Both the position numbers and the translations under genes were made by a program. Positions 1 through 64,000 of a stretch of 64,000 nucleotides of DNA are shown piece by piece. Numbering within the stretch: position 1 is the first letter of the stretch; each line of letters starts with the position of its first letter. This stretch comes from Candidatus Latescibacterota bacterium. GTDB lineage: Bacteria; Latescibacterota; UBA2968; UBA8231. The notes beneath the pieces are model-generated. The model was not told the DNA's origin. It made no database searches and saw only the letters and a list, made by a program, of their open reading frames with translations. The stretch spans positions 4,288,001 to 4,352,000 of the forward strand of contig OZ220089.1 of assembly GCA_964291625.2 (NCBI GenBank), given 5' to 3'.

Positions 1-1188
1 GCGGCGCCAGCCCTCGCCGGGCATGATGCGGCGCATGAACTGGTCGAAGAGGGGGACCGTGAAGGCGGTGTCGCCGTGGCCGGGGCTCCAGATCATGCCC
101 TTCGAGATCAGTTGGGCCCTCGCCGGCCCGAGGGAGGTGACCTTGAGACCCAAGGCCCGCGCGATGTCCCCCGAGCGATGCGGGCCGGGCCCCAGCTCCG
201 ACATGGCCCTCAGGTACCTCTTTTCCGAGGTGGTCAGGCGGTCGAACCGCACCCGGAAGAAGCCCTCGTCCAGAGCGGCGACGACTACGTTCGAGGCGCG
301 CTCGACGTCGGCGATCCCGATCGACGGGCCCGCCGCCACATCCCAGGAGTGCTTCCCCCACTCCTGAAGGAAGTACGGGTACCCGTGAGTCTCCTGAACG
401 ATGCGCTCCAGGGCGTCATCGTCGATGGTCACGCCTTCATCCTCGGCCGGCTTGACGATGGCCGTTCGGGCCGCCTCGGCTCCGAGCGGTCCGACCCGTG
501 GAAAGTCGAACAACCTCTCGGCGTATGACTTCGCCCTTCCGGTGCGGGCCCGGAGCTGCGGCAGGCCGGCTCCGACCATGACGACGGGCAACCGCCGCTG
601 GGCGGTCAGGTGCAGGGAGATGATCAGCGCCGCCAGCTCCTCCTCGTCGACGTACTGGAGCTCGTCGACGAACAGGGACAGCGCCGTCTCCGCCTCCCTG
701 GCCGCAAGACCGGCGGCCTCCAGCAACGCCTGCAGATCCATCTCGAGGTCGCCATTGTCGGCCAGGCCCGGCTCCGGCTCGAGATCGAGCCCCACCTCGA
801 TGTCCTGGTACTTCACCTTGAGAGCGGCGGCGAAGCCCGCCAGGCCCCTGAGCGCCCTGAGAGCGAGACCCTTCGCCTTCTCGTTGTTGGACAACTGGAG
901 CAGCGCCTGCCTCAACTGGGGAGCCAGCAGGGCGGGGAGAGAGCGATTATCCGGCGCCTCGACGGACAAGGTGCGGATACCGGCTGCCTGCGCGTCCACG
1001 CGCATGCTCTCGAGCAGCACGGTCTTGCCGACCCCCCTCAGGCCGACCATGAGAAGGCTCTTGGCCGGCCGGCCGAGTCTGATCCTGGCCAGCGCCACAC
1101 GGACGCTCTGGCGCAGGTCGTCCCGGCCTGCCAGCTGGGGCGGAGGCGTGCCGGCCCCGGGAGCGTAGGGGTTCCTGATCGGATCCAT
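1..1188 (-). CDS. AAA-family ATPase (AAA_16-like), 3' end runs off the window
   Basis: Not in the ORF track. Manual minus-strand translation from ATG 1188 gives MDPIRNPYAPGAGTPPPQLAGRDD...GLRGVGKT (Walker A); the same frame reads FTVPLFDQFMRR near base 1. Confidence 0.85.
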   Translation of the reverse strand, partial: MDPIRNPYAPGAGTPPPQLAGRDDLRQSVRVALARIRLGRPAKSLLMVGLRGVGKTVLLESMRVDAQAAGIRTLSVEAPDNRSLPALLAPQLRQALLQLSNNEKAKGLALRALRGLAGFAAALKVKYQDIEVGLDLEPEPGLADNGDLEMDLQALLEAAGLAAREAETALSLFVDELQYVDEEELAALIISLHLTAQRRLPVVMVGAGLPQLRARTGRAKSYAERLFDFPRVGPLGAEAARTAIVKPAEDEGVTIDDDALERIVQETHGYPYFLQEWGKHSWDVAAGPSIGIADVERASNVVVAALDEGFFRVRFDRLTTSEKRYLRAMSELGPGPHRSGDIARALGLKVTSLGPARAQLISKGMIWSPGHGDTAFTVPLFDQFMRRIMPGEGWRR

Positions 1189-1201
1189 GGCCGCCGATTA
1201 T

Positions 1202-1260
1202 GGGGAGTTTAGGCGATTATGTCAATATTATGTCATAACCAAAATTTTGCTAACTTCCCC
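1202..1260. promoter_or_regulatory. AT-rich divergent promoter/operator region
   Basis: Direct repeat ATTATGTCA at 1216-1224 and 1227-1235, flanked by imperfect inverted repeat GGGGAGTTTAG (1202-1212) / CTAACTTCCCC (1250-1260). Confidence 0.4.
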
Positions 1261-1384
1261 CAAACTACCGGCCACAGGGAGGTGCGCCGCGTCCCTGGAG
1301 TCCCCGGAGACCCGCCCCCGCAGGAACCGCCCCTGGTTGCGGAACGTCGGCTGGCCGGGCATATTGGCCGTGAACGGAGCCGAG

Positions 1385-1762
1385 ATGAGAATCCCCCGAG
1401 CCATCGCGCTGGCAGTGCTCGTCGCGGCGCTGCCGGCCAGCAGCGTCGCCGCCGCGGCGGACTGCTCGCCGTGCGCGCTGGCGGTGGCGGCCCCCGGCTG
1501 CCACGCGCCCGCGGCGGCTGACTCCGAGCAGCTCCGGTCCGCCTGCTGCTGCGCCGCCCTGAGCTGCGCCGACGATTCCCGACCTTCCGCCGATCCCGCT
1601 CCAACCTGGCTGCCCTCCGGCCCCGGGACCTCCGCCACCCCTCCCGCGGGCCCGCCGGTCCAGGCCCTCCGCGCCGCGGACCACGAGCCTGTCGCACCAG
1701 GGCCCCCGCCCCGGGCCGCCAAGGTCCCCCTCTACGCGCTCCACGGCATCTACCTGATCTGA
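1385..1762 (+). CDS. Cys-rich, Pro-rich leader/uORF protein with signal peptide (DUF2946/CruR-like architecture)
   Basis: MRIPRAIALAVLVAALPASSVAAAA signal, CSPC, CH and CCC..SC clusters, C-terminal PPPRAAKVPLYALHGIYLI; lies directly upstream of a metal efflux operon. Confidence 0.7.
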   Translation: MRIPRAIALAVLVAALPASSVAAAADCSPCALAVAAPGCHAPAAADSEQLRSACCCAALSCADDSRPSADPAPTWLPSGPGTSATPPAGPPVQALRAADHEPVAPGPPPRAAKVPLYALHGIYLI

Positions 1763-1903
1763 TCCTTCTCCGCTCTCGCCGCGCCCGCGGGCACGGCGCA
1801 GAGCCGCATCGAGCGATGCGCTGGCCGGGCCGGCCCCTCAGGGCCAGGCCGCGTGGCCGCGCATGTTGCGTACCGGTCCGACGCCGGAAACAGGAGAAGG
1901 AGA
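1763..1903 (+). promoter_or_regulatory. Structured intergenic leader with anti-SD
   Basis: TCCTTCTCC (1763-1771) is the exact reverse complement of GGAGAAGGA (1893-1901), the SD region of cusC; a GC-rich hairpin spans 1772-1804. Confidence 0.55.
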
Positions 1904-3163
1904 ATGCACCGGAGAGCTATCTGCGCCGCGGTCGTGGCCCTGGCCGCCGCGGCGCCCGCGGAACCCCCTGAGCTGGACCTCGACCTCCTGATCGAGGAGG
2001 CCCTCACCTCGAACCTGTCGCTGCAGGTGCTGAAGCACGGCTCTGCCGCCGCCCGGTCGGCGGTCCCGGCGGCCGGGGCCCTGCCCGACCCGGGGCTGAA
2101 GGTCGAGCTGAGCAACGTCCCCTTCCGCCCCCTCGACATCGACGGCTCGCCCATGAGCGGCCGCCAGCTCATGCTCTCCCAGAAGCTGCCCTACCCGGGG
2201 AAGCGGGCGGCCCGGGAGCGCGCCGCCTCCCACGCGGCGGCCGCCGCCGAGGCCGCCCGCCAGGAGCGCGAGGCGACCGTCGTCAACCTGGTGAAGCAGG
2301 CCTGGTTCGACCTGGATCTCCTCGACCGCTCGATCGCCATCACCGGGAGGAACCGGGACCTGCTGCGGGACTTCGTGCGCATCGCCCGGACGAAGTACTC
2401 CGTGGGGCGGGTGCCGCAGCAGGATGTGCTCAAGGCCCAGGTGTCCCTGTCGAGCCTGCGCCGGCGCCTGCTGCACATGGAGGGGGAGCGGCGGCGGACG
2501 GCGGCGCGGCTCAACACCCTGCTGGACCGGGATCCCCGCGAGCCGGTGGGCCGCATCCCGGCCCGGGAGCAGACGCCCCTGGAGTTCGAGGCGGTCCGGC
2601 TGCTGGAGCTGGCCCTGGACGGGCGGCCCCTGCTCGAGGGCCTGCGCCTGGGCCGGGAGCGCTGGCGCGCCGCCGAGGAGCTGGCCGTCCTCGACCGGCG
2701 GCCCGACTTCCAGGTGAACGCCGGCTGGCGCCAGCGCGGCTTCGAGGACGATCCCGTCTCGGGCAGCGACTTCTTCTCCGTGGGGGTGATGATGACCCTG
2801 CCCGTCTACAAGGGGCGCAAGCAGGATTCCCGGATCGCCGAGGCGAGGGCGCGGGTCCGGGAGGCCGAGGCCCGCATCGAGGCCGAGATCCGCGAGCTGG
2901 CGCTGCGGATCGAGGAGCTCCACGTCGACGCCGAGACCCACCTGCGGGAGATGGCCCTCTTCCGGGACGTCATCATCCCCCAGGCCGACCAGTCCCTGGC
3001 CGCGGCGGTCGCCGGCTACCAGGTGGACGAGGTCGACTTCCTCACCCTCCTCGACAACCAGATGACCCTGCTGGAGTTCGAGATCGACTACCATCGCCAC
3101 CTGTCGCAGTACGAGAAGAGCCTGGCCCACCTCGAGTCCGTCGTCGGCCGGCGGCTCTTCTGA
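1904..3163 (+). CDS. cusC: TolC/CusC-family outer membrane efflux protein
   Basis: Signal peptide, ALPDP and SQKLPYPGKR motifs, AGYQVDEVDFLTLLD C-terminus; strong SD before ATG 1904. Confidence 0.9.
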   Translation: MHRRAICAAVVALAAAAPAEPPELDLDLLIEEALTSNLSLQVLKHGSAAARSAVPAAGALPDPGLKVELSNVPFRPLDIDGSPMSGRQLMLSQKLPYPGKRAARERAASHAAAAAEAARQEREATVVNLVKQAWFDLDLLDRSIAITGRNRDLLRDFVRIARTKYSVGRVPQQDVLKAQVSLSSLRRRLLHMEGERRRTAARLNTLLDRDPREPVGRIPAREQTPLEFEAVRLLELALDGRPLLEGLRLGRERWRAAEELAVLDRRPDFQVNAGWRQRGFEDDPVSGSDFFSVGVMMTLPVYKGRKQDSRIAEARARVREAEARIEAEIRELALRIEELHVDAETHLREMALFRDVIIPQADQSLAAAVAGYQVDEVDFLTLLDNQMTLLEFEIDYHRHLSQYEKSLAHLESVVGRRLF

Positions 3164-3179
3164 GCGCGGAGGAAAGACC

Positions 3180-4550
3180 ATGTGGAAATACGCGATCGCC
3201 GTGATCCTGTCCCTGGCCGCCGGCACCGCCTTCGGCCTCTGGCTGGGCGGCGCCGGCGCGGGGGCGGGAGCGATGCACGCCCACCAGGAAGAGGCCGACG
3301 TCCACCGCTGCCCCATGCACCCCACCGTCGTCTCCGAGGGGCCGGGAAGCTGCCCGGTCTGCGGCATGGACCTGGTGGCCGACGAGCCGGCGCCGAGCAG
3401 CGCCTCCGGCGGGGAGCGCGCCGTCGCCTACTGGCGGGCGCCGATGGACCCGTCGTACACCTCCCACGAGCCGGGCCAATCGCCCATGGGCATGGACCTG
3501 GTGCCGGTCTACGAGGACGAGCTGCAGGCCGAGGGCACGGTGACGATCGACCCGGCGACGGTGCAGAACATCGGCGTCAGGACGGCGCCGGTGGAGCGCC
3601 GGCCCCTGCACCGCACGGTGCGCACCGTGGGCCGCGTCGACTACGACGAGACGCGCATGACCGACGTCAACACCAAGATCGCCGGCTGGGTGGAGCAGCT
3701 CTTCGTCGACTACACGGGTCAGATGGTGGAGAAGGGGGAGCCCCTGCTGCAGATCTTCAGCCCGGAGCTGGTGGCCGCCCAGGAGGAGTACCTCACCGCC
3801 GTCGACTACAGCGAGCGCCTGATGGCCGGCGGCGGGGGCGAGGTCGTGACCGGGGCCCGGGACCTGCTGTCGGCGGCGCTGCAGCGGCTGCGCTACTGGG
3901 ACATCAGCGACCGCCAGATCGAGGAGCTGCGGCAGACGGGGGAGGCGCGGCGCACCATGACCGTGCACTCGCCCCAGCAGGGCACGGTGGTCCACAAGGC
4001 GGTCCTCGACGGCCAGCACATCGGCCCGGGGCAGCACCTCTACCGCATCGCCGAGCTGTCGCGGGTGTGGGTCTACGCCGACGTCTACGAGTACGAGCTG
4101 CCGTGGGTGCGGGAAGGGCAGGAGGCCGAGGTCGAGCTCTCCTACCTGCCGGGCCGGACCTTCACCGGCAAGGTCACCTACGTCTATCCCTTCCTCGAGC
4201 CGGAGACGCGGACCGTCAAGGTGCGCATGAGCTTCGCCAACCCCGAGCTGGAGCTGAAGCCGGAGATGTACGCCAACGTCACCATCCGCTCGCCCCTGCC
4301 GGCCGACAGCGTCCTCACGGTCCCGGTGCAGGCGGTGATCCACTCCGGTCCGCGCCGACTGGCCGTGATCAGCCTCGGCGAGGGCCGCTTCCAGCCCCGG
4401 GAGATCCGCGTCGGCGCCGAGGCGGAGGGCTTCTACGAGGTCCTGGAGGGCCTGCGTGAAGGGGAGCGGATCGTCACCTCGGCCCAGTTCCTCATCGACT
4501 CGGAGAGCAACCTGAAGGCGGCGGTCAGCTCCCTGGGGGAGGGGACGTGA
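3180..4550 (+). CDS. cusB: RND periplasmic adaptor, CusB family, with heavy-metal-binding repeats
   Basis: CPMHP..PGSCPVCGMDL and YWRAPMDP..SPMGMDLVPVY motifs; LKPEMYANV; AQFLIDSESNL. Confidence 0.93.
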   Translation: MWKYAIAVILSLAAGTAFGLWLGGAGAGAGAMHAHQEEADVHRCPMHPTVVSEGPGSCPVCGMDLVADEPAPSSASGGERAVAYWRAPMDPSYTSHEPGQSPMGMDLVPVYEDELQAEGTVTIDPATVQNIGVRTAPVERRPLHRTVRTVGRVDYDETRMTDVNTKIAGWVEQLFVDYTGQMVEKGEPLLQIFSPELVAAQEEYLTAVDYSERLMAGGGGEVVTGARDLLSAALQRLRYWDISDRQIEELRQTGEARRTMTVHSPQQGTVVHKAVLDGQHIGPGQHLYRIAELSRVWVYADVYEYELPWVREGQEAEVELSYLPGRTFTGKVTYVYPFLEPETRTVKVRMSFANPELELKPEMYANVTIRSPLPADSVLTVPVQAVIHSGPRRLAVISLGEGRFQPREIRVGAEAEGFYEVLEGLREGERIVTSAQFLIDSESNLKAAVSSLGEGT

Positions 4551-7500
4551 TGATCGGGCGCATCATCGAGGCCTGCGTCAACAACAAGCTGCTCACGGTG
4601 CTGGTGACCCTGCTGGCCGCCGGCGCCGGCTTCCTCGCCATGTCCGACACCCCCCTCGACGCCATCCCCGACCTGTCGGACGTGCAGGTGATCGTCCTTA
4701 CCGAGTACCCGGGGCAGGCGCCCCAGGTGGTGGAGGACCAGGTGACCTTCCCCCTGAGCACGGCGATGCTGGCCGTGCCCTACGCCAAGGCGGTGCGGGG
4801 GTACTCCTTCTTCGGCCTCTCCTTCGTCTACGTCATCTTCGAGGACGGCACCGACATGTACTGGGCGAGGAGCCGCGTCCTCGAGTACCTCAGCTTCGCC
4901 GGCGACCGCCTCCCCGAGGGGGTGCAGCCGCGGCTCGGTCCCGACGCCACCGGCGTCGGCTGGGTCTACGAGTACGCCCTCGTCGACACCAGCGGCCGCC
5001 GCGACCTCGCCGAGCTGCGCTCGATCCAGGACTGGTACCTGCGCTACGAGCTGACCAGCGTGCCCGGCGTCGCCGAGGTGGCCAGCATCGGCGGCTTCGT
5101 CAAGCAGTACCAGGTGACGGTCGACCCCAACAAGCTGCTGGCCTACGGGGTCTCGCTGCAGCAGGTGAAACGCGCCATCCAGCGCAGCAACAACGACGTC
5201 GGCGGCCGCCTCATCGAGCTGGCCGAGACCGAGTTCATGGTGCGCGGCCTCGGCTACATCCGTTCCGTCGAGGACATCCGCGAGGTGCCCGTGAGCGCCG
5301 GCCGCTCCGGCACCCCGGTGCGGGTGCGGGACATCGCCACCGTGCAGGTGGGGCCCGAGCTGCGCCGCGGCCTGGCGGAGTGGAACGGCGAGGGGGAGGT
5401 GGCCGGCGGCATCGTGGTCATGCGCTACGGCGAGAACGCCCTGGCCGTGATCGACGCCGTCAAGGCGAGGCTCGCCGAGCTGCAGGACGGCCTGCCGGAA
5501 GGGGTGGTGGTGGAGACCGCCTACGACCGCTCCGGCCTCATCCGCCGCGCCGTGGGCCACCTGCGCGAGAAGCTGGTGGAGGAGTGCCTGGTGGTGGCCG
5601 CCGTCTGCGGGCTCTTCCTGCTCCACTTCCGCAGCGCCTTCGCCGCCGTCTTCACCCTGCCCCTGGGCATCCTCGTCGCCTTCATCGTCATGTGGGGCCA
5701 GGGGATCAACGCCAACATCATGTCCCTCGGGGGGATCGCCATCGCCGTGGGGGCCATGGTCGACGCCGGTATCGTGCAGATCGAGAACGCCCACCGCCAC
5801 CTGGCGCGGGACCGGGGCCGCAAGGACCACTGGGCGATCATCGCCGCCGCCTCCAAGGAGGTGGGGCCGGCCCTGTTCTTCTCCCTCCTCATCGTCACCC
5901 TCTCCTTCCTGCCCGTCTTCACCCTGGAGGCCCAGGAAGGGCGGCTCTTCAAGCCCCTGGCCTACACCAAGACCTACGCCATGGCCGCCGCGGCCCTGCT
6001 GTCGATCACGGTGGTGCCCGTGCTCATCGGCTTCTGCCTGAAGGGGCGGGTCGTCGACGCCGACCGCAATCCGCTCAACCGGGTTCTGACGCGGGGCTAC
6101 GGGCCGGTCCTGGACTGGCTGCTGCGCCACAAGGCCGCCACCCTGGCCGCCGCCGCGGCGGTGATGTTCGTGTCGGTGTTTCCCTTCCGCAGCGTGGTGG
6201 TGGAGCGCTTCGCCGAGCGGCCCGGCAGCCTGGCGCACACGGCGCTGTCCCGCCTGCAGGGGCTCTTTCCCCTGGAGCAGATCGGCTCGGAGTTCATGCC
6301 GCCCCTGTACGAGGGGGACCTGCTCTACATGCCGACCACCCTGCCCGGGGTCTCGGTGACCAAGGCGCGGGAGCTGCTGCAGCAGACCGACCGCATCATC
6401 CGCACCTTCCCGGAGGTGGAGAACGTCTTCGGCAAGATCGGCCGCGCCGAGACCGCCACCGACCCGGCGCCCCTGTCGATGATCGAGACCACCATCACCC
6501 TGAAGCCGCAGGACCAGTGGCGGCCGGGCATGACCCCGCAGAAACTGGTGGAGGAGCTGGACCGGGCGGTGCGCTTCCCGGGGCTGACCAACGCCTGGAC
6601 GATGCCGATCAAGACGCGCATCGACATGCTCTCCACCGGCATCAAGACCCCCGTGGGCATCAAGGTAGCCGGCGACGATCTCGAGACGCTGGAGGAGGTG
6701 GGCCGGCGGATCGAGCAGGTGGTGCGGGAGATCCCGGGCACGGCCAGCGTCTACGCCGAGCGGGTCGCCGGCGGCAACTACGTCGACTTCGAGATCGACC
6801 GCGAGGAGGCCGGGCGCTACGGCCTGACGGTGGGGGACGTGCAGGAGGTGATCCTGTCGGCCATGGGCGGCATGAACATCACCCACACCGTGGAGGGCCG
6901 CGAGCGCTACCCGGTGAACCTGCGCTACGGGCGGGAGCTGCGCGACAACCTGCCCGCCCTGAGGCGGGTCCTGGTGGCCACGTCCACGGGGGCCCAGATC
7001 CCCATCGGGCAGGTCGCCGACCTGCGCATCCGCAAGGGGCCGCCCGGCATCAAGAGCGAGAACGCCCGCCTCAACGCCTGGGTCTACGTCGACATCCGCG
7101 ACGTCGACGTGGGCACCTACGTCGAGCGCGCCCGCCAGATCGTGGCCGAACGGATCGACCTGCCCCAGGGATACAGCCTGATCTGGAGCGGCCAGTACGA
7201 GTACATGGAGAGGGCCAAGGAGCGGCTGAGCCTCGTCGTGCCGGTCACCCTGGCCATCATCTTCCTGCTCCTCTTCCTCCACTTCCGCAGCGTCGTGGAG
7301 AGCCTCATCGTCATGCTCACCCTGCCCTTCGCCCTGGTGGGCGGGATCTGGCTCATCTACATCCTGGACTACAACATGAGCGTCGCCGTGGGCGTGGGTT
7401 TCATCGCCCTCGCCGGGGTCAGCGCCGAGCTCGGGGTGGTGATGCTCACCTACCTCGACCAGGCCCTGGAGGCCCGCCGCACCGAAGGCCGGCTCGAGGA

Positions 7501-7798
7501 CCGGGCCGATCTCGCCGCCGCCATCGTCGAGGGGGCGTCCCGGCGCGTGCGCCCGATCTTCATGACCGTGGGTTCGACGGTGGGCGGTCTGCTGCCGATC
7601 ATGTGGGCCACGGGCGCCGGGTCGCAGGTGATGAAGCGGATCGCCGCGCCCATGGTGGGCGGGCTGGCGACGGCTACACTTCTGGCGCTGCTGGTGTTGC
7701 CGGCCGTATATGCGCTGTGGCGTGGTTTCCAGATGCGCGGCGGCACGGAACCGACAACGGATGCACACACCCCCGAGGAAGGAGTGACAGCAGCATGA
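4547..7798 (+). CDS. cusA: CusA/SilA heavy-metal RND permease
   Basis: 1083 aa; PLDAIPDLSDVQVI, SLGGIAIAVGAMVDA, SEFMPPLYEGDLLYMP, TDPAPLSMIET, KRIAAPMVGG. Confidence 0.96.
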   Translation: MMIGRIIEACVNNKLLTVLVTLLAAGAGFLAMSDTPLDAIPDLSDVQVIVLTEYPGQAPQVVEDQVTFPLSTAMLAVPYAKAVRGYSFFGLSFVYVIFEDGTDMYWARSRVLEYLSFAGDRLPEGVQPRLGPDATGVGWVYEYALVDTSGRRDLAELRSIQDWYLRYELTSVPGVAEVASIGGFVKQYQVTVDPNKLLAYGVSLQQVKRAIQRSNNDVGGRLIELAETEFMVRGLGYIRSVEDIREVPVSAGRSGTPVRVRDIATVQVGPELRRGLAEWNGEGEVAGGIVVMRYGENALAVIDAVKARLAELQDGLPEGVVVETAYDRSGLIRRAVGHLREKLVEECLVVAAVCGLFLLHFRSAFAAVFTLPLGILVAFIVMWGQGINANIMSLGGIAIAVGAMVDAGIVQIENAHRHLARDRGRKDHWAIIAAASKEVGPALFFSLLIVTLSFLPVFTLEAQEGRLFKPLAYTKTYAMAAAALLSITVVPVLIGFCLKGRVVDADRNPLNRVLTRGYGPVLDWLLRHKAATLAAAAAVMFVSVFPFRSVVVERFAERPGSLAHTALSRLQGLFPLEQIGSEFMPPLYEGDLLYMPTTLPGVSVTKARELLQQTDRIIRTFPEVENVFGKIGRAETATDPAPLSMIETTITLKPQDQWRPGMTPQKLVEELDRAVRFPGLTNAWTMPIKTRIDMLSTGIKTPVGIKVAGDDLETLEEVGRRIEQVVREIPGTASVYAERVAGGNYVDFEIDREEAGRYGLTVGDVQEVILSAMGGMNITHTVEGRERYPVNLRYGRELRDNLPALRRVLVATSTGAQIPIGQVADLRIRKGPPGIKSENARLNAWVYVDIRDVDVGTYVERARQIVAERIDLPQGYSLIWSGQYEYMERAKERLSLVVPVTLAIIFLLLFLHFRSVVESLIVMLTLPFALVGGIWLIYILDYNMSVAVGVGFIALAGVSAELGVVMLTYLDQALEARRTEGRLEDRADLAAAIVEGASRRVRPIFMTVGSTVGGLLPIMWATGAGSQVMKRIAAPMVGGLATATLLALLVLPAVYALWRGFQMRGGTEPTTDAHTPEEGVTAA

Positions 7799-8136
7799 AA
7801 CGCCTGAAGACCCGAGGGAAAGCCGTCATCGCCGTTGCGGCGGTCGCTGCGGTCCTGGCCGTCGGCGGCTATTTCCTGCAGGGAGAGAGCCAGCCGCCTC
7901 CCCTGCCCGCGGACGGACTCGCCCTCTACCAGACCTTGCTGAGGGAGATCCCGGAGGTTGTGAGCCAGGTGCCGTGCGCCTGCTGCAACCAGAGTCTCTC
8001 CTGGTGCTACGAGGGAGGGTGTCCCCCCACCTGACGGCAGTGCAACGAAGAGGGCCGTGACGCCTTCAAGTGGCACCACGAGGGAAAGGACATCGAGGAG
8101 ATCAAGGAGCTGATCCTGGCGAAGTACTTCCATTGA
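7795..8136 (+). CDS. Probable selenoprotein, PCYCGC-motif-like membrane-anchored protein with UxxC (113 aa if UGA 8032-8034 is read as Sec)
   Basis: ATG overlaps the cusA stop; VPCACCNQSLSWCYEGGCPPT-TGA-RQCNEEGRDAFKWHHEGKDIEEIKELILAKYFH-stop, ending 17 nt before copA. Confidence 0.75.
8035..8067 (+). promoter_or_regulatory. Candidate bacterial SECIS element
   Basis: Stem GAGGGC (8050-8055) / GCCTTC (8062-8067) with loop CGTGAC; loop starts 21 nt after the UGA and has G at position 2. Confidence 0.55.
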
Positions 8137-8153
8137 GGGAGGCCTGACCGCCG

Positions 8154-10448
8154 ATGACCATCAGCGCAGAGAAGCAGGCCGCTCCGGCCGGCGACCCCAC
8201 GACCATCTCCCTGAGCATCGGCGGCATGACCTGCGCCGCCTGCGTCGGCCACGTCGAGGCAGCGCTGCGCGGCGTCGAGGGAGTGGAATCCGCGGCCGTG
8301 AACCTGGCCACCGAGCGGGCCACCGTCCGCTGCAGGACGGACCTGGCCGGCATCGAGGACCTGAGATCCGCCGTCGAGGACGAGGGGTACTCCGTGCTGG
8401 AGGTGGGTACGGGCGCGGACGCTTCGGGGCACCGGGGAGAGGCCGCCGGGATTCGCGGAGAGATGGCTCTCAGCCTCGCGGTTGCGGCGGTCGTCATGCT
8501 GCTGCCCAAGGTGCCGTCCCTGCTCGCCGTCCTGCCCGTCCGCCTCGACATCCTGCTGCTCCTCCTCGCGACGCCCGTGCAGTTCTGGGCCGGCAGAGGG
8601 TTCTACGCCGGGGCGTGGAAGGCCCTCCGCCGAGGCACGAGCAACATGAACACGCTCATCGCGGTCGGTACGACCGTGGCCTACGCGTACAGCGCCGCGG
8701 TCACCCTCTTCCCCCATGCTTCGGCGTTCGCCCACTACGAAGCGGCGACCTTCTTCGAGACCTCGACCGCGATCATCGGGCTCGTGCTTCTCGGCCGCTA
8801 CCTGGAAGCTCGGGCCAAGGGCCGGGCCTCCGAAGCGATCAAGGCCCTCCTGACCCTGCGCCCGGAGCGGGCCACGGTCATTCGCGGCGGCAGGGAAGTG
8901 GAGGTCCCGATCGAGGATGTCGGGGTCGGCGAGCAGGTCCGGGTTCTCCCCGGGGAGCGCATCCCGGTGGACGGCAAAGTGGCGGCCGGCGAGTCCTGGG
9001 TCGACGAGTCCCTGCTGACGGGCGAGAGCATGCCGGTGCGGAAGGGGGAGCAGGACGAGGTGTACGGAGCGACGATCAACACCACGGGGAGTCTGACCCT
9101 CGAAGCAGTGGGCGTCGGCGCCGACACCCTGTTGGCGCGCATCGTCCGGCTGGTGGAGGAAGCACAAGGATCGAGGGCGCCCGTGCAGAGACTGGCGGAT
9201 GTCGTATCGAGCTGGTTCGTGCCCGCCGTCATCGCCGTGGCAGCGGTCGTCTTCCTCCTCTGGCTGTCCGTCGGGCCTTCGCCGTCCCATGTCTATGCGA
9301 TGGTGGCGGCCGTCGCCGTGCTGATCATCGCCTGCCCCTGTGCCATGGGCCTGGCCACGCCGACGGCGATCATGGTGGGCACGGGCCGGGCCGCGGAGTC
9401 GGGGGTGCTGATTCGCAGCGCCGAGGCCCTGGAGCGGGCCCATGAGACCGAGGTCGTGGTGCTGGACAAGACGGGCACGCTGACCACGGGCGTTCCGAAG
9501 GTGACGGACATCGTCGCGAGCGGCCTCACGGAGGACGAGCTCCTGACCCTGGCGGGCCGGCTCGAGCGCGCCTCCGAGCATCCCGTGGGGAGGGCGATCG
9601 TCGCGGCGGCGCAGGAGCGGGGTCTTCCCGTGGAAGCCCCGGTGCACACATCCAGGGCCGTGCCCGGGATGGGCATCGTGGGTGAAGTCGACGGCCGCCG
9701 CGTCGCCGTAGGAAGCCTCCGGCTCGGCGAGGAGGCCGGGTTCACCAGGAACAGCCTCGCGGAGACCGGCCAGGAGCTGGCACGCGCAGCGAAGACGGTC
9801 TCCTACGTGGCCGTCGACGGCGAGGTCATGGGCGTGATCGCCGTCGCCGATACGGTCAAGGAGGGGATCGAGGAGGCCCTGGACTCGCTGAGGGGTCAGG
9901 GCGTCGAGGTGCTCATGCTGACCGGAGACAGTCGGCGGACGGCCGAGGCGGTGGCCCGCTCTCTCGGCATGGAGAAGGTCATCGCCGAGGTGCTGCCGGC
10001 GGACAAGGCCGACCACGTTGCGGCCCTGCAACAGGACGGGACGGTGGTGGCCATGGTCGGAGACGGCATGAACGATGCGCCGGCCCTGGCGCGGGCGGAC
10101 GTGGGCATCGCCGTGGCCACGGGAACCGACATCGCCATGGAGGCGGCCGACATAACCCTCATCCACGGGGACATCATGGGCGTGGCCCGCGCGATCTCCG
10201 TCAGCAGGGAGACGATGAGAACCATCCGGCAGAACCTGTTCTGGGCGTTCGCCTACAACGTCGCGCTGATTCCCGTGGCGGCAGGGGTCCTGTATCCGGT
10301 GTTCGCCGCCCAGGGAGTGCCGGAGGCGCTTCGCCCGGTACTCGGGGAGTTCGGATTCCTCAACCCCATACTGGCGGCGGGAGCGATGGCCGTGAGCTCC
10401 GTCAGCGTGATCGCGAACTCACTGAGACTGAAGCGGATCAGGCTCTGA
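8154..10448 (+). CDS. copA: Cu(I)-translocating P1B-type ATPase
   Basis: GMTCAAC metal-binding domain, [28 protein letters not shown] and MAVSS motifs. Confidence 0.96.
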
Positions 10449-10451
10449 CCC

Positions 10452-12347
10452 ATGACCCGGATCGAAGCGAACGTCCCCTTTGTCGAGCCGCCCGAATGGG
10501 CCCTGCTCGAGCGCAGCCTCATGGACCTGATGGACGACGCCGTCGCCCCGGTGATGGAGCGCTACGTCCACGCCGACGGCTCGGTCATGTGGCCCACGCG
10601 GGAGGACTTCACCGGCATCGACGGTCTGGACGACGCCTACGAGAGCTTCCACAACTGGCCCCTCTTCTACCTGATGGGAGGAGGGGACCACCTGCTCGAT
10701 CACTCCCACCTCGCCTGGGAGGGGATCACCCGCCAGTTCAGCCGCTACGACACCGGCCACGGACACCCGATGGTGGTCAAGGAGTACGAGCAGGGGTACG
10801 ACTGGATGCACCAGGGGGAGGGGTACGCCTTCTTCTACAACCTTTGCCTCGCCGATCCGGGAAACGAGCGCAACGCCGAGAGGGCGAAACGTTACGCCGG
10901 GTTCTACCTCAACGAGGACCCGGAGGCGCTCAACTACGATCCGGAAAAGAGGCTCATCAAGTGCGCCCACAACGGATCGATGGGCCCGGCCTTCCGCAAC
11001 TTCGACAGGCACTACACCGTCTACCGCTATGACCAGTGGAAGCCCTGGCCCCTGCCCTTCCACGACCTGCCCGGCATCGACTCGGTCGAGGATCTCCGGA
11101 AGCCGGGCATGGAGGAGCTGATGGGGCGCACCCTCGTCGAGCGCATGGGCCGCGGCGACGTGGCCACCAACCTCGGCGCCACCACCCTCGTCACCAACAC
11201 GTACCTGTTCGGGGGCGAGGCGAAGTACCGCGACTGGGTGGTGGAGTACACGGAAAGCTGGATGGAGCGCACCCGACAGAACGGCGGCGTCATCCCCGAC
11301 AACGTCGGCCTCTCGGGGAAGGTCGGGGAGTACATCGACGGCAAGTGGTGGGGCGGCTACTACGGCTGGACCTGGCCCCACGGCTGGCACCTGATGGCCG
11401 ACGCGGTGACCGCCGCCGCCGAGAACGCGGCCCTCATGTGCCGCGACCCCGGGTACATGGAGTTCCCGCGCTCGCAGATCGACCTGCTCATGGAGCAGGG
11501 GGAGAGGCGCGGCTCCACCCTGTACGCGCCCCATCACTACCACGACAAGGGATGGGACGGGTACGCGCCCATGCACCCGGCGCCGATGACCCACATCTGG
11601 CAGATGACGATGGGCGGCGCCGACGCGGACCGGCTCGTGCAGCAGCGCAACCACGAGTCCGAGGACTGGCGGCGGGTCCGCTCCCACGGCTCCAAGCACG
11701 GCGCCGGCCACGAGGCCGCCTGGTTCGCCTGGCTGCGGGGGGAGTATCCCGGGTTCCCCCTCGACATCCTGCGCCACAACCACGCCCAGGTGCACCAGCG
11801 GCTGGCCTTCATGGGCGACGACCGCCAGGACCCGGCCACCTACGGCGACTGGTACCTCCAGGTGCGCAACCCCGTCACCGTGGAGGCGCTGCTGCAGCTG
11901 ACCATGGGAGGGCCGCTATACCTCTACAACGGCGGCCTGCAGATGGCGCGGCTGCGCTACTTCGATTGCCAGCGCCGCCGCCCCGGACTGCCGCGCGACG
12001 TCGCCGCTTTGGTGGAGGTCCTGGAGGACGATCGTGTGGTGGTGCAGCTGGTGAACCTGAGCGCCACCGAGCCGCGGGAGATGGTCGTGCAGGCCGGGGT
12101 CTTCGGGGAGCACCGCTTCACCAGTGCTTCCTGGCAGCAACGACGCCCTCTGAGCGCCGAGGAGGCCGCCGCCGGCCAGACGCACGAGGAGCAGTTCCGG
12201 GGGGTGGTCCAGGGGCAGCTGGAGGAGCGGAGGGAGGAGGTGAACGGACGGTGGTTCACGGTGGGGCTGGCGCCGGGGGCGGGGATCCGGCTGGATTTGG
12301 GGATGGAGCGGTTCGCCAACGGGCCGTCGTACTCGCTGCCTTGGTAG
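10452..12347 (+). CDS. Conserved hypothetical 631-aa protein, aromatic-rich (possible alpha/alpha-barrel lyase or hydrolase)
   Basis: Long ORF with host-like codon bias, rich in W/Y/H (DDAYESFHNW, YDWMHQGEG, WWGGYYGWTWPHGW). Confidence 0.75.
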   Translation: MTRIEANVPFVEPPEWALLERSLMDLMDDAVAPVMERYVHADGSVMWPTREDFTGIDGLDDAYESFHNWPLFYLMGGGDHLLDHSHLAWEGITRQFSRYDTGHGHPMVVKEYEQGYDWMHQGEGYAFFYNLCLADPGNERNAERAKRYAGFYLNEDPEALNYDPEKRLIKCAHNGSMGPAFRNFDRHYTVYRYDQWKPWPLPFHDLPGIDSVEDLRKPGMEELMGRTLVERMGRGDVATNLGATTLVTNTYLFGGEAKYRDWVVEYTESWMERTRQNGGVIPDNVGLSGKVGEYIDGKWWGGYYGWTWPHGWHLMADAVTAAAENAALMCRDPGYMEFPRSQIDLLMEQGERRGSTLYAPHHYHDKGWDGYAPMHPAPMTHIWQMTMGGADADRLVQQRNHESEDWRRVRSHGSKHGAGHEAAWFAWLRGEYPGFPLDILRHNHAQVHQRLAFMGDDRQDPATYGDWYLQVRNPVTVEALLQLTMGGPLYLYNGGLQMARLRYFDCQRRRPGLPRDVAALVEVLEDDRVVVQLVNLSATEPREMVVQAGVFGEHRFTSASWQQRRPLSAEEAAAGQTHEEQFRGVVQGQLEERREEVNGRWFTVGLAPGAGIRLDLGMERFANGPSYSLPW

Positions 12348-12670
12348 CGGTGATGGGGCGGAGGATCTCATGAAAGAGATACACTTGCTCAGATTGCTGA
12401 CTGGGCCGGAGTCGGGGACAAGAGAACTGCTCGAAACAAGAGTGCCGGGTATCCCCCTATCTCCAGTATGTCGCAACGGGACGTTGACGATACAGCGAAC
12501 GGCGGCCCTGGGATCGAGCTTGGCTGTAGATCTTTGCGAAGCTACGGTGGATCCGGTCCGGCCGTCTTGCTCGATCTCTACGTGGTGGGCCGCCTGCTTC
12601 GATTCTCGCGCAATTCTTCAGGGGGTAGGTGCCTGCCTCTCACTTTCCCCTTCCCATTGGCGGCAAAATC

Positions 12671-14674
12671 CTATTCCTCGCTGATCCCGTTCTCTTGGAG
12701 AAGGTCCACTACATCTCTTCTGCCCATTTCTTTGGCCAAACTCAAGGGTGTCTTGCCACTATTCGTCTGAGCGCTAATATCGGCCCCTCTATCCACAAGA
12801 AGGCGCACCACATCTATCTCCCTCCCCATGGTGGCTGCGTGTAAGGCCGTCTCGCCGTGCCCGTCTTGGATGTGGATGTCGGCCCCACTGTCCACCAGGA
12901 ACCGCACCGTCTCTACATCACCCCCAGTGGAGGACGAACCTGCGGCTATCATCAAGGGTGTCCGGCCGCGCTTCGTCTGAGCGTGGATATCAGCCCCCCG
13001 CTCTACCAGAAAACGAACGACCCCTACTCCCCGGGCCCAGTGCAAAGCCGTCTTTCCGTCGGTATCTTGGGCATTGACATCAGCTCCTTTGTCCACCAAG
13101 AAATGCGCCATTTCCACATAGCTCCGAGCAGCGGCTTGCATCAAGGGCGTCCTGCCGCTCTTCGTCTGAGCATGGATGTCGGCCCCTCGGTCCACGAAGA
13201 AACTCGCCATCTCCAAACGGTTCCACTCCACGGCCTTGATCAGGACTGAAAGACTCCGAGCCTGGGCATCCGCGCCGTTTTCCACCAAGAATCGCACCAT
13301 CTCCATATCACCCCGAGCGACAGCCCCCGTCAAGGCCGTCTCGCCGTGTCTGTCCAGGACGAGGACGTCGGCGCCATGGCCCACCAAGAGACGCACAATC
13401 CTTATATCGTCCGGGTCGGCGCCTTCCAATTTTTCCAACTCGGCGGCCAAGTGCAAGGCCGTCCTGCCGTGCCTGTCCTGGGCGTTGATATCGACCCCGC
13501 TATCCACCAGAAACCGTACGATCTCTACATCTCCATTCTGGGCAGCCAACATTAGAGCCGTCCCACGATTGGATCGGGCGTTGACATCAGCACCGTGGGT
13601 CACCAAGAAGCGTACCATCTCTGCATCATTCTCAGCAACAGCTCCCATCAAGACCGTCCAGCCGTCGTCTGCCTGGGCGGTGATGTCAGCGCCGTTGTCC
13701 ATCAGAAACTGCACCATTTTCAAATCGCCGCTCATAGCAGCCCAGTGCAAGGCCGTATTACCGTCCTTGGTTTGGGCCTGTCCACCGGCTTCTGCCACCC
13801 AGCGTCCCACCAGGAAACGCACCACCTCCAAATGCCCAACTCCTACCTCGGGAACTCCTGTGGCAGCCGAGTGCAGGGCCGTTCTGCCGGCGTCATCCTG
13901 GGCGTCTATGTCGGCTCCGTTATCCACCAAGAAGCGTACAGTTTCTAGAGAGCCCTCCGAGGCGGCCGACATCAGAGCGGTCAAGCCCCAATCAGTTTGG
14001 GCGTTGATGTCAGCGCCGTTGCCCACCAGGAAGCGCACTACTTCTACTTTATCATCATCGACCAGGAAACCGCCGGCAGCAGACATCAGGGCTGTAAGAC
14101 CGTCGTCAGTTCGAGTGTGGATATCGGCGCCGTTGTTTACCAGGAATTGCACTATCTCATAGCTTCGTCCGGCGGCCCGGTCCAATGCCGTACTTCCTCT
14201 ATCGTCTTGAGCGTTGATATCGGCACCAATTTCCACCAAGAAGCGCACTGTCTCTAAACGTGCAAATCTGGCACCGGACATCAAAGCCGTGTTGCCACGG
14301 TCATTTCGGGCGTTCTTGTTGGCACCGTTGTCCACTAGAAACTGCACAATCTCCAAATGGCCAGCCGCGGCGGCCGACATCAGGGCCGTCGTACCGTTTC
14401 CAGTTGGGGCGTGGATTGCCATTCCTGCATCCCTGAATAGCTGTACAGCGAACAGGTCCCCCTGCCTCACGCCGTCAAAGAAGGAAGACTGTGTAGTCTG
14501 AATCCCCCGCTCACTCAGCTCTCTGCGAGCCTGCTCAGGGGTTCGGGGGTGGTAGGAGTCGCCAGGTGGATCCGGCATGTACGCCTTACCTCCGCTGTCC
14601 TCACCAGCCACGGCACTCCCTAGCCACAGGCCGATTAGGCCGATCACACCTGCCCCACTCTCCCAGCTCTTCAT
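12671..14674 (-). CDS. Secreted ankyrin-repeat protein (about 18 repeats)
   Basis: Repeated GxTALxxAA...VRFLVxxGADIxAQ units; N-terminal signal-like segment; SD AAGGAGGAGG; visibly lower GC than the flanks. Confidence 0.95.
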   Translation of the reverse strand: MKSWESGAGVIGLIGLWLGSAVAGEDSGGKAYMPDPPGDSYHPRTPEQARRELSERGIQTTQSSFFDGVRQGDLFAVQLFRDAGMAIHAPTGNGTTALMSAAAAGHLEIVQFLVDNGANKNARNDRGNTALMSGARFARLETVRFLVEIGADINAQDDRGSTALDRAAGRSYEIVQFLVNNGADIHTRTDDGLTALMSAAGGFLVDDDKVEVVRFLVGNGADINAQTDWGLTALMSAASEGSLETVRFLVDNGADIDAQDDAGRTALHSAATGVPEVGVGHLEVVRFLVGRWVAEAGGQAQTKDGNTALHWAAMSGDLKMVQFLMDNGADITAQADDGWTVLMGAVAENDAEMVRFLVTHGADVNARSNRGTALMLAAQNGDVEIVRFLVDSGVDINAQDRHGRTALHLAAELEKLEGADPDDIRIVRLLVGHGADVLVLDRHGETALTGAVARGDMEMVRFLVENGADAQARSLSVLIKAVEWNRLEMASFFVDRGADIHAQTKSGRTPLMQAAARSYVEMAHFLVDKGADVNAQDTDGKTALHWARGVGVVRFLVERGADIHAQTKRGRTPLMIAAGSSSTGGDVETVRFLVDSGADIHIQDGHGETALHAATMGREIDVVRLLVDRGADISAQTNSGKTPLSLAKEMGRRDVVDLLQENGISEE

Positions 14675-14721
14675 ACCGCCTCCTCCTTAATCCATACTTC
14701 GATGAGCCGACCCCGCCTCCC

Positions 14722-15660
14722 CTACCCCAGCTCCGTCAGATCGAACGGGTTCGACCAGGCCTTCTCCCCCTCCGGCCCCATGACCTCGAAGCGCACCCAG
14801 CGGGCCTTGGGCCGCAGGGTGAAGACGGCCTCCTCGAAGGTGTCGCCGTGCTCGTGGTATTCCTTGCCGATCTGGTCGTGGACGGCGGTCACCCGGCGGG
14901 CCTCGGAGGAGCGCACCCGGGCCTCGACCTCGTCGCCGTCGGCGCGCAGCTCGATGCCGTGGATCGCCGGGCCGGTGGAGGCGTACGAGGCGCCGCTGGC
15001 CAGGGCCTGGAGCACGGCGGCCGGGGTGCGCTCCCGAACGCGGGCCATGGTCCATCCCAGGTAGGTGTCGTGGCGGGCCTCCTGGGCCTGGTGGGAGTCG
15101 TCGTTGCCGAGGCACGGATAGAGGCGGTTCTCCAGGGCCATCCAGTCGTCCCAGTGGGGACCGGACTCGCCGCGGCCGTGGCGTCGGCAGGTGCTGTTGA
15201 AGACCTCGATGCCGGCGAACCCGCTCAGGGGCAGGGTGTCGCGCAGGATGTTCACCGAGCTCCAGTAGGGATGGGCGAGCCAGACCTGGCCGCCCTGCTC
15301 GTTGCAGGTGTCGATCACGTGCTGGGGCGGCATAGCCCTCGCGTCCATGTCCTCGTGGATGTTCAGGCAGACGAAGTGGTGGGTCTGGCCGCCGAAGGGG
15401 TTGGCCGGGTGCAGCTCGGCCCCCTGGATGAGGATGAAGTCATCGGGCGCGTCGACCGAGTCGGTGCGGGTGATGTTGTTGTGGTCGGAGAGGCAGAGGA
15501 AGTCGTAGCCCTCCTCCACGTACCCGTCGAGGCGCTCCTGGGGCCCGACGCGGCCGTCGGAGTTGGTGGTGTGGCTGTGGAGGTTTCCCTTCACCCAGAT
15601 GTAGCCGTCGTCGTCGGACAGGGTGAAGGGGCTGACCAGCGGGCTCGGTGAGTCGACCAT
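14722..15660 (-). CDS. PHP-domain metallohydrolase (CehA/McbA-like)
   Basis: KGNLHSHTTNSDG, SDHN, AHPYWS, GIEVFN, DDSH; start taken at MVDSPS. Confidence 0.88.
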   Translation of the reverse strand: MVDSPSPLVSPFTLSDDDGYIWVKGNLHSHTTNSDGRVGPQERLDGYVEEGYDFLCLSDHNNITRTDSVDAPDDFILIQGAELHPANPFGGQTHHFVCLNIHEDMDARAMPPQHVIDTCNEQGGQVWLAHPYWSSVNILRDTLPLSGFAGIEVFNSTCRRHGRGESGPHWDDWMALENRLYPCLGNDDSHQAQEARHDTYLGWTMARVRERTPAAVLQALASGASYASTGPAIHGIELRADGDEVEARVRSSEARRVTAVHDQIGKEYHEHGDTFEEAVFTLRPKARWVRFEVMGPEGEKAWSNPFDLTELG

Positions 15661-15799
15661 CGGAATCTCTCCAGAGGTTGGGGCGTCGTGGATGGAGCAA
15701 AGGTCCTTGACGATAGCCCGCCCCCGGGGCCTGCTCAAACGGCCGGGGTCTCCTGTCCGCCGCAGATCGCCCGGCGTAGGTTCTCCGGCGAGCCAACCC

Positions 15800-16759
15800 G
15801 TGCCCGGACCCCTTCCCGACATCCTTCCTCTCGAGCCCCATCTGCGCCCCATGGTCTGGGGTGGCCGCCGCCTCGGCGAGCGCTTCGGCAAGGACCTGCC
15901 CCCGGACACTCCGGTGGGGGAGTCCTTCGAGGTCTCGGCCCTGCCCGGCGCCGAGTGCGTCGTGCGCTCGGGGCCGCTGTCCGGGCGGGGTCTCGGCGAT
16001 CTGGCGGAGGAGTTCGGGGAGGCCCTCGTGGGCCCACGGGTGCGCGAGCGCCACGGCGCCGGCTTCCCGCTGCTGATCAAGCTCATCGACGCCGGCGACG
16101 ACCTGTCGGTCCAGGTCCACCCCGGCGACGGGTACGCCCGGCGCAAGGGGCTGGGCCCCCGGGGCAAGACCGAGGCCTGGTACGTCCTGGCCCCCGGGGG
16201 GATCGCCCTCGGGCTGCGCGAGGGCGTCGACCGGTACCGCCTGGAGAAGGCCCTGGCCGACGGCTGTCCGGAGGAGGCCGTCCGCTATCGCCGGGTGCAG
16301 GCCGCCGACGTGGTCCTGCTGCCGGCCGGGACCGTCCACGCCCTCGGTGGCGGGACGATGGTCTACGAGGTGCAGCAGGCCAGCGACCTCACCTTCCGCC
16401 TCTACGACTACGGCCGCCCGGGGCTCGACGGCCGCCCCCGGGAGTTGCACCTGGAGCAGGCGATGGAGGTGATCGACTTCGAGGCGCCCGCCCCCGAGCC
16501 GCGGCCGGCGCCACCGCCCGGCCCGGAGGGCGAGGTCCTGGTGGACTCCTGCGCCTTCCGGCTGACCCTGTTCGGCGAGGGGGAGCGTCTCCTGGGCTCG
16601 GAGGTGTTCGCCGCCGTCACCGTCGTCGCCGGCGAGGCGCGTCTCGGCGACGTGCCCCTGGCGGCGGGAGACTCGGCCCTGGTGCCGGCGGACCACCGGG
16701 TCCCGCTACGGCCGGCGGGACCCTCTCTGCGGTGCCTGGTTGCGGAGCCGGCATGCTGA
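15800..16759 (+). CDS. manA: Type I mannose-6-phosphate isomerase
   Basis: VWGG, FPLLIKLIDA, LSVQVHP, GKTEAWY, GTVHA, YEVQQASDLTFRLYDY; start codon uncertain. Confidence 0.92.
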   Translation: MPGPLPDILPLEPHLRPMVWGGRRLGERFGKDLPPDTPVGESFEVSALPGAECVVRSGPLSGRGLGDLAEEFGEALVGPRVRERHGAGFPLLIKLIDAGDDLSVQVHPGDGYARRKGLGPRGKTEAWYVLAPGGIALGLREGVDRYRLEKALADGCPEEAVRYRRVQAADVVLLPAGTVHALGGGTMVYEVQQASDLTFRLYDYGRPGLDGRPRELHLEQAMEVIDFEAPAPEPRPAPPPGPEGEVLVDSCAFRLTLFGEGERLLGSEVFAAVTVVAGEARLGDVPLAAGDSALVPADHRVPLRPAGPSLRCLVAEPAC

Positions 16760-17835
16760 AGGTGGTCATCCGCGCCGGCGGGATCGGCACGCGCCTGTGG
16801 CCCCTCAGCCGCAAGGACCGGCCGAAGCAGTTCCAGGCCCTCGCCGGCCGGGGGACGATGCTGCAGGACACCCTCTCCCGCATCGCTCCCGTGGTCGGCC
16901 CGGAGGACGTCTGGGTCTCCACCGGCCCGGGGATGGCGGGGCTGGTGCGGGAGCAGCTGCCCGTCCTGCCCGAGGACCACCTGATCGTCGAGCCCGCCCT
17001 GCGCAACACGGGGCCGGCCGTGGCCCTGGAGTGCGCCCTGCTGGAGGCGCGCTGGCCGGGGTGCACGGTGGCCAGCCTCGGCTCCGACCACTACGTCGGC
17101 CGGCCGGACGACTTCCGGCGCCTGCTGGCGGCGGCGGCGCAGGCCGCCGAGGACCACCCGGAGTATCTCTACCTCCTCGGCGTGGGGCCCACGCGGCCGG
17201 AGACCGGGTTCGGGTACGTCGGCAAGGGGGAGGAGCTGTGCCGGGTGGGGCAGGAGACGGTCTGGCAGGTGACCGAGTTCACCGAGAAGCCCGACCTGGA
17301 GCGCGCCCGTGAGTACACGGAGAGCGGCCGCTACCTGTGGAACACCAACATGTTCGTGTGGAAGGCGCGCACCGTCCTCGACCTGTTCGCGCGCCACGCC
17401 CCGGAGATCTACGGGCGCCTGCTGCTGATCGGGGAGGCCGCCGCCTCGGTGGGCTGGCAGGCCGCGGTGGAGCGCGAGTACCCGGCCATGCCGTCGATCG
17501 CCGTGGACCACGCCATCATCGAGCCGGCGGCGCACGTGGCGGCCCTGGAGGGAGACCTGGGCTGGGGGGACGTGGGCAGCTGGGCGGCCCTGGCCGACGT
17601 GATCGAGGCCGACGAGGAGGGCAACCTGCTCAGCGGCCGGGTGGTCGCCGTCGACGGGCGCAACCTCATCGTCCGCGGGCCGGCGGAGAAGCTGATCGCC
17701 CTGGTGGGGGTGGAGGACCTCGTCGTCGTCGACACCGGGGACGCCCTGCTCGTCTGCCGGCGGGACCAGGCCCAGCGGGTACGGGAGATCGTCGACCGCC
17801 TCGGAGGCGACCCGGACCTGGAGCGCTACCTGTAG
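16753..17835 (+). CDS. manC: Mannose-1-phosphate guanylyltransferase
   Basis: AGGIGTRLWPLSRKDRPKQF, EPALRNTGPA, FTEKPD, WGDVGSW. Confidence 0.93.
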   Translation: MLKVVIRAGGIGTRLWPLSRKDRPKQFQALAGRGTMLQDTLSRIAPVVGPEDVWVSTGPGMAGLVREQLPVLPEDHLIVEPALRNTGPAVALECALLEARWPGCTVASLGSDHYVGRPDDFRRLLAAAAQAAEDHPEYLYLLGVGPTRPETGFGYVGKGEELCRVGQETVWQVTEFTEKPDLERAREYTESGRYLWNTNMFVWKARTVLDLFARHAPEIYGRLLLIGEAAASVGWQAAVEREYPAMPSIAVDHAIIEPAAHVAALEGDLGWGDVGSWAALADVIEADEEGNLLSGRVVAVDGRNLIVRGPAEKLIALVGVEDLVVVDTGDALLVCRRDQAQRVREIVDRLGGDPDLERYL

Positions 17836-17845
17836 GCCGAAGCGG

Positions 17846-19030
17846 TCAGCCGCCGGCCGCCGCCGGGGCGGCGCGGCCGGCCTTCTCGTGGATCATGCGG
17901 CAGATGCGCGTCAGCCCCTCGCGGATGTTCTCCTCCGGCGAGGCGATGGAGATGCGCACGTGGTCGGCGCAGACCCGGCCGAAGGTGTCGCCCGGGGCGA
18001 CGGCCACCTTGTGGCGCTCGATCAGCTCCAGGCAGAAGTCCCGCGAGGCCATGCCCGAGTCGGAGATGTCGACGAGCAGGTAGAAGGCGCCGCCCGGGGT
18101 GTAGCGGTAGAGGCCGTGGTCGCGCAGCACCCGCAGGGCCAGATCCCGGCGGCGCTCGTAGGCACCCCGCATCTCGCGAACGCAGTCCTGGGGACCCTCC
18201 AGGGCCTCGACGGCGGCCATCTGGGCGAAGCCGACGCCGCACGAGACCAGGGGCTCCTGGAGCTTGCTGGCCATCTCGATGTAGTCCGGCCGGGCCCGGG
18301 TGAAGCCGACGCGGAAGCCGGTCATGGCGTAGCTCTTCGACATGCCGGTGACGAGGACCACCCGTTCGTCCGGGTCGTGGCTGGCGCAGCTCACGTGATC
18401 GGCGCCGTCGAAGACGATCTCCGAGTAGATCTCGTCCGACAGCACCCACAGGTCGTGGCGGCGGGCCACCTCCATCAGGGCCTGGGTGACCTCGCGGCCG
18501 TGGACCTGCCCCGTCGGGTTGGAGGGGCTGCACAGCAGCAGCAGCTTGGTCCGCGGCGTGATCAGCGACTCCACGTGCTCCGGGTCGGGCAGGAAGTGCC
18601 GCTCGGGCCGCAGCTCGTAGAACACGTTGCGGCCGTGGAAGAGGGGCACGGCCATGGCGTAGTTCGGCCACCCGGGGTCGGGCAGCAGCACCTCGTCTTC
18701 GGGGTCGAGGAGGGAGAGGAAGGCGGTGGCGACGCTGAGCACGGCGCCCTGGGTGACGAGGATGTGCTCCGCCGTGGTGGGCACGCCCGTGCGGCCCTCC
18801 ACGCAGCGGGCGGCGGCGGCGCGCAGGGCGTCGATCCCCGAGTTCGGCACGTAGCGGGTGTGGCCCTCGCGGGCGGCGCGGGCGGCGGCCTCGACCACGT
18901 GGGGCGGCGTGTCGAAGTCGGGCTGGCCGACCTCGAGGTGGATGACCCCCGGCGTCGCCCAGGCCAGCTCCATGATCTCGCGGATGCCGGAGCGGGGGAT
19001 CCCCGCCGGGGCCGCGGCGTACGGTTTCAC
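17846..19030 (-). CDS. Class I/II PLP-dependent aminotransferase (aspartate aminotransferase-like)
   Basis: GQPDFDTP, PSNPTG, SDEIY, SKSYAMTGFRVG. Confidence 0.93.
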   Translation of the reverse strand: MKPYAAAPAGIPRSGIREIMELAWATPGVIHLEVGQPDFDTPPHVVEAAARAAREGHTRYVPNSGIDALRAAAARCVEGRTGVPTTAEHILVTQGAVLSVATAFLSLLDPEDEVLLPDPGWPNYAMAVPLFHGRNVFYELRPERHFLPDPEHVESLITPRTKLLLLCSPSNPTGQVHGREVTQALMEVARRHDLWVLSDEIYSEIVFDGADHVSCASHDPDERVVLVTGMSKSYAMTGFRVGFTRARPDYIEMASKLQEPLVSCGVGFAQMAAVEALEGPQDCVREMRGAYERRRDLALRVLRDHGLYRYTPGGAFYLLVDISDSGMASRDFCLELIERHKVAVAPGDTFGRVCADHVRISIASPEENIREGLTRICRMIHEKAGRAAPAAAGG

Positions 19031-19037
19031 CGGGCCG

Positions 19038-19835
19038 CTATCTCAGGTGGATGCCCGGGCCGGTGGAGCCGATCATCTGCACGGTGTTGTAGATCGAGGC
19101 CGGGGTGCTGGCGCCGGTGACGCCGGTGATGCCCTCGGTGCGCTCCACGTTCAGCTCCAGCCCGGGGCCGCGGGCCTCGATGGCGACGATGGCCGTGTCC
19201 CACTCGGGATTGACCAGCAGCACCGAGTGGGTGCGGTCGAAGCCGATGCCGGCGTAGGCGATGGCGGCGTGGGTGTTGACGTTGCGGGGGAACTTGGGGC
19301 AGATGCCGCGGGTGGGGCCGTCGTAGAGGCAGGTCTCCTCGGTGATGCTGTCGGGGTCGAGGCCGACGGCGGCGCAGTCCACGTTCTTCGGCGGCTTCTT
19401 CATGATGACGTCGACGCTCTCCCACACGCCGCGGTTCTCCAGCAGGGCGTCCATGCCGACGACGCCGCCGTGGGGCACGAAGGCGCGGGTCCCGTGCTTT
19501 GCCGTGGCTTCCTCGATGGACGTCTCGAGCTCGCGGTCGGCCAGGGCCGTCACCGAGATGAACATGTAGTCCGTCTTCTCCAGGATCCTCGTCCCCCACT
19601 CCCGGGTCACGGCGGGATGGGCCATCTCCACCACCAGGTCGGGGCCGCGCTCCTCGAAGCGCGACAGGTCCTCCAGGGCCAGGCCCTCGGGCAGGTCCGC
19701 CAGCCGCGAGCCATCCTGGTCGTGGATGAAGACGATCTCCATGCCGTTGCCGCTGTCGGCGTCGATCATGTCGCGCACCGCGGATCCGATCTGGCCGTAA
19801 CCGATCAGGCCGATGCGTGTCGTGCTCTTTGCCAT
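19038..19835 (-). CDS. nadX: L-aspartate dehydrogenase-like protein (DUF108)
   Basis: IGLIGYGQIG Rossmann motif, LVVEMAHP, KKPP, FPRNVNTHAA. Confidence 0.8.
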   Translation of the reverse strand: MAKSTTRIGLIGYGQIGSAVRDMIDADSGNGMEIVFIHDQDGSRLADLPEGLALEDLSRFEERGPDLVVEMAHPAVTREWGTRILEKTDYMFISVTALADRELETSIEEATAKHGTRAFVPHGGVVGMDALLENRGVWESVDVIMKKPPKNVDCAAVGLDPDSITEETCLYDGPTRGICPKFPRNVNTHAAIAYAGIGFDRTHSVLLVNPEWDTAIVAIEARGPGLELNVERTEGITGVTGASTPASIYNTVQMIGSTGPGIHLR

Positions 19836-19939
19836 TGGGGGATCTCCTTGGGGTCGGGAAGGGGGCGGGAATATACGGGCGCCTCGCGGGGAGCGTCGAG
19901 GCAGGGCGCGTCCGGGAAGGGCGTGGTCTCCGCCGTGGG

Positions 19940-22567
19940 CTAGCTCTCGGTGCCGGGCTCCTCCTCGTCCGGGGGATCCTCCGCCCTGCGCCCGGCCAGG
20001 TGCGCCACCCAGATGCTGATCTCGTAGAGGAGCATCAGGGGCAGGGCCATCATCACCTGCGAGAGCGGATCGGGGGGCGTGAACACGGCGGCCACGAGGA
20101 AGACGGCCACCACCCCGTAGCGCCGCACGCGGCGAAGGGTGTCGGCCGTGATCAGCCCGAGGCGGGCCAGGAAGAGGCTGACCACGGGCATCTCGAAGAC
20201 GAGGCCGAACCCGAAGAGGAGGCGGAGCACGAAGCCGATGTACTCGTCCACCGCCCACTGGGAGGTCATGTCCTTGGGCTCCAGGCTCAGGAAGAACCTG
20301 AGGCCGATGGGCAGCACGATGCTGTGGGCCACGGCGGCGCCGGCGGCGAAGCAGCCGACGCTCATGGTCATCAGGGGCACGAAGAGGCGTCTCTCCGTGT
20401 CCAGCAGGCCGGGGGCCACGAACCGCCAGAACTGGTAGAACACCACCGGCAGGGCGAGGAGGAACCCGCCGAGGAGGGAGACCTGGAGGTAGACGAAGAA
20501 CCAGGTCATCACCCGCAGCGACTGCAGCTGGCTTCCGTACGGCACGGCGGGCTCGGTGGCGGTCTCGATGGGCGGCTCCTCCACCTCGACGCCGCGCAGG
20601 TCCGTCAACCACCCCCGGATCGCCTCCACCACCCCCGGCGAGCCCTGTTCCTTCAGGCTGAGGACGGCCTGCTCGTAGGGCTGCACCAGCAGGCCGAGGA
20701 GGGGCTCCACGAAGAGGAAGCAGATGCAGGTGCCGGCGAGCACGGCTCCCAGGGCCTTGAGGAGGCGCCAGCGCAGCTCCTCCAGATGATCGAGGAAGGG
20801 CATCTCCCCCTCCCCCGGGGGGTCGTCCGGCCCTCCTCCTCCATCCGCCCCGCCGGCTCCGGCGGCCGCCCCCGCATCGGGTGGATCGGCCCCCACGGGG
20901 TCCGGCGGCTCCCCTGACGCTCCCCGGGCTCCTGACGTCTCGCGCGCGGCTTCGGCCGGGTGCGGGTCCCCGGGCGGCTGCGGCCCGGCCGCACCTTCCG
21001 GAACGCCGGCCCTCCCCGGCCGCCGGGCTCTCCACCAGGCGCCGGCCACGAGCAGGACCGCGAGCAGCAGGTTGGTCACGGCGAACCAGTCGCCGAACCG
21101 GGTGTACACCGTCGGCGAGCGCCGGGTGCCCACGACCTCGGTGCGCACGTCGGCGGTGCCGAGCTCCGTGCGTTGGCGCGTGCGCCCGTAGCGGTCGACG
21201 AAGAGGGAGATGCCGCTGGTGGCGCAGCGGGCGATGGCGACGCGGTTCTCCACGGCCCGCAGCACGGCCAGCTCGGCGTGCTGATAGGGGCCGGCGGTGG
21301 GCCCGAACCACGAGTCGTTGGTGATGTTGACGAGGAAGTCGGCGCCCTCCCGCACCGACTGGCGCACGAAGTCGGGGAAGACCGACTCGAAGCAGATGAG
21401 GAGGGCGAAGCGCGACGAGTCCGGACCCGCGGTGAACAGCGTGCGCCTGCGCCCCCGGGCGAACTCCGCCGGCGCCAGGTCTCCCGTCAGCGCCGACCAG
21501 TCGATGTTGCGCACCAGCGGCAGGCGGTCGCGCAGGGGTGTGCGCTCTCCGAAGGGCACCAGGTGCATCTTGGCGTACGCCGGCACCTCCTCCCGCCCGG
21601 GAGAGAGCAGGAAGGCGGCGTTGAGGGGCTCGCCGGTGGCCGCGTCGGTGCCGGGGGCGCCGGTGAGGATCGGCGTCCCGAGGTCGTCGGCCAGGGCCTG
21701 CATCCGCCGGCGGCAGTCGGCCCGCCGGTCGAGGTTGCAGGGAAGGGCGGTCTCCGGCCAGACGATCAGGCCGGGCCTCTCCGCGCGGCGGCTGAGGGAG
21801 TCGAGGGAGGCGAAGCTGGCCTCGAGCCCCCCCGGCCGCCACTTCTCCAGGCCGAGGTTGTTCTGCACCACGGCCACCCGCAGGCCCGTCCCGTCCGCGG
21901 GGCCGAGGACGAGGACCCCGTGCAGGGCGGCCAGGGCGGGCACGGCGGCGGCGGCGATCAGGGCGCGTGCGCGGTCCCGGCCCCCGGAGGACAGGGCCAG
22001 GGCCAGCAGGGCCCCCGCCAAGGCCGCGGCGAAGGAGACGCCGAAGACGCCGGTGTGCTCGGCGTACTGGACGACGGCGGGCCACGGGGCCTGGCTGTGA
22101 CCCAGCAGCAGCCAGGGGAAGCCGAGCTCGCCCACCGACTGCAGGTACTCCATGGCCGTCCACAGGACGGGGGCGGCCAGCAGCGTCCGGGGCCCATGGC
22201 GGCGGCACAGGCTCGCCTGGGCCATGGCGAAGAGCCCCGTGAATACGGCCAGGTAGACGGCCATCAGCCCGGTGCCGCCGACCACGGCCGGACCGCCGCC
22301 CCGGGTGTGGGCGACCCAGTAGAGACTCGCGAGGTAGAAGACGAAGCCCGCCGCCCAGCCAAGGCGGAAGGCCGCGGCCGGGCGCGGCCCCCCGGCGAGG
22401 AGGTGCAGCAGCGGCGCCAGGGCGATCCAGGCCCAGGCCGGGCCGTAGGCGAGGGCGGCCGGGTTCTCCGGGTGACAGGGGAAGGCGAGGGCCAGCAGGA
22501 GGCCCGAGAGGACGGCCCGCGGCCAGGGCCCCCCGAGCTGGCGCGAGAGAGAGGGCGGGAAGGTCAT
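19940..22567 (-). CDS. lnt-tatC: Apolipoprotein N-acyltransferase fused in frame to TatC
   Basis: Lnt triad motifs WPETA, YAKMHLVPFGE and LICFES; Pro/Gly/Ala linker; TatC motifs MPFLDHLEELR (from 20803), FVAPGL, FEMPV and TPPDPLSQ; no stop codon between them. Confidence 0.85.
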   Translation of the reverse strand: MTFPPSLSRQLGGPWPRAVLSGLLLALAFPCHPENPAALAYGPAWAWIALAPLLHLLAGGPRPAAAFRLGWAAGFVFYLASLYWVAHTRGGGPAVVGGTGLMAVYLAVFTGLFAMAQASLCRRHGPRTLLAAPVLWTAMEYLQSVGELGFPWLLLGHSQAPWPAVVQYAEHTGVFGVSFAAALAGALLALALSSGGRDRARALIAAAAVPALAALHGVLVLGPADGTGLRVAVVQNNLGLEKWRPGGLEASFASLDSLSRRAERPGLIVWPETALPCNLDRRADCRRRMQALADDLGTPILTGAPGTDAATGEPLNAAFLLSPGREEVPAYAKMHLVPFGERTPLRDRLPLVRNIDWSALTGDLAPAEFARGRRRTLFTAGPDSSRFALLICFESVFPDFVRQSVREGADFLVNITNDSWFGPTAGPYQHAELAVLRAVENRVAIARCATSGISLFVDRYGRTRQRTELGTADVRTEVVGTRRSPTVYTRFGDWFAVTNLLLAVLLVAGAWWRARRPGRAGVPEGAAGPQPPGDPHPAEAARETSGARGASGEPPDPVGADPPDAGAAAGAGGADGGGGPDDPPGEGEMPFLDHLEELRWRLLKALGAVLAGTCICFLFVEPLLGLLVQPYEQAVLSLKEQGSPGVVEAIRGWLTDLRGVEVEEPPIETATEPAVPYGSQLQSLRVMTWFFVYLQVSLLGGFLLALPVVFYQFWRFVAPGLLDTERRLFVPLMTMSVGCFAAGAAVAHSIVLPIGLRFFLSLEPKDMTSQWAVDEYIGFVLRLLFGFGLVFEMPVVSLFLARLGLITADTLRRVRRYGVVAVFLVAAVFTPPDPLSQVMMALPLMLLYEISIWVAHLAGRRAEDPPDEEEPGTES

Positions 22568-22737
22568 CGGGTGGGAATATAGGCCCGCCCTGTGGCCCGC
22601 GGCCGGCGGTGGCACGCCCTGTGCGGGGCATGGTACTCGGGGCGGGCCGGAACAGGGGAAGCCGCCCTCCGGCGTGTGCCTCGGCACACATGGCCGTGTG
22701 CTTCCGTGCACGTACTCATGGGCCCAGGGGGGGACCG

Positions 22738-23454
22738 ATGTCAGAGCTCTACGCGAACGATCCGGGCCGGGCGCCCGGCGACGGCGGCGATGGGGACGCC
22801 GGGCATCCCGAGGACCTGCCGCGGGAGCGCCTCAACCGCTTCGGGCCGGAGGGCCTGCGCGACCACGAGCTGCTGGCGGTGGTGCTCGGCACCGGCTACC
22901 GGGGCCGGAGCGTGCTCGAGGTGGCGCGCACCATCTGCGATCGCCACGGCGTCGAGGAGCTCGTCGCCATGGAGGCGGGACAGCTGTGCCGCCTCAAGGG
23001 CATCGGCCGGGTCAAGGCGGGGGTCCTGGTGGCCGGCTTCGAGCTGGCCCGGCGGGGCCTGCACAAGGGTCTGGGGGTGCAGCCCATCGTCTCCTGCCCA
23101 GCCGATACCCTGCCGCTGCTCACCGAGCTGAAGGACCAGCGGCGCGAGCACTTCCTCTGTCTCTATCTCAACGCCCGCAACCAGGTGGTCCACAAGGAGC
23201 TGATCTCCATCGGTTCCCTGTCGGCGTCGATCGTCCATCCCCGCGAGGTCTTCCAGGTGGCGGTGACCCGGGCGGCGGCGAGCATCATCCTCGCCCACAA
23301 CCATCCATCGGGCGACGTGACGCCGAGCAAGGAGGACGTCGAGCTCACCCGGCGCATGGTCGAGGCCGGGGGCATCATGGGCATCGACATCCTCGATCAC
23401 ATCATCCTCAGCGAAAGTGATTTCCTCAGTCTCAAGGAGCGTGGACTGATGTGA
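22738..23454 (+). CDS. radC: RadC/JAB-domain protein
   Basis: PRERL, GIGRVKA, SIVHPREVF, AHNHPSGDVTPSKED, LDHII. Confidence 0.95.
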   Translation: MSELYANDPGRAPGDGGDGDAGHPEDLPRERLNRFGPEGLRDHELLAVVLGTGYRGRSVLEVARTICDRHGVEELVAMEAGQLCRLKGIGRVKAGVLVAGFELARRGLHKGLGVQPIVSCPADTLPLLTELKDQRREHFLCLYLNARNQVVHKELISIGSLSASIVHPREVFQVAVTRAAASIILAHNHPSGDVTPSKEDVELTRRMVEAGGIMGIDILDHIILSESDFLSLKERGLM

Positions 23455-23538
23455 TCGACCGGTCCTCATCGTTCTTGATTCTGCCTATCGAGCGGGTATA
23501 TTTGGTGCCGTCGCGGCGGTGACGCCGCGCTCCTTCCG

Positions 23539-24231
23539 ATGAAGAAAACCAAGAACGACCACCTCATACCGGTTCGGATCTGGCGCATCTACTCGGTGCC
23601 CGACGTGACGCCGCCCGAGAGCCTCATCGTCGTGCTCAAGGGTGAGGAGAGCCGCTTCGTCCCCATCTCCATCGGCTGTCCCGAGGGCCGCTACCTGGTG
23701 ATGGCCATGCAGGACGTCTCCTTCCCCCGCCCCCTGACCCACAACCTGCTGCAGAACCTGCTGGAGAAGGTCAAGGGCAAGGTCCACCAGCTCGTCATCC
23801 ACACCCTGAAGGACGAGACCTTCCACGCCTACCTGCTGATCCAGACCCAGGACGAGGTGTTCTACCTCGACTGCCGCCCGAGCGACGGCATGATCCTGAC
23901 CACCCTCATGGGCATCCCCATCTACATGAGCCCCGAGGTGATGGAAGAGGCGGGCCGGCAGTTGAGCGTGCTCAACATCGACGAGCTCGAAGAGCTCTCC
24001 GGAGCGGCGGCCCCGGGGGAGGAGTCGGAGGACGAAGAGCCGGCCCCGGCCTCGCAGGCACTCGCCGGCGCCGCCGGAACTCCCCCCGCGACCGCCGCCC
24101 CGGCGGAGGAGCCGACCGAGCTCGACAGCCTCAAGGCGCAGCTCGACCGCCTGGTGGCCGAGGAGGCCTACGAGGAGGCGGCCCGCCTCCGCGACCAGAT
24201 CAGCGAGCTGGAGCAGGGCTCCCGCGACTGA
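23539..24231 (+). CDS. Bifunctional nuclease family (DUF151) with C-terminal UVR domain
   Basis: PISIG, PRPLTHNL, DCRPSDG; C-terminal EEAYEEAARLRDQI. Confidence 0.9.
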   Translation: MKKTKNDHLIPVRIWRIYSVPDVTPPESLIVVLKGEESRFVPISIGCPEGRYLVMAMQDVSFPRPLTHNLLQNLLEKVKGKVHQLVIHTLKDETFHAYLLIQTQDEVFYLDCRPSDGMILTTLMGIPIYMSPEVMEEAGRQLSVLNIDELEELSGAAAPGEESEDEEPAPASQALAGAAGTPPATAAPAEEPTELDSLKAQLDRLVAEEAYEEAARLRDQISELEQGSRD

Positions 24232-24259
24232 GCCTCCGCCTCCGCTCCACCGCTTCGAG

Positions 24260-24292
24260 AGCCCCTTCCAGCTTCCTGGGAGCGGGCTTTTC
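24260..24292. terminator. Possible hairpin terminator between convergent genes
   Basis: AGCCC-CTTCCAG-CTTC-CTGGGAG-C-GGGCT followed by a short T run. Confidence 0.35.
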
Positions 24293-25240
24293 TCATGGCC
24301 GCCGCCGGGCCAGCTCCCAGGCGCGGCCAGGCTCCTCGACGCGGAAGACCTCGACGTTGCCCCGGTCCTGCAGGGTGACGTAGCAGGTCCTGCCGTCGGG
24401 GCCGCCGAAGGCGAGATTGCTCGGCCTCTCCCCGGTGAGCGCCACCTCCCGCAGCAGCTCGCCCCGCGGCGAGAGCTTGGCGATGGTGCCCTTGCCGTAG
24501 CGGGTGACGTAGAGGTTCCCGGCCGCGTCGCAGCGCATGCCGTCCAGGCCGTGGTCCGCAAAACGGACGAGGAGGCGCCGGTTGGCCAGGGTGCCGTCCT
24601 CCTCCAGGTCGAAGGCCCACACGCGGCGCTGCACCGACTCGTTCACGTACAGGGTGCGGTCCCCGGGGCCGACCTCGATGCCGTTGGTGGTGCCCATGGC
24701 GGCCAGCACCCGGGTCACCTCGCCGTCCGGGTCGATGCGCCACACCCGGCCCGAGGCCCCGCGCCAGTCCGGATCGCTGGCGTAGATCACGTCGGCCGCG
24801 GTGACGGCGATGTCGTTGGGCTGGTGGAAGGCCGGCTCGTGGGCCAGGACCTCGACGGCGAGGGTCGCCATGTCGACGCGGAGCACGTTGTGGCCCGTGT
24901 AGTCGGCCACCAGCAGGCGTCCCCGGCGATCGAAGCGGAGGCCGTTGCCGGTGCTGCCCGGCGGCAGTTGCAGGAAGAGGCCCGCCTCGCCGCCGGGCGT
25001 CACCCGGCCGATGGTGCCGCGGCGGCCGTAGTTGACGGCGTAGAGGTTGCCGGCGCCGTCACAGACAGGCCCCTCGATGCCGCCGGTGAACACGCCGGGA
25101 GGCACCAGGACCCGGCTGACGTAGAGTTCCTCGCTCGCGGACTCGCCGGTCTGCGCCGCGGGACCGCACCCCTGGTTGCAGATCAGGAGGAGGGCGGGTA
25201 AGATTGCGGAACCCCAAGACCAGAGAGGAGAACGTGTCAT
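24293..25240 (-). CDS. SMP-30/gluconolactonase family beta-propeller
   Basis: GIEGP, GNGL, QPNDI, TNGIEV, DGMRCDAAGNLYV, SNLAFGG; start uncertain. Confidence 0.88.
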   Translation of the reverse strand: MTRSPLWSWGSAILPALLLICNQGCGPAAQTGESASEELYVSRVLVPPGVFTGGIEGPVCDGAGNLYAVNYGRRGTIGRVTPGGEAGLFLQLPPGSTGNGLRFDRRGRLLVADYTGHNVLRVDMATLAVEVLAHEPAFHQPNDIAVTAADVIYASDPDWRGASGRVWRIDPDGEVTRVLAAMGTTNGIEVGPGDRTLYVNESVQRRVWAFDLEEDGTLANRRLLVRFADHGLDGMRCDAAGNLYVTRYGKGTIAKLSPRGELLREVALTGERPSNLAFGGPDGRTCYVTLQDRGNVEVFRVEEPGRAWELARRRP

Positions 25241-25688
25241 GTCCAGGCTTGCCATCCTTTGTGCGGCCCTCTTCATCGGCGCCGCCGGCGTGTACGGCCA
25301 TTGCGAGATCCCCTGCGGCATCTACGGAGACGACCTGCGTTTCGCCGCCCTCGACGAGGACATCCGCACGGTGGAGAAGTCGATGCGGCAGATCGCGGAA
25401 CTCTCCGCCGATCCGGGGGCCAACGCCAACCAGATCGCCCGCTGGGTGATCAACAAGGAGGTCCACGCCGACCGCATCCGCGAGACCGTGGCCCAGTACT
25501 TCCTCGCCCAGCGCATCAAGCTGCCCGACGAGGGCGCCGCCGCCGCCGTCGAGGCCTACCGCGATCAGCTCGCGCGGCTCCACAAGCTGATCGTCCACGC
25601 CATGAAGAGCAAGCAGACCACCGACCTGGCCCACCCGGCCGCTCTCCGGGAGACGCTGAAGGCCTTCCGCGAGGCCTACGAGGGCTGA
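25239..25688 (+). CDS. sodN: Nickel superoxide dismutase precursor
   Basis: Ni-hook HCEIPCGIY after a 20-aa hydrophobic leader; NQIARWVINKEVHA, YFLAQRIK. Confidence 0.93.
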   Translation: MSRLAILCAALFIGAAGVYGHCEIPCGIYGDDLRFAALDEDIRTVEKSMRQIAELSADPGANANQIARWVINKEVHADRIRETVAQYFLAQRIKLPDEGAAAAVEAYRDQLARLHKLIVHAMKSKQTTDLAHPAALRETLKAFREAYEG

Positions 25689-25701
25689 CGGCTTGGGAGC
25701 C

Positions 25702-26430
25702 GTGAGAGGCTCGGCCTCGGCGTTGTTCCTGCTGGCGGCGGGGCTGCTCGCCTGCCGCCCCGACCCGGGCGCGCCGGGGATCCCGGCCGACTCCTGGGAG
25801 GGGCCGCGCCGGGAGATGGTGCGCACCCAGCTGAAGGCTCGCGACATCACCGACGAGGCGGTGCTCGCGGTCATGGAGCGGGTGCCCCGGCACCTCTTCG
25901 TCCCGGAGTCGGAGCGCTTCCGCGCCTATGCCGACCACCCGCTGCCCATCGGTCTGCGGCAGACGATCTCCCAGCCCTACATCGTCGCCTACATGACCCA
26001 GGCCCTCCAGGTCGAGGAGGGCGACCGCGTCCTCGAGATCGGCACCGGCTCCGGGTACCAGGCGGCCGTCCTCTCCCATCTCGCCGCCGAGGTCTACAGC
26101 ATCGAGATCCTGCCCGACCTCGCCGAGCAGGCCGCGGAGCGGCTCTCGGTCCTCGGGTACGACAACGTTCGGGTGCGCGCCGGGGACGGCTACTTCGGGT
26201 GGCCGGAGCACGCCCCCTTCGACGGGATCATGGTCACGGCGGCGCCCGACCACGTGCCGCCCCGGCTGGTGGAGCAGCTGGCTCCGGGGGGCCGGCTGGT
26301 GATGCCGGTGGGCGAGAGGTACCAGGAGTTGATCCGCATCACCCGTGGCGAGGGCGAGGAGACCGCCCTCGAGCGTCTGCTGCCGGTGCGTTTCGTGCCG
26401 ATGACGGGGCGCGCCGAGGAGGGCCCCTGA
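25702..26430 (+). CDS. pcm: Protein-L-isoaspartate O-methyltransferase
   Basis: VPRHLFVP, QTISQPYIVA, VLEIGTGSGYQAA, VRFVPM; N-terminal LLAC lipobox-like signal. Confidence 0.95.
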   Translation: MRGSASALFLLAAGLLACRPDPGAPGIPADSWEGPRREMVRTQLKARDITDEAVLAVMERVPRHLFVPESERFRAYADHPLPIGLRQTISQPYIVAYMTQALQVEEGDRVLEIGTGSGYQAAVLSHLAAEVYSIEILPDLAEQAAERLSVLGYDNVRVRAGDGYFGWPEHAPFDGIMVTAAPDHVPPRLVEQLAPGGRLVMPVGERYQELIRITRGEGEETALERLLPVRFVPMTGRAEEGP

Positions 26431-26447
26431 CCGCCGGCGCCTGGCGC

Positions 26448-27380
26448 CTAGATCCGGCCCCTCAGGCTCAGACGGTGGATCTCGCCGAGAGCGGGCAGGG
26501 TGGAGTAGGCGTAGTCGACCCGCAGGTTCCTCATCTCGAAACCGCCGCCGCCGGCGAGGCCGAGGGCTTCGTCGCCCTCCTGCCGGAGGCTGTAGCCCGG
26601 GCGCAGGTAGAGCCCGCCGCCCAGCTTCAGCTCGGCTCCGAGAGTGACGTAGGGGTCGTTGTCGTTGGGCACGGTGAAGTCGACGGAGAGCATGAGGGGG
26701 ATGGGGAAGTGGGCGGGGTGATGGCTGACGCCGGCGCGCATCAGGACGGGCAGGGCGTCCACGTAACCTTCGGTGAAGCCGCTGCGCACCGACCCGAGGT
26801 TGGAGATGGAGCCGCCGAAGGTCATTCCCGCCACCGGCCCGCGGATGAGAAAGCCGAGGTCGACGGCCCAGGCGTCGGAGGCGTAGTCGTGGATGCCGGA
26901 GTAGATCCACTTGGCGCTGCCTCCGAGGGTGAGGCGGTCCTGCCAGACCTTCTGGGCCGCGGTCACGGCGGTGGCCATGTCGAAGGCGGCGAAGGTGCCC
27001 AGGTCCTGGCCGTCCTCGTCGGTGTGCGCCATCTCGCCGTAGGTGACGTAGTTGGCGCTCAGCGCCCACATCCGAGGCCCCTCCGGCAGGCCCACGGCGA
27101 GGAACCCGGCCTGCGTGTCGATGACGTAGCGGGTGAGGGAGACCGCCGCCGAGCGGGCCTGCACGCCGAAGACCCCGGCCGGGTTCCAGGCCGCGGACTC
27201 GAGGTCGCCGGGGACGGCGGTGAAGGCGCCCCCGAGGGCGGCGGCTCTCGCGCCGACGCCGATCTTGAGGAAGCTGAACCCGGCGGTGCCGGCGTTCTCG
27301 TTGATGGCCGCCGCCGGGGCGGCGAGGAGCCCCGCCACCAGGGCGAGGCGCAGGGCGGTGGAGGACATGGCGGACTCCAT
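26448..27380 (-). CDS. PorV/PorQ (UPF0164)-type outer membrane beta-barrel protein
   Basis: Signal peptide, FLKIGVGARAAALGGAF, WNPAG, C-terminal VDYAY..LGEIHRLSL. Confidence 0.85.
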   Translation of the reverse strand: MESAMSSTALRLALVAGLLAAPAAAINENAGTAGFSFLKIGVGARAAALGGAFTAVPGDLESAAWNPAGVFGVQARSAAVSLTRYVIDTQAGFLAVGLPEGPRMWALSANYVTYGEMAHTDEDGQDLGTFAAFDMATAVTAAQKVWQDRLTLGGSAKWIYSGIHDYASDAWAVDLGFLIRGPVAGMTFGGSISNLGSVRSGFTEGYVDALPVLMRAGVSHHPAHFPIPLMLSVDFTVPNDNDPYVTLGAELKLGGGLYLRPGYSLRQEGDEALGLAGGGGFEMRNLRVDYAYSTLPALGEIHRLSLRGRI

Positions 27381-27385
27381 GGTCG

Positions 27386-28828
27386 TCAGGCGGCCTGCTC
27401 CAGGACCCTGGCGCCCCGCAGCAGCGTCGCCTCCTCGAAGGGGCGGGCCATCAGCTGCACGCCGATGGGCAGCCCCTCGGCCGAGGTGGCCGCGGGGACC
27501 GAGATGCCGGGCAGGCCGGCCAGGTTCAGGGACGTGGTGTAGATGTCGTTCAGGTACATCTGCAGCGGGTCTTCCAGCTGCTCGCCGAGAGGGAAGGCCG
27601 TGGTGGGAGCCACCGGCGACAGCAACAGGTCGCAGTTGTCGAAAGCGCCCTCGAAGTCGCGCCGGATCAGGGTGCGGACCTTCTGCGCCTTGAGATAGTA
27701 GGCATCGTAGTATCCGGCGCTGAGGACGTAGGCGCCGATCAGGATCCGCCGCTGCACCTCGGCGCCGAAGCCCCGGCTGCGGGTCCGGCGGTAGAGGTCC
27801 TGCAGGTCCTCCGGCGCCTCGGCGCGGAACCCGTAGCGGACGCCGTCGAAGCGCGACAGGTTGGCCGAGGCCTCGGCCATGGCGATCACGTAGTAGCAGC
27901 TGACACAGTAGTCAGGGTCGCCCGCCACCGACAGCGAGACGTCGACGATCTCGGCCCCCGCCCCGCCCAGCCGCTGGGCCGCCGCCTCGGCGGCGGCGCG
28001 GATCTCGGCGTCGAGACCGGGGCCGTAGAACTCCTTCGCCCAGCCGATCCTCAGACCCTCCACCCCCGCGTCGAGTTTCGCCCGGAAGTCGGGAACCTCG
28101 CGGTCCACGGAGGTCGCGTCCCTCGGGTCGCGGCCGGAGATGACGGTCAGCAGGAGGGCGGCGTCCTCCACGTCCTTGGTCACCGGGCCGACCTGGTCGA
28201 GGGAGGAGGCGTAGGCCACCAGTCCGTACCGGGAGACGCGGCCGTACGTCGGCTTGAGCCCGACGACGCCGCAGTAAGCCGCCGGCTGGCGCACCGAGCC
28301 CCCCGTGTCGGAGCCGAGGGCGAGGACGGTCTCGTGGGCGGCCACGGCGGCCGCCGAACCGCCGCTCGACCCGCCCGGCACGCGCCCCGGATCGACGGGA
28401 TTCCGCGTCGGCCCGAAGCAGGAGCTCTCGGTGGAGGAGCCCATGGAGAACTCGTCCATGTTGGTCTTGCCCACGAGGACGGCGTCGGCCTGCCGCACCC
28501 GCTCCACGGCGGTGGCGTCGTAGGGGGCCACGTAGTCGCGGAGGATCTCGGAGCCGCAGGTGGTGGGCCCGCCCCGGACGCAGAGCACGTCCTTGACGGC
28601 CAGGGGGACCCCGGCGAGGGCGCCCACGGGCTCGCCGGCCTGCCGCCGCCGGTCGACGTCGGAGGCCCGCTGCAGGGCGCCGTCGGCGTCGACGCTGATG
28701 AAGGCGTTCACCTCGGCGTCGCGGTCCTCGACCCGGTCGAGGACCTGCCGCGTCAGCTCGGTGGAGGTGAGCTCGCCGGCCTCGAGCCGGTGCAGCGCCT
28801 CGTGGGCGGTGAGCTCGGCGAGACTCAG
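27386..28828 (-). CDS. gatA: Glu-tRNA(Gln)/Asp-tRNA(Asn) amidotransferase subunit A
   Basis: [55 protein letters not shown]; start apparently CTG overlapping the tatA stop. Confidence 0.95.
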
Positions 28829-29118
28829 TTGCGGGCCTCTTCCCGCGCCGGGGGGGCGCCCGGGTCGTCGGAGGGGGAAGCCTCGGCCGGGGAGGCGCCG
28901 GCCTCGCGGGCCACGGAGCCGGAGGCGGGGGTGGCGATCCGGTTGGGCGCCGCCTCCTGGCCCGCCGTCTCCACCTCGTCCCGCACGTCCTTCACGGCGC
29001 CGCGGAACTCGCGGATTCCCTTGCCCAGACCCCGGGCCATCTCGGGAATGCGCTTGGCCCCGAAGAGGAGCAGGACCACGAGGAAGATGATCAGCAATTC
29101 CCAATGACTCGGAAACAT
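28825..29118 (-). CDS. tatA: Twin-arginine translocase TatA/E
   Basis: [34 protein letters not shown]. Confidence 0.95.
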
Positions 29119-29137
29119 GGTCGGTTCTCCGGGAGAT

Positions 29138-29419
29138 TCAGTACGAGTACTTGAAGTAGTACCAGCCGGCGAAGATGCCGAGCAGGGTGATGACGTTGAA
29201 GCTCAGGCCCAGCTCGAACTGGAAGGAGAGGATGATGAGGTCCAGGCGGTGGGGCCCGATCTCGTAGCGGAAGAAGTCCAGCAGGGCCCGCTCCACGATG
29301 CTGCTCTCACCGGCGACGAAGCGCAGGACGATGCGCAGGGACTCGCCGATGACGCTGCCGCTGACGGCGCTCACCAGCAGGATGAGGACCAGGTAACTGA
29401 CCGGCTTGTCCCTGAACAT
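29138..29419 (-). CDS. DUF4321-like small membrane protein
   Basis: Two hydrophobic segments; [23 protein letters not shown] pattern. Confidence 0.7.
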
Positions 29420-29436
29420 CGGCCGCCTTCATCCCT

Positions 29437-30150
29437 TCAGGCGTGCTGAGTCACCTCGTCGCTGAACAGGCCGGCGACCCAGCGGTAGAGCCCGGAGAGC
29501 AGGTAGATCAGGGCGATGGGAAAGAAGAATTCCTTTGACGTGGCCGGATGGACGATGAGGGCCACGGCGGCGACGAGAAAGACCTGCTTGCAGCGGTCCC
29601 TGAGCCCGCCGGACCGGAAGCTGGGCATGGAGTCGTACTCGACGCGGCTGACCATCAGCATGGACAGGGAAAAGGTCAGCAGCACGCCGAGGTGGGCGGC
29701 GTGGGCCGTCGCCCAGGAATGTCCGGTGAAGACGATGTACTGGCTCAGGACGATGGCGGCGGCGGGGATCGGCATCCCCGTGAAGAACTCTCCCTTGCCC
29801 TCGTCCTGGCTCATGATGTTGAAGCGCGCCAGGCGCAGGGCGCCGCAGACGAGAAAGACCGAGGCCAGGGCTGCCCCCCACCCGGTGGGCAGGAGTCCGT
29901 GGTAGAGCATGAAGGCGGGGACGACGCCGAAGGTGCAGACATCGGCGAGGGAGTCGAACTCGATGCCGAACCGGGAGTCGCGGCCCATGTAACGGGCCAG
30001 GCGTCCGTCCATGTTGTCGAGGGCGCTGGCGAGGACGATCAGCCAGGCGGCGGGCACGTAGTTCCCCTCGACGATGTAGCGCAGCGCCAGGAAGCCGCAG
30101 AGCAGGTTGCCCACGGTGAACAGGTTGGGGATGAGGCCTCGGTTGATCAC
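29437..30150 (-). CDS. pssA: CDP-diacylglycerol--serine O-phosphatidyltransferase
   Basis: IPNLFTVGNLLCG, DNMDGRLAR..FGIEFDSLAD, LRLARFN; GTG start overlaps the psd stop. Confidence 0.93.
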   Translation of the reverse strand: MINRGLIPNLFTVGNLLCGFLALRYIVEGNYVPAAWLIVLASALDNMDGRLARYMGRDSRFGIEFDSLADVCTFGVVPAFMLYHGLLPTGWGAALASVFLVCGALRLARFNIMSQDEGKGEFFTGMPIPAAAIVLSQYIVFTGHSWATAHAAHLGVLLTFSLSMLMVSRVEYDSMPSFRSGGLRDRCKQVFLVAAVALIVHPATSKEFFFPIALIYLLSGLYRWVAGLFSDEVTQHA

Positions 30151-30782
30151 GCCAGGACTCCCATGACGGTTTCGCCGCCCCGTACCCGGTCGCCCACCGA
30201 GACCTCGATCCGGGCGGACTCCGGAAGGATGAGGTCGACCCTCGAGCCGAAGCGGATCAGCCCGAAGCGCTCGCCCCGGCGCACCTGCTGGCCGGGGACC
30301 AGCCGGCAGGCGATGCGGCGGGCCAGGATGCCGACGATCTGCTTGACCACGAGCCGGTGGCCCCCGCAGCGGATGCCGATCACGCTCTGCTCGTTCTCCT
30401 CGGAGGCCTGCTCGGCGTAGGCCACGCGGTAGCTCCCGGAGCGCCGGTCGACGAAGTCGACCTCGCCCTCGTGGGGGACGCGGTTCACGTGCACGTTGAA
30501 GACCGACAGGAAGACGCTGATGCGCGTGCCCGGCCCGCCGAGGTAGTCGTCGTGCGCCACCGGCTCGACGGAGACCACGCGGCCGTCGGCGGCGGAGACC
30601 ACGGCGCCCGGCAGCCCGGGCGCCTGCCGGCGGGGATCGCGGAAGAAGAAGGCCATGAACACCGTCGCGAGTCCGAAGACCGCGGACCCCGGGGCCAGCG
30701 CGGGGTTCCACTGGCGGGCGTACCAGCAGGCCGCGGCCAGCAGCAGGCCGGCGGCCACGAAGGGGATCCCCTCACGGGCCAT
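30147..30782 (-). CDS. psd: Phosphatidylserine decarboxylase proenzyme
   Basis: FFRDP, SAADG, FNVHVNR, RFGSRVDL self-cleavage motif. Confidence 0.95.
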   Translation of the reverse strand: MAREGIPFVAAGLLLAAACWYARQWNPALAPGSAVFGLATVFMAFFFRDPRRQAPGLPGAVVSAADGRVVSVEPVAHDDYLGGPGTRISVFLSVFNVHVNRVPHEGEVDFVDRRSGSYRVAYAEQASEENEQSVIGIRCGGHRLVVKQIVGILARRIACRLVPGQQVRRGERFGLIRFGSRVDLILPESARIEVSVGDRVRGGETVMGVLA

Positions 30783-31886
<1,104 letters not shown>

Positions 31887-31904
31887 GGGGCCTGGACTAA
31901 GCTG

Positions 31905-32711
31905 CTACAGAGCGCCGGGGCTCTCAAGGGGGTCGGGCCCCGAGGCGCCGCCCACCTCTTCGGGGTAGCGCACCCGCAGCAGGCACAGGCCCCTCGCCGG
32001 GGAGGTGGCGCCGGCGAGGGAGCGGTCGGCCCCCTCGAGCAGCTCCAGGAACCGCCGCGGGCTCCGCTGCCCCTGGCCCACCTCCACCAGGGTTCCCACG
32101 AGGGCCCGCACCATGTGCCGCAGGAAGCGATCCGCCTCGATCTCGAAGCTCCACCGGTGGCCGCGGCGGCGCCACTCGGCAGCGTCGATCCGGCAGGCGT
32201 AGCTCTCCGGCGGAAGGTCGGCCTTGCAGAAGGCGCGGAAGTCGAGGGTGCCTCTCAGGCCCGCCGCGGCTTCGGCCATGGGCTCCAGGTCCAGTTGCCG
32301 CTGCAGGGTCCACACGGCGTGCCGGCCGAGGGCGTGGCGCGCCGTGTCGATGCGGTAGCGGTAGCGCTTGCCCAGGGCGCCGTAGCGGGCGTGGAAGCCG
32401 GCGGGCACGTCCAGCACCCGGAGGACGGCGACATCCTCGGGCAGCAGGGCGTTCAGGCCCCGGAGGATGCGGTCTGCCTCCATGGACGACCGCACGCGGG
32501 CATGAGCCACCTGGCCGAGGGCGTGGGTGCCGGCGTCGGTGCGTCCCGAGCCGACTGGTGCGGCCTCCTCCTGCAGCAGGGTGCCTATCGCCGATGCCAG
32601 CGTCCCCTGCACGGTGCGCCCCTCGGCCTGGTCCTGCCAGCCCACGAAGCCGGAGCCGTCGTACTCCAGGTCCAGGCGGAGGGTCCGCCCCTCCTCGGGT
32701 GTGGGGCTCAC
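31905..32711 (-). CDS. truA: tRNA pseudouridine(38-40) synthase
   Basis: EYDGSGFVGWQ, GRTDAGTHALGQV, FLRHMVRALVG. Confidence 0.95.
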   Translation of the reverse strand: MSPTPEEGRTLRLDLEYDGSGFVGWQDQAEGRTVQGTLASAIGTLLQEEAAPVGSGRTDAGTHALGQVAHARVRSSMEADRILRGLNALLPEDVAVLRVLDVPAGFHARYGALGKRYRYRIDTARHALGRHAVWTLQRQLDLEPMAEAAAGLRGTLDFRAFCKADLPPESYACRIDAAEWRRRGHRWSFEIEADRFLRHMVRALVGTLVEVGQGQRSPRRFLELLEGADRSLAGATSPARGLCLLRVRYPEEVGGASGPDPLESPGAL

Positions 32712-33511
32712 AGCCGGCCCACCCACAGGATGCCGGCGGCCACCCCCGCCGACAGCAGCGCCGCCGCGGCGTCGAGCCGGCCAAGGCGAAGCTGGCGGTA
32801 GCTGGTGCGGCCCTCGCCGCGGTAGCCGCGGGCCTCCATGGCCACGGCCAGCCGGTCGGCGCGCGCGAAGGCCGACACGAACAGCGGCAGCAGCAGGGGC
32901 ACGAGCTTGCGGGCGCGGCGCACCGGGTTGCCGCTGAACTCGGCGCCGCGGGACATCTGGGCCTTCTGCAGGCGCTCGGCCTCCTCGGCCAGGACCGGGA
33001 TGAAGCGCAGGGCGATGGAGATCGTCATGGCCAGCTCGTGGGACGGGACCCGCAGCCGGCGCAGGGGCCGCAGCAGCCGTTCCAGGCCGTCGGTCAGCTC
33101 CAGGGGCGAGGTGGTGAGCGTGAGCAGGGCCGCGGCGGTCATCACCGCCGCCAGCCGCAGGGTGAAGAGCGCCGCCGACTGCAGTCCCTCGCGCGTCGCC
33201 AGAAGGTCGAGCCAGGGCACGCGCCAGACCGGCTCTCCCGGGGTGTTGAAGGCATGGAGCAGGGCGGTGATCAGCAGCAGCCACAGGAAGGACCGCAGGT
33301 TCCGCGCCAGCAGCGCCGGCGGCAGCCGCGACAGGCCGGCGGCGAGGAGGACGAAGAGGCCGAAGGCGCAGACCGGCGCCAGGCCCTGGGAGGCGAGGGC
33401 GACGGTCATCATGACGGTCACCGTGACCAGCTTGGTCCGCGGGTCGAGGCGGTGCAGCAGGGAGTCGCCGGCGACGTACTTGCCGAGGGCGATGTTGCCG
33501 AGGAGCGGCAC
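32708..33511 (-). CDS. ecfT: ECF transporter transmembrane subunit
   Basis: LHRLDPRTKL, IALRFIPVL, KAQMSRG, AMEARGY. Confidence 0.93.
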   Translation of the reverse strand: MPLLGNIALGKYVAGDSLLHRLDPRTKLVTVTVMMTVALASQGLAPVCAFGLFVLLAAGLSRLPPALLARNLRSFLWLLLITALLHAFNTPGEPVWRVPWLDLLATREGLQSAALFTLRLAAVMTAAALLTLTTSPLELTDGLERLLRPLRRLRVPSHELAMTISIALRFIPVLAEEAERLQKAQMSRGAEFSGNPVRRARKLVPLLLPLFVSAFARADRLAVAMEARGYRGEGRTSYRQLRLGRLDAAAALLSAGVAAGILWVGRL

Positions 33512-33514
33512 GGG

Positions 33515-33925
33515 TCAGGGGGGGTTCGTACGCAGCAGGTCCATCTTTGCGAGATGGGGAACGAAGTCGCAGTACCGGGAAACCGCATAACCCTCCCGCG
33601 TCGTCGTCTCCATGAGATCACGGGACAGGACACGTATGCCGTCGCGGAGCACATGGTAGTACAGCACCGGGGGGGCCTGGTTGAGGACGAGCAGATCGAC
33701 GTCGTTGTAGTGAAGGCCGCCGATCAACACGGTCGTGAGCTCTGCCCGGTATCCGAAGGGGCTCTCTTCGACCCGGCTCTCGTCGATGTACACGGCGACG
33801 TCGATGTCGCTGTGGGGCTGCGCAACGCCCTGGGCGTGGGAGCCGAACAGGTAGGCCTCCAGAACCTCCGGGCGGGGCTCGAGCACCTTCGCGATGCGCT
33901 GGTCCAGATCTTGGCGGGGCTTCAT
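33515..33925 (-). CDS. Minimal nucleotidyltransferase (MntA antitoxin-type), possibly C-terminally truncated
   Basis: AYLFGSHAQGVAQPHSDIDVAV (GS-x10-DxD), VDLLVLNQAPP. Confidence 0.88.
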   Translation of the reverse strand: MKPRQDLDQRIAKVLEPRPEVLEAYLFGSHAQGVAQPHSDIDVAVYIDESRVEESPFGYRAELTTVLIGGLHYNDVDLLVLNQAPPVLYYHVLRDGIRVLSRDLMETTTREGYAVSRYCDFVPHLAKMDLLRTNPP

Positions 33926-33977
33926 TGTCGCTGCTCGGCGATCCGCGGGTCCGCGGCGGACCCACTGCCAAGGGAGC

Positions 33978-34388
33978 CTAAGTTGCGGCGCTCTCCTCCG
34001 TCGCCTCAAGCGCATCGACAACCTCCCGGGCCGCAATTTCCGGGCTGTCCATCACGATGTAACGCATTGACCGGAGCGGACCTGGCAGATCGCCGGCCTT
34101 CAGTTCCTTGGCCACGATGGGGATCACCCTCTTGCCCATGGCCAGGGAGGCACCTAGCTCGAAGTTGAACCAGGAGGAATTGATGCTCCCGGGACTGACG
34201 ACGAGGACTATGTACTCGCTGCTCCGTAGACCATTCTCAACCTTGTCTGCCCACGGCTCGCCCACAGCGACCTCTCGTTCAAAGGACCAGACATCCTTTC
34301 CGGCACCAAGTAGCTGGTCGACAAAGCCGCGGACCCAATCGCTGTCCGACTGCACGTGGGAAATGAAGACTCGTGGCGACTCGCTCAT
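33978..34388 (-). CDS. Stand-alone TIR domain protein (TIR_2)
   Basis: VFISH, WFNFELGA with the putative catalytic Glu, VIPIV. Confidence 0.9.
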   Translation of the reverse strand: MSESPRVFISHVQSDSDWVRGFVDQLLGAGKDVWSFEREVAVGEPWADKVENGLRSSEYIVLVVSPGSINSSWFNFELGASLAMGKRVIPIVAKELKAGDLPGPLRSMRYIVMDSPEIAAREVVDALEATEESAAT

Positions 34389-34825
34389 TGTTCCCCCACA
34401 GTGGGTTCAGGTGCTGACCTGATTCGTTCCTCGAGTTGCTCCAAGTACGTTTCTATATCGTTCAGTTGGATGAGATTCCTTCTCTTCAGCAGGGTCGGTA
34501 CGTTTGAGTTCGATTGCAGATCTTCAGGGGTGAGGCCGTGCAGCACGCCTACGATCGGAATTTGACGGCCCCAGGCAGCTCCGATCTCGGCCCAGACGTA
34601 CGGCCTGGTCAGCGACCACGGCGTCAGGAGGACCAGCAGTTCCGTTGCGGTGGCGAGAGCCTTGAGAATCCTCTCCTCGAAGTCTTCGCTCACCGCGACA
34701 TCTGTCTCGTCGAGAAAGGTAGAGGCTCCGGCCGCCTCGATCCCCTTGGCAATCTGCCTTGCGACCCAGGTATCGGTGCTGCTGTGGCTGAGGAACACAA
34801 GCCAGGTCGGACCGGACTCGGGCAA
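34385..34825 (-). CDS. Stand-alone TIR domain protein (TIR_2)
   Basis: VFLSHSSTD, FLDE, YVWAEIGAAW with the putative catalytic Glu; its stop overlaps the next ATG. Confidence 0.9.
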   Translation of the reverse strand: MPESGPTWLVFLSHSSTDTWVARQIAKGIEAAGASTFLDETDVAVSEDFEERILKALATATELLVLLTPWSLTRPYVWAEIGAAWGRQIPIVGVLHGLTPEDLQSNSNVPTLLKRRNLIQLNDIETYLEQLEERIRSAPEPTVGEQ

Positions 34826-34914
34826 GTCTGTCGTCTCACTCGTAGAAGGTAGTTGAAATTACAGGGGGACTAAGGCAAGTTCAAGGGGGCTGAAACCGAG
34901 GATTGGACCGCGGA

Positions 34915-37900
34915 ATGACGACCAGAACGACGGCCCGCCTGACGGCGGCGGTCGAGCACTACCTGACCGACCTGCACCGCATCCGCGCCTCCGGCAGCGC
35001 CACGGGAGAGCGCTCTAGCTACGGTCCGCTGGCCAACCTGCTCAACGCCGTCGGCGGCACCCTCAAGCCCAAGGTGTTCTGCGTGGGCGAGCTGGCCGAC
35101 CAGGGGGCAGGCCACCCCGACTTCGGGCTCTACTCGTCGCGGCAGGTGCAGAAGGGGCAGCCCCGCCCGGGGCAGACACCGGAGCGCGGCGTGGTCGAGG
35201 TGAAGTCGGCTGACGACGACGCCTGGCTGACCGCGCACAGCAGACAGGTCAGCCGCTACTGGGACCGCTACAGTCTCGTGCTGGTGACCAACACCCGCGA
35301 CTTCGTGCTCCTCGGGGAGGACTCGGCGCGCCTTCCCGCCAAGCTCGAGACCTTCCGGCTGGCGGAGAGCGCCGACGAGTTCGAGCAGCGCCTGGAGACG
35401 CCCCACGCCTTCGCCCGCGATGTCGGCGCGGGCTTGGCCGAATACCTGGGCCGGGCGCTGGCGCACCGGGCGGCCCTGTCCGAGCCGAGGGATCTCGCCT
35501 GGCTGCTGGCGTCGTACGCCCGCGACGGGCTGGCGCGGGTCGAGGCCGCCGGCGACGCCCAGCCCCTGAAGGCGGTGCGCTCCGCTCTCGAGGAGGCCCT
35601 GGGGGTCCGCTTCGAGGGCCCCCGCGGCGAGGCCTTCTTCCGGTCGACCCTGGTACAGACCCTGTTCTATGGCCTGTTCTCCGCCTGGGTGCTGTGGGCC
35701 CGGCAAGCCAAGCAGGGAGACCGTTTCGACTGGCGCACCTCGGTCTGGCACCTGCGCGCCCCCGTGTTGCGTGCGCTCTTCCATCAACTTTCGGGCCCCG
35801 GCCGCCTGAAGCACCTCGACCTCGTCGAGGTGATGGACTGGACCGCCGCGGCCCTCGACCGGGTGGACCGGCCGGCCTTCTTCTCCCGCTTCAACGAGGG
35901 CGAGGCCGTGCCCTACTTCTACGAGCCCTTCCTCCAAGCCTTCGACCCCGGCCTGCGCAAGCAGCTCGGCGTCTGGTACACGCCATCCGAAGTGGTGCGA
36001 TACATGGTAGCCCGCGTCGACCGGGCGCTGCGCGACGACCTCGGCATCGCCGACGGGCTGGCGGCCGACAACGTCTACGTCCTCGACCCCTGCTGCGGCA
36101 CCGGCGCCTACCTGGCCGAGGTACTGCGCCGCATCGCCGCCAACCTACAAGGCCGCGGCCTCGGCGCCCTCGCCGGCGCTCGGGTGAAGCAGGCGGCCCT
36201 GGAGCGGGTCTTCGGCTTCGAGATCATGCCCGCCCCCTTTGTCGTCGCCCACCTGCAGGTCGGCCTCACCCTGCAGGATCTCGACGCCCCGCTGGCGGAG
36301 GAGGGAGAGGAGCGGGCCACCGTCTTCCTCACCAACGCCCTGACCGGATGGGAGCCGAAGGCCGACAAGCCCCTGCCCTTCCCGGAGTTGGAGGAGGAAC
36401 GGGACCGCGCCGAGCGCGTGAAGCGGGACACGCCGATCCTCGTGATCCTCGGCAATCCACCCTACAACGGATTTGCCGGTATGGCGGTGGAAGAGGAGCG
36501 GGAGCTGTCCGAAGCCTACCGCACGACGAGGCGGGTACGCCGGCCCGAAGGCCAGGGGCTGAACGATCTCTACGTGCGGTTCTTCCGCATGGCGGAAAGG
36601 CGCATCGCCGAAAGGACGGGCCAGGGGGTGGTCTGCTTCATCTCCAACTACTCCTGGCTGGACGGCCTGTCCTTCACCGGCATGCGGGAGCGTTACCTGG
36701 AGGCGTTCGACGCGATCCGCATCGACAATCTGCACGGAGACCGCATCATCTCAGAATATGCGCCTGATGGTCGCACCAGTGAGACTGTCTTCGCCCTGCC
36801 AGGCCAATCCCCGGGTATCAAAGTCGGCACCAGCATCGCCTTGCTTGCCAAGACTGGCAACCCCGTCGACCCATCGAAAGGCGGGCACATCCTATATAGG
36901 GATTTCCATCAGGCAAGAGCCGAGGAGAGACGGGCAGCGTTGTTGGAGAGTCTCGATAGTCCTCAACTGGATGCCGGCTACACAACCTTGGAAATGAATC
37001 TTCGCCTCGGCCTGCCATTCAGGCCCGCGACGGTCAGCGAGGACTGGTTCGGCTGGCCGGCCGTGCCCGACCTGTTTCCAGTTTCCTTTCCAGGCGTCAA
37101 GACCAGCCGCGATGGATTCCTCGTCGATACCGATCTCGACCGACTCAAGGCACGGATTGGCGAGTACTACGACCCAACCTTGAGCCACGACGACATCGCG
37201 CGTCGCTATCCAGGTGTGATGAAGAGCACGGCGCGGTATGACGCCCGTGCAGTGCGGGATGCGCTGCTCGCACGCGGTGGACCGATTGACACCGGTTTCG
37301 TCCGCCACGCTTATAGACCCCTAGACAATCGATGGATCTATTGGGAGGCCGACACTCAGTTGCTCGACAGGAACCGTGCGGACTACAAGCCGCACGTGTT
37401 CGAGGGCAATCTATGGCTTGGCTCGAGCAAACGAGAAGTCCACGAAGAGTTCTCCAACGGCATCTTGACGTATCATCTCGGAAACTGGAAGCTCGGCAAC
37501 TGGGGGATTCACTTCTTTCCTCTATGGCTCCGAGACGAGGGCTTTGGAGTCGGCAACGAGGCCCAACGGCGTCCGAACATCTCTGGCGCCGCTCAAGGAT
37601 ACCTACAGCGTCTCGGAGCGAGCGTAGAGGATCTGTTTCACCACGTCCTCGTCACCGTCCACCATCCCGACTACCGCAAAGCCAACGCAGGGGCGCTCCG
37701 CATGGAATGGCCGCGCATCCCGCTGCCTGGCTGGGCCGATGGCGAAACCTCGGGCGCGGCCGAGGCGCTTGCCGAATCGGCCGCGAGGGGCCGTGGACTG
37801 GCCCGCCTCCTCGACCCGGACACGCCGGTACCCGGCGTCACCTACGGTGAGTTGCGGCCGGGATCCGCCTCCCTCGCCGTACCCGCCACCACCGCCGGGT

Positions 37901-38277
37901 GCAACATGACCAGCGACGACTTCGCGGTCACCGCCGGGTGGGGCCACTTCGGAACAGGCGATGTCGTCATGCCGGGCAAGGGCCGCATCGTCGAGCGCGA
38001 CTACACCCCTTCGGAACGCGCCGCCCTCGGCGACGCAATACCTACGCTCGGCGTCAAGACGCTCGACGTGTACCTGAATGACCGGGCCTTCTGGAGCAAC
38101 GTCCCCGCCGGCATCTGGGACTACAAACTCGGCGGCTACCAAGTCCTCAAGAAATGGCTGTCCTACCGAGAACGCGTTGTCCTTGGGCGAAGTCTGTCGG
38201 CGGAGGAAGTGCTGTACTTTGCAGAAACCGCTAGGAGGGTGGCGCGGATAAGGCTGTCAAGCCGATGCTTGGGATAG
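34915..38277 (+). CDS. Single-chain restriction-modification enzyme (nuclease + N6-adenine MTase + type ISP-like specificity domain, no helicase)
   Basis: N-terminal PDF...VEVK (PD-(D/E)xK-like), GVWYTP, LDPCCGTG (motif I), GNPPY (motif IV), AYRPLD, LGGYQVLKKWLSYR. Confidence 0.88.
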   Translation: MTTRTTARLTAAVEHYLTDLHRIRASGSATGERSSYGPLANLLNAVGGTLKPKVFCVGELADQGAGHPDFGLYSSRQVQKGQPRPGQTPERGVVEVKSADDDAWLTAHSRQVSRYWDRYSLVLVTNTRDFVLLGEDSARLPAKLETFRLAESADEFEQRLETPHAFARDVGAGLAEYLGRALAHRAALSEPRDLAWLLASYARDGLARVEAAGDAQPLKAVRSALEEALGVRFEGPRGEAFFRSTLVQTLFYGLFSAWVLWARQAKQGDRFDWRTSVWHLRAPVLRALFHQLSGPGRLKHLDLVEVMDWTAAALDRVDRPAFFSRFNEGEAVPYFYEPFLQAFDPGLRKQLGVWYTPSEVVRYMVARVDRALRDDLGIADGLAADNVYVLDPCCGTGAYLAEVLRRIAANLQGRGLGALAGARVKQAALERVFGFEIMPAPFVVAHLQVGLTLQDLDAPLAEEGEERATVFLTNALTGWEPKADKPLPFPELEEERDRAERVKRDTPILVILGNPPYNGFAGMAVEEERELSEAYRTTRRVRRPEGQGLNDLYVRFFRMAERRIAERTGQGVVCFISNYSWLDGLSFTGMRERYLEAFDAIRIDNLHGDRIISEYAPDGRTSETVFALPGQSPGIKVGTSIALLAKTGNPVDPSKGGHILYRDFHQARAEERRAALLESLDSPQLDAGYTTLEMNLRLGLPFRPATVSEDWFGWPAVPDLFPVSFPGVKTSRDGFLVDTDLDRLKARIGEYYDPTLSHDDIARRYPGVMKSTARYDARAVRDALLARGGPIDTGFVRHAYRPLDNRWIYWEADTQLLDRNRADYKPHVFEGNLWLGSSKREVHEEFSNGILTYHLGNWKLGNWGIHFFPLWLRDEGFGVGNEAQRRPNISGAAQGYLQRLGASVEDLFHHVLVTVHHPDYRKANAGALRMEWPRIPLPGWADGETSGAAEALAESAARGRGLARLLDPDTPVPGVTYGELRPGSASLAVPATTAGCNMTSDDFAVTAGWGHFGTGDVVMPGKGRIVERDYTPSERAALGDAIPTLGVKTLDVYLNDRAFWSNVPAGIWDYKLGGYQVLKKWLSYRERVVLGRSLSAEEVLYFAETARRVARIRLSSRCLG

Positions 38278-38796
38278 AGTTGAGTCGTCTAGTTTACGGA
38301 CAAGATGGTTAGCTAGCACAAGCATCTCTAGTGCGACCTCTGGGTGATCGTCAAGCTCATGGTCGTGGGCTCGGGGGTTTCTAATTCCGGTCATTGTCCC
38401 AGCGTACACTTCCATGTAGCCACGCTGCTCACTCCTCTCTGACTCTGAGGTGAATCTATTCATCTTGAGAACAGGAGAGTTTGCGCTGAATGCTGCCCGC
38501 ATCAAGTCTGCGCCGTCCCTTTCGGTCAGTCCAGACCTTTCCTTCACCGCATTGTTCAGATACTTGAAGGCCTCCTCAACGGCTCGTGCGTAGTGGCCAT
38601 CGGCAAACAGCCTTCTGCTCACGGCTCGAAGCTTCTGAATGGACACCGCTTCGTCGAATCGGTCAAGCGGCGACCGTTCGTTGATTGCCCCTTCATCAGG
38701 CTCTGACCTAGACGGACCCAGCCCAACTTCGTCCACGTCGCGTTGAATCCTGTGGGCTATTTCGAACCAGTCGTGCAGGCTGAGAATGCTGGGCAA
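38257..38796 (-). CDS. TIGR02391 (Ymh-like) family protein
   Basis: LFADGHYARAVEEAFK, GADLMRAAFS, SEQRG, GIRNPRAH; start uncertain. Confidence 0.85.
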   Translation of the reverse strand: MPSILSLHDWFEIAHRIQRDVDEVGLGPSRSEPDEGAINERSPLDRFDEAVSIQKLRAVSRRLFADGHYARAVEEAFKYLNNAVKERSGLTERDGADLMRAAFSANSPVLKMNRFTSESERSEQRGYMEVYAGTMTGIRNPRAHDHELDDHPEVALEMLVLANHLVRKLDDSTLSQASA

Positions 38797-38800
38797 TTCC

Positions 38801-39598
38801 TCAGTTAGCCTCACGGCCATACAGATGGCGAGCCATGCTTGCGAAGATTTGATCAATCTGCTTGGGACTGGCTGTTGAGTCTATATGGATCTGAACGTCG
38901 ACATGCAACTCGGGTAGATTCGACATGAGATCATTGTTCATAGTTGCCTCGGCGGGTGTAGGTGACCCACTGGGAGAATCGGTGCTGTGCGCTTCCTTGG
39001 ATTCCTCCGCTGCACGGATTGGCTCTTTCGTCTCTTGTTCAAGCGTCTGCTCAATAGACCGGACATAGTCGCTGCCCGAGATCTTGTGTATGAGGCGCAA
39101 GAACCGAAGGTTCGCGGTGAAGATCTCTACGGCCCTATCGCGGTCGGACTCCTCAATCCCTAGATTTGCGAACTCGTCTCTCAGCACTTGGTCGTCGGGA
39201 AGGCGCCGATCTTTCAGCTTTTGGTAGAGATTCTTGAATGGCCCGAACTGCTCTATCGCGAGTTGGAACTGCGTCTCGATCGCTTTGTAGGGAGACTGCT
39301 CCACGGCCAAGGCAATCTGCCCGCTATCGGTAATCGCCAAAGAGGTTGCACCGTAGCTGCCCGACGTCAGTCCATACCTTGAGGCATTAGTGACCAAACC
39401 CCGACTCGGGCCGCTGCTTGGCGAGCGGTTGAGTTTGTCGAATAGGGTTAGGCGTCGGATCTCACCACCGACACCGTGCTCATGGATCGCCTTGGGCAAT
39501 AGAAGCGCTTCTTCGAACTCCATCGCGGGAAATGGTAGTTGGCGAGGGCGCCGCCTCTTCCTTGTTGGCTCTCTCTCGACATTTGTATGCTGTGTCAC
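38801..39598 (-). CDS. Hypothetical protein (wHTH-like N-terminus, DUF5343-like C-terminal tail)
   Basis: 265-aa ORF with a good SD; C-terminal LHVDVQIHIDSTASPKQIDQIFASMARHLY. Confidence 0.7.
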   Translation of the reverse strand: MTQHTNVEREPTRKRRRPRQLPFPAMEFEEALLLPKAIHEHGVGGEIRRLTLFDKLNRSPSSGPSRGLVTNASRYGLTSGSYGATSLAITDSGQIALAVEQSPYKAIETQFQLAIEQFGPFKNLYQKLKDRRLPDDQVLRDEFANLGIEESDRDRAVEIFTANLRFLRLIHKISGSDYVRSIEQTLEQETKEPIRAAEESKEAHSTDSPSGSPTPAEATMNNDLMSNLPELHVDVQIHIDSTASPKQIDQIFASMARHLYGREAN

Positions 39599-39785
39599 CT
39601 ATCGTCTCCCTTTCCTCACTATGGAATTCCTATCCTGGGCCCTTCTTCCTTCATATGGAAGGCAAATGGTGTCCCAGTAGCCTCTCGGGTAATATTATCC
39701 TACGACTAGCAAGGTGATATGGCAAGCGAGGTCGAGAAGCGGTGCCGTGGACAGTATCTTCAGAACCTGAGGTAGCTCAGTCCTT

Positions 39786-42200
39786 TCAATCCAGCCAGTC
39801 CTCGAAGATCGCGACTCGACCATCCACCGGCTGGATCTCCACCGCCTCCCCCTCGCCGAGGATCAGCCGCCGGGCGCCCCCGGCCCACAGGTCCGCCCCC
39901 ACCGGGTGGCCGGCGTCCACCCGTAGCGCATCCCCCTCCCAGGACAGCTCCAGCCGCGGGAAGGTCTCCTCGGCGGCCACGAGGAGGCGGCCCTCCAGGC
40001 TGACGTAGCTGCCGTTGATCAGCGCCAGTTCGCGGGGCCGACCGTCGCCGCCGCAGCGCACGAGCGCCACCTCGCCGTCGCTCTCGAGGGGTCCGGCGGT
40101 GCGCAGGGCGCGGCGCTCGTGGGAGGCGTAGTAGTAGTCCCGCCCTCCGTCGACGTGCACGCAGAGCGCGGACACCTGCCAAGTGGGGACAACCTCCCCC
40201 TGTTCCTCCACCTGCAGCCGTTCCACCGCCACCGCCGGGACGCTGTCCCCCGGGTGGGGATGCAGCACCATGTCCCAGGCCAGCGGCAGCTCCTCCTCCA
40301 CCGAGTAGATGGCCGCCGGCGAGGGACGGTGCTCGCCCCAGCCCGCCGGGACCCACCCCTGCAGGGGATCCTCCTGGCCCTTGACGATGCGCACCTCCAG
40401 CTCGGCTCCCGGGGCGGGCAGGATCACCAGGCCGGCGCGGCCGTTCACGGTGCGCACCGAGCCGTCCTCCGGCTCGACGCGGGCCGTGGCCGAGGCCTGG
40501 AAGTGGAACAGGGATTCGGCCTTGTGCCGGCCTCGGCCGAGGAGCCGGTCGGAGAGGATCCAGTAGTCGGGCTTGACGAACAGGACCCGGCGGTCGTGAT
40601 CGACGAAGACGCGCTCGTGGGGCGGCACCTGCAGGCCGCCGCCCTGGCTCCGCGTCCAGGGCTGCATGCGTTCCACCGTGTCGACGCGCTTGCTCTCGTA
40701 GGCGAACCCGCGCCGGCGGCTCTGCTCCGAGCCGTAGGCGGCGTACCCGTCCTCGTAGCGGCTGCGGACGCAGTCGAAGCGGCGGCCGCTGACCCAGGTG
40801 TTGGGCAACGGCTCCGGGGCGATCTCGTGCCAGGCGGTGCGCCCGCGCAGCGAGGGGATCTCGAAGAGGGGGAGGCCGGCCACCTGGCCGCGGCCGTCGA
40901 CCATGATCGTGTTGTGGCCGGCGGGGCCGACGAAGTACTCGCTGCGCCAGGCCGACGCCCAGGGCCCGGCGCAGCCGCTGTCGGTGACCAGGGTGTTGCC
41001 GTAGGCGTAGAGCTCGAAGCTGAGCTTGTCCACGTGGTTGTGCCCCCCGGCGCTGCGGCCGCCGTCGAAGACCAGGTAGCGGGCCTCGGCGGACCAGTCG
41101 GAGCGCATGACGTAGAACCCGGCGTAGGGGAAGGCGCGGGAGGTCCAGGCCGGGGGCGCGCCCTCGGCGCCGAAGGACTGGATGTAGCGCAGGTCGGGCC
41201 GGCCGGTGATCTCCACGCCGTGCTCGATCAGGCCGCCGCGGCGCTCGGGCAGCTTCTCCGGGTCCTGGGCGGAGTAGTTGTCGTTGACCGAGGGATAGCT
41301 GCCGTTGGGCTTCACCATGTAGGCGGGGAAGTCGAAGATCCCCTCCACCTTGTCGCGGTATCCCGGCGGCAGCTCGATCTCGCCCCCCTCGCCCCGCTGC
41401 AGGACGCGGGTGAAGCTCTCGTGGGCGAAGTAGCACAGCTCGATGTAGGCGCCGTCGGGGTAGAAGTAGTCGTCCAGCAGCGCCCGGAGTCCCTCCACGC
41501 CGGCGCGGGACCAGCGCTCCGACTCGGCGAACTCCGGCCACTGCTCCCCGAGGCCGATGAGCTGCTCGTGGAGGTGGACGATCATGTTGGGCATGCCCGG
41601 CATCTGGTTACCGGCGGCGTAGCGCAGGTGATGGAGGATCACCTTGAGCAAAGCGATCACCTCCTCGTCGGTCACGGCGGAACAGTGCCGGAGCGACATC
41701 AGGCACCGCGTCCAGTTGGCGGTGCGAGGAAGGGTGTAGAAGATCGTCCGCCAGAAGGCGCCGGTGGCGCCGGTGGGAGGACGGTCCGGCAGCGGTCCGT
41801 TGGCCTCGACCCACTCGAGCATGCGGGTCACGCACTCGCGGGCGTAGCGGGGGTTTCCGGTCGAGCCGTACTCCTGGGCCAGGGCGGCGAAATCACCGTG
41901 GTCGTTGAGCCCCATGACCTGGGTGCTGTGCAGCCTCTCGGGGACGTCCTCCGGGTGGGGCACCGCGAGCCAGTCGCGGGCGGCGAGATCGCGGCACAGC
42001 TCCTCGCCGCGGTCCGAGACGGCCTCGGGCCGGTCGCCGGGTCCGCTCCCGGGACCGTCGCCGCCCCCTCCGCGCCGGCGGATGTACCCCGCCAGCTCAG
42101 CCGTCGCCGCGGCCTCACCGCCGGTCTCGCGGGCCCGGCGCACCGGCTCCAGGCCCGGGTGCTCGGGGGCGAGGGCGTCCAGCAGCTCTTCGTCACTCAT
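39786..42200 (-). CDS. Heparinase II/III family polysaccharide lyase
   Basis: YPDGAYIE, AGFYVMRSDW, GHNHVDKLSFELYAYG, GHNTIMVDG, HDRRVLFVKPDYW. Confidence 0.88.
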   Translation of the reverse strand: MSDEELLDALAPEHPGLEPVRRARETGGEAAATAELAGYIRRRGGGGDGPGSGPGDRPEAVSDRGEELCRDLAARDWLAVPHPEDVPERLHSTQVMGLNDHGDFAALAQEYGSTGNPRYARECVTRMLEWVEANGPLPDRPPTGATGAFWRTIFYTLPRTANWTRCLMSLRHCSAVTDEEVIALLKVILHHLRYAAGNQMPGMPNMIVHLHEQLIGLGEQWPEFAESERWSRAGVEGLRALLDDYFYPDGAYIELCYFAHESFTRVLQRGEGGEIELPPGYRDKVEGIFDFPAYMVKPNGSYPSVNDNYSAQDPEKLPERRGGLIEHGVEITGRPDLRYIQSFGAEGAPPAWTSRAFPYAGFYVMRSDWSAEARYLVFDGGRSAGGHNHVDKLSFELYAYGNTLVTDSGCAGPWASAWRSEYFVGPAGHNTIMVDGRGQVAGLPLFEIPSLRGRTAWHEIAPEPLPNTWVSGRRFDCVRSRYEDGYAAYGSEQSRRRGFAYESKRVDTVERMQPWTRSQGGGLQVPPHERVFVDHDRRVLFVKPDYWILSDRLLGRGRHKAESLFHFQASATARVEPEDGSVRTVNGRAGLVILPAPGAELEVRIVKGQEDPLQGWVPAGWGEHRPSPAAIYSVEEELPLAWDMVLHPHPGDSVPAVAVERLQVEEQGEVVPTWQVSALCVHVDGGRDYYYASHERRALRTAGPLESDGEVALVRCGGDGRPRELALINGSYVSLEGRLLVAAEETFPRLELSWEGDALRVDAGHPVGADLWAGGARRLILGEGEAVEIQPVDGRVAIFEDWLD

Positions 42201-42301
42201 CACGTAGGGCAAGTCGCTTCTCCTTTTTGGCGGGCGGCCACGCACCGGCTCCAGGGCCGGGTGCTCCAATCGAGGGGGCCGCGCAACTCTTCGTCACCCA
42301 T
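42139..42301. repeat. Imperfect direct repeat of the lyase 5' end (42139-42200 vs 42241-42301)
   Basis: CGCACCGGCTCCAGG..GGGTGCTC..CTCTTCGTCAC.CAT present twice, with a 1-nt length difference. Confidence 0.8.
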
Positions 42302-42474
42302 GAGCAGTGACGCGATCGATCTCCTGGCTGTGGATGCGACGGCCGGGCGGCACGTAACGGCCCCGGGGGCGGGGGGGCAACCCGAGGGGACGGGTACCGG
42401 TCCGCTGCGGAAATGTTGCAGCCTCCTTCCAGGCCCGCTAGTGTAGGCGGCCCTCACCCGACCCGGAGAAGCCC

Positions 42475-43176
42475 GTGGCCCTCCTCGACATCCCCGTCCG
42501 CTACTACAAGGATTTCCCCGACGGCTACGACTACGGGTACGAGACCCTCTCCCTGCCGCTGGCGGAGTGCACCTTCCTCCTCGTCGACGTGGACGGCACC
42601 TCGCCCAACCCGGTCACCGAGACCCGCATCGCCCCGGCCCTGGAGGCGGCCCGGAACGTGGGTCTGCGCGTCGCCTACGTCCACAACGACCTGCGCCTGG
42701 TGGCCGACCCCGGCAACATCGTCGGCGAGTTCTGGGGCAAGACCAAGCACGGCCAGGGCCGCGACGGGCTCCAGCCGTGGCGGGAGATGGGGCCGGACTT
42801 CGAGCCGCGCTACCTGGACTGCGTCGCTCCCCGCGGGGGGGAGCCGAACTTCCCCAAGTGGATCTGGAGCGGCTTCCACGACACCTTCCTCGACCAGCAC
42901 CTGCGCAGCTGGGGCACGCGCACCCTCATCGTCGTCGGCTACAGCCGCCGCGCCTGCATGCACTACACCTGCGCCGAGGCCGTGGGCCGCAACTACCGCG
43001 TGGTGCTGCTGCGCGACGCCTCCAACGGCGCCGAGATCGAGTTCCCCGACACCATCGACGAGACCATCCCCGAGGGCGGCTGGCTCAACAAGGTCGTGCT
43101 GCGCAACTTCGAGCACCTCATCGGCTACACCACCACCTCGGCGGAGTTCGTCGACGCCTGCGAGGACCTGCGATGA
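42475..43176 (+). CDS. Isochorismatase/cysteine hydrolase family
   Basis: LLVDV, K.IWSGFHDT.LDQHLR, VVGYSRRACMHYT, LLRDA. Confidence 0.85.
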   Translation: MALLDIPVRYYKDFPDGYDYGYETLSLPLAECTFLLVDVDGTSPNPVTETRIAPALEAARNVGLRVAYVHNDLRLVADPGNIVGEFWGKTKHGQGRDGLQPWREMGPDFEPRYLDCVAPRGGEPNFPKWIWSGFHDTFLDQHLRSWGTRTLIVVGYSRRACMHYTCAEAVGRNYRVVLLRDASNGAEIEFPDTIDETIPEGGWLNKVVLRNFEHLIGYTTTSAEFVDACEDLR

Positions 43177-44300
43177 AGATCACCGACATCGACACCCTGA
43201 TGATCGACTCCCCGGGCCGCAGGTGGACCATCGTGCGGGTCCACACCGACGAGGGGATCACCGGCCTGGGAGAGGCCACCTACTCCCTCAAGGAGCCCGT
43301 GGTCTGCGCCGCCGTGGACCACATGAAGCAGGAGCTGATCGGCCACGACCCGGCCCGCATCGAGTACCTGTGGCACCACATCTACAAGCGTTCGTCGCCG
43401 AGCGGCATCTGGCGCATGGCCGGCCCCGTGTGGATGAGCGCCCTGGCCGGCATCGACATCGCCCTGTGGGACATCAAGGGCAAGGTGGCGGGCCTGCCCG
43501 TGTACGAGCTGCTCGGCGGCGCCTTCCGCGAGGCGGTCGACGTGTACACCCACTTCGGCGGCGCCACCCCCGAAGCGGCGGCGGCGATGGCGAAGGCCAA
43601 GCAGGAGGAGGGCTACTTCGCCCTGAAGGGAGGCGCCAGCTGGCGCGACCGGGCCGCCCAGGACTGGGACACCTATCTCGACGACGGCCACCCCGAGAAG
43701 ACGGCGGCCCACTTCGAGGCCGTGCGCGAGGCCGTGGGGCCCGACGTGAAGCTGTTCATCGACTGCCACGGCCGCTTCACCGTGGCCAACTCCATCCGCC
43801 TGGCCCGGCGCCTGGAGCACCTCGACCTCTTCGCCTACGAGGACCCGGTGGCGCCCGACGACCTGACGGCGTACCCGAAGATCCGGCGGGAGATCCGGAT
43901 CCCGGTCATGGGCTCGGAGCGGCTCAACACCAAGAGCCAGTTCCGCCGCCTCCTCGAGATGGAGGGCATCGACATCGCCCAGCCCGACCTGATGTACTCG
44001 GGCGGCATCACCGAGGCGAGGAAGATCGCCGCCATGGCCGACACCTTCCACGTGCCGATCTCCTTCCACAACACCAAGGGGCCCGTGGGCATCCTGGCGG
44101 CGGCCCACGTGATGATGTCGATCCCCAACGCCGCGCCCATGGAGTTCGTCACCGGCATCGACTGGCGCGACGAGGTGATCGACGAGCCCCTGCAGGTCGT
44201 GGAGGGGCGGGTCGTAGTGCCGGACCGGCCGGGCCTCGGGGTGGAGCTGGACATGGAGGGCGTGGAGAAGCACCGCTGGCGGGCGGGGGACCCGCCCTGA
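43173..44300 (+). CDS. Mandelate racemase/galactonate dehydratase-like enolase superfamily enzyme
   Basis: MKITDI, TDEGITGLGEA, DIALWDIKGK, DCHGR, EDP, QPD, PGLGVELD. Confidence 0.93.
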   Translation: MKITDIDTLMIDSPGRRWTIVRVHTDEGITGLGEATYSLKEPVVCAAVDHMKQELIGHDPARIEYLWHHIYKRSSPSGIWRMAGPVWMSALAGIDIALWDIKGKVAGLPVYELLGGAFREAVDVYTHFGGATPEAAAAMAKAKQEEGYFALKGGASWRDRAAQDWDTYLDDGHPEKTAAHFEAVREAVGPDVKLFIDCHGRFTVANSIRLARRLEHLDLFAYEDPVAPDDLTAYPKIRREIRIPVMGSERLNTKSQFRRLLEMEGIDIAQPDLMYSGGITEARKIAAMADTFHVPISFHNTKGPVGILAAAHVMMSIPNAAPMEFVTGIDWRDEVIDEPLQVVEGRVVVPDRPGLGVELDMEGVEKHRWRAGDPP

Positions 44301-44325
44301 CCGCACTCGAAGGGAGTCGCGACAG

Positions 44326-45345
44326 ATGAAGATCGCCGTGCTGCACGGACCGCGGGACCTGCGCATCGAGGAGCAGCCCCTCGACACCGACCTCGGCCCC
44401 ACGCAGATCCACGTGGAGACCGAGATCTCGGCGCTGAAGATCGGCACCGACCGCGGCAACTACGAGGGGGCGGAGCGCGTGCCCGGGGCGCCCGACTACC
44501 CGCGCTGGGTGGGGGACAGCAACCTCGGGGTGGTGCGCGCCGTCGGCCCCGAGGTGTCGCGTATCCGGGTGGGGGACCGGGTGGTGACGCGGGCCCCGCA
44601 CCAGTCGGAGTACGTCGTCGACGAGGCGCAGAGCGTGGTCCGCGTGCCCGAGGGCGTCGATGCTGAGGACGCCGTCTGGGCCCACCTCTACACCCTGAGC
44701 GCCCACTGCTACCGCAAGGCCTGGTTCACGCCGGGGGAGAACGTGGCCGTCGTCGGCCTCGGCGTCCTCGGCCTCGGGGCGGTGGCCCTCGGTCCCTTCT
44801 TCGGGGCGCGGGTGGTCGGTCTCGGCAACCACCCCGGCCGCCTGGGCATGGCCACCGACATGGGGGCCGAGGCGGCCTGGCTCTCCGACGATCCCGACCT
44901 GGAGGCCCGTCTCGACGAGTTCACCGGCGGCGCCGGCATCGACCTGGTGATCCTCACCGCCAACCCCTGGCCGGCCTGGCGCACCGCCTGCGAGGTGGTG
45001 CGCGACAACGGCCGGGTCTCGGTGGTCGCCCTGCCGGGGCGGGGCGAGGAGCCCCTCGACGACTTCAACCCCGTGGCCATGGAGTGGTTCTACAACAAGG
45101 GGATCGCCCTCGTCGCCGTCTCGGGACGGGGCGGCTATCTCTTCCCCTCGGCGGAGGGGGACCGCTTCGACGCGGTGCGTACCTGCGAGCACACCTTGTC
45201 CCTCATGGCGCGGGGCCTGGCGCCGAGCCGGCTGATCACCCACCGGCTGCCGTACACGAGAATGGCCGAGGCCTACGAGATGATCTACCGCCGGGAGAAG
45301 GGGATGCTCGGCGTCATCTTCCAGTGGCAGGGCAGCCCTCCCTGA
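44326..45345 (+). CDS. MDR-family (zinc-type alcohol/sugar) dehydrogenase
   Basis: GPRDLRIEE, VGDRVV, VVGLGVLG Rossmann motif, LITHRLP. Confidence 0.88.
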   Translation: MKIAVLHGPRDLRIEEQPLDTDLGPTQIHVETEISALKIGTDRGNYEGAERVPGAPDYPRWVGDSNLGVVRAVGPEVSRIRVGDRVVTRAPHQSEYVVDEAQSVVRVPEGVDAEDAVWAHLYTLSAHCYRKAWFTPGENVAVVGLGVLGLGAVALGPFFGARVVGLGNHPGRLGMATDMGAEAAWLSDDPDLEARLDEFTGGAGIDLVILTANPWPAWRTACEVVRDNGRVSVVALPGRGEEPLDDFNPVAMEWFYNKGIALVAVSGRGGYLFPSAEGDRFDAVRTCEHTLSLMARGLAPSRLITHRLPYTRMAEAYEMIYRREKGMLGVIFQWQGSPP

Positions 45346-45357
45346 AAGGAGGATCGC

Positions 45358-46842
45358 ATGCGTGGGAAATCGCATATCGTGCTTCACGGTCTGGTGGGAT
45401 GCTCCTTGCTGGGCATGTCGATGGCCTTCGGCCAGGCCGTGAGCAGCAACCGGGACCCATCGCCGGGCGGATTCACCGCGGAAGCGCTCTCACCGGCCGG
45501 CCCGCCCACGATGCAACGCGGGCATCGCTGGGTGCGCAGCCATCCCTTCACCATCATGGGGCTGACCCGGATGACACCCAGGCCCTTTGATGCCGATCAG
45601 TACCGCGAAGCCAACATGAGCTCACTCCTCGCGTGGGAGCCGAGCACCTTCGACGAGCTGCTGCCCATCGCATCTGCGAACCGACTGCCCTATCACCTCT
45701 ACCTCGACCATTGGGGCGACGAGGAGACCAACCGCGACGACGCCAGCGAACAGTCGCTGCGCGAAGCCCTGGGTGAACTGGACAGTGAGGAAAACCGGGC
45801 TTACATCCGGAACCTGATCAGCAATCCGGGATGCATCGGATGGCTCGTGAATGACGAGCCCGTGGTCTCCACCTACATGCGCTACACCCGGCACATGCTC
45901 AAGTGGCTGCGGCAGCTCCACCCCGAAGCGCTCGCCTACTGCAATGCCAGGCCCGAAGGCGAGATGCTCCTCGGGCCCGACTACGAGCGATACATCGACG
46001 ACTTCGCCGCCATCATCGATCCCGATGTCCTGATGGTGGATGTCTACCCCCTCGGCGCCCTGGAAGAGGTGGACGGCTGGGTCCATGCAGAGAGCTACTT
46101 CAACGTCCTGGAAGTCGTCCGACACGTGGCCCTGGAGCAGGGCATGCCCTACTGGCTCTTCATCCAGTCATTCGAGACACACAACGGATGGCATCGACGC
46201 CTGCCCAGTGAATCGGACATTCGATTCCAGCTCTTCACGCCGTTGACCTATGGCTACACGGGCATCGCCTACTTCACCTACGACATCGCATTCGAGCGCG
46301 GTCTCATCGAAGCAGACGGTCAGCCGAATCGCCTGTATCACCATGCGGCCCAAGCCAATATCGAGGTGGCGAATCTCGGTACGGCACTTCGTTTCCTCAC
46401 CAGCACCGATGTGCGCTTTGTGAGGGGCCAGCACGGCGAAGGCTCCGCGCGTGTGGCCAACCCGACCCCGAGGGGGGCCACCGCCTGGTCCTACGGTGCA
46501 GGCAACGATCATCAGATCACCGATGTGGCAGTCGAATCGCCCGGTGAGTACAAGGATGGCCTGCTGGGGTTCTTCACCGATGATCGAGGAGAGCGCTATT
46601 TCATGCTGACCAACCTCTGGCACGACAAGGGCGGCACCGCGGAAGAGTTCGAGCTGACCTTCACCGTCAGGTTCAAACCCCAGGTGAGCGAGCTCTATCG
46701 CCTGAACCGCCTCAGCGGCAACGTCGAGACCGTCGAAGTGAGCGGGGGCGCACTGACGATCCGTCTGCCGGGGGGAACCGGTGACCTGTTCAGATACACG
46801 CCGGGGCCCTTTCCTGGACGAAGCGCAGATCGCCAACACTGA
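45358..46842 (+). CDS. Secreted hypothetical protein, glycoside-hydrolase-like TIM barrel
   Basis: Signal-like N-terminus; GWLVNDEP, DVYP, YGYTGIAYFTY; lower GC than the flanks. Confidence 0.65.
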   Translation: MRGKSHIVLHGLVGCSLLGMSMAFGQAVSSNRDPSPGGFTAEALSPAGPPTMQRGHRWVRSHPFTIMGLTRMTPRPFDADQYREANMSSLLAWEPSTFDELLPIASANRLPYHLYLDHWGDEETNRDDASEQSLREALGELDSEENRAYIRNLISNPGCIGWLVNDEPVVSTYMRYTRHMLKWLRQLHPEALAYCNARPEGEMLLGPDYERYIDDFAAIIDPDVLMVDVYPLGALEEVDGWVHAESYFNVLEVVRHVALEQGMPYWLFIQSFETHNGWHRRLPSESDIRFQLFTPLTYGYTGIAYFTYDIAFERGLIEADGQPNRLYHHAAQANIEVANLGTALRFLTSTDVRFVRGQHGEGSARVANPTPRGATAWSYGAGNDHQITDVAVESPGEYKDGLLGFFTDDRGERYFMLTNLWHDKGGTAEEFELTFTVRFKPQVSELYRLNRLSGNVETVEVSGGALTIRLPGGTGDLFRYTPGPFPGRSADRQH

Positions 46843-46911
46843 TTCACTCGACGAGCAGAAGGTGGCGCACTGCGCCGACCGCTGTCCGCCGCAATGCCTG
46901 GCCTGGCCCTG

Positions 46912-47724
46912 CTAACCGAACTGTTCTTCCAGCCATGCTACCGCGAAATCCGTCAGATCCCTGGCGTTGAACAGATACGAGTCTGCGGCACCGACCCGTC
47001 CCGTGGCGTAGCTCCTGCAAGCCATGTACTCTCCTGTGATGGACGGGAAATAGCTGCCACCGGGCCAGTCGGCGATGCCGTCGGAAGTGTCAAACTGCTC
47101 GAACTCCATCCATTCGCACGAGCCACCACGCAAGACCGGCCAACGATAGCGCTCGGTCCTCTTGTCGGGCACGTCGGCGATGTGCTCTGCGTAGTGAAGA
47201 ATGGTGAGGCTGTCGAAGAGGGGTCCAAGGAGGAGCACTCTCCCCCCAACTGTGCACAGCTTCTCGAGGGGAGAATCCACGCCATAGCCAAACTGGAGCG
47301 GATGGTCTGACGTTATCCACTCCGCTCTGGCGCCAACGGCCGCCATTCTTGCTTCAGGATGGGCGCTGCAGCAGGCCCCGGGCCATGTGCGCAGATACTC
47401 CGTGAGGATGCTCCACTCACGAAGGGCGCGAGTCCGGGAAGGATCAAACGGTGGACACTCTTCCAGGTACGCTCTCTGCCAGTCCTCCGGCCAATCATCG
47501 ATTTCGTTCAAGGGCTCCTCGCACTTCACGTACATCATCAGGGTCCCGGTGGAGCCGAGGACGTCCAGGATGGCCCGAAGCACCATGTCGGGTCCGCCAA
47601 CGATCCAGCCGACGGCCTTGACAGAAGCATGCAGCATCACGGTGTCGCCTGAGGCAAGGCCCAGTCTCGACAGGTCAGCTACCAATCCACTTCGTGTGAT
47701 CACTGGCAGATTCGTGTTGGCCAT
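46912..47724 (-). CDS. aac(3): Aminoglycoside 3-N-acetyltransferase family (Antibiotic_NAT)
   Basis: VMLHASVKAVGWIVGGP, GTLMMY, HPEARMAAVG, YGVDSPL, TILHYAEH. Confidence 0.9.
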   Translation of the reverse strand: MANTNLPVITRSGLVADLSRLGLASGDTVMLHASVKAVGWIVGGPDMVLRAILDVLGSTGTLMMYVKCEEPLNEIDDWPEDWQRAYLEECPPFDPSRTRALREWSILTEYLRTWPGACCSAHPEARMAAVGARAEWITSDHPLQFGYGVDSPLEKLCTVGGRVLLLGPLFDSLTILHYAEHIADVPDKRTERYRWPVLRGGSCEWMEFEQFDTSDGIADWPGGSYFPSITGEYMACRSYATGRVGAADSYLFNARDLTDFAVAWLEEQFG

Positions 47725-47764
47725 CCGGTTCGCCTCCCGTGTCAGGAAAGACCCTGAGTCGGGC

Positions 47765-48050
47765 CTACGTGCCCAGCTCTCTGAACAGGAAGAGCTCCCC
47801 CCGGTCGTCCGCAAACGGGAAGCCTGCCAGGAATCCGCACTCTGAAAACCCCATCTGTCTATGCCATCTCTGCGGCTCGTATTCCTCCACGACGCACGAA
47901 CTCAACAGGATCCTGTGGCCTCGGCGCCGCAGATCGTCTTCTACGAACGCAGCAGAGCCTTCCCAACCCCTCTTCGCTGGTGCTCACGCAATACACTGAT
48001 CAGGACACACCACTCGACGTCCGCCTTGCCAGCAAGTCTCACCAGGATTC
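47765..48050 (-). pseudogene. GNAT acetyltransferase remnant (frameshift, probable internal deletion)
   Basis: Manual translation: ILVRLAGKADVEWCVLISVLREHQRRGVGKALL, then a frame change to FVEDDLRRRGHRILLSS...WHRQMGFSECGFLAG; QRRGVG is an acetyl-CoA-binding motif. Confidence 0.75.
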
Positions 48051-48181
48051 TCTGCCATGGTTCACCGTATACGGACGTGATATACCACATTGGAGCACCA
48101 ACAGCGCTCCATTGGGTATCGACAGGCTGTCGACTATGGCGGGAGTCAGAACCTCGAACTGACGCTCTCGACGCACCGGCG

Positions 48182-48541
48182 CTACTTCACTCGCTCTTGA
48201 GGAACGACACGAATTGCATCATCTGGCCGGCGCGACAATGGCGGCAGGTCAGCACGAGATTTCGGATCAATAACTGCGATCGTGTAGTCAACTGTGGTAT
48301 CAGGGTAGACCTGAACAATCTTGTAGTCGATGGAGGGGTTCGGCTCCACAACGTGGATCGAATACTTGACGCCCAACTCAGGAACATGCATGTGGCGCCT
48401 TTTCTTCAGGGCGTGATCGACCCTTCGAACCGAAGACGAGTCACCTTGAAAAGCCAGCGTCAATGGCTTCTCGGCGGGCTCGGCGCAGCTGGTCGCCAGG
48501 AGTGCCCCTACTGCTGAACAGAGGATCCAGAGTCGTCGCAT
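48182..48541 (-). CDS. Hypothetical lipoprotein
   Basis: MRRLWILCSAVGALLATSC lipoprotein-type signal; internal PxxDYxI repeats. Confidence 0.6.
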   Translation of the reverse strand: MRRLWILCSAVGALLATSCAEPAEKPLTLAFQGDSSSVRRVDHALKKRRHMHVPELGVKYSIHVVEPNPSIDYKIVQVYPDTTVDYTIAVIDPKSRADLPPLSRRPDDAIRVVPQERVK

Positions 48542-48845
48542 GCTCTCATCTCAACCGTGACCTTGTCGGCCTTCGCCGCCTCTCCCTGCAAACCTGGCGT
48601 ATGGATGACAAAGTGGTAATGGTCCTCGGAACAAGACAAGAACGTGTGCACCTCGCCCGGTTCGATGATGACGCCGGATCTCTCGCCAAAGTGGAACTCC
48701 TCGCCATCGACAAGCATCCACTGCAATCGTGTAGTCAATTGAGGTATCAGGGTAGATCTGAGCAATCTTGTAGTCGATGGACGGGTCTGGCTCCACAACG
48801 CGGATTGAGTACCTGGCGCCCGAGTCAGGAACATGCACGTGGCGC
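48273..48845. repeat. 126-bp diverged direct repeat (48273-48398 vs 48720-48845)
   Basis: Codon-by-codon comparison gives about 17 substitutions and no indels. Confidence 0.9.
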
Positions 48846-48859
48846 AAATAGATCGCCAA
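48545..48859 (-). pseudogene. Chimeric remnant: lipoprotein-paralogue fragment joined out of frame to a cupin C-terminal fragment
   Basis: RHVHVPDSGARYSIRVVEPDPSIDYKI in one frame; MLVDGEEFHF..VIIEPGEVHTF (cupin motif 2) in another. Confidence 0.65.
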
Positions 48860-48865
48860 AGGTCA

Positions 48866-50398
48866 TCAGGAACTCGGTTGCGCCGCCTCGCGCTCCGGCC
48901 GCCCTATATTGGGTCCCGCTTTGGTGTTGACGAAGCGTCGCTCGCGATTGGGGTTGCGCCAGCTGCGCACGCCGTGCGTCGTCGTGGCCGTGTACATGAT
49001 CACCGTTCCGGCAACCCCCTGCATATGCTTGACCTGCGGCAGGTCGCAGCTGGTTTGCTTCGGGCGCGGCAGCGGCAGCCGCGCTTTGTGGCTTCCGGGG
49101 ACTAACATCAGTCCACCGTCGCCCGTCGACGTCTCGACGTCTTGGAGCAGCCAGCCGATGTTCACCTGCTCCGTACGAGGCTGTCCGTCCCGGAAGTGAT
49201 AGGTAGGGCCGGCGCCGTAAAACCAGCCGCCATGAAGGGGCTGGCCGGCCGCCCCGTCGCGGCTGACGATGGTGTAGCACGTCGTCATGACGAAGCCCGG
49301 GTCGATCATCCACTTCAGCCGCGCATTCACGAGCGGATTGTCGATCATGCGTCGAAAGCCGTCGCTGAAGGGTGAGGGATGGGTCCAGGTCTGCGAGATG
49401 CGCTCTTCGGTGCAGCGCGTGCCCGGGGCCGGGGCAATAGTCTGAGAACAGCCCTCGTAGTTCGGGTACTCGCCCACGACACTGCTCGAAAGGCCCAGCG
49501 GCCGACGGTTGGCTTCGGCGAAGGGCGAGTCGAGCGCTGCATTGCACTGCGCTAACCACTCGCGGTCCATCACGCCAGGCAGCACCAGGTAGCCTCTTAG
49601 GTCCCAGAACCACACCTCCTCGTGGTTCGGCGCGTCAGGCCGCGTGTTGACGCCCAGCAGCGACGGCGCCAGCTGCTGCTCGTTGCTGAGGGGCTGGCCG
49701 TCGTGGCCGAGGCCGCGTGGTGGGCCGGCCACCAGCGCTCGGCGCGCCGGCGCGAGCTCATCCAGCCAGCTGTCCACACCCGTCGTGCCGTGGCCGAAGG
49801 CCCCCCCAGGGTAGCGGGAGTCGTCGCAAAAGATGCACTCCTGCAGCGAGGAGCCCGGGGCGGCGCCGACCAGCGTGGTGGCAACCGCGAGCAGACAGTC
49901 GCCAGCGCGGAGCTGCACGCACTCCGTCGCCCCGAGCTCCTCGGCGCGCGCCATGCTCGGGGGCGGCTGGACGTTGGCTTTGTGCGACGCGGGGCACACC
50001 ACCGCGCGGCTGTCGCCCACGGCCCACAGCGCGCGCAGCCCCCAGACGCACACCCGGTCGGGCCGGCTGGTCGTGTCGTAGCCCAGCCGGCGCTGCTCAT
50101 CCACCGTCAGATCATTGGCCCACTGCCCCTCTTTGGTCAGGCGGCGCGACGGCCGGTCCAGCTCAAACTTGATCGTGTGGAACTCCTGTTCCTTCCCTTC
50201 AGTACCGTCGTACGCAGCGCGGTGCCACAGTGGTAACTCCCCGCCAGCTAGCTGATCAATCGCAGCCAGCAAGTCCGGATGCTCAGCCAGAGCGGCGGGT
50301 GTGGCGTGCGCCGCTGCCGGCGCGTCGAGCAGGCTCGGGAGGAGGATATAGCCGTCGAGCTCGAAGGCCCACTTCTGCTCCTCGGTCATCAGCGCCAT
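48866..50398 (-). CDS. Two-domain phytanoyl-CoA dioxygenase (PhyH)-like Fe/2OG enzyme
   Basis: Two starts of the fold (EQKWAFELDGY; EVWFWDLRGYLV); C-domain LHGG, GGLMLVPGSHK, THG; N-domain appears degenerate. Confidence 0.8.
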   Translation of the reverse strand: MALMTEEQKWAFELDGYILLPSLLDAPAAAHATPAALAEHPDLLAAIDQLAGGELPLWHRAAYDGTEGKEQEFHTIKFELDRPSRRLTKEGQWANDLTVDEQRRLGYDTTSRPDRVCVWGLRALWAVGDSRAVVCPASHKANVQPPPSMARAEELGATECVQLRAGDCLLAVATTLVGAAPGSSLQECIFCDDSRYPGGAFGHGTTGVDSWLDELAPARRALVAGPPRGLGHDGQPLSNEQQLAPSLLGVNTRPDAPNHEEVWFWDLRGYLVLPGVMDREWLAQCNAALDSPFAEANRRPLGLSSSVVGEYPNYEGCSQTIAPAPGTRCTEERISQTWTHPSPFSDGFRRMIDNPLVNARLKWMIDPGFVMTTCYTIVSRDGAAGQPLHGGWFYGAGPTYHFRDGQPRTEQVNIGWLLQDVETSTGDGGLMLVPGSHKARLPLPRPKQTSCDLPQVKHMQGVAGTVIMYTATTTHGVRSWRNPNRERRFVNTKAGPNIGRPEREAAQPSS

Positions 50399-50739
50399 GG
50401 ACGCGCTCCGTGGAGATCGAAGAGGTACTTTTCCGTTTCGGTCATGAGGCAACCCTCTCTCTCACAGATCGTCGCATTTGCGATTTGAGTTTGTTAGTGG
50501 GATGTGACAATCATCGGAACGAAATGGCTCGGTAAGCCCGCTGTGGCGTTCTCTGTTTGCTTCGTGATATTGATTCACACCGATGCTCTCTTTTGTTGCC
50601 GATAACTCCCCATAGCCGAAGAAATCGTTCGGATATGGGTTGCCAGTTGTCAGCTATCCGAAACGTAGGTACCGAGGTAAACAGTGGCCAGCGGTACTTC
50701 CAGGCGGACGGATTCAAGGCGCGACCGTGAAGGCCGCTG

Positions 50740-51557
50740 CTATCCAGCCCTGCTCCCCCGGTAGGCCTCCACCTCGTCCCGGGCCGCCCGCGCCGTCAGC
50801 TCCAGCTCGCTGCCCAACTCGAAGAACCCGGCGCCGCGGCGGACCCAGTCCCGCGCCGTCCCGGGGCCGGAGGGAGTGGTCCCGAAGCAAACCCGGCGCT
50901 CGCGGCACAGCCGCAGGATTCGCCTCATGGGGCCGGTCACCTCGGGGTGGTCGTAGTCGCCGGGACGGCCCATGGCGATGGAGAAGTCGTAGGGGCCCAC
51001 GTAGACCACGTCCGCGTGGGGGCTGGCGGCGATGGCGGCGGCGTTGCGGAGGCCCTCGGCGGTCTCGATGTGGGCCACGATGCTGACGGACTGGTTCGCC
51101 CGCCGCAGCCAGGCGCCGTGGTCCTCGGGGATCCGGTAGTCGGTGCTGCCGTATCCCGGGGCCCCGGCGCGGGACCCCTTGGGCGGGAAGAGGGCGTAGT
51201 CGGCCAACTCGGCGAGCTGCTCGGGCGATTCGGTACGCGGCAGCTGCAGGCCGCACAGGCCGGCGTCGAGGAGGCGGGTCACCTCGCCGCGGTCGAGGCT
51301 CGTCTTGGCGATCGCCGGCAGGCCCAGGCCGCGGGCGGCGTGGACGAAGCCGGCCAGCTCCGGGGTCTGCAGGAAGGCGTGCTCAGTCTCGACGAAGAGG
51401 AAGTCGTACCCGGCCTCGGCCAGCAGGGTCGCCATCGACGGCCGCAGGTACTCCGAGACCATGCAGCCGAGGGCCGGCGGCCCTCGGCGCCGGCGCGGCG
51501 CAGGCGCCGGCGGAAGGCCCGGCCCAGGGCGGTGGGATCGGCGGGTCTCTTGCTCAT
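50740..51557 (-). CDS. HpcH/HpaI aldolase family, possible 5' frameshift
   Basis: GYDFLFVETEH, LLDAG, FPPKGSRA, HIET, VGPYDFS; the natural-looking N-terminus MSKRPADPTALGRAFRRRLR is in another frame. Confidence 0.85.
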
Positions 51558-51629
51558 TCAGCGCAATCAAGGAGTCCCCCCGGCGGGCGGCAAGGCGCTT
51601 GATGAGGTTCGCGGGCGCCGTTAGGTTGG

Positions 51630-54452
51630 ATGCTCTCCATGACGACCGCCTCCGCCCCCACCGATGCCGCCAGCCGCGCCCTCGGCCGCACCGGCGAGCT
51701 GGATCTCGAAGACCGCCGCGTCCTCTGCCTCCTCGACGGCCTGGCCCTGGCCTACCGCGCCCACTTCGCGCTGATCAACAACCCGGTCACCAACTCCCGG
51801 GGGATGAACACCTCGGCGCCCTTCGTCTTCACCAACACCCTGCTGGAGCTTCTGGAGCGCTTCGAGCCGACCCACCTGGCCGCCGTCTTCGACACCGGCG
51901 AGCCGACCCACCGGCACGAGGAGTTCGCCGAGTACAAGGCCCAGCGCGAGAGCATGCCCGAGGATCTGGGCACGGCCATGCCCTACGTCTTCCGCATCCT
52001 CGAGGGGTTCAACATCCCCGTGGTGCGCGTCGACGGCTGGGAGGCCGACGACGTCATCGGCACCCTGGCGCGCCGCGCCGAGTCGGCGGGCATGACGACC
52101 TACATGGTCACGCCCGACAAGGACTTCGCCCAGCTCGTGTCGGAGCGGACCCTGCTCTACCGGCCGGGCCGCTCCGGCCGGCCTCCGGAGCTGCTCAACC
52201 AGGACGACGTGCTGGCCAAGTGGAAGATCGAGCGCATCGAGCAGATCCCCGACCTCTTCGGGCTCATGGGAGACGCCATCGACAACGTCCCCGGCGTGCC
52301 CGGCATCGGCGAGAAGACGGCCCAGAAGCTGCTCGCCGACTTCGGCACCGTGGAGCAGCTCCTCGACCGCGTCGAGGAGATCAAGGGCAAGCGCCGCCAG
52401 GTCCTTCAGGAGCACGCCGACCAGGCGCGGCTCTCCAAGCGGCTGGTGACGATCGAGACCGACGTTCCCGTGGAGCTAGAGATCGAAACCCTCAAGCGGG
52501 GGCCCGCCGACGACAAGGCTCTCACCGGGCTGTTCTCGGAGCTGGAGTTCAACGCCCTCGGCAAGCGCCTCTTCGGCGACGACTTCGAGGCCGGGGTGCA
52601 GCGCCTCCACGCCGGCGTCGAGGATCCCCACGAGGTCCGCTCCATCGCCGACGTGGAGCACGACTACCGCACCGTCGAGGACGCCGCCGGCCGCGCCGCG
52701 CTGATCTCCGAGCTGAAGCAGGCCGGCGCCTTCGCCCTCGACCTGGAGACGACGAGCCTCAACCCGCGCACCTGCGAGTTGCTGGGCCTGGCGGTGAGCC
52801 ACACGCCTCACGCCGGCGCCTACGTCCCCTTCCCGGAAGACGAGGAGGAGGGCCGCGCCGTGCTCGAGGAGCTGCGCCCGCTGCTCGAGGACCCGGCGGT
52901 GGCCAAGATCGGCCACAACCTCAAGTTCGATCTCGTCGCCCTGCGCTGGCACGGCATCGAGGTGCAGGGCCGCCTCTTCGACACGATGGTGGCCGCCTTC
53001 CTCGCCGTGCCCGACCTGCGCCGCTCCCTCGACTACCTCTCCCAGGCCCTGCTCGGGTACAGGCCGGTGCCCATCGCCGACCTGATCGGCGAGCGCGGCG
53101 AGGACCAGCGCAGCATGCGCGAGGTGCCGCTTCGGGAGCTGACGGAGTACGCGGTGGAGGACGCCGACGTGGCCCTGCAGCTGAGCCACAAGCTGGAGCC
53201 GATGCTCGAGGAGTCGGGGCAGATGCCGCTCTACGAGGAGGTCGAGGCGCCCCTGATCCCGGTGCTGGCGGCCATGGAGCACGCCGGCATCCGCGTCGAC
53301 CCCGCCATCCTCAAGACGATCTCCGACGAGTTGGCGGAGCGGATCGAGTCGGCGGCGCAACGGATCGAGGAGCTGGCGGGCGAGCCCTTCAACCTCAACT
53401 CGCCCCAGCAGCTCGGCAACATCCTCTTCGAGAAGCTGCAGCTCGATCCAAACGCCCGCCGCACCTCCAAGTCGAAGCAGTACAAGACCGACGAGATGGT
53501 CCTCACGCGGCTCTCCCACGAGCACGAGATCGCCGCCCGGATCCTCGACCACCGGCTGTGCACCAAGCTGAAGTCGACCTACCTCGACATGCTCCCCGGG
53601 GCGATCTTCCCCGGCACCGGCCGCGTCCACACCCACTACGAGCAGGCCGTGGCCGCCACCGGCCGCATGCAGTCGAGCGGCCCCAACCTGCAGAACATCC
53701 CGATCCGCACCGAGCAGGGGCGCGAGATCCGCAAGGCCTTCGTGCCCGGAGGGCCCGAGTACACCCTGCTGGCCGCCGACTACTCCCAGATCGAGCTGCG
53801 CATCATCGCCGAGATCTGCGGCGACGAGCGCATGAACCGCGCCTTCCGCGAACGCGAGGACATCCACGCGGTGACCGCCTCGCGCATCTGGGGGGTGCCG
53901 GAGGAGATGGTCGACGACGAGATGCGGCGCCAGGCGAAGACGGTCAACTTCGGCATCATCTACGGTATCTCCGCCTTCGGTCTGTCCGAGCGGCTGGGCC
54001 TGCCGCGCAAGCTGGGGCAGCAGTTCATCGAGCAGTACTTCGAGGAGTACCCCGGGGTGCGCCGCTACATGGACGAGACGATCGAGTTCTGCAAGGAGCA
54101 CGGGTACGTGGAGACGATGCTCGGCCGCCGCCGCTACCTGAAGGACATCCACTCCCGCAACCGGGCGGTGCGCGCCGCCGCCGAGCGCAACGCCATCAAC
54201 TCGCCGATCCAGGGCACGGCGGCGGACATGATCAAGCGCGCCATGGTGGCCATCCACCGGCAGCAGGTCGAGCGGGGCTGGAAGACGCGCATGCTGCTGC
54301 AGGTCCACGACGAGCTGCTCTTCGACCTCCACCGCGAGGAGGAGGAGGAGGTGCGGGAGGTGGTGTCCCGGGAGATGAAGGAGGCGATCCCCATGAAGGT
54401 TCCCATCGACGTGGAGATGGGCACCGGCGAGACCTGGCTGGACGCCCACTGA
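51630..54452 (+). CDS. polA: DNA polymerase I
   Basis: 5'-3' exonuclease (EADDVIGT, GIGEKTA), 3'-5' exonuclease DLET, ADYSQIELR, AKTVNFGIIYG, LQVHDEL. Confidence 0.98.
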   Translation: MLSMTTASAPTDAASRALGRTGELDLEDRRVLCLLDGLALAYRAHFALINNPVTNSRGMNTSAPFVFTNTLLELLERFEPTHLAAVFDTGEPTHRHEEFAEYKAQRESMPEDLGTAMPYVFRILEGFNIPVVRVDGWEADDVIGTLARRAESAGMTTYMVTPDKDFAQLVSERTLLYRPGRSGRPPELLNQDDVLAKWKIERIEQIPDLFGLMGDAIDNVPGVPGIGEKTAQKLLADFGTVEQLLDRVEEIKGKRRQVLQEHADQARLSKRLVTIETDVPVELEIETLKRGPADDKALTGLFSELEFNALGKRLFGDDFEAGVQRLHAGVEDPHEVRSIADVEHDYRTVEDAAGRAALISELKQAGAFALDLETTSLNPRTCELLGLAVSHTPHAGAYVPFPEDEEEGRAVLEELRPLLEDPAVAKIGHNLKFDLVALRWHGIEVQGRLFDTMVAAFLAVPDLRRSLDYLSQALLGYRPVPIADLIGERGEDQRSMREVPLRELTEYAVEDADVALQLSHKLEPMLEESGQMPLYEEVEAPLIPVLAAMEHAGIRVDPAILKTISDELAERIESAAQRIEELAGEPFNLNSPQQLGNILFEKLQLDPNARRTSKSKQYKTDEMVLTRLSHEHEIAARILDHRLCTKLKSTYLDMLPGAIFPGTGRVHTHYEQAVAATGRMQSSGPNLQNIPIRTEQGREIRKAFVPGGPEYTLLAADYSQIELRIIAEICGDERMNRAFREREDIHAVTASRIWGVPEEMVDDEMRRQAKTVNFGIIYGISAFGLSERLGLPRKLGQQFIEQYFEEYPGVRRYMDETIEFCKEHGYVETMLGRRRYLKDIHSRNRAVRAAAERNAINSPIQGTAADMIKRAMVAIHRQQVERGWKTRMLLQVHDELLFDLHREEEEEVREVVSREMKEAIPMKVPIDVEMGTGETWLDAH

Positions 54453-54463
54453 GAGGAGGAAGA

Positions 54464-56248
54464 GTGAACGAGAACGGCTGGATGCAGGTCGCCACCGTCG
54501 GCGAGATCGATCCCGGACAGGCCAAGGCCGTGCGCCTGGGCCAGGAAGGTCGCAGCGTGGCCCTCTTCAACGAGGGAGGGCGCATCTACGCCACCGACAA
54601 CCAGTGCCCCCACATGGGCTACCCCCTCACGCGCGGAGTGGTGCGCAACGGCGTCGTCACCTGCGACTGGCATGGGCGGCGCTTCGACCTCGAGGGCGGC
54701 GGCTGCTTCAACAACATGTGCGACGACCTCGCCGTCTTCCCCGTGGAGATCCGGGCCGGCGGCCAGGTGTGGATTCAGGTGGAGGAGGAGGGCTACCGGC
54801 GCAAGGAGGTGCACCTCGAGCTGCTGCGCGAGGGGCTCCTCCACGGCGACCGCTGGACGATCTCCAAGGCCCTGGCCCTGCTGTCCCGCGGCGGCGTGCC
54901 GCGGGAGGAGGTCGTGGCCGTGGTGCTGCGCCACTTCGGCCGCCGCGTGGCCAGCTCCGGCGGCGACGAGGCGGGCACCGACCTGGGGCGCCTGGTGGGC
55001 GGCCTGGCGGTGGCCGACCGCTACGACGGCGCCGATCAGCTGGCCTGCCTGGCCACGGCGGCCACGGCCGCCTCGGGCGAGGCGGCTTCGCGGCTGCGGG
55101 TCGTGCCCCTGCCCGAGCCGGTGACGCAGGAGCGCATCGAGGACTGGGTGCGCGTGTTCTCGCGCAACGGCCAGGCCAACCGCATCGAGCGCTGCCTCTT
55201 CACCACCCGTTCGCGCGGCGACACGGAGCGCATCCTGCCGCTGCTCTTCGAGTGCGCCGTGCAGCCGGGGTTCCTCGGCTTCGGCGGCAACCTCGTCAGC
55301 CTCGCCTGCCTGGCCGACGTGGTGGACCGCTTCGGCTGGGAGGCGTCGTCCGAGCTGGTCCTCAACCTCGGGTCGCGCACGGTGGGACAGGGACGCGGCG
55401 AGCCCGAGCTGTTCCGCCGCGACGCCATCCGCAAGATGCGGGACCTCGCCGGCGTCATCGACCAGGCGGCGGAGTCTCCCGGGCAGGGGCTCGAGTTCGA
55501 CGAGGACGCCCTGGCGGCGGACCTGCTCAGCGGCGACCTGGAACGGTCCTTCGACTCCCTGGCGCGGACGCTGCAGTCCGGCGTGTCCCCGCAGCGCCTG
55601 ATCACCACCTTCCTGCTGGTCGCCGCCGACCGCATGGCGCGCACGCCGGTGAACGTCGACGCCGGCTGGAGCTGCCTCACTCTCGAGCTGGACCTGGCGC
55701 GGTCGCTGCGCACGGCCCTGCGCATCGGCGGCCCCCGGGTCGCCGCCATGGGGTTGTTCCACGCCGCCTGGCACCTGTTCGCCGACCGCTGGCTCAACAT
55801 CCCCGCCCGGCCCCTGTCCGAGCCCCCGGAGGCCGTCCCGTCGACGGCCGCCTCGGCCGGGGAAGGGGTCGAGGAGGTGGCCCGGGCGGTGCAGACCCTG
55901 GACGTGCACGCCGCCGGCGAGAGCGCCGCGGGCTACCTGGCGGCCGGACTCGACGCCGATCTGCTGCTGCACCGGTTGGGGGTGCTGGTCCTGTGGAACG
56001 ACACCGGCGCCCGTCTGCTGCCGACGCTCCGGTCGGTGGTCGACGAGTTCGCCGGCACCCGGGGCTCCGACGCCGCCCTCGGCGCGGGCCACCCGGCGGC
56101 GGCGCAGCTGGTGGCGGGCCTGGCGAGGTACGCCACCGACGTGCGCACCAGCAAGGCCAGCGGCGCGGCGACGACCACCGCCCTGCGCTTCGCCGAGGGC
56201 CTCACCACCATCGACGTATTCGCCGACGAGGAGCCGGCCCAGCCATGA
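54464..56248 (+). CDS. Rieske [2Fe-2S] domain plus large helical domain, paralogue 1
   Basis: SD GAGGAGG and GTG start; CPHMGYPL...CDWH; about 480-aa helical C-terminal part. Confidence 0.88.
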   Translation: MNENGWMQVATVGEIDPGQAKAVRLGQEGRSVALFNEGGRIYATDNQCPHMGYPLTRGVVRNGVVTCDWHGRRFDLEGGGCFNNMCDDLAVFPVEIRAGGQVWIQVEEEGYRRKEVHLELLREGLLHGDRWTISKALALLSRGGVPREEVVAVVLRHFGRRVASSGGDEAGTDLGRLVGGLAVADRYDGADQLACLATAATAASGEAASRLRVVPLPEPVTQERIEDWVRVFSRNGQANRIERCLFTTRSRGDTERILPLLFECAVQPGFLGFGGNLVSLACLADVVDRFGWEASSELVLNLGSRTVGQGRGEPELFRRDAIRKMRDLAGVIDQAAESPGQGLEFDEDALAADLLSGDLERSFDSLARTLQSGVSPQRLITTFLLVAADRMARTPVNVDAGWSCLTLELDLARSLRTALRIGGPRVAAMGLFHAAWHLFADRWLNIPARPLSEPPEAVPSTAASAGEGVEEVARAVQTLDVHAAGESAAGYLAAGLDADLLLHRLGVLVLWNDTGARLLPTLRSVVDEFAGTRGSDAALGAGHPAAAQLVAGLARYATDVRTSKASGAATTTALRFAEGLTTIDVFADEEPAQP

Positions 56249-57993
56249 GCGCGAATGGAGACTTCGTGAGAGTCGCCTCCATCGACGAGGTCGTCGAGGG
56301 GCAGCCGAAAGCGGTCCGCGTCGAGGGCCGGAGCGTCGCCCTCTTCCAGCACCGGGGCCGCTACTACGCCACCGACAACCAGTGCCCCCACATGGGCTAC
56401 CCCCTCACCCGCGGCATCGTGCGCGACGGGGTGCTGACCTGCGACTGGCACGGGTACAGCTACGACCTGGGCGGCGGCGGCTGTTTCACCGGCGGCTGCG
56501 ACGACCTCGATACCTACCCGGTGGAGGTTCGGGACGGCGAGATCCACATCGACGTCAGGAGCGGCGGCTCCCGGCGGGACGACGCCCACTTCCTGCTGCT
56601 GGAGGAGGGCCTGAACAACGGCGACAGCTGGACCCTCTCCAAGGCGATCGCCATCCTCCTGGCCCGCGGCGTCTCCGAGGGCGAGACCCTCGAGAAGCTG
56701 GTGCGCCACATGGGCCGCTACGCGGCCACCCAGCTCGACGCCCGTCAGGCGGGCAACGAGGTGGCCCTCTTCGTCAACGGTCTCGCCGTGGCCCGGCGCT
56801 ACGAGCCGGAGGAGCGGCTGATCCCGCTGATGATGGCGGCCACGGCCGCCTCGGGGCGCGCCGGCGACCGGCCGCCCCTGCGGGAGCTGCCCGGGGTCTC
56901 GGCCGGCGGAACGGTTCCCTACGACAGGCTCGCCGGCTGGGTGCGGTACTTCTCCGAGGACAAGATGTGGGAGGGGATCGAGAAGTGCCTGCTCACGATG
57001 CGAAGCCAGGGCGGCCGCGACGACGACATACCTCCCCTGCTCTTCGAGTGCGCCGTGGCCCCCCACTTCATCGCCGTCCGCGACAACCTGCGCAACCTCG
57101 GTTACCTCATGGAGTTGCTCGACGAGTTCGGCTGGGAGATCGGCGAGGAACTGGTCTGCAACACGGCGGCGAAGATGCTCGGTCGCGGCCGGGGCGTTCC
57201 CGGCGATCTGCTGCGCGAGGCCATGGATCTCTTCGAGGGGACGCCGATCCCCGACGATCCGGACGAGGCCTCGGGCGAGTTCGACGAGGCGGCCTTCGTC
57301 GAGGGGCTGGTGAGCGGCAACGTGCGCGCCACCTTCGAGGCCGTGACCCAGGCCCTGAGGGAGGGGGCCGGCGTCGAGCAGCTGGCCACCTCGATGGTGA
57401 TGCTCGCCGCCGACCGCATGGCGCGCACCCCCGTGGGCATGAGCCCGGGGTGGGGGGACCTGGCCTGGGAGATGTCCCTGGCCTCGGCGGTGCGCACCGT
57501 CAACCGCCGGGCCGGGGCCGGAGCCGCGCGCCGGAGCCTCTACCACGCCGCCTGGGTGTTCTTCGACAACCGCTGGCTGAACATCCCCCAGCGCCGGCTC
57601 GCCGAGGCCGAAGCCGCCTCGGGCAACGGCACCGCCCCCGGGGAGGAGGATGCCGCCCTCGAGCGGATCGTCGAGGCCATCGAGTCGATCCAGGTGCGCC
57701 GCATCGGCCGCATGACGCGGGACTACCTCAACGCCGGCCACGACGGCGACCGCCTGCTGCGCGAGCTGGGCCTGGTCATCCTGGGCGACGACAACGGCTG
57801 GGATCTGCTGCACACCCTGCGCACCGTCTTCGACGAGTGGGAGCGCTGCGCCGGCCACCCGGCGCGCAACCAGCTCCTCGTGGGACTGTCGCGCTGGGCG
57901 GCGGACACGCGCCGCCGGATCGGCAGCCAGTCGGCGGCGGCCACGGCCCAGCGCTTCGCCCGCGGCGAGACGGCGGTGGAGCTGTACGAGTAG
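56245..57993 (+). CDS. Rieske [2Fe-2S] domain plus large helical domain, paralogue 2
   Basis: ATGA overlap with paralogue 1; ATDNQCPHMGYPLTRG, CDWH, AADRMARTPV and RWLNIP are shared. Confidence 0.88.
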   Translation: MSANGDFVRVASIDEVVEGQPKAVRVEGRSVALFQHRGRYYATDNQCPHMGYPLTRGIVRDGVLTCDWHGYSYDLGGGGCFTGGCDDLDTYPVEVRDGEIHIDVRSGGSRRDDAHFLLLEEGLNNGDSWTLSKAIAILLARGVSEGETLEKLVRHMGRYAATQLDARQAGNEVALFVNGLAVARRYEPEERLIPLMMAATAASGRAGDRPPLRELPGVSAGGTVPYDRLAGWVRYFSEDKMWEGIEKCLLTMRSQGGRDDDIPPLLFECAVAPHFIAVRDNLRNLGYLMELLDEFGWEIGEELVCNTAAKMLGRGRGVPGDLLREAMDLFEGTPIPDDPDEASGEFDEAAFVEGLVSGNVRATFEAVTQALREGAGVEQLATSMVMLAADRMARTPVGMSPGWGDLAWEMSLASAVRTVNRRAGAGAARRSLYHAAWVFFDNRWLNIPQRRLAEAEAASGNGTAPGEEDAALERIVEAIESIQVRRIGRMTRDYLNAGHDGDRLLRELGLVILGDDNGWDLLHTLRTVFDEWERCAGHPARNQLLVGLSRWAADTRRRIGSQSAAATAQRFARGETAVELYE

Positions 57994-58031
57994 CCCGGCC
58001 ACAGAAGCTGCATCATCACGGAAAGGGCACC

Positions 58032-59405
58032 ATGGCAGAGACAGCCTCATCGAACAACGGGCCCCGGGACCGACGCCGGGCGTTCCTGTGCGGCGCCATG
58101 CTCACCTGGCTCCTGGCCCCGGCCGCGGCCGGGGCCGAGGGCCTCGACTCCGGGGACACGGCATGGATGCTGACCTCCACGGCCCTCGTGCTGTCCATGA
58201 CGATCCCCGGGCTGGCCCTGTTCTACGGCGGCCTGGTGCGCACCAAGAACGTGCTCTCCGTGCTGATGCAGTGCTTCGCCCTGGCGGCGGTGATGACCTT
58301 GGTCTGGGTGGTCTGGGGCTACAGCCTGGCCTTCGACACCGCGGGGATGGAAGCGGGCGTCACCAACGCCGCCTCCTTTGTCGGCGGCCTCGACAAGGCC
58401 CTGCTGCGCGGCGTCGGCATCGACGCCCTCACCGGCACGGTGCCCGAGACGGTCTTCGTCACCTTCCAGCTGACCTTCGCCATCATCACCCCGGCCCTGA
58501 TCGTCGGCGCCTTCGCCGAGCGCATGAAATTCTCGGCCATGCTGCTGTTCATGGTCGTCTGGGTCACCGTGGTCTACGCGCCGATCTGTCACATGACCTG
58601 GAGCGGTGACGGCGCCTTCTTCTGGGACTTGGGCATCCTCGACTTCGCCGGCGGCACCGTGGTCCACATCAACTCCGGCGTGGCCGCCCTGGTGGCGGCC
58701 CTGGTCATCGGCAAGCGCCGCGGCTATCCGGACACCCTCATCCCGCCCCACAGCCTGGTGATCACCGTCATCGGCGCCTCCATGCTGTGGGTCGGCTGGT
58801 TCGGCTTCAACGCCGGCTCGGCCCTGGCCGCCGACGGCGCCGCGGGCATGGCCATGCTCGTCACCCAGGTAGCCACCGCCGCCGCCGCCGCCGCGTGGAT
58901 GGTGGTGGAGTGGATCAAGCACGGCAAGGCGAGCGTCCTCGGCGTCGTCACCGGCGCCGTGGGGGGCATGGTGGCCATCACCCCCGCCTCGGGCAGCGTC
59001 GGTCCCCTCGGGGCCATCGCCATCGGCGCCGCCGCCGGAGTTCTGTGCTTCCTGGGCGCCACCACCCTCAAGCAGCGCCTCGGCTACGACGACTCCCTCG
59101 ACGTCTTCGGCGTCCACGGCATCGGCGGCATGGCCGGCGCCATTCTCACGGGGGTCTTCGCCGCCGAGTCTCTCGGCGGACAGGGCTTCGGCGCTACCGC
59201 CGCCGGAGTGACCCACACCATGGGCGGCCAGGTGTGGGCGCAGATCGTGGGCGTGCTCGTCACCACCATCTACTGCGCCGTGCTCTCCTTCGTCATCCTC
59301 AAGGCCGTCGATGCCGTCATCGGCCTGCGCGTCGACGAGGACGAGGAGGAGCGCGGTCTGGACATCTCCCTGCACAACGAGCAGGGCTACTATTCGGAGG
59401 TTTGA
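58032..59405 (+). CDS. amtB: Ammonium transporter
   Basis: PGLALFYGGLVR, DFAGGTVVHI, WFGFNAGS, DDSLDVFGVHG. Confidence 0.97.
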   Translation: MAETASSNNGPRDRRRAFLCGAMLTWLLAPAAAGAEGLDSGDTAWMLTSTALVLSMTIPGLALFYGGLVRTKNVLSVLMQCFALAAVMTLVWVVWGYSLAFDTAGMEAGVTNAASFVGGLDKALLRGVGIDALTGTVPETVFVTFQLTFAIITPALIVGAFAERMKFSAMLLFMVVWVTVVYAPICHMTWSGDGAFFWDLGILDFAGGTVVHINSGVAALVAALVIGKRRGYPDTLIPPHSLVITVIGASMLWVGWFGFNAGSALAADGAAGMAMLVTQVATAAAAAAWMVVEWIKHGKASVLGVVTGAVGGMVAITPASGSVGPLGAIAIGAAAGVLCFLGATTLKQRLGYDDSLDVFGVHGIGGMAGAILTGVFAAESLGGQGFGATAAGVTHTMGGQVWAQIVGVLVTTIYCAVLSFVILKAVDAVIGLRVDEDEEERGLDISLHNEQGYYSEV

Positions 59406-59416
59406 AGGAGGAGGCC

Positions 59417-59755
59417 ATGAAGCTGCTGAAGTGCATCGTTCGTCCCAACGCGCTCGAGAGGGTCAAGGAGGCTCTGAGCGAGTTGGGCGTGATGGGCATG
59501 ACGGTGAGCGAGGTGAAGGGATTCGGGAGGCAGAAGGGGCACCGGGAGATCTACCGCGGCTCCGAGTACAACATCGACTTCACGCCGAAACTCCAGATCG
59601 ACGTGGTCGTGGCCGACTCGATCGCCCAACGCTCCATCGACGCGGTGAAGGAAGCGGCCGGCACGGGACACATCGGCGACGGCAAGATCTTCGTGCTCTC
59701 CGTCGACGAGGTGGTCCGCATCCGCACGGGGGAGACGGGCGAATCGGCGATCTGA
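59417..59755 (+). CDS. glnK: P-II nitrogen regulatory protein
   Basis: 112 aa; GFGRQKG, YRGSEY T-loop, GDGKIF, RIRTGE; follows amtB. Confidence 0.96.
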   Translation: MKLLKCIVRPNALERVKEALSELGVMGMTVSEVKGFGRQKGHREIYRGSEYNIDFTPKLQIDVVVADSIAQRSIDAVKEAAGTGHIGDGKIFVLSVDEVVRIRTGETGESAI

Positions 59756-60612
59756 CTGGCCCGCCGCCGGCTCCGGCGGAGGCGGCCACCGAAGCCGGGA
59801 CGCGGCTCCTGCGTTGTGAGGACGGCAGCCCCGTGGCCCGCCTCGGGCTGGCGGGGAATCCGAACACCGATCCTCGCTGTGTCTCCGCCGCCTTCGAGGC
59901 GGGCGTCAACCTGTTCTTCTTCTACAATCTCGGCTTCACCGGTCTCGTCGACGGCCTGACGCGCCTCGGGGAACGGAGGGACGCCTTCGTGGCCACCGGC
60001 TCCGAGAGCCGGGACCCGGCGGAGGTGGAGCGCTACCTGTCCCAGGTGGAGGAGCGGCTGCCGGCCGACTCCGTCGACCTGTTCTACGCCGAGTACGTGC
60101 ATCCCGGCGACGACGTGGACGGACTGCTCGCCGACGACGGCGTCGTCGGCCTCCTGCACAGGTGGAAGGAGGCGGGCCGGATCCGCTACGTTGGCGCCAC
60201 GGCGCACAACCGGCCCCTGGCGCGGCGGCTCCTGGAGAGCGGCCGCATCGACGTGCTCATGCACCGCTACAACATGGCCCACCGGGGCGCGGAGGAGGCC
60301 GTGCTGCCCGCCGCCCTGGAGCGGCGCATCCCCGTGGTGGCCTTCACCTGCACACGCTGGGGCGGGCTGCCGGCCGGTCATCCCGGCTGGTCGGGGCCGG
60401 TCCCCACGGCCGCCGACTGTTACCGCTTCGCCCTCGGACACGACGCCGTGCAGGTGGCCCTCACGGCGCCGGGGAGCCTCGAGGAGCTGCGGGCCAACCT
60501 CGCCGTCTTGCGGGAGCCGGACCCCACCGCGTCCGAGATCGCTGGCTGGCGCGCCTACGGAGACTTGGTCTACGGGGCGGGCCGGGACGAGTTCGAGACC
60601 CGGTGGCCGTGA
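59752..60612 (+). CDS. Aldo/keto reductase family
   Basis: VARLGLAG, GVNLFF, GRIRYVGATAH, RYNMAHRGAE; start uncertain (CTG 59752 or GTG 59833). Confidence 0.82.
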   Translation: MTGPPPAPAEAATEAGTRLLRCEDGSPVARLGLAGNPNTDPRCVSAAFEAGVNLFFFYNLGFTGLVDGLTRLGERRDAFVATGSESRDPAEVERYLSQVEERLPADSVDLFYAEYVHPGDDVDGLLADDGVVGLLHRWKEAGRIRYVGATAHNRPLARRLLESGRIDVLMHRYNMAHRGAEEAVLPAALERRIPVVAFTCTRWGGLPAGHPGWSGPVPTAADCYRFALGHDAVQVALTAPGSLEELRANLAVLREPDPTASEIAGWRAYGDLVYGAGRDEFETRWP

Positions 60613-60740
60613 GGCGGTGTATCCGCAAGGGGGGAGGGGCCGTATATTCTCGTGAGACGACGGGATGGACTCTGGTGACGACAAGTGACAGCCCGGCTGG
60701 CCGGCCTGGAGCCGCGCAGCCGGGCCGGTGAACCAGCTCG

Positions 60741-62246
60741 ATGGAAGGCGCCGTCCGCCACAACTGCGGATTCTGCGTCGCCCATACCCTCCACGACGCC
60801 TACTCCTTCATCCGCGCCCTGCAGCACCGGGGCCGGGAAGCGGCGGGGATAGCCGCCGTTGGCGAAGGGCGAATCGACGTCATCAAGTGGTCGGGCGGCG
60901 TCGACCGCTTCGACATCACCGACCTCCACAAGATCTTCCCCAGCCCCAGCTACCACACCTACATGGCCCACGTGCGCTACGCCACGCAGGGCCGCAAGGA
61001 CGAGATCCTCGACGACGCCCACCCCCACGTGCTCGGGGGGCAGGTGGAGGACCGGGGCAGCCACATCCTGATCCGCGACTGCCAGATGGCCGCCGTCCAC
61101 AACGGCCAGATCGACTTCGGGTACTTCGACGGCCTCGATCTCTCACAGATGAAGTCCAAGTGCGACACCGAGGCCCTCCTCTATCTCTACCGGCGCGACG
61201 GCGAGGAGGCCTTCCTGCGCCGGGTCCCCGGCGCCTACACGATGGCCATCGCCGATTGGCGCAAGCGGGACGTGATCGTCCTGCGCGACCGCACCGGCAT
61301 CAAGCCGGGGGTCCTGGGCTGGAAGGACGGCAAGTACGGCGTCGCCTCCGAGGACATCGCCTTCCGCAAGAACGGAGGCGAGTACATCGAGGACCTCGAT
61401 CCCGGGTCGCTCTACTACCTGTCACCGGAGGGGGAGTACTCCAAGGAACTCCTGGTCGAGCCGCAGCCGCGTCACTGCTTCTTCGAGTGGAACTACATCT
61501 CCGACGTCGACTCGATCATCAACCACGTAGCCGCCCGCCGCGTCCGCGAGCAGCTGGGGGAGATCCTGGCCGAGGAGTTCACCCCCTCGGATGTGGACGT
61601 GGTCACTTTCCTGCCGCGGTGTCCCGAGGTGGCGGCGCGCTCCTACGCCCAGATCCGGGGCCTGCCCTTCATGCCCGTGTTCTACAAGATGCGGGGCGAG
61701 CGGTCCTTCCAGGGGTCGACGGCCCGGGACCGGAGGCAGTCGATCGACGACAACCTGCATCTGCTGCCCGGACTGCGCCCGCGCCTGTCGGGGAAGACGG
61801 TGCTGCTCATCGACGACAGCATCGTGCGCGGCAACAACCTGATCCGCGCCCGCAACCTGCTCTACGACGCCCTCGGTGTGAAGAAGGCCTACGTGGCCTC
61901 GTACACCCCGCCCATCGGCATCGTACCCGAAGACGGGGTGCCGCGGGGATGCATGTTCGGCGTCGACATGCCGCCCACGCCGCCGAAAGGCGAGGAGTTC
62001 ATCGCCCGCGGCCGGGAGCCCCGCGAGATCAGCGAGAAGATGGGCCTGCCCGTGGTCTACATCTCCACCCGCGGCATGATGCGCGCCTTCGAGCGTCTGG
62101 GCCTCGAGTCCGGAAGGCTCTGCACCTACTGCATCGGCGGCGGCCACCCCTTCGCAGGCTGCGAGGCCAGTGACTCGGCGGGGGAGAGCCAGCTGGACCT
62201 GCTGACCGTCTCCAGGGCCGCCGCGGCCGGGTCTGCGGGCGGCTGA
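60741..62246 (+). CDS. purF: Amidophosphoribosyltransferase, divergent
   Basis: Short propeptide then CG, LQHRG, HVRYAT, HNG, CFFEWNY, IDDSIVRG, CMFGVDM, CTYC. Confidence 0.85.
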   Translation: MEGAVRHNCGFCVAHTLHDAYSFIRALQHRGREAAGIAAVGEGRIDVIKWSGGVDRFDITDLHKIFPSPSYHTYMAHVRYATQGRKDEILDDAHPHVLGGQVEDRGSHILIRDCQMAAVHNGQIDFGYFDGLDLSQMKSKCDTEALLYLYRRDGEEAFLRRVPGAYTMAIADWRKRDVIVLRDRTGIKPGVLGWKDGKYGVASEDIAFRKNGGEYIEDLDPGSLYYLSPEGEYSKELLVEPQPRHCFFEWNYISDVDSIINHVAARRVREQLGEILAEEFTPSDVDVVTFLPRCPEVAARSYAQIRGLPFMPVFYKMRGERSFQGSTARDRRQSIDDNLHLLPGLRPRLSGKTVLLIDDSIVRGNNLIRARNLLYDALGVKKAYVASYTPPIGIVPEDGVPRGCMFGVDMPPTPPKGEEFIARGREPREISEKMGLPVVYISTRGMMRAFERLGLESGRLCTYCIGGGHPFAGCEASDSAGESQLDLLTVSRAAAAGSAGG

Positions 62247-62572
62247 GGTCCCGCTCCGGCGGGGGCGCCTTCTCCAGAAGAGAGCCGTTCCACAGGGGTG
62301 CCGTTGCCCTCGAGGGCATGTGCTCCGGTACGGTCGGCAGCTGAGCCCGGGCGTCACGGAAGCGCTCTCCATCAAGACCCCTCCCATCCCCAAGGCTGAC
62401 TTGCCCTGTTGGGCATGGTCACCCGGGCCCGTACCCGCCGAGGCTGCAGCTGGGGCGGATGCCGAACGCCACGACCGGGCGCCGGCCAAGCCATGCCTGC
62501 GGGCACGCGGCACCCGGGAGAGCGGGAGAGGTGGCCCCCCAACTCCCGGTGGTCCGGATCAGGAGGGTGCGG

Positions 62573-63394
62573 TCAGCACTCGGCGCCGCGCACCTCGCCG
62601 CCGTAGACCTGCATCCGTGCCTCGGTGGTGGTCTCTTCGGCGGCGGCGGGGCGGTAGTGGAACTGCAGGGCCCAGCGGCGGCGGCGGGAGTGGTTCACGG
62701 GACTGCCGTGGTGGGTCAGGCCGTGCCACAGGAGGATCCCCCCCGGGGGGAGGGGCACCACCACGTCGCGGCCGGGGGCGACGTCGGTGTCGCAGATCTG
62801 CCAGTCGCGGCGGTTGAAGTGGTTCCTCGGGCCCTCGCGGTGGGAGCCGGGGATGACGTGAAGGGCGCCGTTGGCCGCCGTCGCCTCGTCGAGGGCGATC
62901 CACAGGCCGATGACGGGCGTGTCCAGGGAGACGTTGAAGTAGGCCATGTCCTGGTGCCAGGGCTTCTCCCGGCCTCCCGGCGGCTTGAGCAGAGCCATGT
63001 CCTGGAACATCCGCGGCGTTTGCCCATCCATGAGGGAGCTCACCAGGCCCAGCAGCCCCGGGTCCTCGCTCATCTCCTTCAGCGCCGGATGGTAGTCGAC
63101 GAACTTCATCAGCTTGCGCACGCCCAGGCGCCGCCGCCGGGGCGGCCACGGCCGGCGGCCGCCGGCCTCGAACTGCAGGCCGCGGAAGGAGGGATCGCCG
63201 CCGTCGATGAGGGAGTCCACCGCGGCCCCCGCCGCCCGGATCCGCTGCCGGGAGACGGCCCGGCGCACGGCCAGGTACCCCTGGTCGTGGAAGAAGGCGC
63301 GTTCCGCCTCGCCGACGGAATCGAGACTCTCCACAAGCCGGGCGGCGCGCTCGTCGTTGTAGAGGCCCGCGGGGTGGGGGAGGGCTTCCGTCAT
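62573..63394 (-). CDS. Phytanoyl-CoA dioxygenase (PhyH) family
   Basis: KPWHQD, WIALD, NGALHVIPGSH, HHGS..N.S..RR. Confidence 0.92.
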   Translation of the reverse strand: MTEALPHPAGLYNDERAARLVESLDSVGEAERAFFHDQGYLAVRRAVSRQRIRAAGAAVDSLIDGGDPSFRGLQFEAGGRRPWPPRRRRLGVRKLMKFVDYHPALKEMSEDPGLLGLVSSLMDGQTPRMFQDMALLKPPGGREKPWHQDMAYFNVSLDTPVIGLWIALDEATAANGALHVIPGSHREGPRNHFNRRDWQICDTDVAPGRDVVVPLPPGGILLWHGLTHHGSPVNHSRRRRWALQFHYRPAAAEETTTEARMQVYGGEVRGAEC

Positions 63395-63618
63395 GACCGC
63401 TTCTCACCGCCGCCGTTGCCGCGGTGGCGGACCAGGATCGCCGCCGGCAGGATCACGCAGTAGCCGGCCACCAGCAGGATGGGGGCCGCCGTGAGGGACA
63501 GGAATCCGTCGACGGGGGGTATGCGCAGCAGCACGTAGCCGAGGGCGATGACCGCCAGGCCGACGAGGAAGAGGATCCAGTTCCGGCGGGTGAAGGGCAG
63601 TGTGGGGGGTGGTGACAC
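63391..63618 (-). CDS. Small membrane protein (DUF3098-like)
   Basis: FTRRNWILFLVGLAVIALGY...LSLTAAPILLVAGY. Confidence 0.75.
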   Translation of the reverse strand: MSPPPTLPFTRRNWILFLVGLAVIALGYVLLRIPPVDGFLSLTAAPILLVAGYCVILPAAILVRHRGNGGGEKRS

Positions 63619-63629
63619 GGGGCTCTCCT

Positions 63630-63977
63630 TCAGCGCTTCTCGCGGATGCGGGCGGAGCGTCCCTTGCGGTTGCGCAGGTAGAACAGGCGCGCCCGGCGCA
63701 CGCGGCCCTGGCGCAGGCGCTCGATCCTCAGGATGCGCGGTGAGTGCAGGGGGAAGATCCGCTCCACCGCCACGCCCTGGCTCACCTTGCGGACGGTGAA
63801 GGTCTCGTGGATGCCGCTGCCCTTGCGCTGGATGACGTCTCCCTCGAAGACCTGGGTGCGCTCCTTCTCGCCCTCGATGACGCGGACGTGGATGCGCAGC
63901 GAGTCTCCGGGCAGGAATTCAGGGAGATCGGTGCGCACCTGATCGGCGGTGATCTCCCGCAGTATGCCAGTGTCCAT
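63630..63977 (-). CDS. rplS: 50S ribosomal protein L19
   Basis: [40 protein letters not shown]. Confidence 0.98.
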
Positions 63978-64000
63978 TCAAACCCTCTCTCTCTCCAGTG

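Follow-up and report, generated by a model that had tools for sequence, protein, structure and literature searches.

A Cys-rich leader open reading frame upstream of cusCBA as a candidate CutF-like, metal-sensing translational switch

Of the metal-sensing leader peptides of this kind, CutF and CruR are to our knowledge the only ones studied to date. CutF of Rhodobacter capsulatus is described as a Sec-exported leader with a Cys motif that stalls in response to copper and thereby melts a stem-loop, the anti-Shine-Dalgarno (anti-SD) sequence of which hides the SD of a copper-detoxifying gene (PMC9973294). In the accounts available, CutF is copper-induced and unites a signal for Sec with a Cys motif, a stalling motif at the C-terminus and a stem-loop that carries an anti-SD (PMC9973294; bioRxiv 10.1101/2025.02.05.636593). 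CruR of Bordetella pertussis (bp2923), a DUF2946 protein, is portrayed as a Cys-motif uORF in first position of a copper-related operon, with a C>G bubble in its 3' part, a long intergenic region behind it and a conserved C-terminal motif that was proposed to act as arrest peptide (PMC9426467). We analysed a stretch of 64 kb (the window), in which an ORF upstream of a cusCBA operon shares these features of CruR. The original prediction for this DNA had named CruR as precedent, but the closest described system is CutF (PMC9973294). It had also taken the exporter target as a sign of a possibly different class, which is not new, as CutF-like genes are reported to lie most often upstream of genes for OEP/CusC-type proteins (PMC9973294). 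With CutF, CruR and the CutF-like genes upstream of CusC-type genes, the principle is already published; new at the present locus are a leader outside DUF2946, the lack of RAPP or a C-terminal PP, and a long-range clamp on the SD.

Like CutF, the first product of cutFOG, the leader is small (<150 aa), carries a Cys motif and a putative Sec signal peptide, stands first in an operon for copper detoxification and is followed by an anti-SD stem that would hide the SD of the next gene, so that it would act in cis through its own translation, with metal expected to turn the target on. Compared with the published rules for CutF-like genes, as far as they are given in PMC9973294, the leader frame is kept with a length of 125–128 aa, counted from the MRI start, and an OEP gene lies 121–160 nt downstream in 7/7 loci. 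A Cys/His metal motif is formed by C27, C30, C39, H40, C54, C55, C56 and C61, and predicted folding and covariation point to an mRNA stem whose anti-SD shields the SD of the next gene. The differences from the same description are considerable. CutF is a member of DUF2946, whereas none of 25 leader family members matched this domain at E ≤ 10; its metal motif is CxxxC instead of 7 Cys and a His; its C-terminal motif is PPP and depends on EF-P, whereas the present leader ends in P-L-Y-x-L-H-x-x-Y-L-I and the stop; and a PP within the last 15 residues, the rule that defines the CutF-like set, occurs in 0/28 leader sequences. In CutF, a local stem-loop occupies a short intergenic region and the target is a multicopper oxidase, whereas here the anti-SD abuts the stop codon and pairs across 121–160 nt of structured RNA, and the target is an RND outer-membrane factor. 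CruR combines CXXC with RAPP, whereas the present leader has CXXC without RAPP. In the published account, CruR acts through Rho-dependent termination, relief of the arrest by copper turns the target off, the export signal is dispensable, the target is a TonB-dependent importer, and no anti-SD clamp is described (PMC9426467). Most likely, the leader is a divergent relative in function of the CutF/CruR copper-sensing leader peptides. Whether it is in fact a cis-acting, CutF-like regulatory leader of cusCBA that works as a metal-sensing translational switch is, in our judgement, evenly balanced.

Table 1. Features of the leader, the intergenic region and the cusCBA operon, with positions in the window
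Feature	Position	Strand	Remarks
Promoter-like block, 45 nt	1321-1365	+	most positions invariant in 7/7 loci
SD of the leader, GGAG	1376-1379	+	5 nt before leader ATG; read from sequence
Leader ORF	1385-1762	+	125 aa plus TGA; by translation
Putative signal peptide, residues 1-25	1385-1459	+	by inspection; nearly invariant
Cys/His cluster C27 C30 C39 H40 C54-56 C61	1463-1567	+	invariant or nearly invariant alignment columns
C>G bubble	1485-1802	+	3' two thirds of leader ORF and start of intergenic region
Pro/Ala-rich spacer		+	between Cys/His cluster and tail; variable in sequence
Conserved tail P115-I125	1727-1759	+	P-L-Y-x-L-H-x-x-Y-L-I, then stop
CAU in leader codons 121-122	1747-1749	+	predicted to pair with cusC AUG; extends clamp across 11-nt bulge
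Leader stop codon TGA	1760-1762	+	TGA in 7/7 loci
Anti-SD TCCTTCTCC	1763-1771	+	directly after leader TGA; +7 to +15 from first base of last sense codon
Structured intergenic domain	1772-1892	+	GC-rich local hairpins, enclosed by clamp
SD region of cusC, GGAGAAGGA	1893-1901	+	exact reverse complement of 1763-1771
cusC-like outer-membrane factor	1904-3163	+	putative regulated target; Pfam OEP, E = 7.7e-49; ATG 1904-1906
cusB-like adaptor	3180-4550	+	heavy-metal-binding domains (HMBD); Pfam, NCBIfam
cusA-like RND pump	4547-7798	+	Pfam, NCBIfam

The leader ORF and the family to which it belongs are directly supported. Translation confirmed the predicted CSPC, GCH and CCC clusters, the Pro-rich middle and the end PPPRAAKVPLYALHGIYLI. 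The signal peptide, recognised by inspection only, comprises a basic n-region (R2, R5), a hydrophobic core of 13 residues and AAA before D26. The CGGA of the leader's own SD is kept in 7/7 loci, and the folding model leaves this site open, with a mean P(unpaired) of 0.742 over the 9-nt window 1371-1379. The family is small, with 29 proteins at E ≤ 0.1; the ORF has 27 full-length relatives of 125–148 aa with identities down to ~40%, and the family is confined to MAGs labelled Latescibacterota or Gemmatimonadaceae. Tail and spacing counts refer to 28 aligned family sequences, while the DNA-level comparison rests on 7 sequences, the window and six related loci (L001–L006); the latter cover 6 of the 27 full-length relatives and leave out 21, including the most distant one (P0026). 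In the alignment, C27-x-x-C30 is an invariant CXXC, and the conserved metal-ligand residues amount to 7 Cys and 1 His. The leader has no real match in Pfam or NCBIfam (Pfam: no DUF2946 at E ≤ 1; NCBIfam: none at E ≤ 1), and a PDB profile search returned 0 matches. Weak Myticin-prepro matches, which fell short of the cut-off (best E = 0.0038), were dismissed as an effect of Cys-rich composition, and the look-alikes in the protein atlas are unnamed clusters, the nearest named ones, DUF8199, DUF6769 and DUF6660, being leads only that lack Pfam support. The AlphaFold2 model (mean pLDDT 51.5, pTM 0.19) suggests neither a confident fold nor any folded domain. A hairpin is also predicted in the signal-peptide coding region; its stem never varies and is hence uninformative.

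Conservation is most strict at the C-terminus. All 28 sequences end in YLI, P115 and L119 are present in 28/28 and H120 in 27/28, confirming family-wide the tail that the original prediction had singled out for a conservation check, together with its remark that the motif is not RAPP. RAPP is absent from the last 22 residues of all 28 sequences, the nearest variant being RAPR in two. A PP occurs 16–20 residues from the end in 26/28 sequences and is missing in the other two. PPP at residues 107–109 was considered as stall site and rejected, as it lies >35 nt upstream of the anti-SD and outside the ribosome footprint, in addition to the absence of PP in 2/28 sequences. Arrest peptides that stall with a stop codon in the A site exist, namely NSP-stop, NAP-stop and DGMK-stop (PMC10987492); the motif preceding the stop here, YLI in 28/28 proteins with TGA in 7/7 loci, is unlike those listed in that source. 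With SecM, VemP, MifM and the stop-codon stallers, the leader has in common an export signal, a length-constrained spacer, a C-terminal element that would act in arrest and an SD-sequestering stem that would be opened by a stalled ribosome (PMC10987492). The stop-codon stallers additionally place the stop codon in the A site, as the geometry of the leader calls for. In contrast, these peptides report the activity of Sec or YidC and precede secA, secDF or yidC. Their motifs end in Pro or Lys, metal ligands play no part, and arrest was demonstrated experimentally for them, whereas we infer it here (PMC10987492). The tail lacks a Pro where stalling would occur and is unlike the known arrest motifs, which argues against a switch.

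The original prediction further stated that the 9 nt after the leader stop are the exact complement of the cusC SD, and named lack of conservation of this pairing in homologues as a refuting outcome. Both the complementarity and its conservation were borne out. The arrangement of stop plus anti-SD and SD recurs in 6/6 related loci, and all 9 clamp pairs are kept in 7/7 sequences with one compensatory change, a U:A pair in 4 loci that is C:G in 3; L004–L006 have TCCTCCTCC with GGAGGAGGA in place of TCCTTCTCC with GGAGAAGGA. Across the 13 pairs tested, pairing was found in 91/91 cells, compared to 54–71% when the partner was slid by 1–3 columns. In a shuffle control, 15/500 shuffles matched the observed covariation score, which reflects a single substitution event in one clade among 7 DNA sequences. 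The folding model gave probabilities of 0.88–1.00 for each clamp pair in all 7 loci. The additional pairing of CAU with the cusC AUG (C:G in 7/7, A:U in 4 and G:U in 3, and U:A in 7/7 by RNAalifold pair counts) is weaker than the main helix, with P(unpaired) of the AUG ranging from 0.14 to 0.73. The anti-SD 9-mer has only 2 matches in the window, where ~0.61 are expected by chance. It is highly improbable that the whole arrangement is a chance or annotation artefact, that is, a spurious high-GC ORF next to fortuitous complementarity. The high-GC DNA does give many long open frames on both strands here, and a 9-mer can recur by chance in 64 kb, at least two matches anywhere being obtained in 9/100 shuffles, though not in the observed geometry. 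However, the 27 full-length relatives have retained frame, length and motifs over their whole range of identity, the clamp with its compensatory change is present at every locus, and the position of the anti-SD directly after the stop is identical in all of them.

Occlusion of the cusC SD by the clamp and the geometry relative to the leader stop are likewise directly supported. Among 18 SDs tested in the window, that of cusC is hidden most completely, with a mean P(unpaired) of 0.003 compared to 0.068–0.814 for the 17 other SD-bearing starts. Across the 7 loci, P(unpaired) of the SD is 0.003–0.016 in the free RNA and rises to 0.22–0.41 when a ribosome footprint is placed at the stop codon, a constraint that costs 14–19 kcal/mol in the folding model. 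Release of the SD by the modelled ribosome stays partial, as C-rich sequence of the leader is able to re-pair with it. In toeprinting, the 3' edge of the ribosome lies near +15/16, counted from the P-site codon. By this geometry, exactly the anti-SD would be covered by a ribosome whose A site holds the stop codon. Coupling of cusC to the leader through the clamp is well supported. It resembles classical translational coupling, such as that of coat and replicase in RNA phages, in which translation of the upstream cistron melts a long-range helix that masks the SD of the next one, but such systems lack an exported sensor peptide as well as a conserved peptide motif at the C-terminus.

Such coupling would need only a ribosome that reaches the leader stop codon, and might operate without any sensing. 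The ORF would then encode a stable periplasmic Cys-rich metal-binding or accessory protein (CzcI- or CusF-like), and the clamp would tie cusC to any ribosome passing the leader stop, fixing order or ratio of the products. We regard this as rather unlikely, although it accounts for several observations. The eight conserved metal-ligand residues, together with the signal peptide, would befit a secreted protein that binds metal, the operon contains no cusF gene, and the hydrophobic C-terminus may be conserved as a tag for recognition or sorting. The 7 Cys and 1 His indeed exceed a minimal sensor and would also suit a real periplasmic metal-binding protein, which speaks against a switch. CzcI, CopL, 'CusD' and 'SilD' are described as small exported Cys/His proteins encoded just upstream of czcCBA, cusCBA, silCBA or copA that are suspected to be regulatory (PMC9973294); CzcI lacks a proline motif, and the likeness of these proteins to the present leader is so far one of description. 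The pN/pS ratios of the leader (0.33–0.75) are not far from those of cusC (0.24–0.47), but with GC fractions of 0.76/0.69/0.89 at the three codon positions of the leader, extreme GC3 depresses pS; the ratios cannot tell the leader from an ordinary gene. Plain coupling is at odds with the lack of a confident fold in the leader model and with the pattern of conservation: between the last Cys and the C-terminus, a length of 63–66 aa is kept in 28/28 sequences while the spacer sequence is the most variable part of the leader (pN 0.34), and the strictest conservation is found in the last three residues beside the stop. Moreover, a GC-rich clamp of 9 bp with a pair probability of ~1.0 would re-close quickly after normal termination, which would make constitutive coupling across 121–160 nt inefficient and without obvious purpose. 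CutF itself, as far as it is described, is degraded as a protein and works exclusively in cis (PMC9973294).

The intergenic RNA itself is very highly structured. The minimum free energy fold of 1740-1920 (-94.6 kcal/mol, z = -3.39, 1/200 shuffles as good) pairs both 9-mers around several GC-rich hairpins, in agreement with the prediction that such hairpins bring them together. Double-sided changes were found in four predicted pairs of the intergenic interior and in a fifth pair, that of the clamp. L003 lacks the first two intergenic hairpins, and the distance from leader stop to cusC ATG varies from 121 to 160 nt across loci; the closing helix is kept throughout. No second copy of the hairpins was found in the window, and their interpretation as a dispersed repeat was dropped. 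In Rfam 15, the region 1100-2100 gave only a chance-level miRNA match inside cusC (E = 0.44). The C>G bubble (C 0.44–0.56 vs G 0.22–0.35 in 78-nt windows) has a similar counterpart in all 7 loci, and in the CruR study a bubble of this kind marked a Rho-utilisation (rut) site (PMC9426467). Transcription attenuation of the CruR/TnaC type as main output is quite unlikely in our view. The C-rich 3' part of the leader would load Rho, a ribosome at the tail would block it, and release would lead to termination in the intergenic region or early cusC, with the clamp merely reinforcing polarity. The rut-like signature over the 3' two thirds of the ORF in 7/7 loci, the length of the intergenic region, which is comparable to that of cruR (162 nt, PMC9426467), and the scan for intrinsic terminators, which found none, are in line with this possibility. 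However, the abundance of C results from codons for Pro and Ala and cannot count as independent evidence, RNA as structured as the intergenic region is unfavourable for Rho, and a pure Rho mechanism would not need an exact, covarying complementarity to the SD. Rho attenuation and the clamp switch are not mutually exclusive.

The sensing switch modelled on CutF could work as follows. In the off state, the cusC SD would be locked in the 9-bp long-range helix with the 9 nt after the leader stop, and the cusC AUG would be partly locked as well, so that cusC would remain untranslated. Only for as long as a ribosome sits on the final leader codons and the stop would the clamp be open; when UGA occupies the A site, the anti-SD would be at +7 to +15, within the mRNA channel of the ribosome. 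The leader would be exported co-translationally via Sec by its nearly invariant signal peptide, and when the ribosome is at the stop codon, the Cys/His cluster would be 64–98 residues behind the peptidyl-transferase centre and would therefore have reached the periplasmic side only just before. If Cu(I) or Ag(I) binds to this cluster, the pulling or folding force on the nascent chain may change, whereupon the tail would stay arrested longer at termination. Prolonged arrest would hold the clamp open and allow a second ribosome to load on cusC, and the stalled ribosome may additionally keep Rho off the C-rich leader RNA. Of these steps, we infer export, tail arrest, dependence on metal and the direction of the response, with metal as the on signal. 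More tentatively, and with somewhat less confidence than an even chance would warrant, the tail with UGA may form a new proline-independent termination-arrest motif, and a 7-Cys periplasmic sensor combined with a fixed 64-residue ruler may turn extracytoplasmic Cu/Ag into opening of the clamp. It would then act as principal metal switch of an RND efflux operon in a lineage that is largely uncultured, and the CutF principle would have been invented independently by an unrelated family of peptides.

Transcriptional control of the operon probably exists as well, as suggested by the invariance of the promoter-like block, upstream of which the 7 loci cannot be aligned. The block can be read as ECF-like, with GGAACC (1323-1328), a spacer N15/16 and CGTC (1345-1348), or as sigma-70-like, with TTGCGG (1337-1342), N17 and CATATT (1360-1365). 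The pattern occurs once in the window, and its core is found once per locus in 5/6 related loci, with a one-base variant in L001; a consensus promoter scan did not call the block on the + strand. Pfam searches of ~55 window ORFs (of at least 70 aa and outside ~38.2–39.8 kb) detected no domains of the CusRS, CueR or CsoR type. The earlier statement that the window contains no gene for these regulators stood up in these ORFs; as an argument for a switch it is weak, since the promoter-like block could be served by a factor encoded elsewhere. The window and all loci share the order of leader, OEP gene and CusB-like gene but differ in the genes upstream. In 6/6 related loci, the gene after the leader is an OEP gene, judged from the aligned start in L002 and by domain in L001 and L003–L006.

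If the proposed switch is real, sensing of metal across the membrane by a nascent exported leader would not be tied to the DUF2946 fold or to proline/RAPP stalling, and another phylum would have arrived at the same logic with a different peptide, here in control of an RND copper/silver exporter. A new stop-codon arrest sequence would join a short list, and the leader with ~140 nt would constitute a compact, portable, cis-acting and metal-responsive translational switch. When similar Cys-rich 'hypothetical proteins' before metal operons are annotated, the RNA downstream of them should be inspected as well, and rule sets that demand a PP near the C-terminus will miss leaders of this type. A second candidate for a CutF-like leader, at 7795-8034 before a P-type ATPase gene, was rejected: the RNA that follows it is not unusually structured, and the frame reads through TGA as a CYCXC-family (seleno)protein.

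The coupling of cusC translation to the leader ORF's end is well supported. It would operate via the clamp, a 9-bp long-range helix between the anti-SD behind the leader stop codon and cusC's own Shine-Dalgarno (SD) sequence. The only second match of the anti-SD 9-mer in the 64 kb is its reverse complement at this SD, three bases 5' of the ATG (1904) of the OEP/CusC-like gene. One scan of genome contigs yielded six related loci (L001-L006), with MAG labels of Candidatus Latescibacterota (five) and Gemmatimonadaceae (one). All six share a leader with TGA as its stop codon, 9 nt directly behind it with complementarity to the downstream OEP gene's SD, and a CusB-like gene after that; upstream neighbours vary. 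L004-L006 carry TCCTCCTCC with GGAGGAGGA, a double-sided change of the fifth clamp pair from U:A to C:G, and the anti-SD/SD pairing that the original prediction expected in homologues is kept in all loci with one compensatory change. A 13-pair test structure, defined for this analysis as the clamp plus a 4-pair extension, was paired in 91/91 cells across the seven loci (window and L001-L006), compared with 54-71% when the 3' partner was slid by 1-3 columns. The observed covariation score was matched in 15 of 500 shuffles; this covariation is supportive but thin because it represents one evolutionary event among seven sequences, and all clamp comparisons rest on these seven DNA sequences. Leader stop and cusC ATG are 121-160 nt apart, and the enclosed intergenic part differs among loci (two hairpins are absent from L003, which has others instead) around a constant closing helix. 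A chance origin of the leader/clamp pattern appears extremely improbable.

Features of the leader region, its operon and other parts of the window
Feature	Position	Strand	Basis or remark
AAA_16/STAND-like ATPase, divergent, adjoining leader	1-1188; L001 2579-3769	-	Pfam
ORF matching this ATPase by size and position alone	L002 2616-3806	-
Near-consensus sigma-70 promoter TTGACA-17-CATAAT	1225-1197	-	directed at ATPase gene
Promoter-like block, 45 nt	1321-1365; L001-L006 about 3935-3985	+	most positions invariant in 7/7 loci
Leader ORF, 125 aa	1385-1762	+	translation
Predicted hairpin in signal-peptide codons, GCUGGCAG...CUGCCGGC	1408-1440	+	unchanged in 7/7 loci
Leader stop codon TGA	1760-1762	+	translation
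Anti-SD TCCTTCTCC	1763-1771	+	directly 3' of leader TGA
cusC SD	1893-1901	+
4-pair extension of clamp			cusC AUG with CAU or CGU, leader codons 121-122
CusB-like adaptor with heavy-metal-binding domains, then CusA-like RND pump		+	Pfam/NCBIfam
Further operon members: small Cys-rich ORF, P-type ATPase, 631-aa protein
Small ORF between cusA and P-type ATPase	7795-8136	+	in-frame TGA at 8032-8034
631-aa ORF	10452-12347	+	immediately 3' of P-type ATPase
Cluster resembling phage-defence genes	33515-38277	both
Nucleotidyltransferase	33515-34036	-
Two TIR-domain ORFs	33978-34388, 34385-34825	-
Type ISP-like restriction-modification enzyme	34903-38277	+

In the minimum-free-energy fold of 1740-1920, the 9-bp helix closes a set of GC-rich hairpins (z = -3.39), and partition-function folding gave every clamp pair a probability of 0.88-1.00 in 7/7 loci. 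Folding of the leader end and intergenic region thus predicted the proposed pairing of anti-SD and SD, and on re-reading of the sequence the earlier description of ORF, motifs, anti-SD/SD match and fold proved correct in every particular. Mean P(unpaired) of the cusC SD was 0.003-0.016 across the seven loci, compared with 0.068-0.814 for 17 other SD-bearing window starts, assigned heuristically and folded in the same context, and 0.742 for the leader's own SD. Forcing a ribosome-sized stretch at the leader stop to be single-stranded cost 14-19 kcal/mol and raised SD accessibility to 0.22-0.41. When the P site holds Ile125 and the A site UGA, the anti-SD lies at +7 to +15, which by toeprint geometry falls within the mRNA channel of the ribosome. 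Two codons earlier, the ribosome would cover just 4/9 anti-SD nucleotides, and full opening therefore coincides with termination.

A word-indexed search for leader relatives returned 23 full-length proteins and one truncated fragment. At E <= 0.001, only 4 clusters came out of an exhaustive search through 1.84 billion representatives, and a profile search brought the family to 29 proteins at E <= 0.1, including the window's own and the fragment. Only one relative carries a name, 'hypothetical protein', and its source is a Gemmatimonadaceae MAG. Judged by its sequence conservation, the leader ORF is a genuine gene that belongs to a small, conserved family. DUF2946 or any real Pfam family was matched by 0/25 members, the leader had no match in NCBIfam or PDB, and AlphaFold2 with the family alignment predicted no confident fold (mean pLDDT 51.5, pTM 0.19). 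The leader comprises a basic and hydrophobic N-terminus, CSPC, GCH and CCC...C motifs, a Pro/Ala-rich middle and the C-terminal end PPPRAAKVPLYALHGIYLI. Even where overall identity is 40-50%, residues 1-22, the putative signal peptide, are nearly invariant; C27, C30, C39, H40, C54-56 and C61 are kept, and residues 63-113 are most variable (pN 0.34). In all 28 full-length sequences, the last Cys is 63-66 residues from the C-terminus, and the tail reads P(28/28)-L-Y-x-L(28/28)-H(27/28)-x-x-Y-L-I(28/28)-stop. Synonymous divergence (pS) was 0.16 over the hairpin in the signal-peptide codons versus 0.29-0.47 elsewhere in the ORF, which may reflect RNA-level constraint; the invariant stem gives no covariation signal in the seven loci.

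The best explanation, unproven and with about an even chance of being right, is that the exported nascent chain arrests at its tail in a metal-dependent manner. The candidate arrest element would be this hydrophobic, aromatic tail, the end of which adjoins the stop codon: at termination, the invariant Y-L-I would lie at the peptidyl-transferase centre, with the upper tunnel holding the conserved P115-H120. At that point, the Cys cluster would be 64-98 residues back, enough to span the ribosome tunnel and the Sec channel, and by analogy with the 45-residue argument for CutF (PMC9973294) it would probably have passed the Sec channel. Alternatively, coupling may be constitutive and the Cys-rich leader a functional periplasmic protein, which we consider possible but rather unlikely.

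Arrest-based control has precedents. CruR is described as a DUF2946 uORF with CXXC and RAPP that governs a TonB-dependent transporter through Rho-dependent termination, with copper relieving the arrest (Roy et al. 2022, PMC9426467). In 7/7 loci, a C>G bubble extends over the leader's 3' two thirds, and Rho may therefore contribute as it does in CruR; Rho-centred attenuation as the main output is doubtful, more so than constitutive coupling. CutF, as described by Ozturk et al. (2023, PMC9973294), requires translation and Sec export, depends on its Cys motif and Pro-rich C-terminus, and acts via a stem-loop in which an anti-SD covers the SD of cutO, with copper switching expression on; in the accompanying census of 5,334 CutF-like proteins, OEP/CusC-type genes were the commonest downstream neighbour. 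CutF stalling at PPP is reported to override EF-P (2025 preprint, 10.1101/2025.02.05.636593), and arrest peptides that stall with a stop codon in the A site have been described (Fujiwara et al. 2024, PMC10987492). The principle of the proposed metal-sensing switch is hence already established, at the bioinformatic level also for efflux-operon contexts. In contrast to CruR, the leader family lacks a DUF2946 profile match and RAPP, the latter as originally noted. PP within the last 15 residues occurs in 0/28 sequences, and the published CutF-like filter would therefore exclude the family. Whereas the CutF C-terminus is Pro-rich, the leader tail is hydrophobic and aromatic and ends at the stop codon, and the anti-SD abuts this stop and reaches the SD over a long structured domain instead of a local hairpin.

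No metal regulator was found among about 55 window ORFs scanned, in agreement with the noted absence of CusRS, CueR and CsoR genes, and a distant regulator may exist. The promoter-like block, whose pattern occurs once in the window, can be read from its sequence as ECF-type (GGAACC N15/16 CGTC) or as a weak sigma-70-type promoter (TTGCGG-N17-[CT]AT[AG]TT); its neighbourhood showed neither a sigma nor a regulator gene. The divergent ATPase is absent from the more distant loci. Its longest ORF starts with the ATG at 1188, and the promoter match directed at it is downstream of this start, so that the true start may be further in or the match fortuitous.

With TGA read as U, the small ORF behind cusA encodes 113 aa with an N-terminal membrane/signal segment and PCACC...C...GGCPPT-U-RQC. 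A match to NCBIfam NF041379 'CYCXC family (seleno)protein' spans the TGA (E = 9.1e-10), its 38.5 bits being below the curated cut-off of 90. SECIS-type Rfam matches were absent at this ORF and the local RNA fold was ordinary (z = -0.30), and the product is a candidate selenoprotein of the copper island. The 631-aa ORF has no Pfam match and a strong coding-type GC3 (0.94), and may be part of the same metal island.

Follow-up and report, generated by a model that had tools for sequence, protein, structure and literature searches.

In Escherichia coli, the CusCFBA system includes CusF, a β-barrel protein with Met/His/Trp ligands that is reported to take Cu(I) from CopA and give it to CusB. Heavy-metal proteins containing selenocysteine (Sec) have been catalogued, among them a UxxC cation-transporting ATPase (HMA domain), a UxxU metal-binding protein and CopZ-like forms. 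The CYCXC family protein (OS_HP4; PF13798), with one Sec in a UxxC motif, is listed in two reviews (PMC13188914 and PMC9312934). None of the matches in a full-text literature search for "PCYCGC" gives a function, and no copper link for the PF13798 family was found in print; one published PCYCGC member is described as sitting beside an Fe3+-binding protein. A literature search for a selenoprotein with CusA and SECIS returned nothing relevant.

The window, by which we mean the whole stretch of 64,000 nucleotides that was analysed, contains an operon with the gene order OEP, CusB, CusA, selenoprotein gene and CopA (Table 1). The "heavy-metal (Cus) type" label of the RND pump is a probable one, given the operon in which the pump is encoded and the CusB-type adaptor that goes with it. 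The ATG of the small gene (7795-7797) shares bases with the TGA that ends the gene of the RND pump (4547-7798) and lies 10 nt 3′ of an AGGAG at 7780-7784, and its translation is probably coupled to that of the cusA-type gene. The in-frame TGA at 8032-8034 has the context C-P-P-T-U-R-Q-C, the read-through part ends in the tail G-K-x-I-E-E-I-K-x-L-I-x-x-K-Y-F, and the terminal TGA (8134-8136) is followed by GGGAGG and then by the copA ATG at 8154. The sequence-level statements of an earlier note on this DNA, among them the position of the in-frame TGA, the 33-codon extension and the hairpin, were all correct.

Table 1. Features of the operon and of the predicted selenoprotein gene, with positions counted in the window.
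Feature	Position	Strand	Basis or remark
Outer-membrane factor, CusC-type	1853..3163	+	PF02321, 166 bits; same operon
CusB-type periplasmic adaptor, N-terminal heavy-metal-binding domains	3180..4550	+	PF16576, 282 bits; PF19335; TIGR01730 above cut-off
CusA-type RND pump	4547..7798	+	PF00873, 761 bits
ATGA overlap, gene start / cusA-type stop	7795..7798	+	Read directly from sequence
Predicted selenoprotein gene	7795..8136	+	113 codons including UGA-80, then terminal TGA 8134-8136
Hydrophobic N-terminal segment, residues 10-28 after five Lys/Arg	7822..7878	+	Reading of sequence
Cys/Sec cluster C61, C63, C64, C71, C76, U80, C83	7975..8043	+	Alignment
In-frame UGA, predicted selenocysteine U80, first residue of UxxC	8032..8034	+	TGA/Cys conservation in homologues
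33 sense codons past the UGA	8035..8133	+	Encode predicted helices after U80 and C-terminal tail
SECIS-like element	8040..8076	+	Consensus fold, one covarying pair, frozen synonymous sites
CopA, copper-translocating P1B-type ATPase	8154..10448	+	TIGR01511, 593.7 bits (cut-off 397); HMA, E1-E2 ATPase and hydrolase domains

The apparent stop of this small protein, encoded between two copper pumps, is almost certainly decoded as selenocysteine. In a survey of 168 genomes of the phylum, a match was found in 16, and 12 of these 16 carriers kept the TGA and the downstream frame. A search of 61 relatives likewise gave a match in 16 genomes, with TGA and full-length downstream similarity in nine of them. 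Sec forms accounted for 13 of 17 public loci, including MAGs of Planctomycetota and Ignavibacteria. In an alignment of 36 sequences, TGA was present in all 11 Sec forms, and the corresponding column was occupied by Cys in all 25 non-TGA homologues and never by Trp or Gly; four genomes of the same genus have the Cys-form motif C-P-[VL]-[SN]-C-G-P-C. Downstream of the UGA and outside the hairpin, the per-site differences at codon positions 1, 2 and 3 were 0.30, 0.27 and 0.56, similar to the values upstream (0.31, 0.19 and 0.59), and the read-through frame was free of stops in nine of nine sequences. By this comparison, the codons past the UGA evolve as coding sequence, under purifying selection.

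The genome contains selA, selB, selC and selD, all above curated cut-offs. SelA scored 454.6 bits and SelB 341.6 bits (cut-off 242), the tRNA-Sec (74.2 bits, anticodon TCA) adjoins selB/selA, and selD is itself Sec-containing, with its own in-frame TGA. SelA was found in five of five Sec-form genomes and also in five of five genomes that have a Cys form or no such gene, and the loss of the Sec machinery is therefore ruled out as the cause of the Cys forms.

The hairpin begins its apical loop 21 nt past the UGA. Its lower stem pairs 8040-8046 with 8070-8076, and its upper stem of 6 bp pairs GAGGGC (8050-8055) with GCCUUC (8062-8067) around the apical loop C-G-U-G-A-C (8056-8061), a small loop of 6 nt that contains a G, as is looked for in a SECIS element. 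In the genome's own selD, too, the SECIS stem is rich in G+C, and the loop, GGUC, contains GU and lies 17 nt past the UGA of that gene. An Rfam scan of positions 7700-8300 at E ≤ 10 found no SECIS family, the lone match being "hya" at chance level (E 9.5). As a single sequence the fold was not significant (−16.8 kcal/mol, z = −1.04, with 28 of 200 shuffles folding equally well), and comparative data were therefore used instead. It was found that all 11 Sec-form genes, the G+C contents of whose loci span 46-69%, have an identical or compatible upper stem. Of seven invariant degenerate amino-acid columns within the structure, four (C47, G51, A54 and F55) showed no codon variation among the 11 genes, and at one more 10 of the 11 shared a codon, whereas none of 23 control columns outside the structure had a single codon. 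One pair of the lower stem covaried (CG in 6, UA in 3 and UG in 2), and compensatory change in the hairpin was limited to this base pair. The hairpin was the MFE structure in eight of nine Sec forms and in none of four Cys forms, from all four of which it was missing. Because the residues that it overlaps, E-G-R-D-A-F, are strictly conserved, constraint on the protein could account for part of the conservation of the hairpin; nevertheless, the comparative data indicate that its conservation exceeds chance.

The earlier note had also related the protein to the PCYCGC proteins. This kinship was borne out at the superfamily level, but the protein passes neither of the two family models. PF13798 (gathering score 25 bits) gave no match at E ≤ 1 for the protein and none in the whole genome. 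NF041379 matched along almost its whole length (positions 21-89 of 90, E 9e-10), but the score of the read-through protein was 38.5 bits against a curated equivalog cut-off of 90, and a six-frame genome search with this model gave 33.8 bits at the same gene. In place of the C-Y-C-x-C signature of NF041379 the protein carries C-A-C-C, and in our alignment the C-x-C-G-C form is confined to remote relatives. In contrast to the protein itself, the profile of its clade reached proteins that pass PF13798 (P0063, P0065, P0067 and P0068, at 25-35 bits). Relatives of P0065 in Gemmatimonadaceae and Gemmatimonadales MAGs bear the NCBI name "PCYCGC motif-containing (lipo)protein", and a homologue search with P0065 returned Cys-type PF13798 proteins only, none of them named as a selenoprotein. 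In the ESM Atlas, the leads from a natural Cys-form relative were to CYCXC/PCYCGC clusters and stayed below threshold (score 0.81).

In relatives scoring 54-73 bits, none of which is a certified Sec-containing member, U80 is aligned with the first Cys of their only CxxC. The 168 genomes of the phylum had no NF041379 member above the cut-off (E ≤ 1e-8), and therefore it is from the sole CxxC of these relatives that we infer that the Sec columns of the clade and of OS_HP4 coincide. On these alignments and profiles, the protein does not found a new family but belongs to the PCYCGC/CYCXC (OS_HP4) superfamily, of which it forms a divergent branch (CxCC ... CPPxUxxC). The CxCC/CPPxUxxC clade is new here, and the family, although absent from the annotation, is already in the literature as the UxxC selenoprotein OS_HP4/CYCXC.

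The hydrophobic N-terminal segment may be a signal-anchor or a signal peptide that puts the Cys/Sec domain outside the cytoplasm; the sequences of some relatives read as having lipobox-like or twin-arginine-like N-termini. Six of the seven columns of the Cys/Sec cluster were invariant in all 36 aligned sequences, and C76 was invariant inside the Sec and the Cys clades. The AF2 model (pLDDT 98) is all-helical, and one of its predicted helices has U80 as the N-cap. At its N terminus the product would thus have a signal sequence or a membrane anchor, and outside the cytoplasm an all-helical domain of 77 residues, with six invariant Cys-type positions, one clade-specific Cys and Sec at the first position of UxxC, capping the N terminus of a predicted helix.

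We also identified a weak CcmH-like fold signal that is new here. The family profile searched against PDB sequences found E. coli CcmH with E 0.068, and the best Foldseek match of the model was the CcmH periplasmic domain 2hl7 (TMq 0.54, E 1.5, probability 0.47), with 2kw0 third. When the 36-sequence alignment was compared by hhalign with 15 CcmH-family proteins of related genomes, the probability was 77% (E 2e-5, 57 columns), and the U column fell on a conserved Cys; with an alignment of the clade only, the value was 13%. PF03918 (CcmH) did not match the protein, and the genome search with this model matched another locus only, where the genome has a separate CcmH-family gene.

Genes for CusA and/or CopA were found in the flanks of 13 of the 17 loci, a linkage to cusCBA and/or copA that is new here, and such a neighbour was absent at the other 4, which counts against a copper role. 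A search of the genome, which is 95% complete, did not find CusF (PF11604), and the selenoprotein has no Pfam match to this family. One relative has a His-rich tail. Prediction of a complex between a natural Cys-form domain and its own CusB gave no answer (score 0.00) and is neutral on binding. The gene neighbourhood and the motif suggest a role of the selenoprotein in copper handling, whereas the nearest fold and profile signals are to CcmH, which is no metal carrier but a thiol-disulfide oxidoreductase, and the known ligands in the well-studied periplasmic carriers of Cu(I) are Met/His rather than Cys.

The best explanation of the locus, and one that we hold to be very probable, is a 113-residue selenoprotein of a divergent PCYCGC/CYCXC branch in which UGA-80 is decoded as Sec by SelB/tRNA-Sec and the hairpin. 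In the proposed mechanism, the hairpin, 18-35 nt past the UGA and with the loop CGUGAC, would recruit SelB/tRNA-Sec so that UGA-80 is read as Sec; the selenolate/thiolate pair, with the Cys cluster in support, would bind Cu(I); and the bound Cu(I) would be handed to the CusB/CusA efflux machinery, filling the role of E. coli CusF. Cu(I) binding with handover to CusB/CusA is the most likely function, but we put it forward tentatively, at a little under an even chance, from context only. A wider proposal, that the clade is a selenium-based replacement of CusF, membrane-tethered, with a CcmH-like fold and made in step with CusA, which would feed periplasmic Cu(I), including that expelled by CopA, into CusCBA, is speculative and on balance doubtful.

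These readings have to be weighed against three others. If the TGA truly ended translation, had arisen by nonsense mutation or sequencing error, or were recoded as Trp or Gly, the product would have 79 residues or a standard amino acid at this position. Gene callers do end the protein one residue before the TGA in 26 of 29 database matches, one record reads W, and Rfam has no SECIS match. This reading is already contradicted by the comparative data, in which 12 genomes of the phylum, and members of other phyla as well, have the same TGA, the frame beyond it is under purifying selection, and its column holds Cys in the homologues; with the Sec machinery complete in the genome, we give it hardly any weight. 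Recoding in particular conflicts with the use of TGA as the terminator of cusA and of the selenoprotein gene itself, which, together with the Cys in the homologues, rules out an alternative genetic code. The UxxC selenoprotein hidden behind the stop, as it had been proposed from the letters of the window, is thus upheld by the conserved TGA, the Cys homologues, the coding conservation downstream, the SECIS-like hairpin and the full Sec machinery.

The other two readings accept the selenoprotein and differ on what it does. As a CcmH-like periplasmic selenol/thiol-disulfide oxidoreductase rather than a metal carrier, it would cycle U80xxC83 between the selenylsulfide and the reduced state, and it would repair wrong disulfides made by copper catalysis or keep copper or pump ligands reduced. 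The profile, Foldseek and hhalign matches to CcmH and the place of U80 at the helix N-cap favour this, as does the GOS survey, in which 33 of 51 prokaryotic selenoprotein families are given as thiol oxidoreductase homologues or Trx-like in fold. However, each of the three CcmH signals is weak, the genome already has its separate CcmH-family gene, and the tight coupling to cusA is left unexplained by an oxidoreductase alone; moreover, a canonical CcmH needs two Cys, and six positions are invariant here. We consider this reading possible but unlikely. It is considerably less probable, and in our judgement improbable, that the cluster holds a fixed cofactor (Fe-S, Zn or a CopG-like polynuclear copper cluster) and that the protein serves the pump as an accessory subunit, for electron transfer or in a structural role. 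The six invariant Cys-type columns lie inside about 25 residues, the clade-specific C-x-C-C resembles what we take to be the copper-cluster motif of CopG, and the N-termini of several remote relatives read as twin-arginine-like, which would suit the export of a cofactor-loaded protein (TIGR01409 reached only E 0.03, for P0068). On the other hand, no match to DUF411/CopG or to any Fe-S family was found in Pfam at E ≤ 1, the model is all-helical whereas CopG is described as thioredoxin-like, and the N terminus of the selenoprotein clade is a plain hydrophobic one and not twin-arginine.

The prediction that automatic annotation would truncate the protein was confirmed by the database entries. The truncation affects at least 23 clusters (50% identity), compared with seven full-length Cys clusters, so that the whole clade is systematically shortened at the Sec codon, and the curated (seleno)protein model NF041379 scores it too low to rescue it. 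For the PCYCGC/CYCXC superfamily, the clade, with its probable translational coupling to a copper/silver RND pump and its place beside CopA, supplies a definite context in which a function can be tested, and it would be a further example of selenium serving metal homeostasis in the envelope. There is also a hint that PCYCGC proteins and the thiol-disulfide oxidoreductases of the CcmH type are linked in evolution. If the proposed replacement of CusF were true, the copper tolerance of these bacteria would be selenium-dependent and the superfamily would have its first assigned role. To selenoprotein specialists the surprise will be modest, since UxxC forms of the superfamily and Sec in metal-binding motifs have already been catalogued.

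Compared with the known systems, the protein resembles OS_HP4/NF041379 in that its single predicted Sec lies in UxxC, ahead of a G-[RK] helix and a tail of the form G-K-x-x-x-E-I ... [KR]-[YF], and differs from it, beyond C-A-C-C for C-Y-C-x-C, in the extra Cys of its clade in G-x-C-P-P-x-U and in lacking an insert of about 5 residues after the first motif. It has six Cys columns in common with the PF13798 PCYCGC relatives, which are Cys forms of 130-170 residues. With CcmH/CycL/NrfF (PF03918; PDB 2hl7 and 2kw0) it shares a membrane-tethered, small helical periplasmic domain with a redox-type C/U-x-x-C at a helix start and then a G-[KQ]-S-x-x-x-I ... Y-G tail, but the signals of this likeness are all below the usual significance, six Cys are invariant in the selenoprotein clade compared with two in CcmH, and the setting is copper efflux rather than cytochrome c maturation. 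Its likeness to CusF is in function only, as a small extracytoplasmic protein encoded within a cusCBA-type operon, and a relation in sequence or fold is absent. The catalogued Sec heavy-metal proteins belong to unrelated folds and families, being cytoplasmic ferredoxin-like HMA domains, and they provide the precedent for Sec in place of a metal-binding Cys in copper and mercury handling.

The gene under study lies in a copper-efflux operon with the order outer-membrane factor, CusB-type adaptor, RND pump, selenoprotein gene, and copper P1B-ATPase. The preceding RND pump gene (cusA) has 1083 codons, and AGGAG is found 10 nt upstream of the start of the selenoprotein ORF, which encodes 113 residues when the in-frame TGA is translated as selenocysteine (U). 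An earlier note on this DNA had claimed that the frame stays open past this TGA and ends just before the copA SD, and it was found that 33 further sense codons run up to TGA 8134-8136, immediately 3′ of which lie GGGAGG and then, at 8154, the start codon ATG of the following gene. TGA is the terminator of both cusA and the selenoprotein gene.

Features of the copper-efflux operon and the selenoprotein gene (window positions)
Feature	Position	Strand	Remarks
Outer-membrane factor	1853-3163	+	PF02321
CusB-type adaptor with heavy-metal-binding domains	3180-4550	+	family searches
RND pump	4547-7798	+	PF00873
Selenoprotein ORF start (ATG)	7795-7797	+	ATGA overlap with TGA stop of the RND pump gene
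In-frame TGA	8032-8034	+	codon 80, context C-P-P-T-U-R-Q-C
Lower stem extending the hairpin	8040-8046 with 8070-8076	+	minimum-free-energy fold
Hairpin GAGGGC / CGUGAC / GCCUUC	8050-8067	+	loop starts 21 nt past UGA
Copper P1B-ATPase (copA)	8154-10448	+	TIGR01511, 593.7 bits vs cut-off 397

The protein has a basic N terminus followed by a 19-residue hydrophobic stretch, and its domain contains Cys at 61, 63, 64, 71, 76, and 83. Because of the positive N terminus and hydrophobic helix, and the lipobox-like or twin-arginine-like N termini of some relatives, this domain is probably extracytoplasmic. Among the remote relatives read by eye (database proteins P0064, P0065, P0067, P0068, P0072, P0033, and P0061), the N terminus is twin-arginine-like in four and has a lipobox-like Cys in several, and one relative carries a long His/Gly-rich C-terminal tail, hints that the export route, and perhaps cofactor loading too, may vary among superfamily branches.

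The selenocysteine components of the same genome were scored against curated cut-offs, and the check for selA, selB, selC, and selD proposed in the earlier note returned all four above these values, including SelA at 454.6 bits, SelB at 341.6 bits, and tRNA-Sec at 74.2 bits (anticodon TCA by ARAGORN). The genes selC (tRNA-Sec), selB, and selA adjoin on the minus strand within about 3.2 kb (C1:3423794-3426999). SelD (C1:1116503-1117309, locus L021) has its own in-frame TGA in the context C-G-U-A-A-K, with a SECIS consisting of a G+C-rich 8-bp stem and the loop GGUC, 17 nt past its UGA; the selD and selenoprotein hairpins are alike in their small loop with G-U.

Matches at E <= 0.01 were present in 16 of 61 related genomes: nine of these 16 (own genome included) had a TGA within a match reaching residue 112-113, four had a stop-free homologue that was 35-42% identical, and three had a weak match without the motif. 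A profile search of the phylum placed the gene in 16 of 168 genomes, one copy each and in one family-level group only, with the TGA in 12 carriers and absent from four. Public species-representative genomes yielded 17 confirmed loci, 13 with the TGA (Sec forms) and four with Cys in the U column (Cys forms), from records labeled as Gemmatimonadaceae, 'Latescibacterota', Planctomycetota, Ignavibacteria, or 'uncultured bacterium' MAGs. The stop-free homologues of the four related genomes have C-P-[VL]-[SN]-C-G-P-C in place of C-P-P-T-U-R-Q-C. When 11 Sec forms were aligned with 25 other sequences, the U column was Cys in all 25, as expected of a selenoprotein, and six Cys-type columns and one Gly were invariant. 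Pairwise comparison of nine non-redundant Sec forms gave mean differences (codon positions 1/2/3) of 0.31/0.19/0.59 on the 5′ side of the UGA and 0.30/0.27/0.56 on the 3′ side of the hairpin, a coding-type pattern in both regions, and the downstream frame was stop-free in all nine, the other two frames being mostly interrupted.

Within genus g1 (genomes G000-G009), four genomes have the Sec form and four a Cys form (about 35-40% identical), never both; G007 has neither and G008 only a weak fragment. SelA is kept in G001, G003, G005, G009, and G007 (Cys form or no gene) as well as in G002, G004, and G006 (Sec form). Sec and Cys forms appear to be alternative, displaced genes and not the outcome of a recent Sec/Cys point change.

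The hairpin reported in the earlier note is present, with a 6-bp stem and the loop CGUGAC. Taken as a single sequence, its fold (-16.8 kcal/mol, z = -1.04) does not stand out, with 28 of 200 shuffles doing as well, and no Rfam family matches the hairpin region. Although the loci range from 46-69% G+C, all 11 of their Sec forms retain the upper stem, with one position A-U in seven and G-U in four, and a lower-stem pair covaries (CG in six, UA in three, UG in two). The strongest SECIS signal is the freezing of synonymous sites, evaluated at 30 invariant degenerate amino-acid columns, seven within the structure and 23 outside. A single codon was used across the 11 genes at four of the seven structure columns (TGC, GGC, GCC, and TTC), and CGT in 10 of 11 genes at a fifth, compared with none of the 23 columns outside; a hand calculation that ignores relatedness gives 35/27405, or about 0.001. 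Where third positions do vary, the structure can accommodate it: that of GAR is paired with U, that of GAY falls in the loop, and that of AAY is one side of the covarying pair. In eight of nine Sec forms the hairpin is the minimum-free-energy structure, the ninth having the same letters and an alternative fold, and it is missing from all four Cys forms, in which the protein sequence differs too. Taken together, the machinery, orthologues, Cys pairing, coding pattern, and SECIS make it very unlikely that the TGA is a true stop or an error, that the gene is a pseudogene, or that a different code is in use.

The prediction that automatic annotation would truncate the protein was borne out in 26 of 29 close database records; one reads W and two are fragments. 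The ENA-derived record P0003 has W in the UGA column and then runs to the true C terminus, presumably a gene call under a TGA=Trp table.

The selenoprotein had no Pfam match at E <= 1 and one NCBIfam match, NF041379 'OS_HP4_CYCXC, CYCXC family (seleno)protein' (E 9.3e-10, model positions 21-89 of 90), whose 38.5 bits are under the equivalog cut-off of 90. A profile of its clade (the C-x-C-C/CPPxUxxC branch), searched against 1.84 billion representatives, matched 112 proteins at E <= 1e-3, 29 of them also at E <= 1e-10; 23 of the 112 stop exactly one residue before the U column, seven are full-length with Cys, and 82 are more remote. Ten were scanned with both libraries: all matched NF041379 at 22-74 bits, under its cut-off, and four remote proteins passed PF13798 (PCYCGC) at 25-35 bits. 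Relatives of P0065 (1232 at E <= 1e-5) have PF13798 and the NCBI name 'PCYCGC motif-containing (lipo)protein'. Therefore, from the below-cut-off NF041379 match and the reach of the clade profile to PF13798 members, the selenoprotein is assigned to a divergent branch of the known PCYCGC/CYCXC superfamily; the PCYCGC kinship put forward earlier holds at the superfamily level and not as a Pfam match of the protein itself. No certified OS_HP4 member was found in 168 phylum genomes at E <= 1e-8. Because superfamily relatives have a single CxxC, the Sec column is probably the same as in OS_HP4.

CusA and/or CopA homologues occur inside the fetched flanks at 13 of the 17 loci, with Sec and Cys forms alike, the usual place of the gene being directly 3′ of cusA, and the association with this context is real. 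At the other four loci the neighbors are, one locus each, a transposase with a weak DUF3347; a PhyH dioxygenase; glycosidases with a cyclase; and a hybrid kinase. In the window, a 631-codon ORF (10452-12347, +) begins 4 nt past the copA stop and has no Pfam or NCBIfam family; 425 of its residues match at 94.8% behind copA in another locus (L044), and it could be an operon member or a G+C-rich open frame over the minus-strand gene 10419-11795. Beyond it, a 667-residue ankyrin-repeat protein (12671-14674, -) has many matches to ankyrin-containing NCBIfam models, every one far under cut-off. Directly upstream of the operon, ORFs 401-1168 and 1187-1762 (+) have no Pfam or NCBIfam family, and the scan with these libraries identified no metal-sensing regulator beside the operon.

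An AlphaFold2 model from the 36-row alignment (mean pLDDT 98.0, pTM 0.87) predicts helices at domain residues 6-15, 17-20, 32-39, 45-59, and 64-75; Sec is domain residue 44 and therefore caps the long helix in this model. CcmH acts in cytochrome c maturation as a thiol-disulfide oxidoreductase of the periplasm that is tethered to the membrane. The top Foldseek PDB match was 2hl7, the periplasmic domain of CcmH (TMq 0.54, E 1.5, probability 0.47), with 2kw0 third; the family profile reached 2kw0 among PDB sequences at E 0.068; and hhalign against 15 CcmH-family proteins of related genomes gave 77% (E 2e-5) with the broad alignment and 13% with the clade-only alignment. From these three weak signals, remote homology to CcmH is a lead with roughly even odds. 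Most PF03918 (CcmH) proteins of the related genomes (loci L060-L079) have C-L-C-G-x-C ... C-x-C, which recalls the PCYCGC motif and hints that the two families may be related; a minority in the phylum have an S-P-Y-C-P-G type site instead.

The operon context suggests that the selenoprotein acts on copper. In the reading we favor, to which we give a little under an even chance, it is a putative Cu(I)/Ag(I) carrier: the U80/C83 pair would carry the ion, which would be handed to CusB/CusA in the otherwise missing role of CusF, since no CusF (PF11604) was found across the own genome (95% complete). Prediction of a complex between a natural Cys form and the CusB of that form's own locus gave no answer and is neutral for binding. 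A CcmH-like selenol/thiol oxidoreductase, to which the CcmH signals belong, is somewhat less likely, and a fixed metal-cluster subunit is improbable.

A UxxC selenoprotein within this superfamily is already catalogued, a table in a 2022 review containing 'Hypothetical protein OS_HP4, UxxC' and another review tabulating the CYCXC family protein (OS_HP4) with PF13798, the motif UxxC, and one Sec; OS_HP abbreviates 'Olavius symbiont hypothetical protein', and the tables of the source paper give OS_HP1 to OS_HP3. As far as the accessible full text and reviews extend, a literature search found neither the C-x-C-C/CPPxUxxC clade nor its fixed SECIS, its Sec predominance (23 vs. 7 Cys clusters), its cusCBA/copA linkage, or its CcmH-like signal. 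The clade and the PCYCGC/CYCXC superfamily have in common six Cys columns, a G-[RK] helix, and a G-K-x-x-x-E-I...[KR]-[YF] tail, whereas the clade has C-x-C-C where the superfamily has C-x-C-G-C, carries one more Cys (G-x-C-P), and lacks the insert that follows the first motif.
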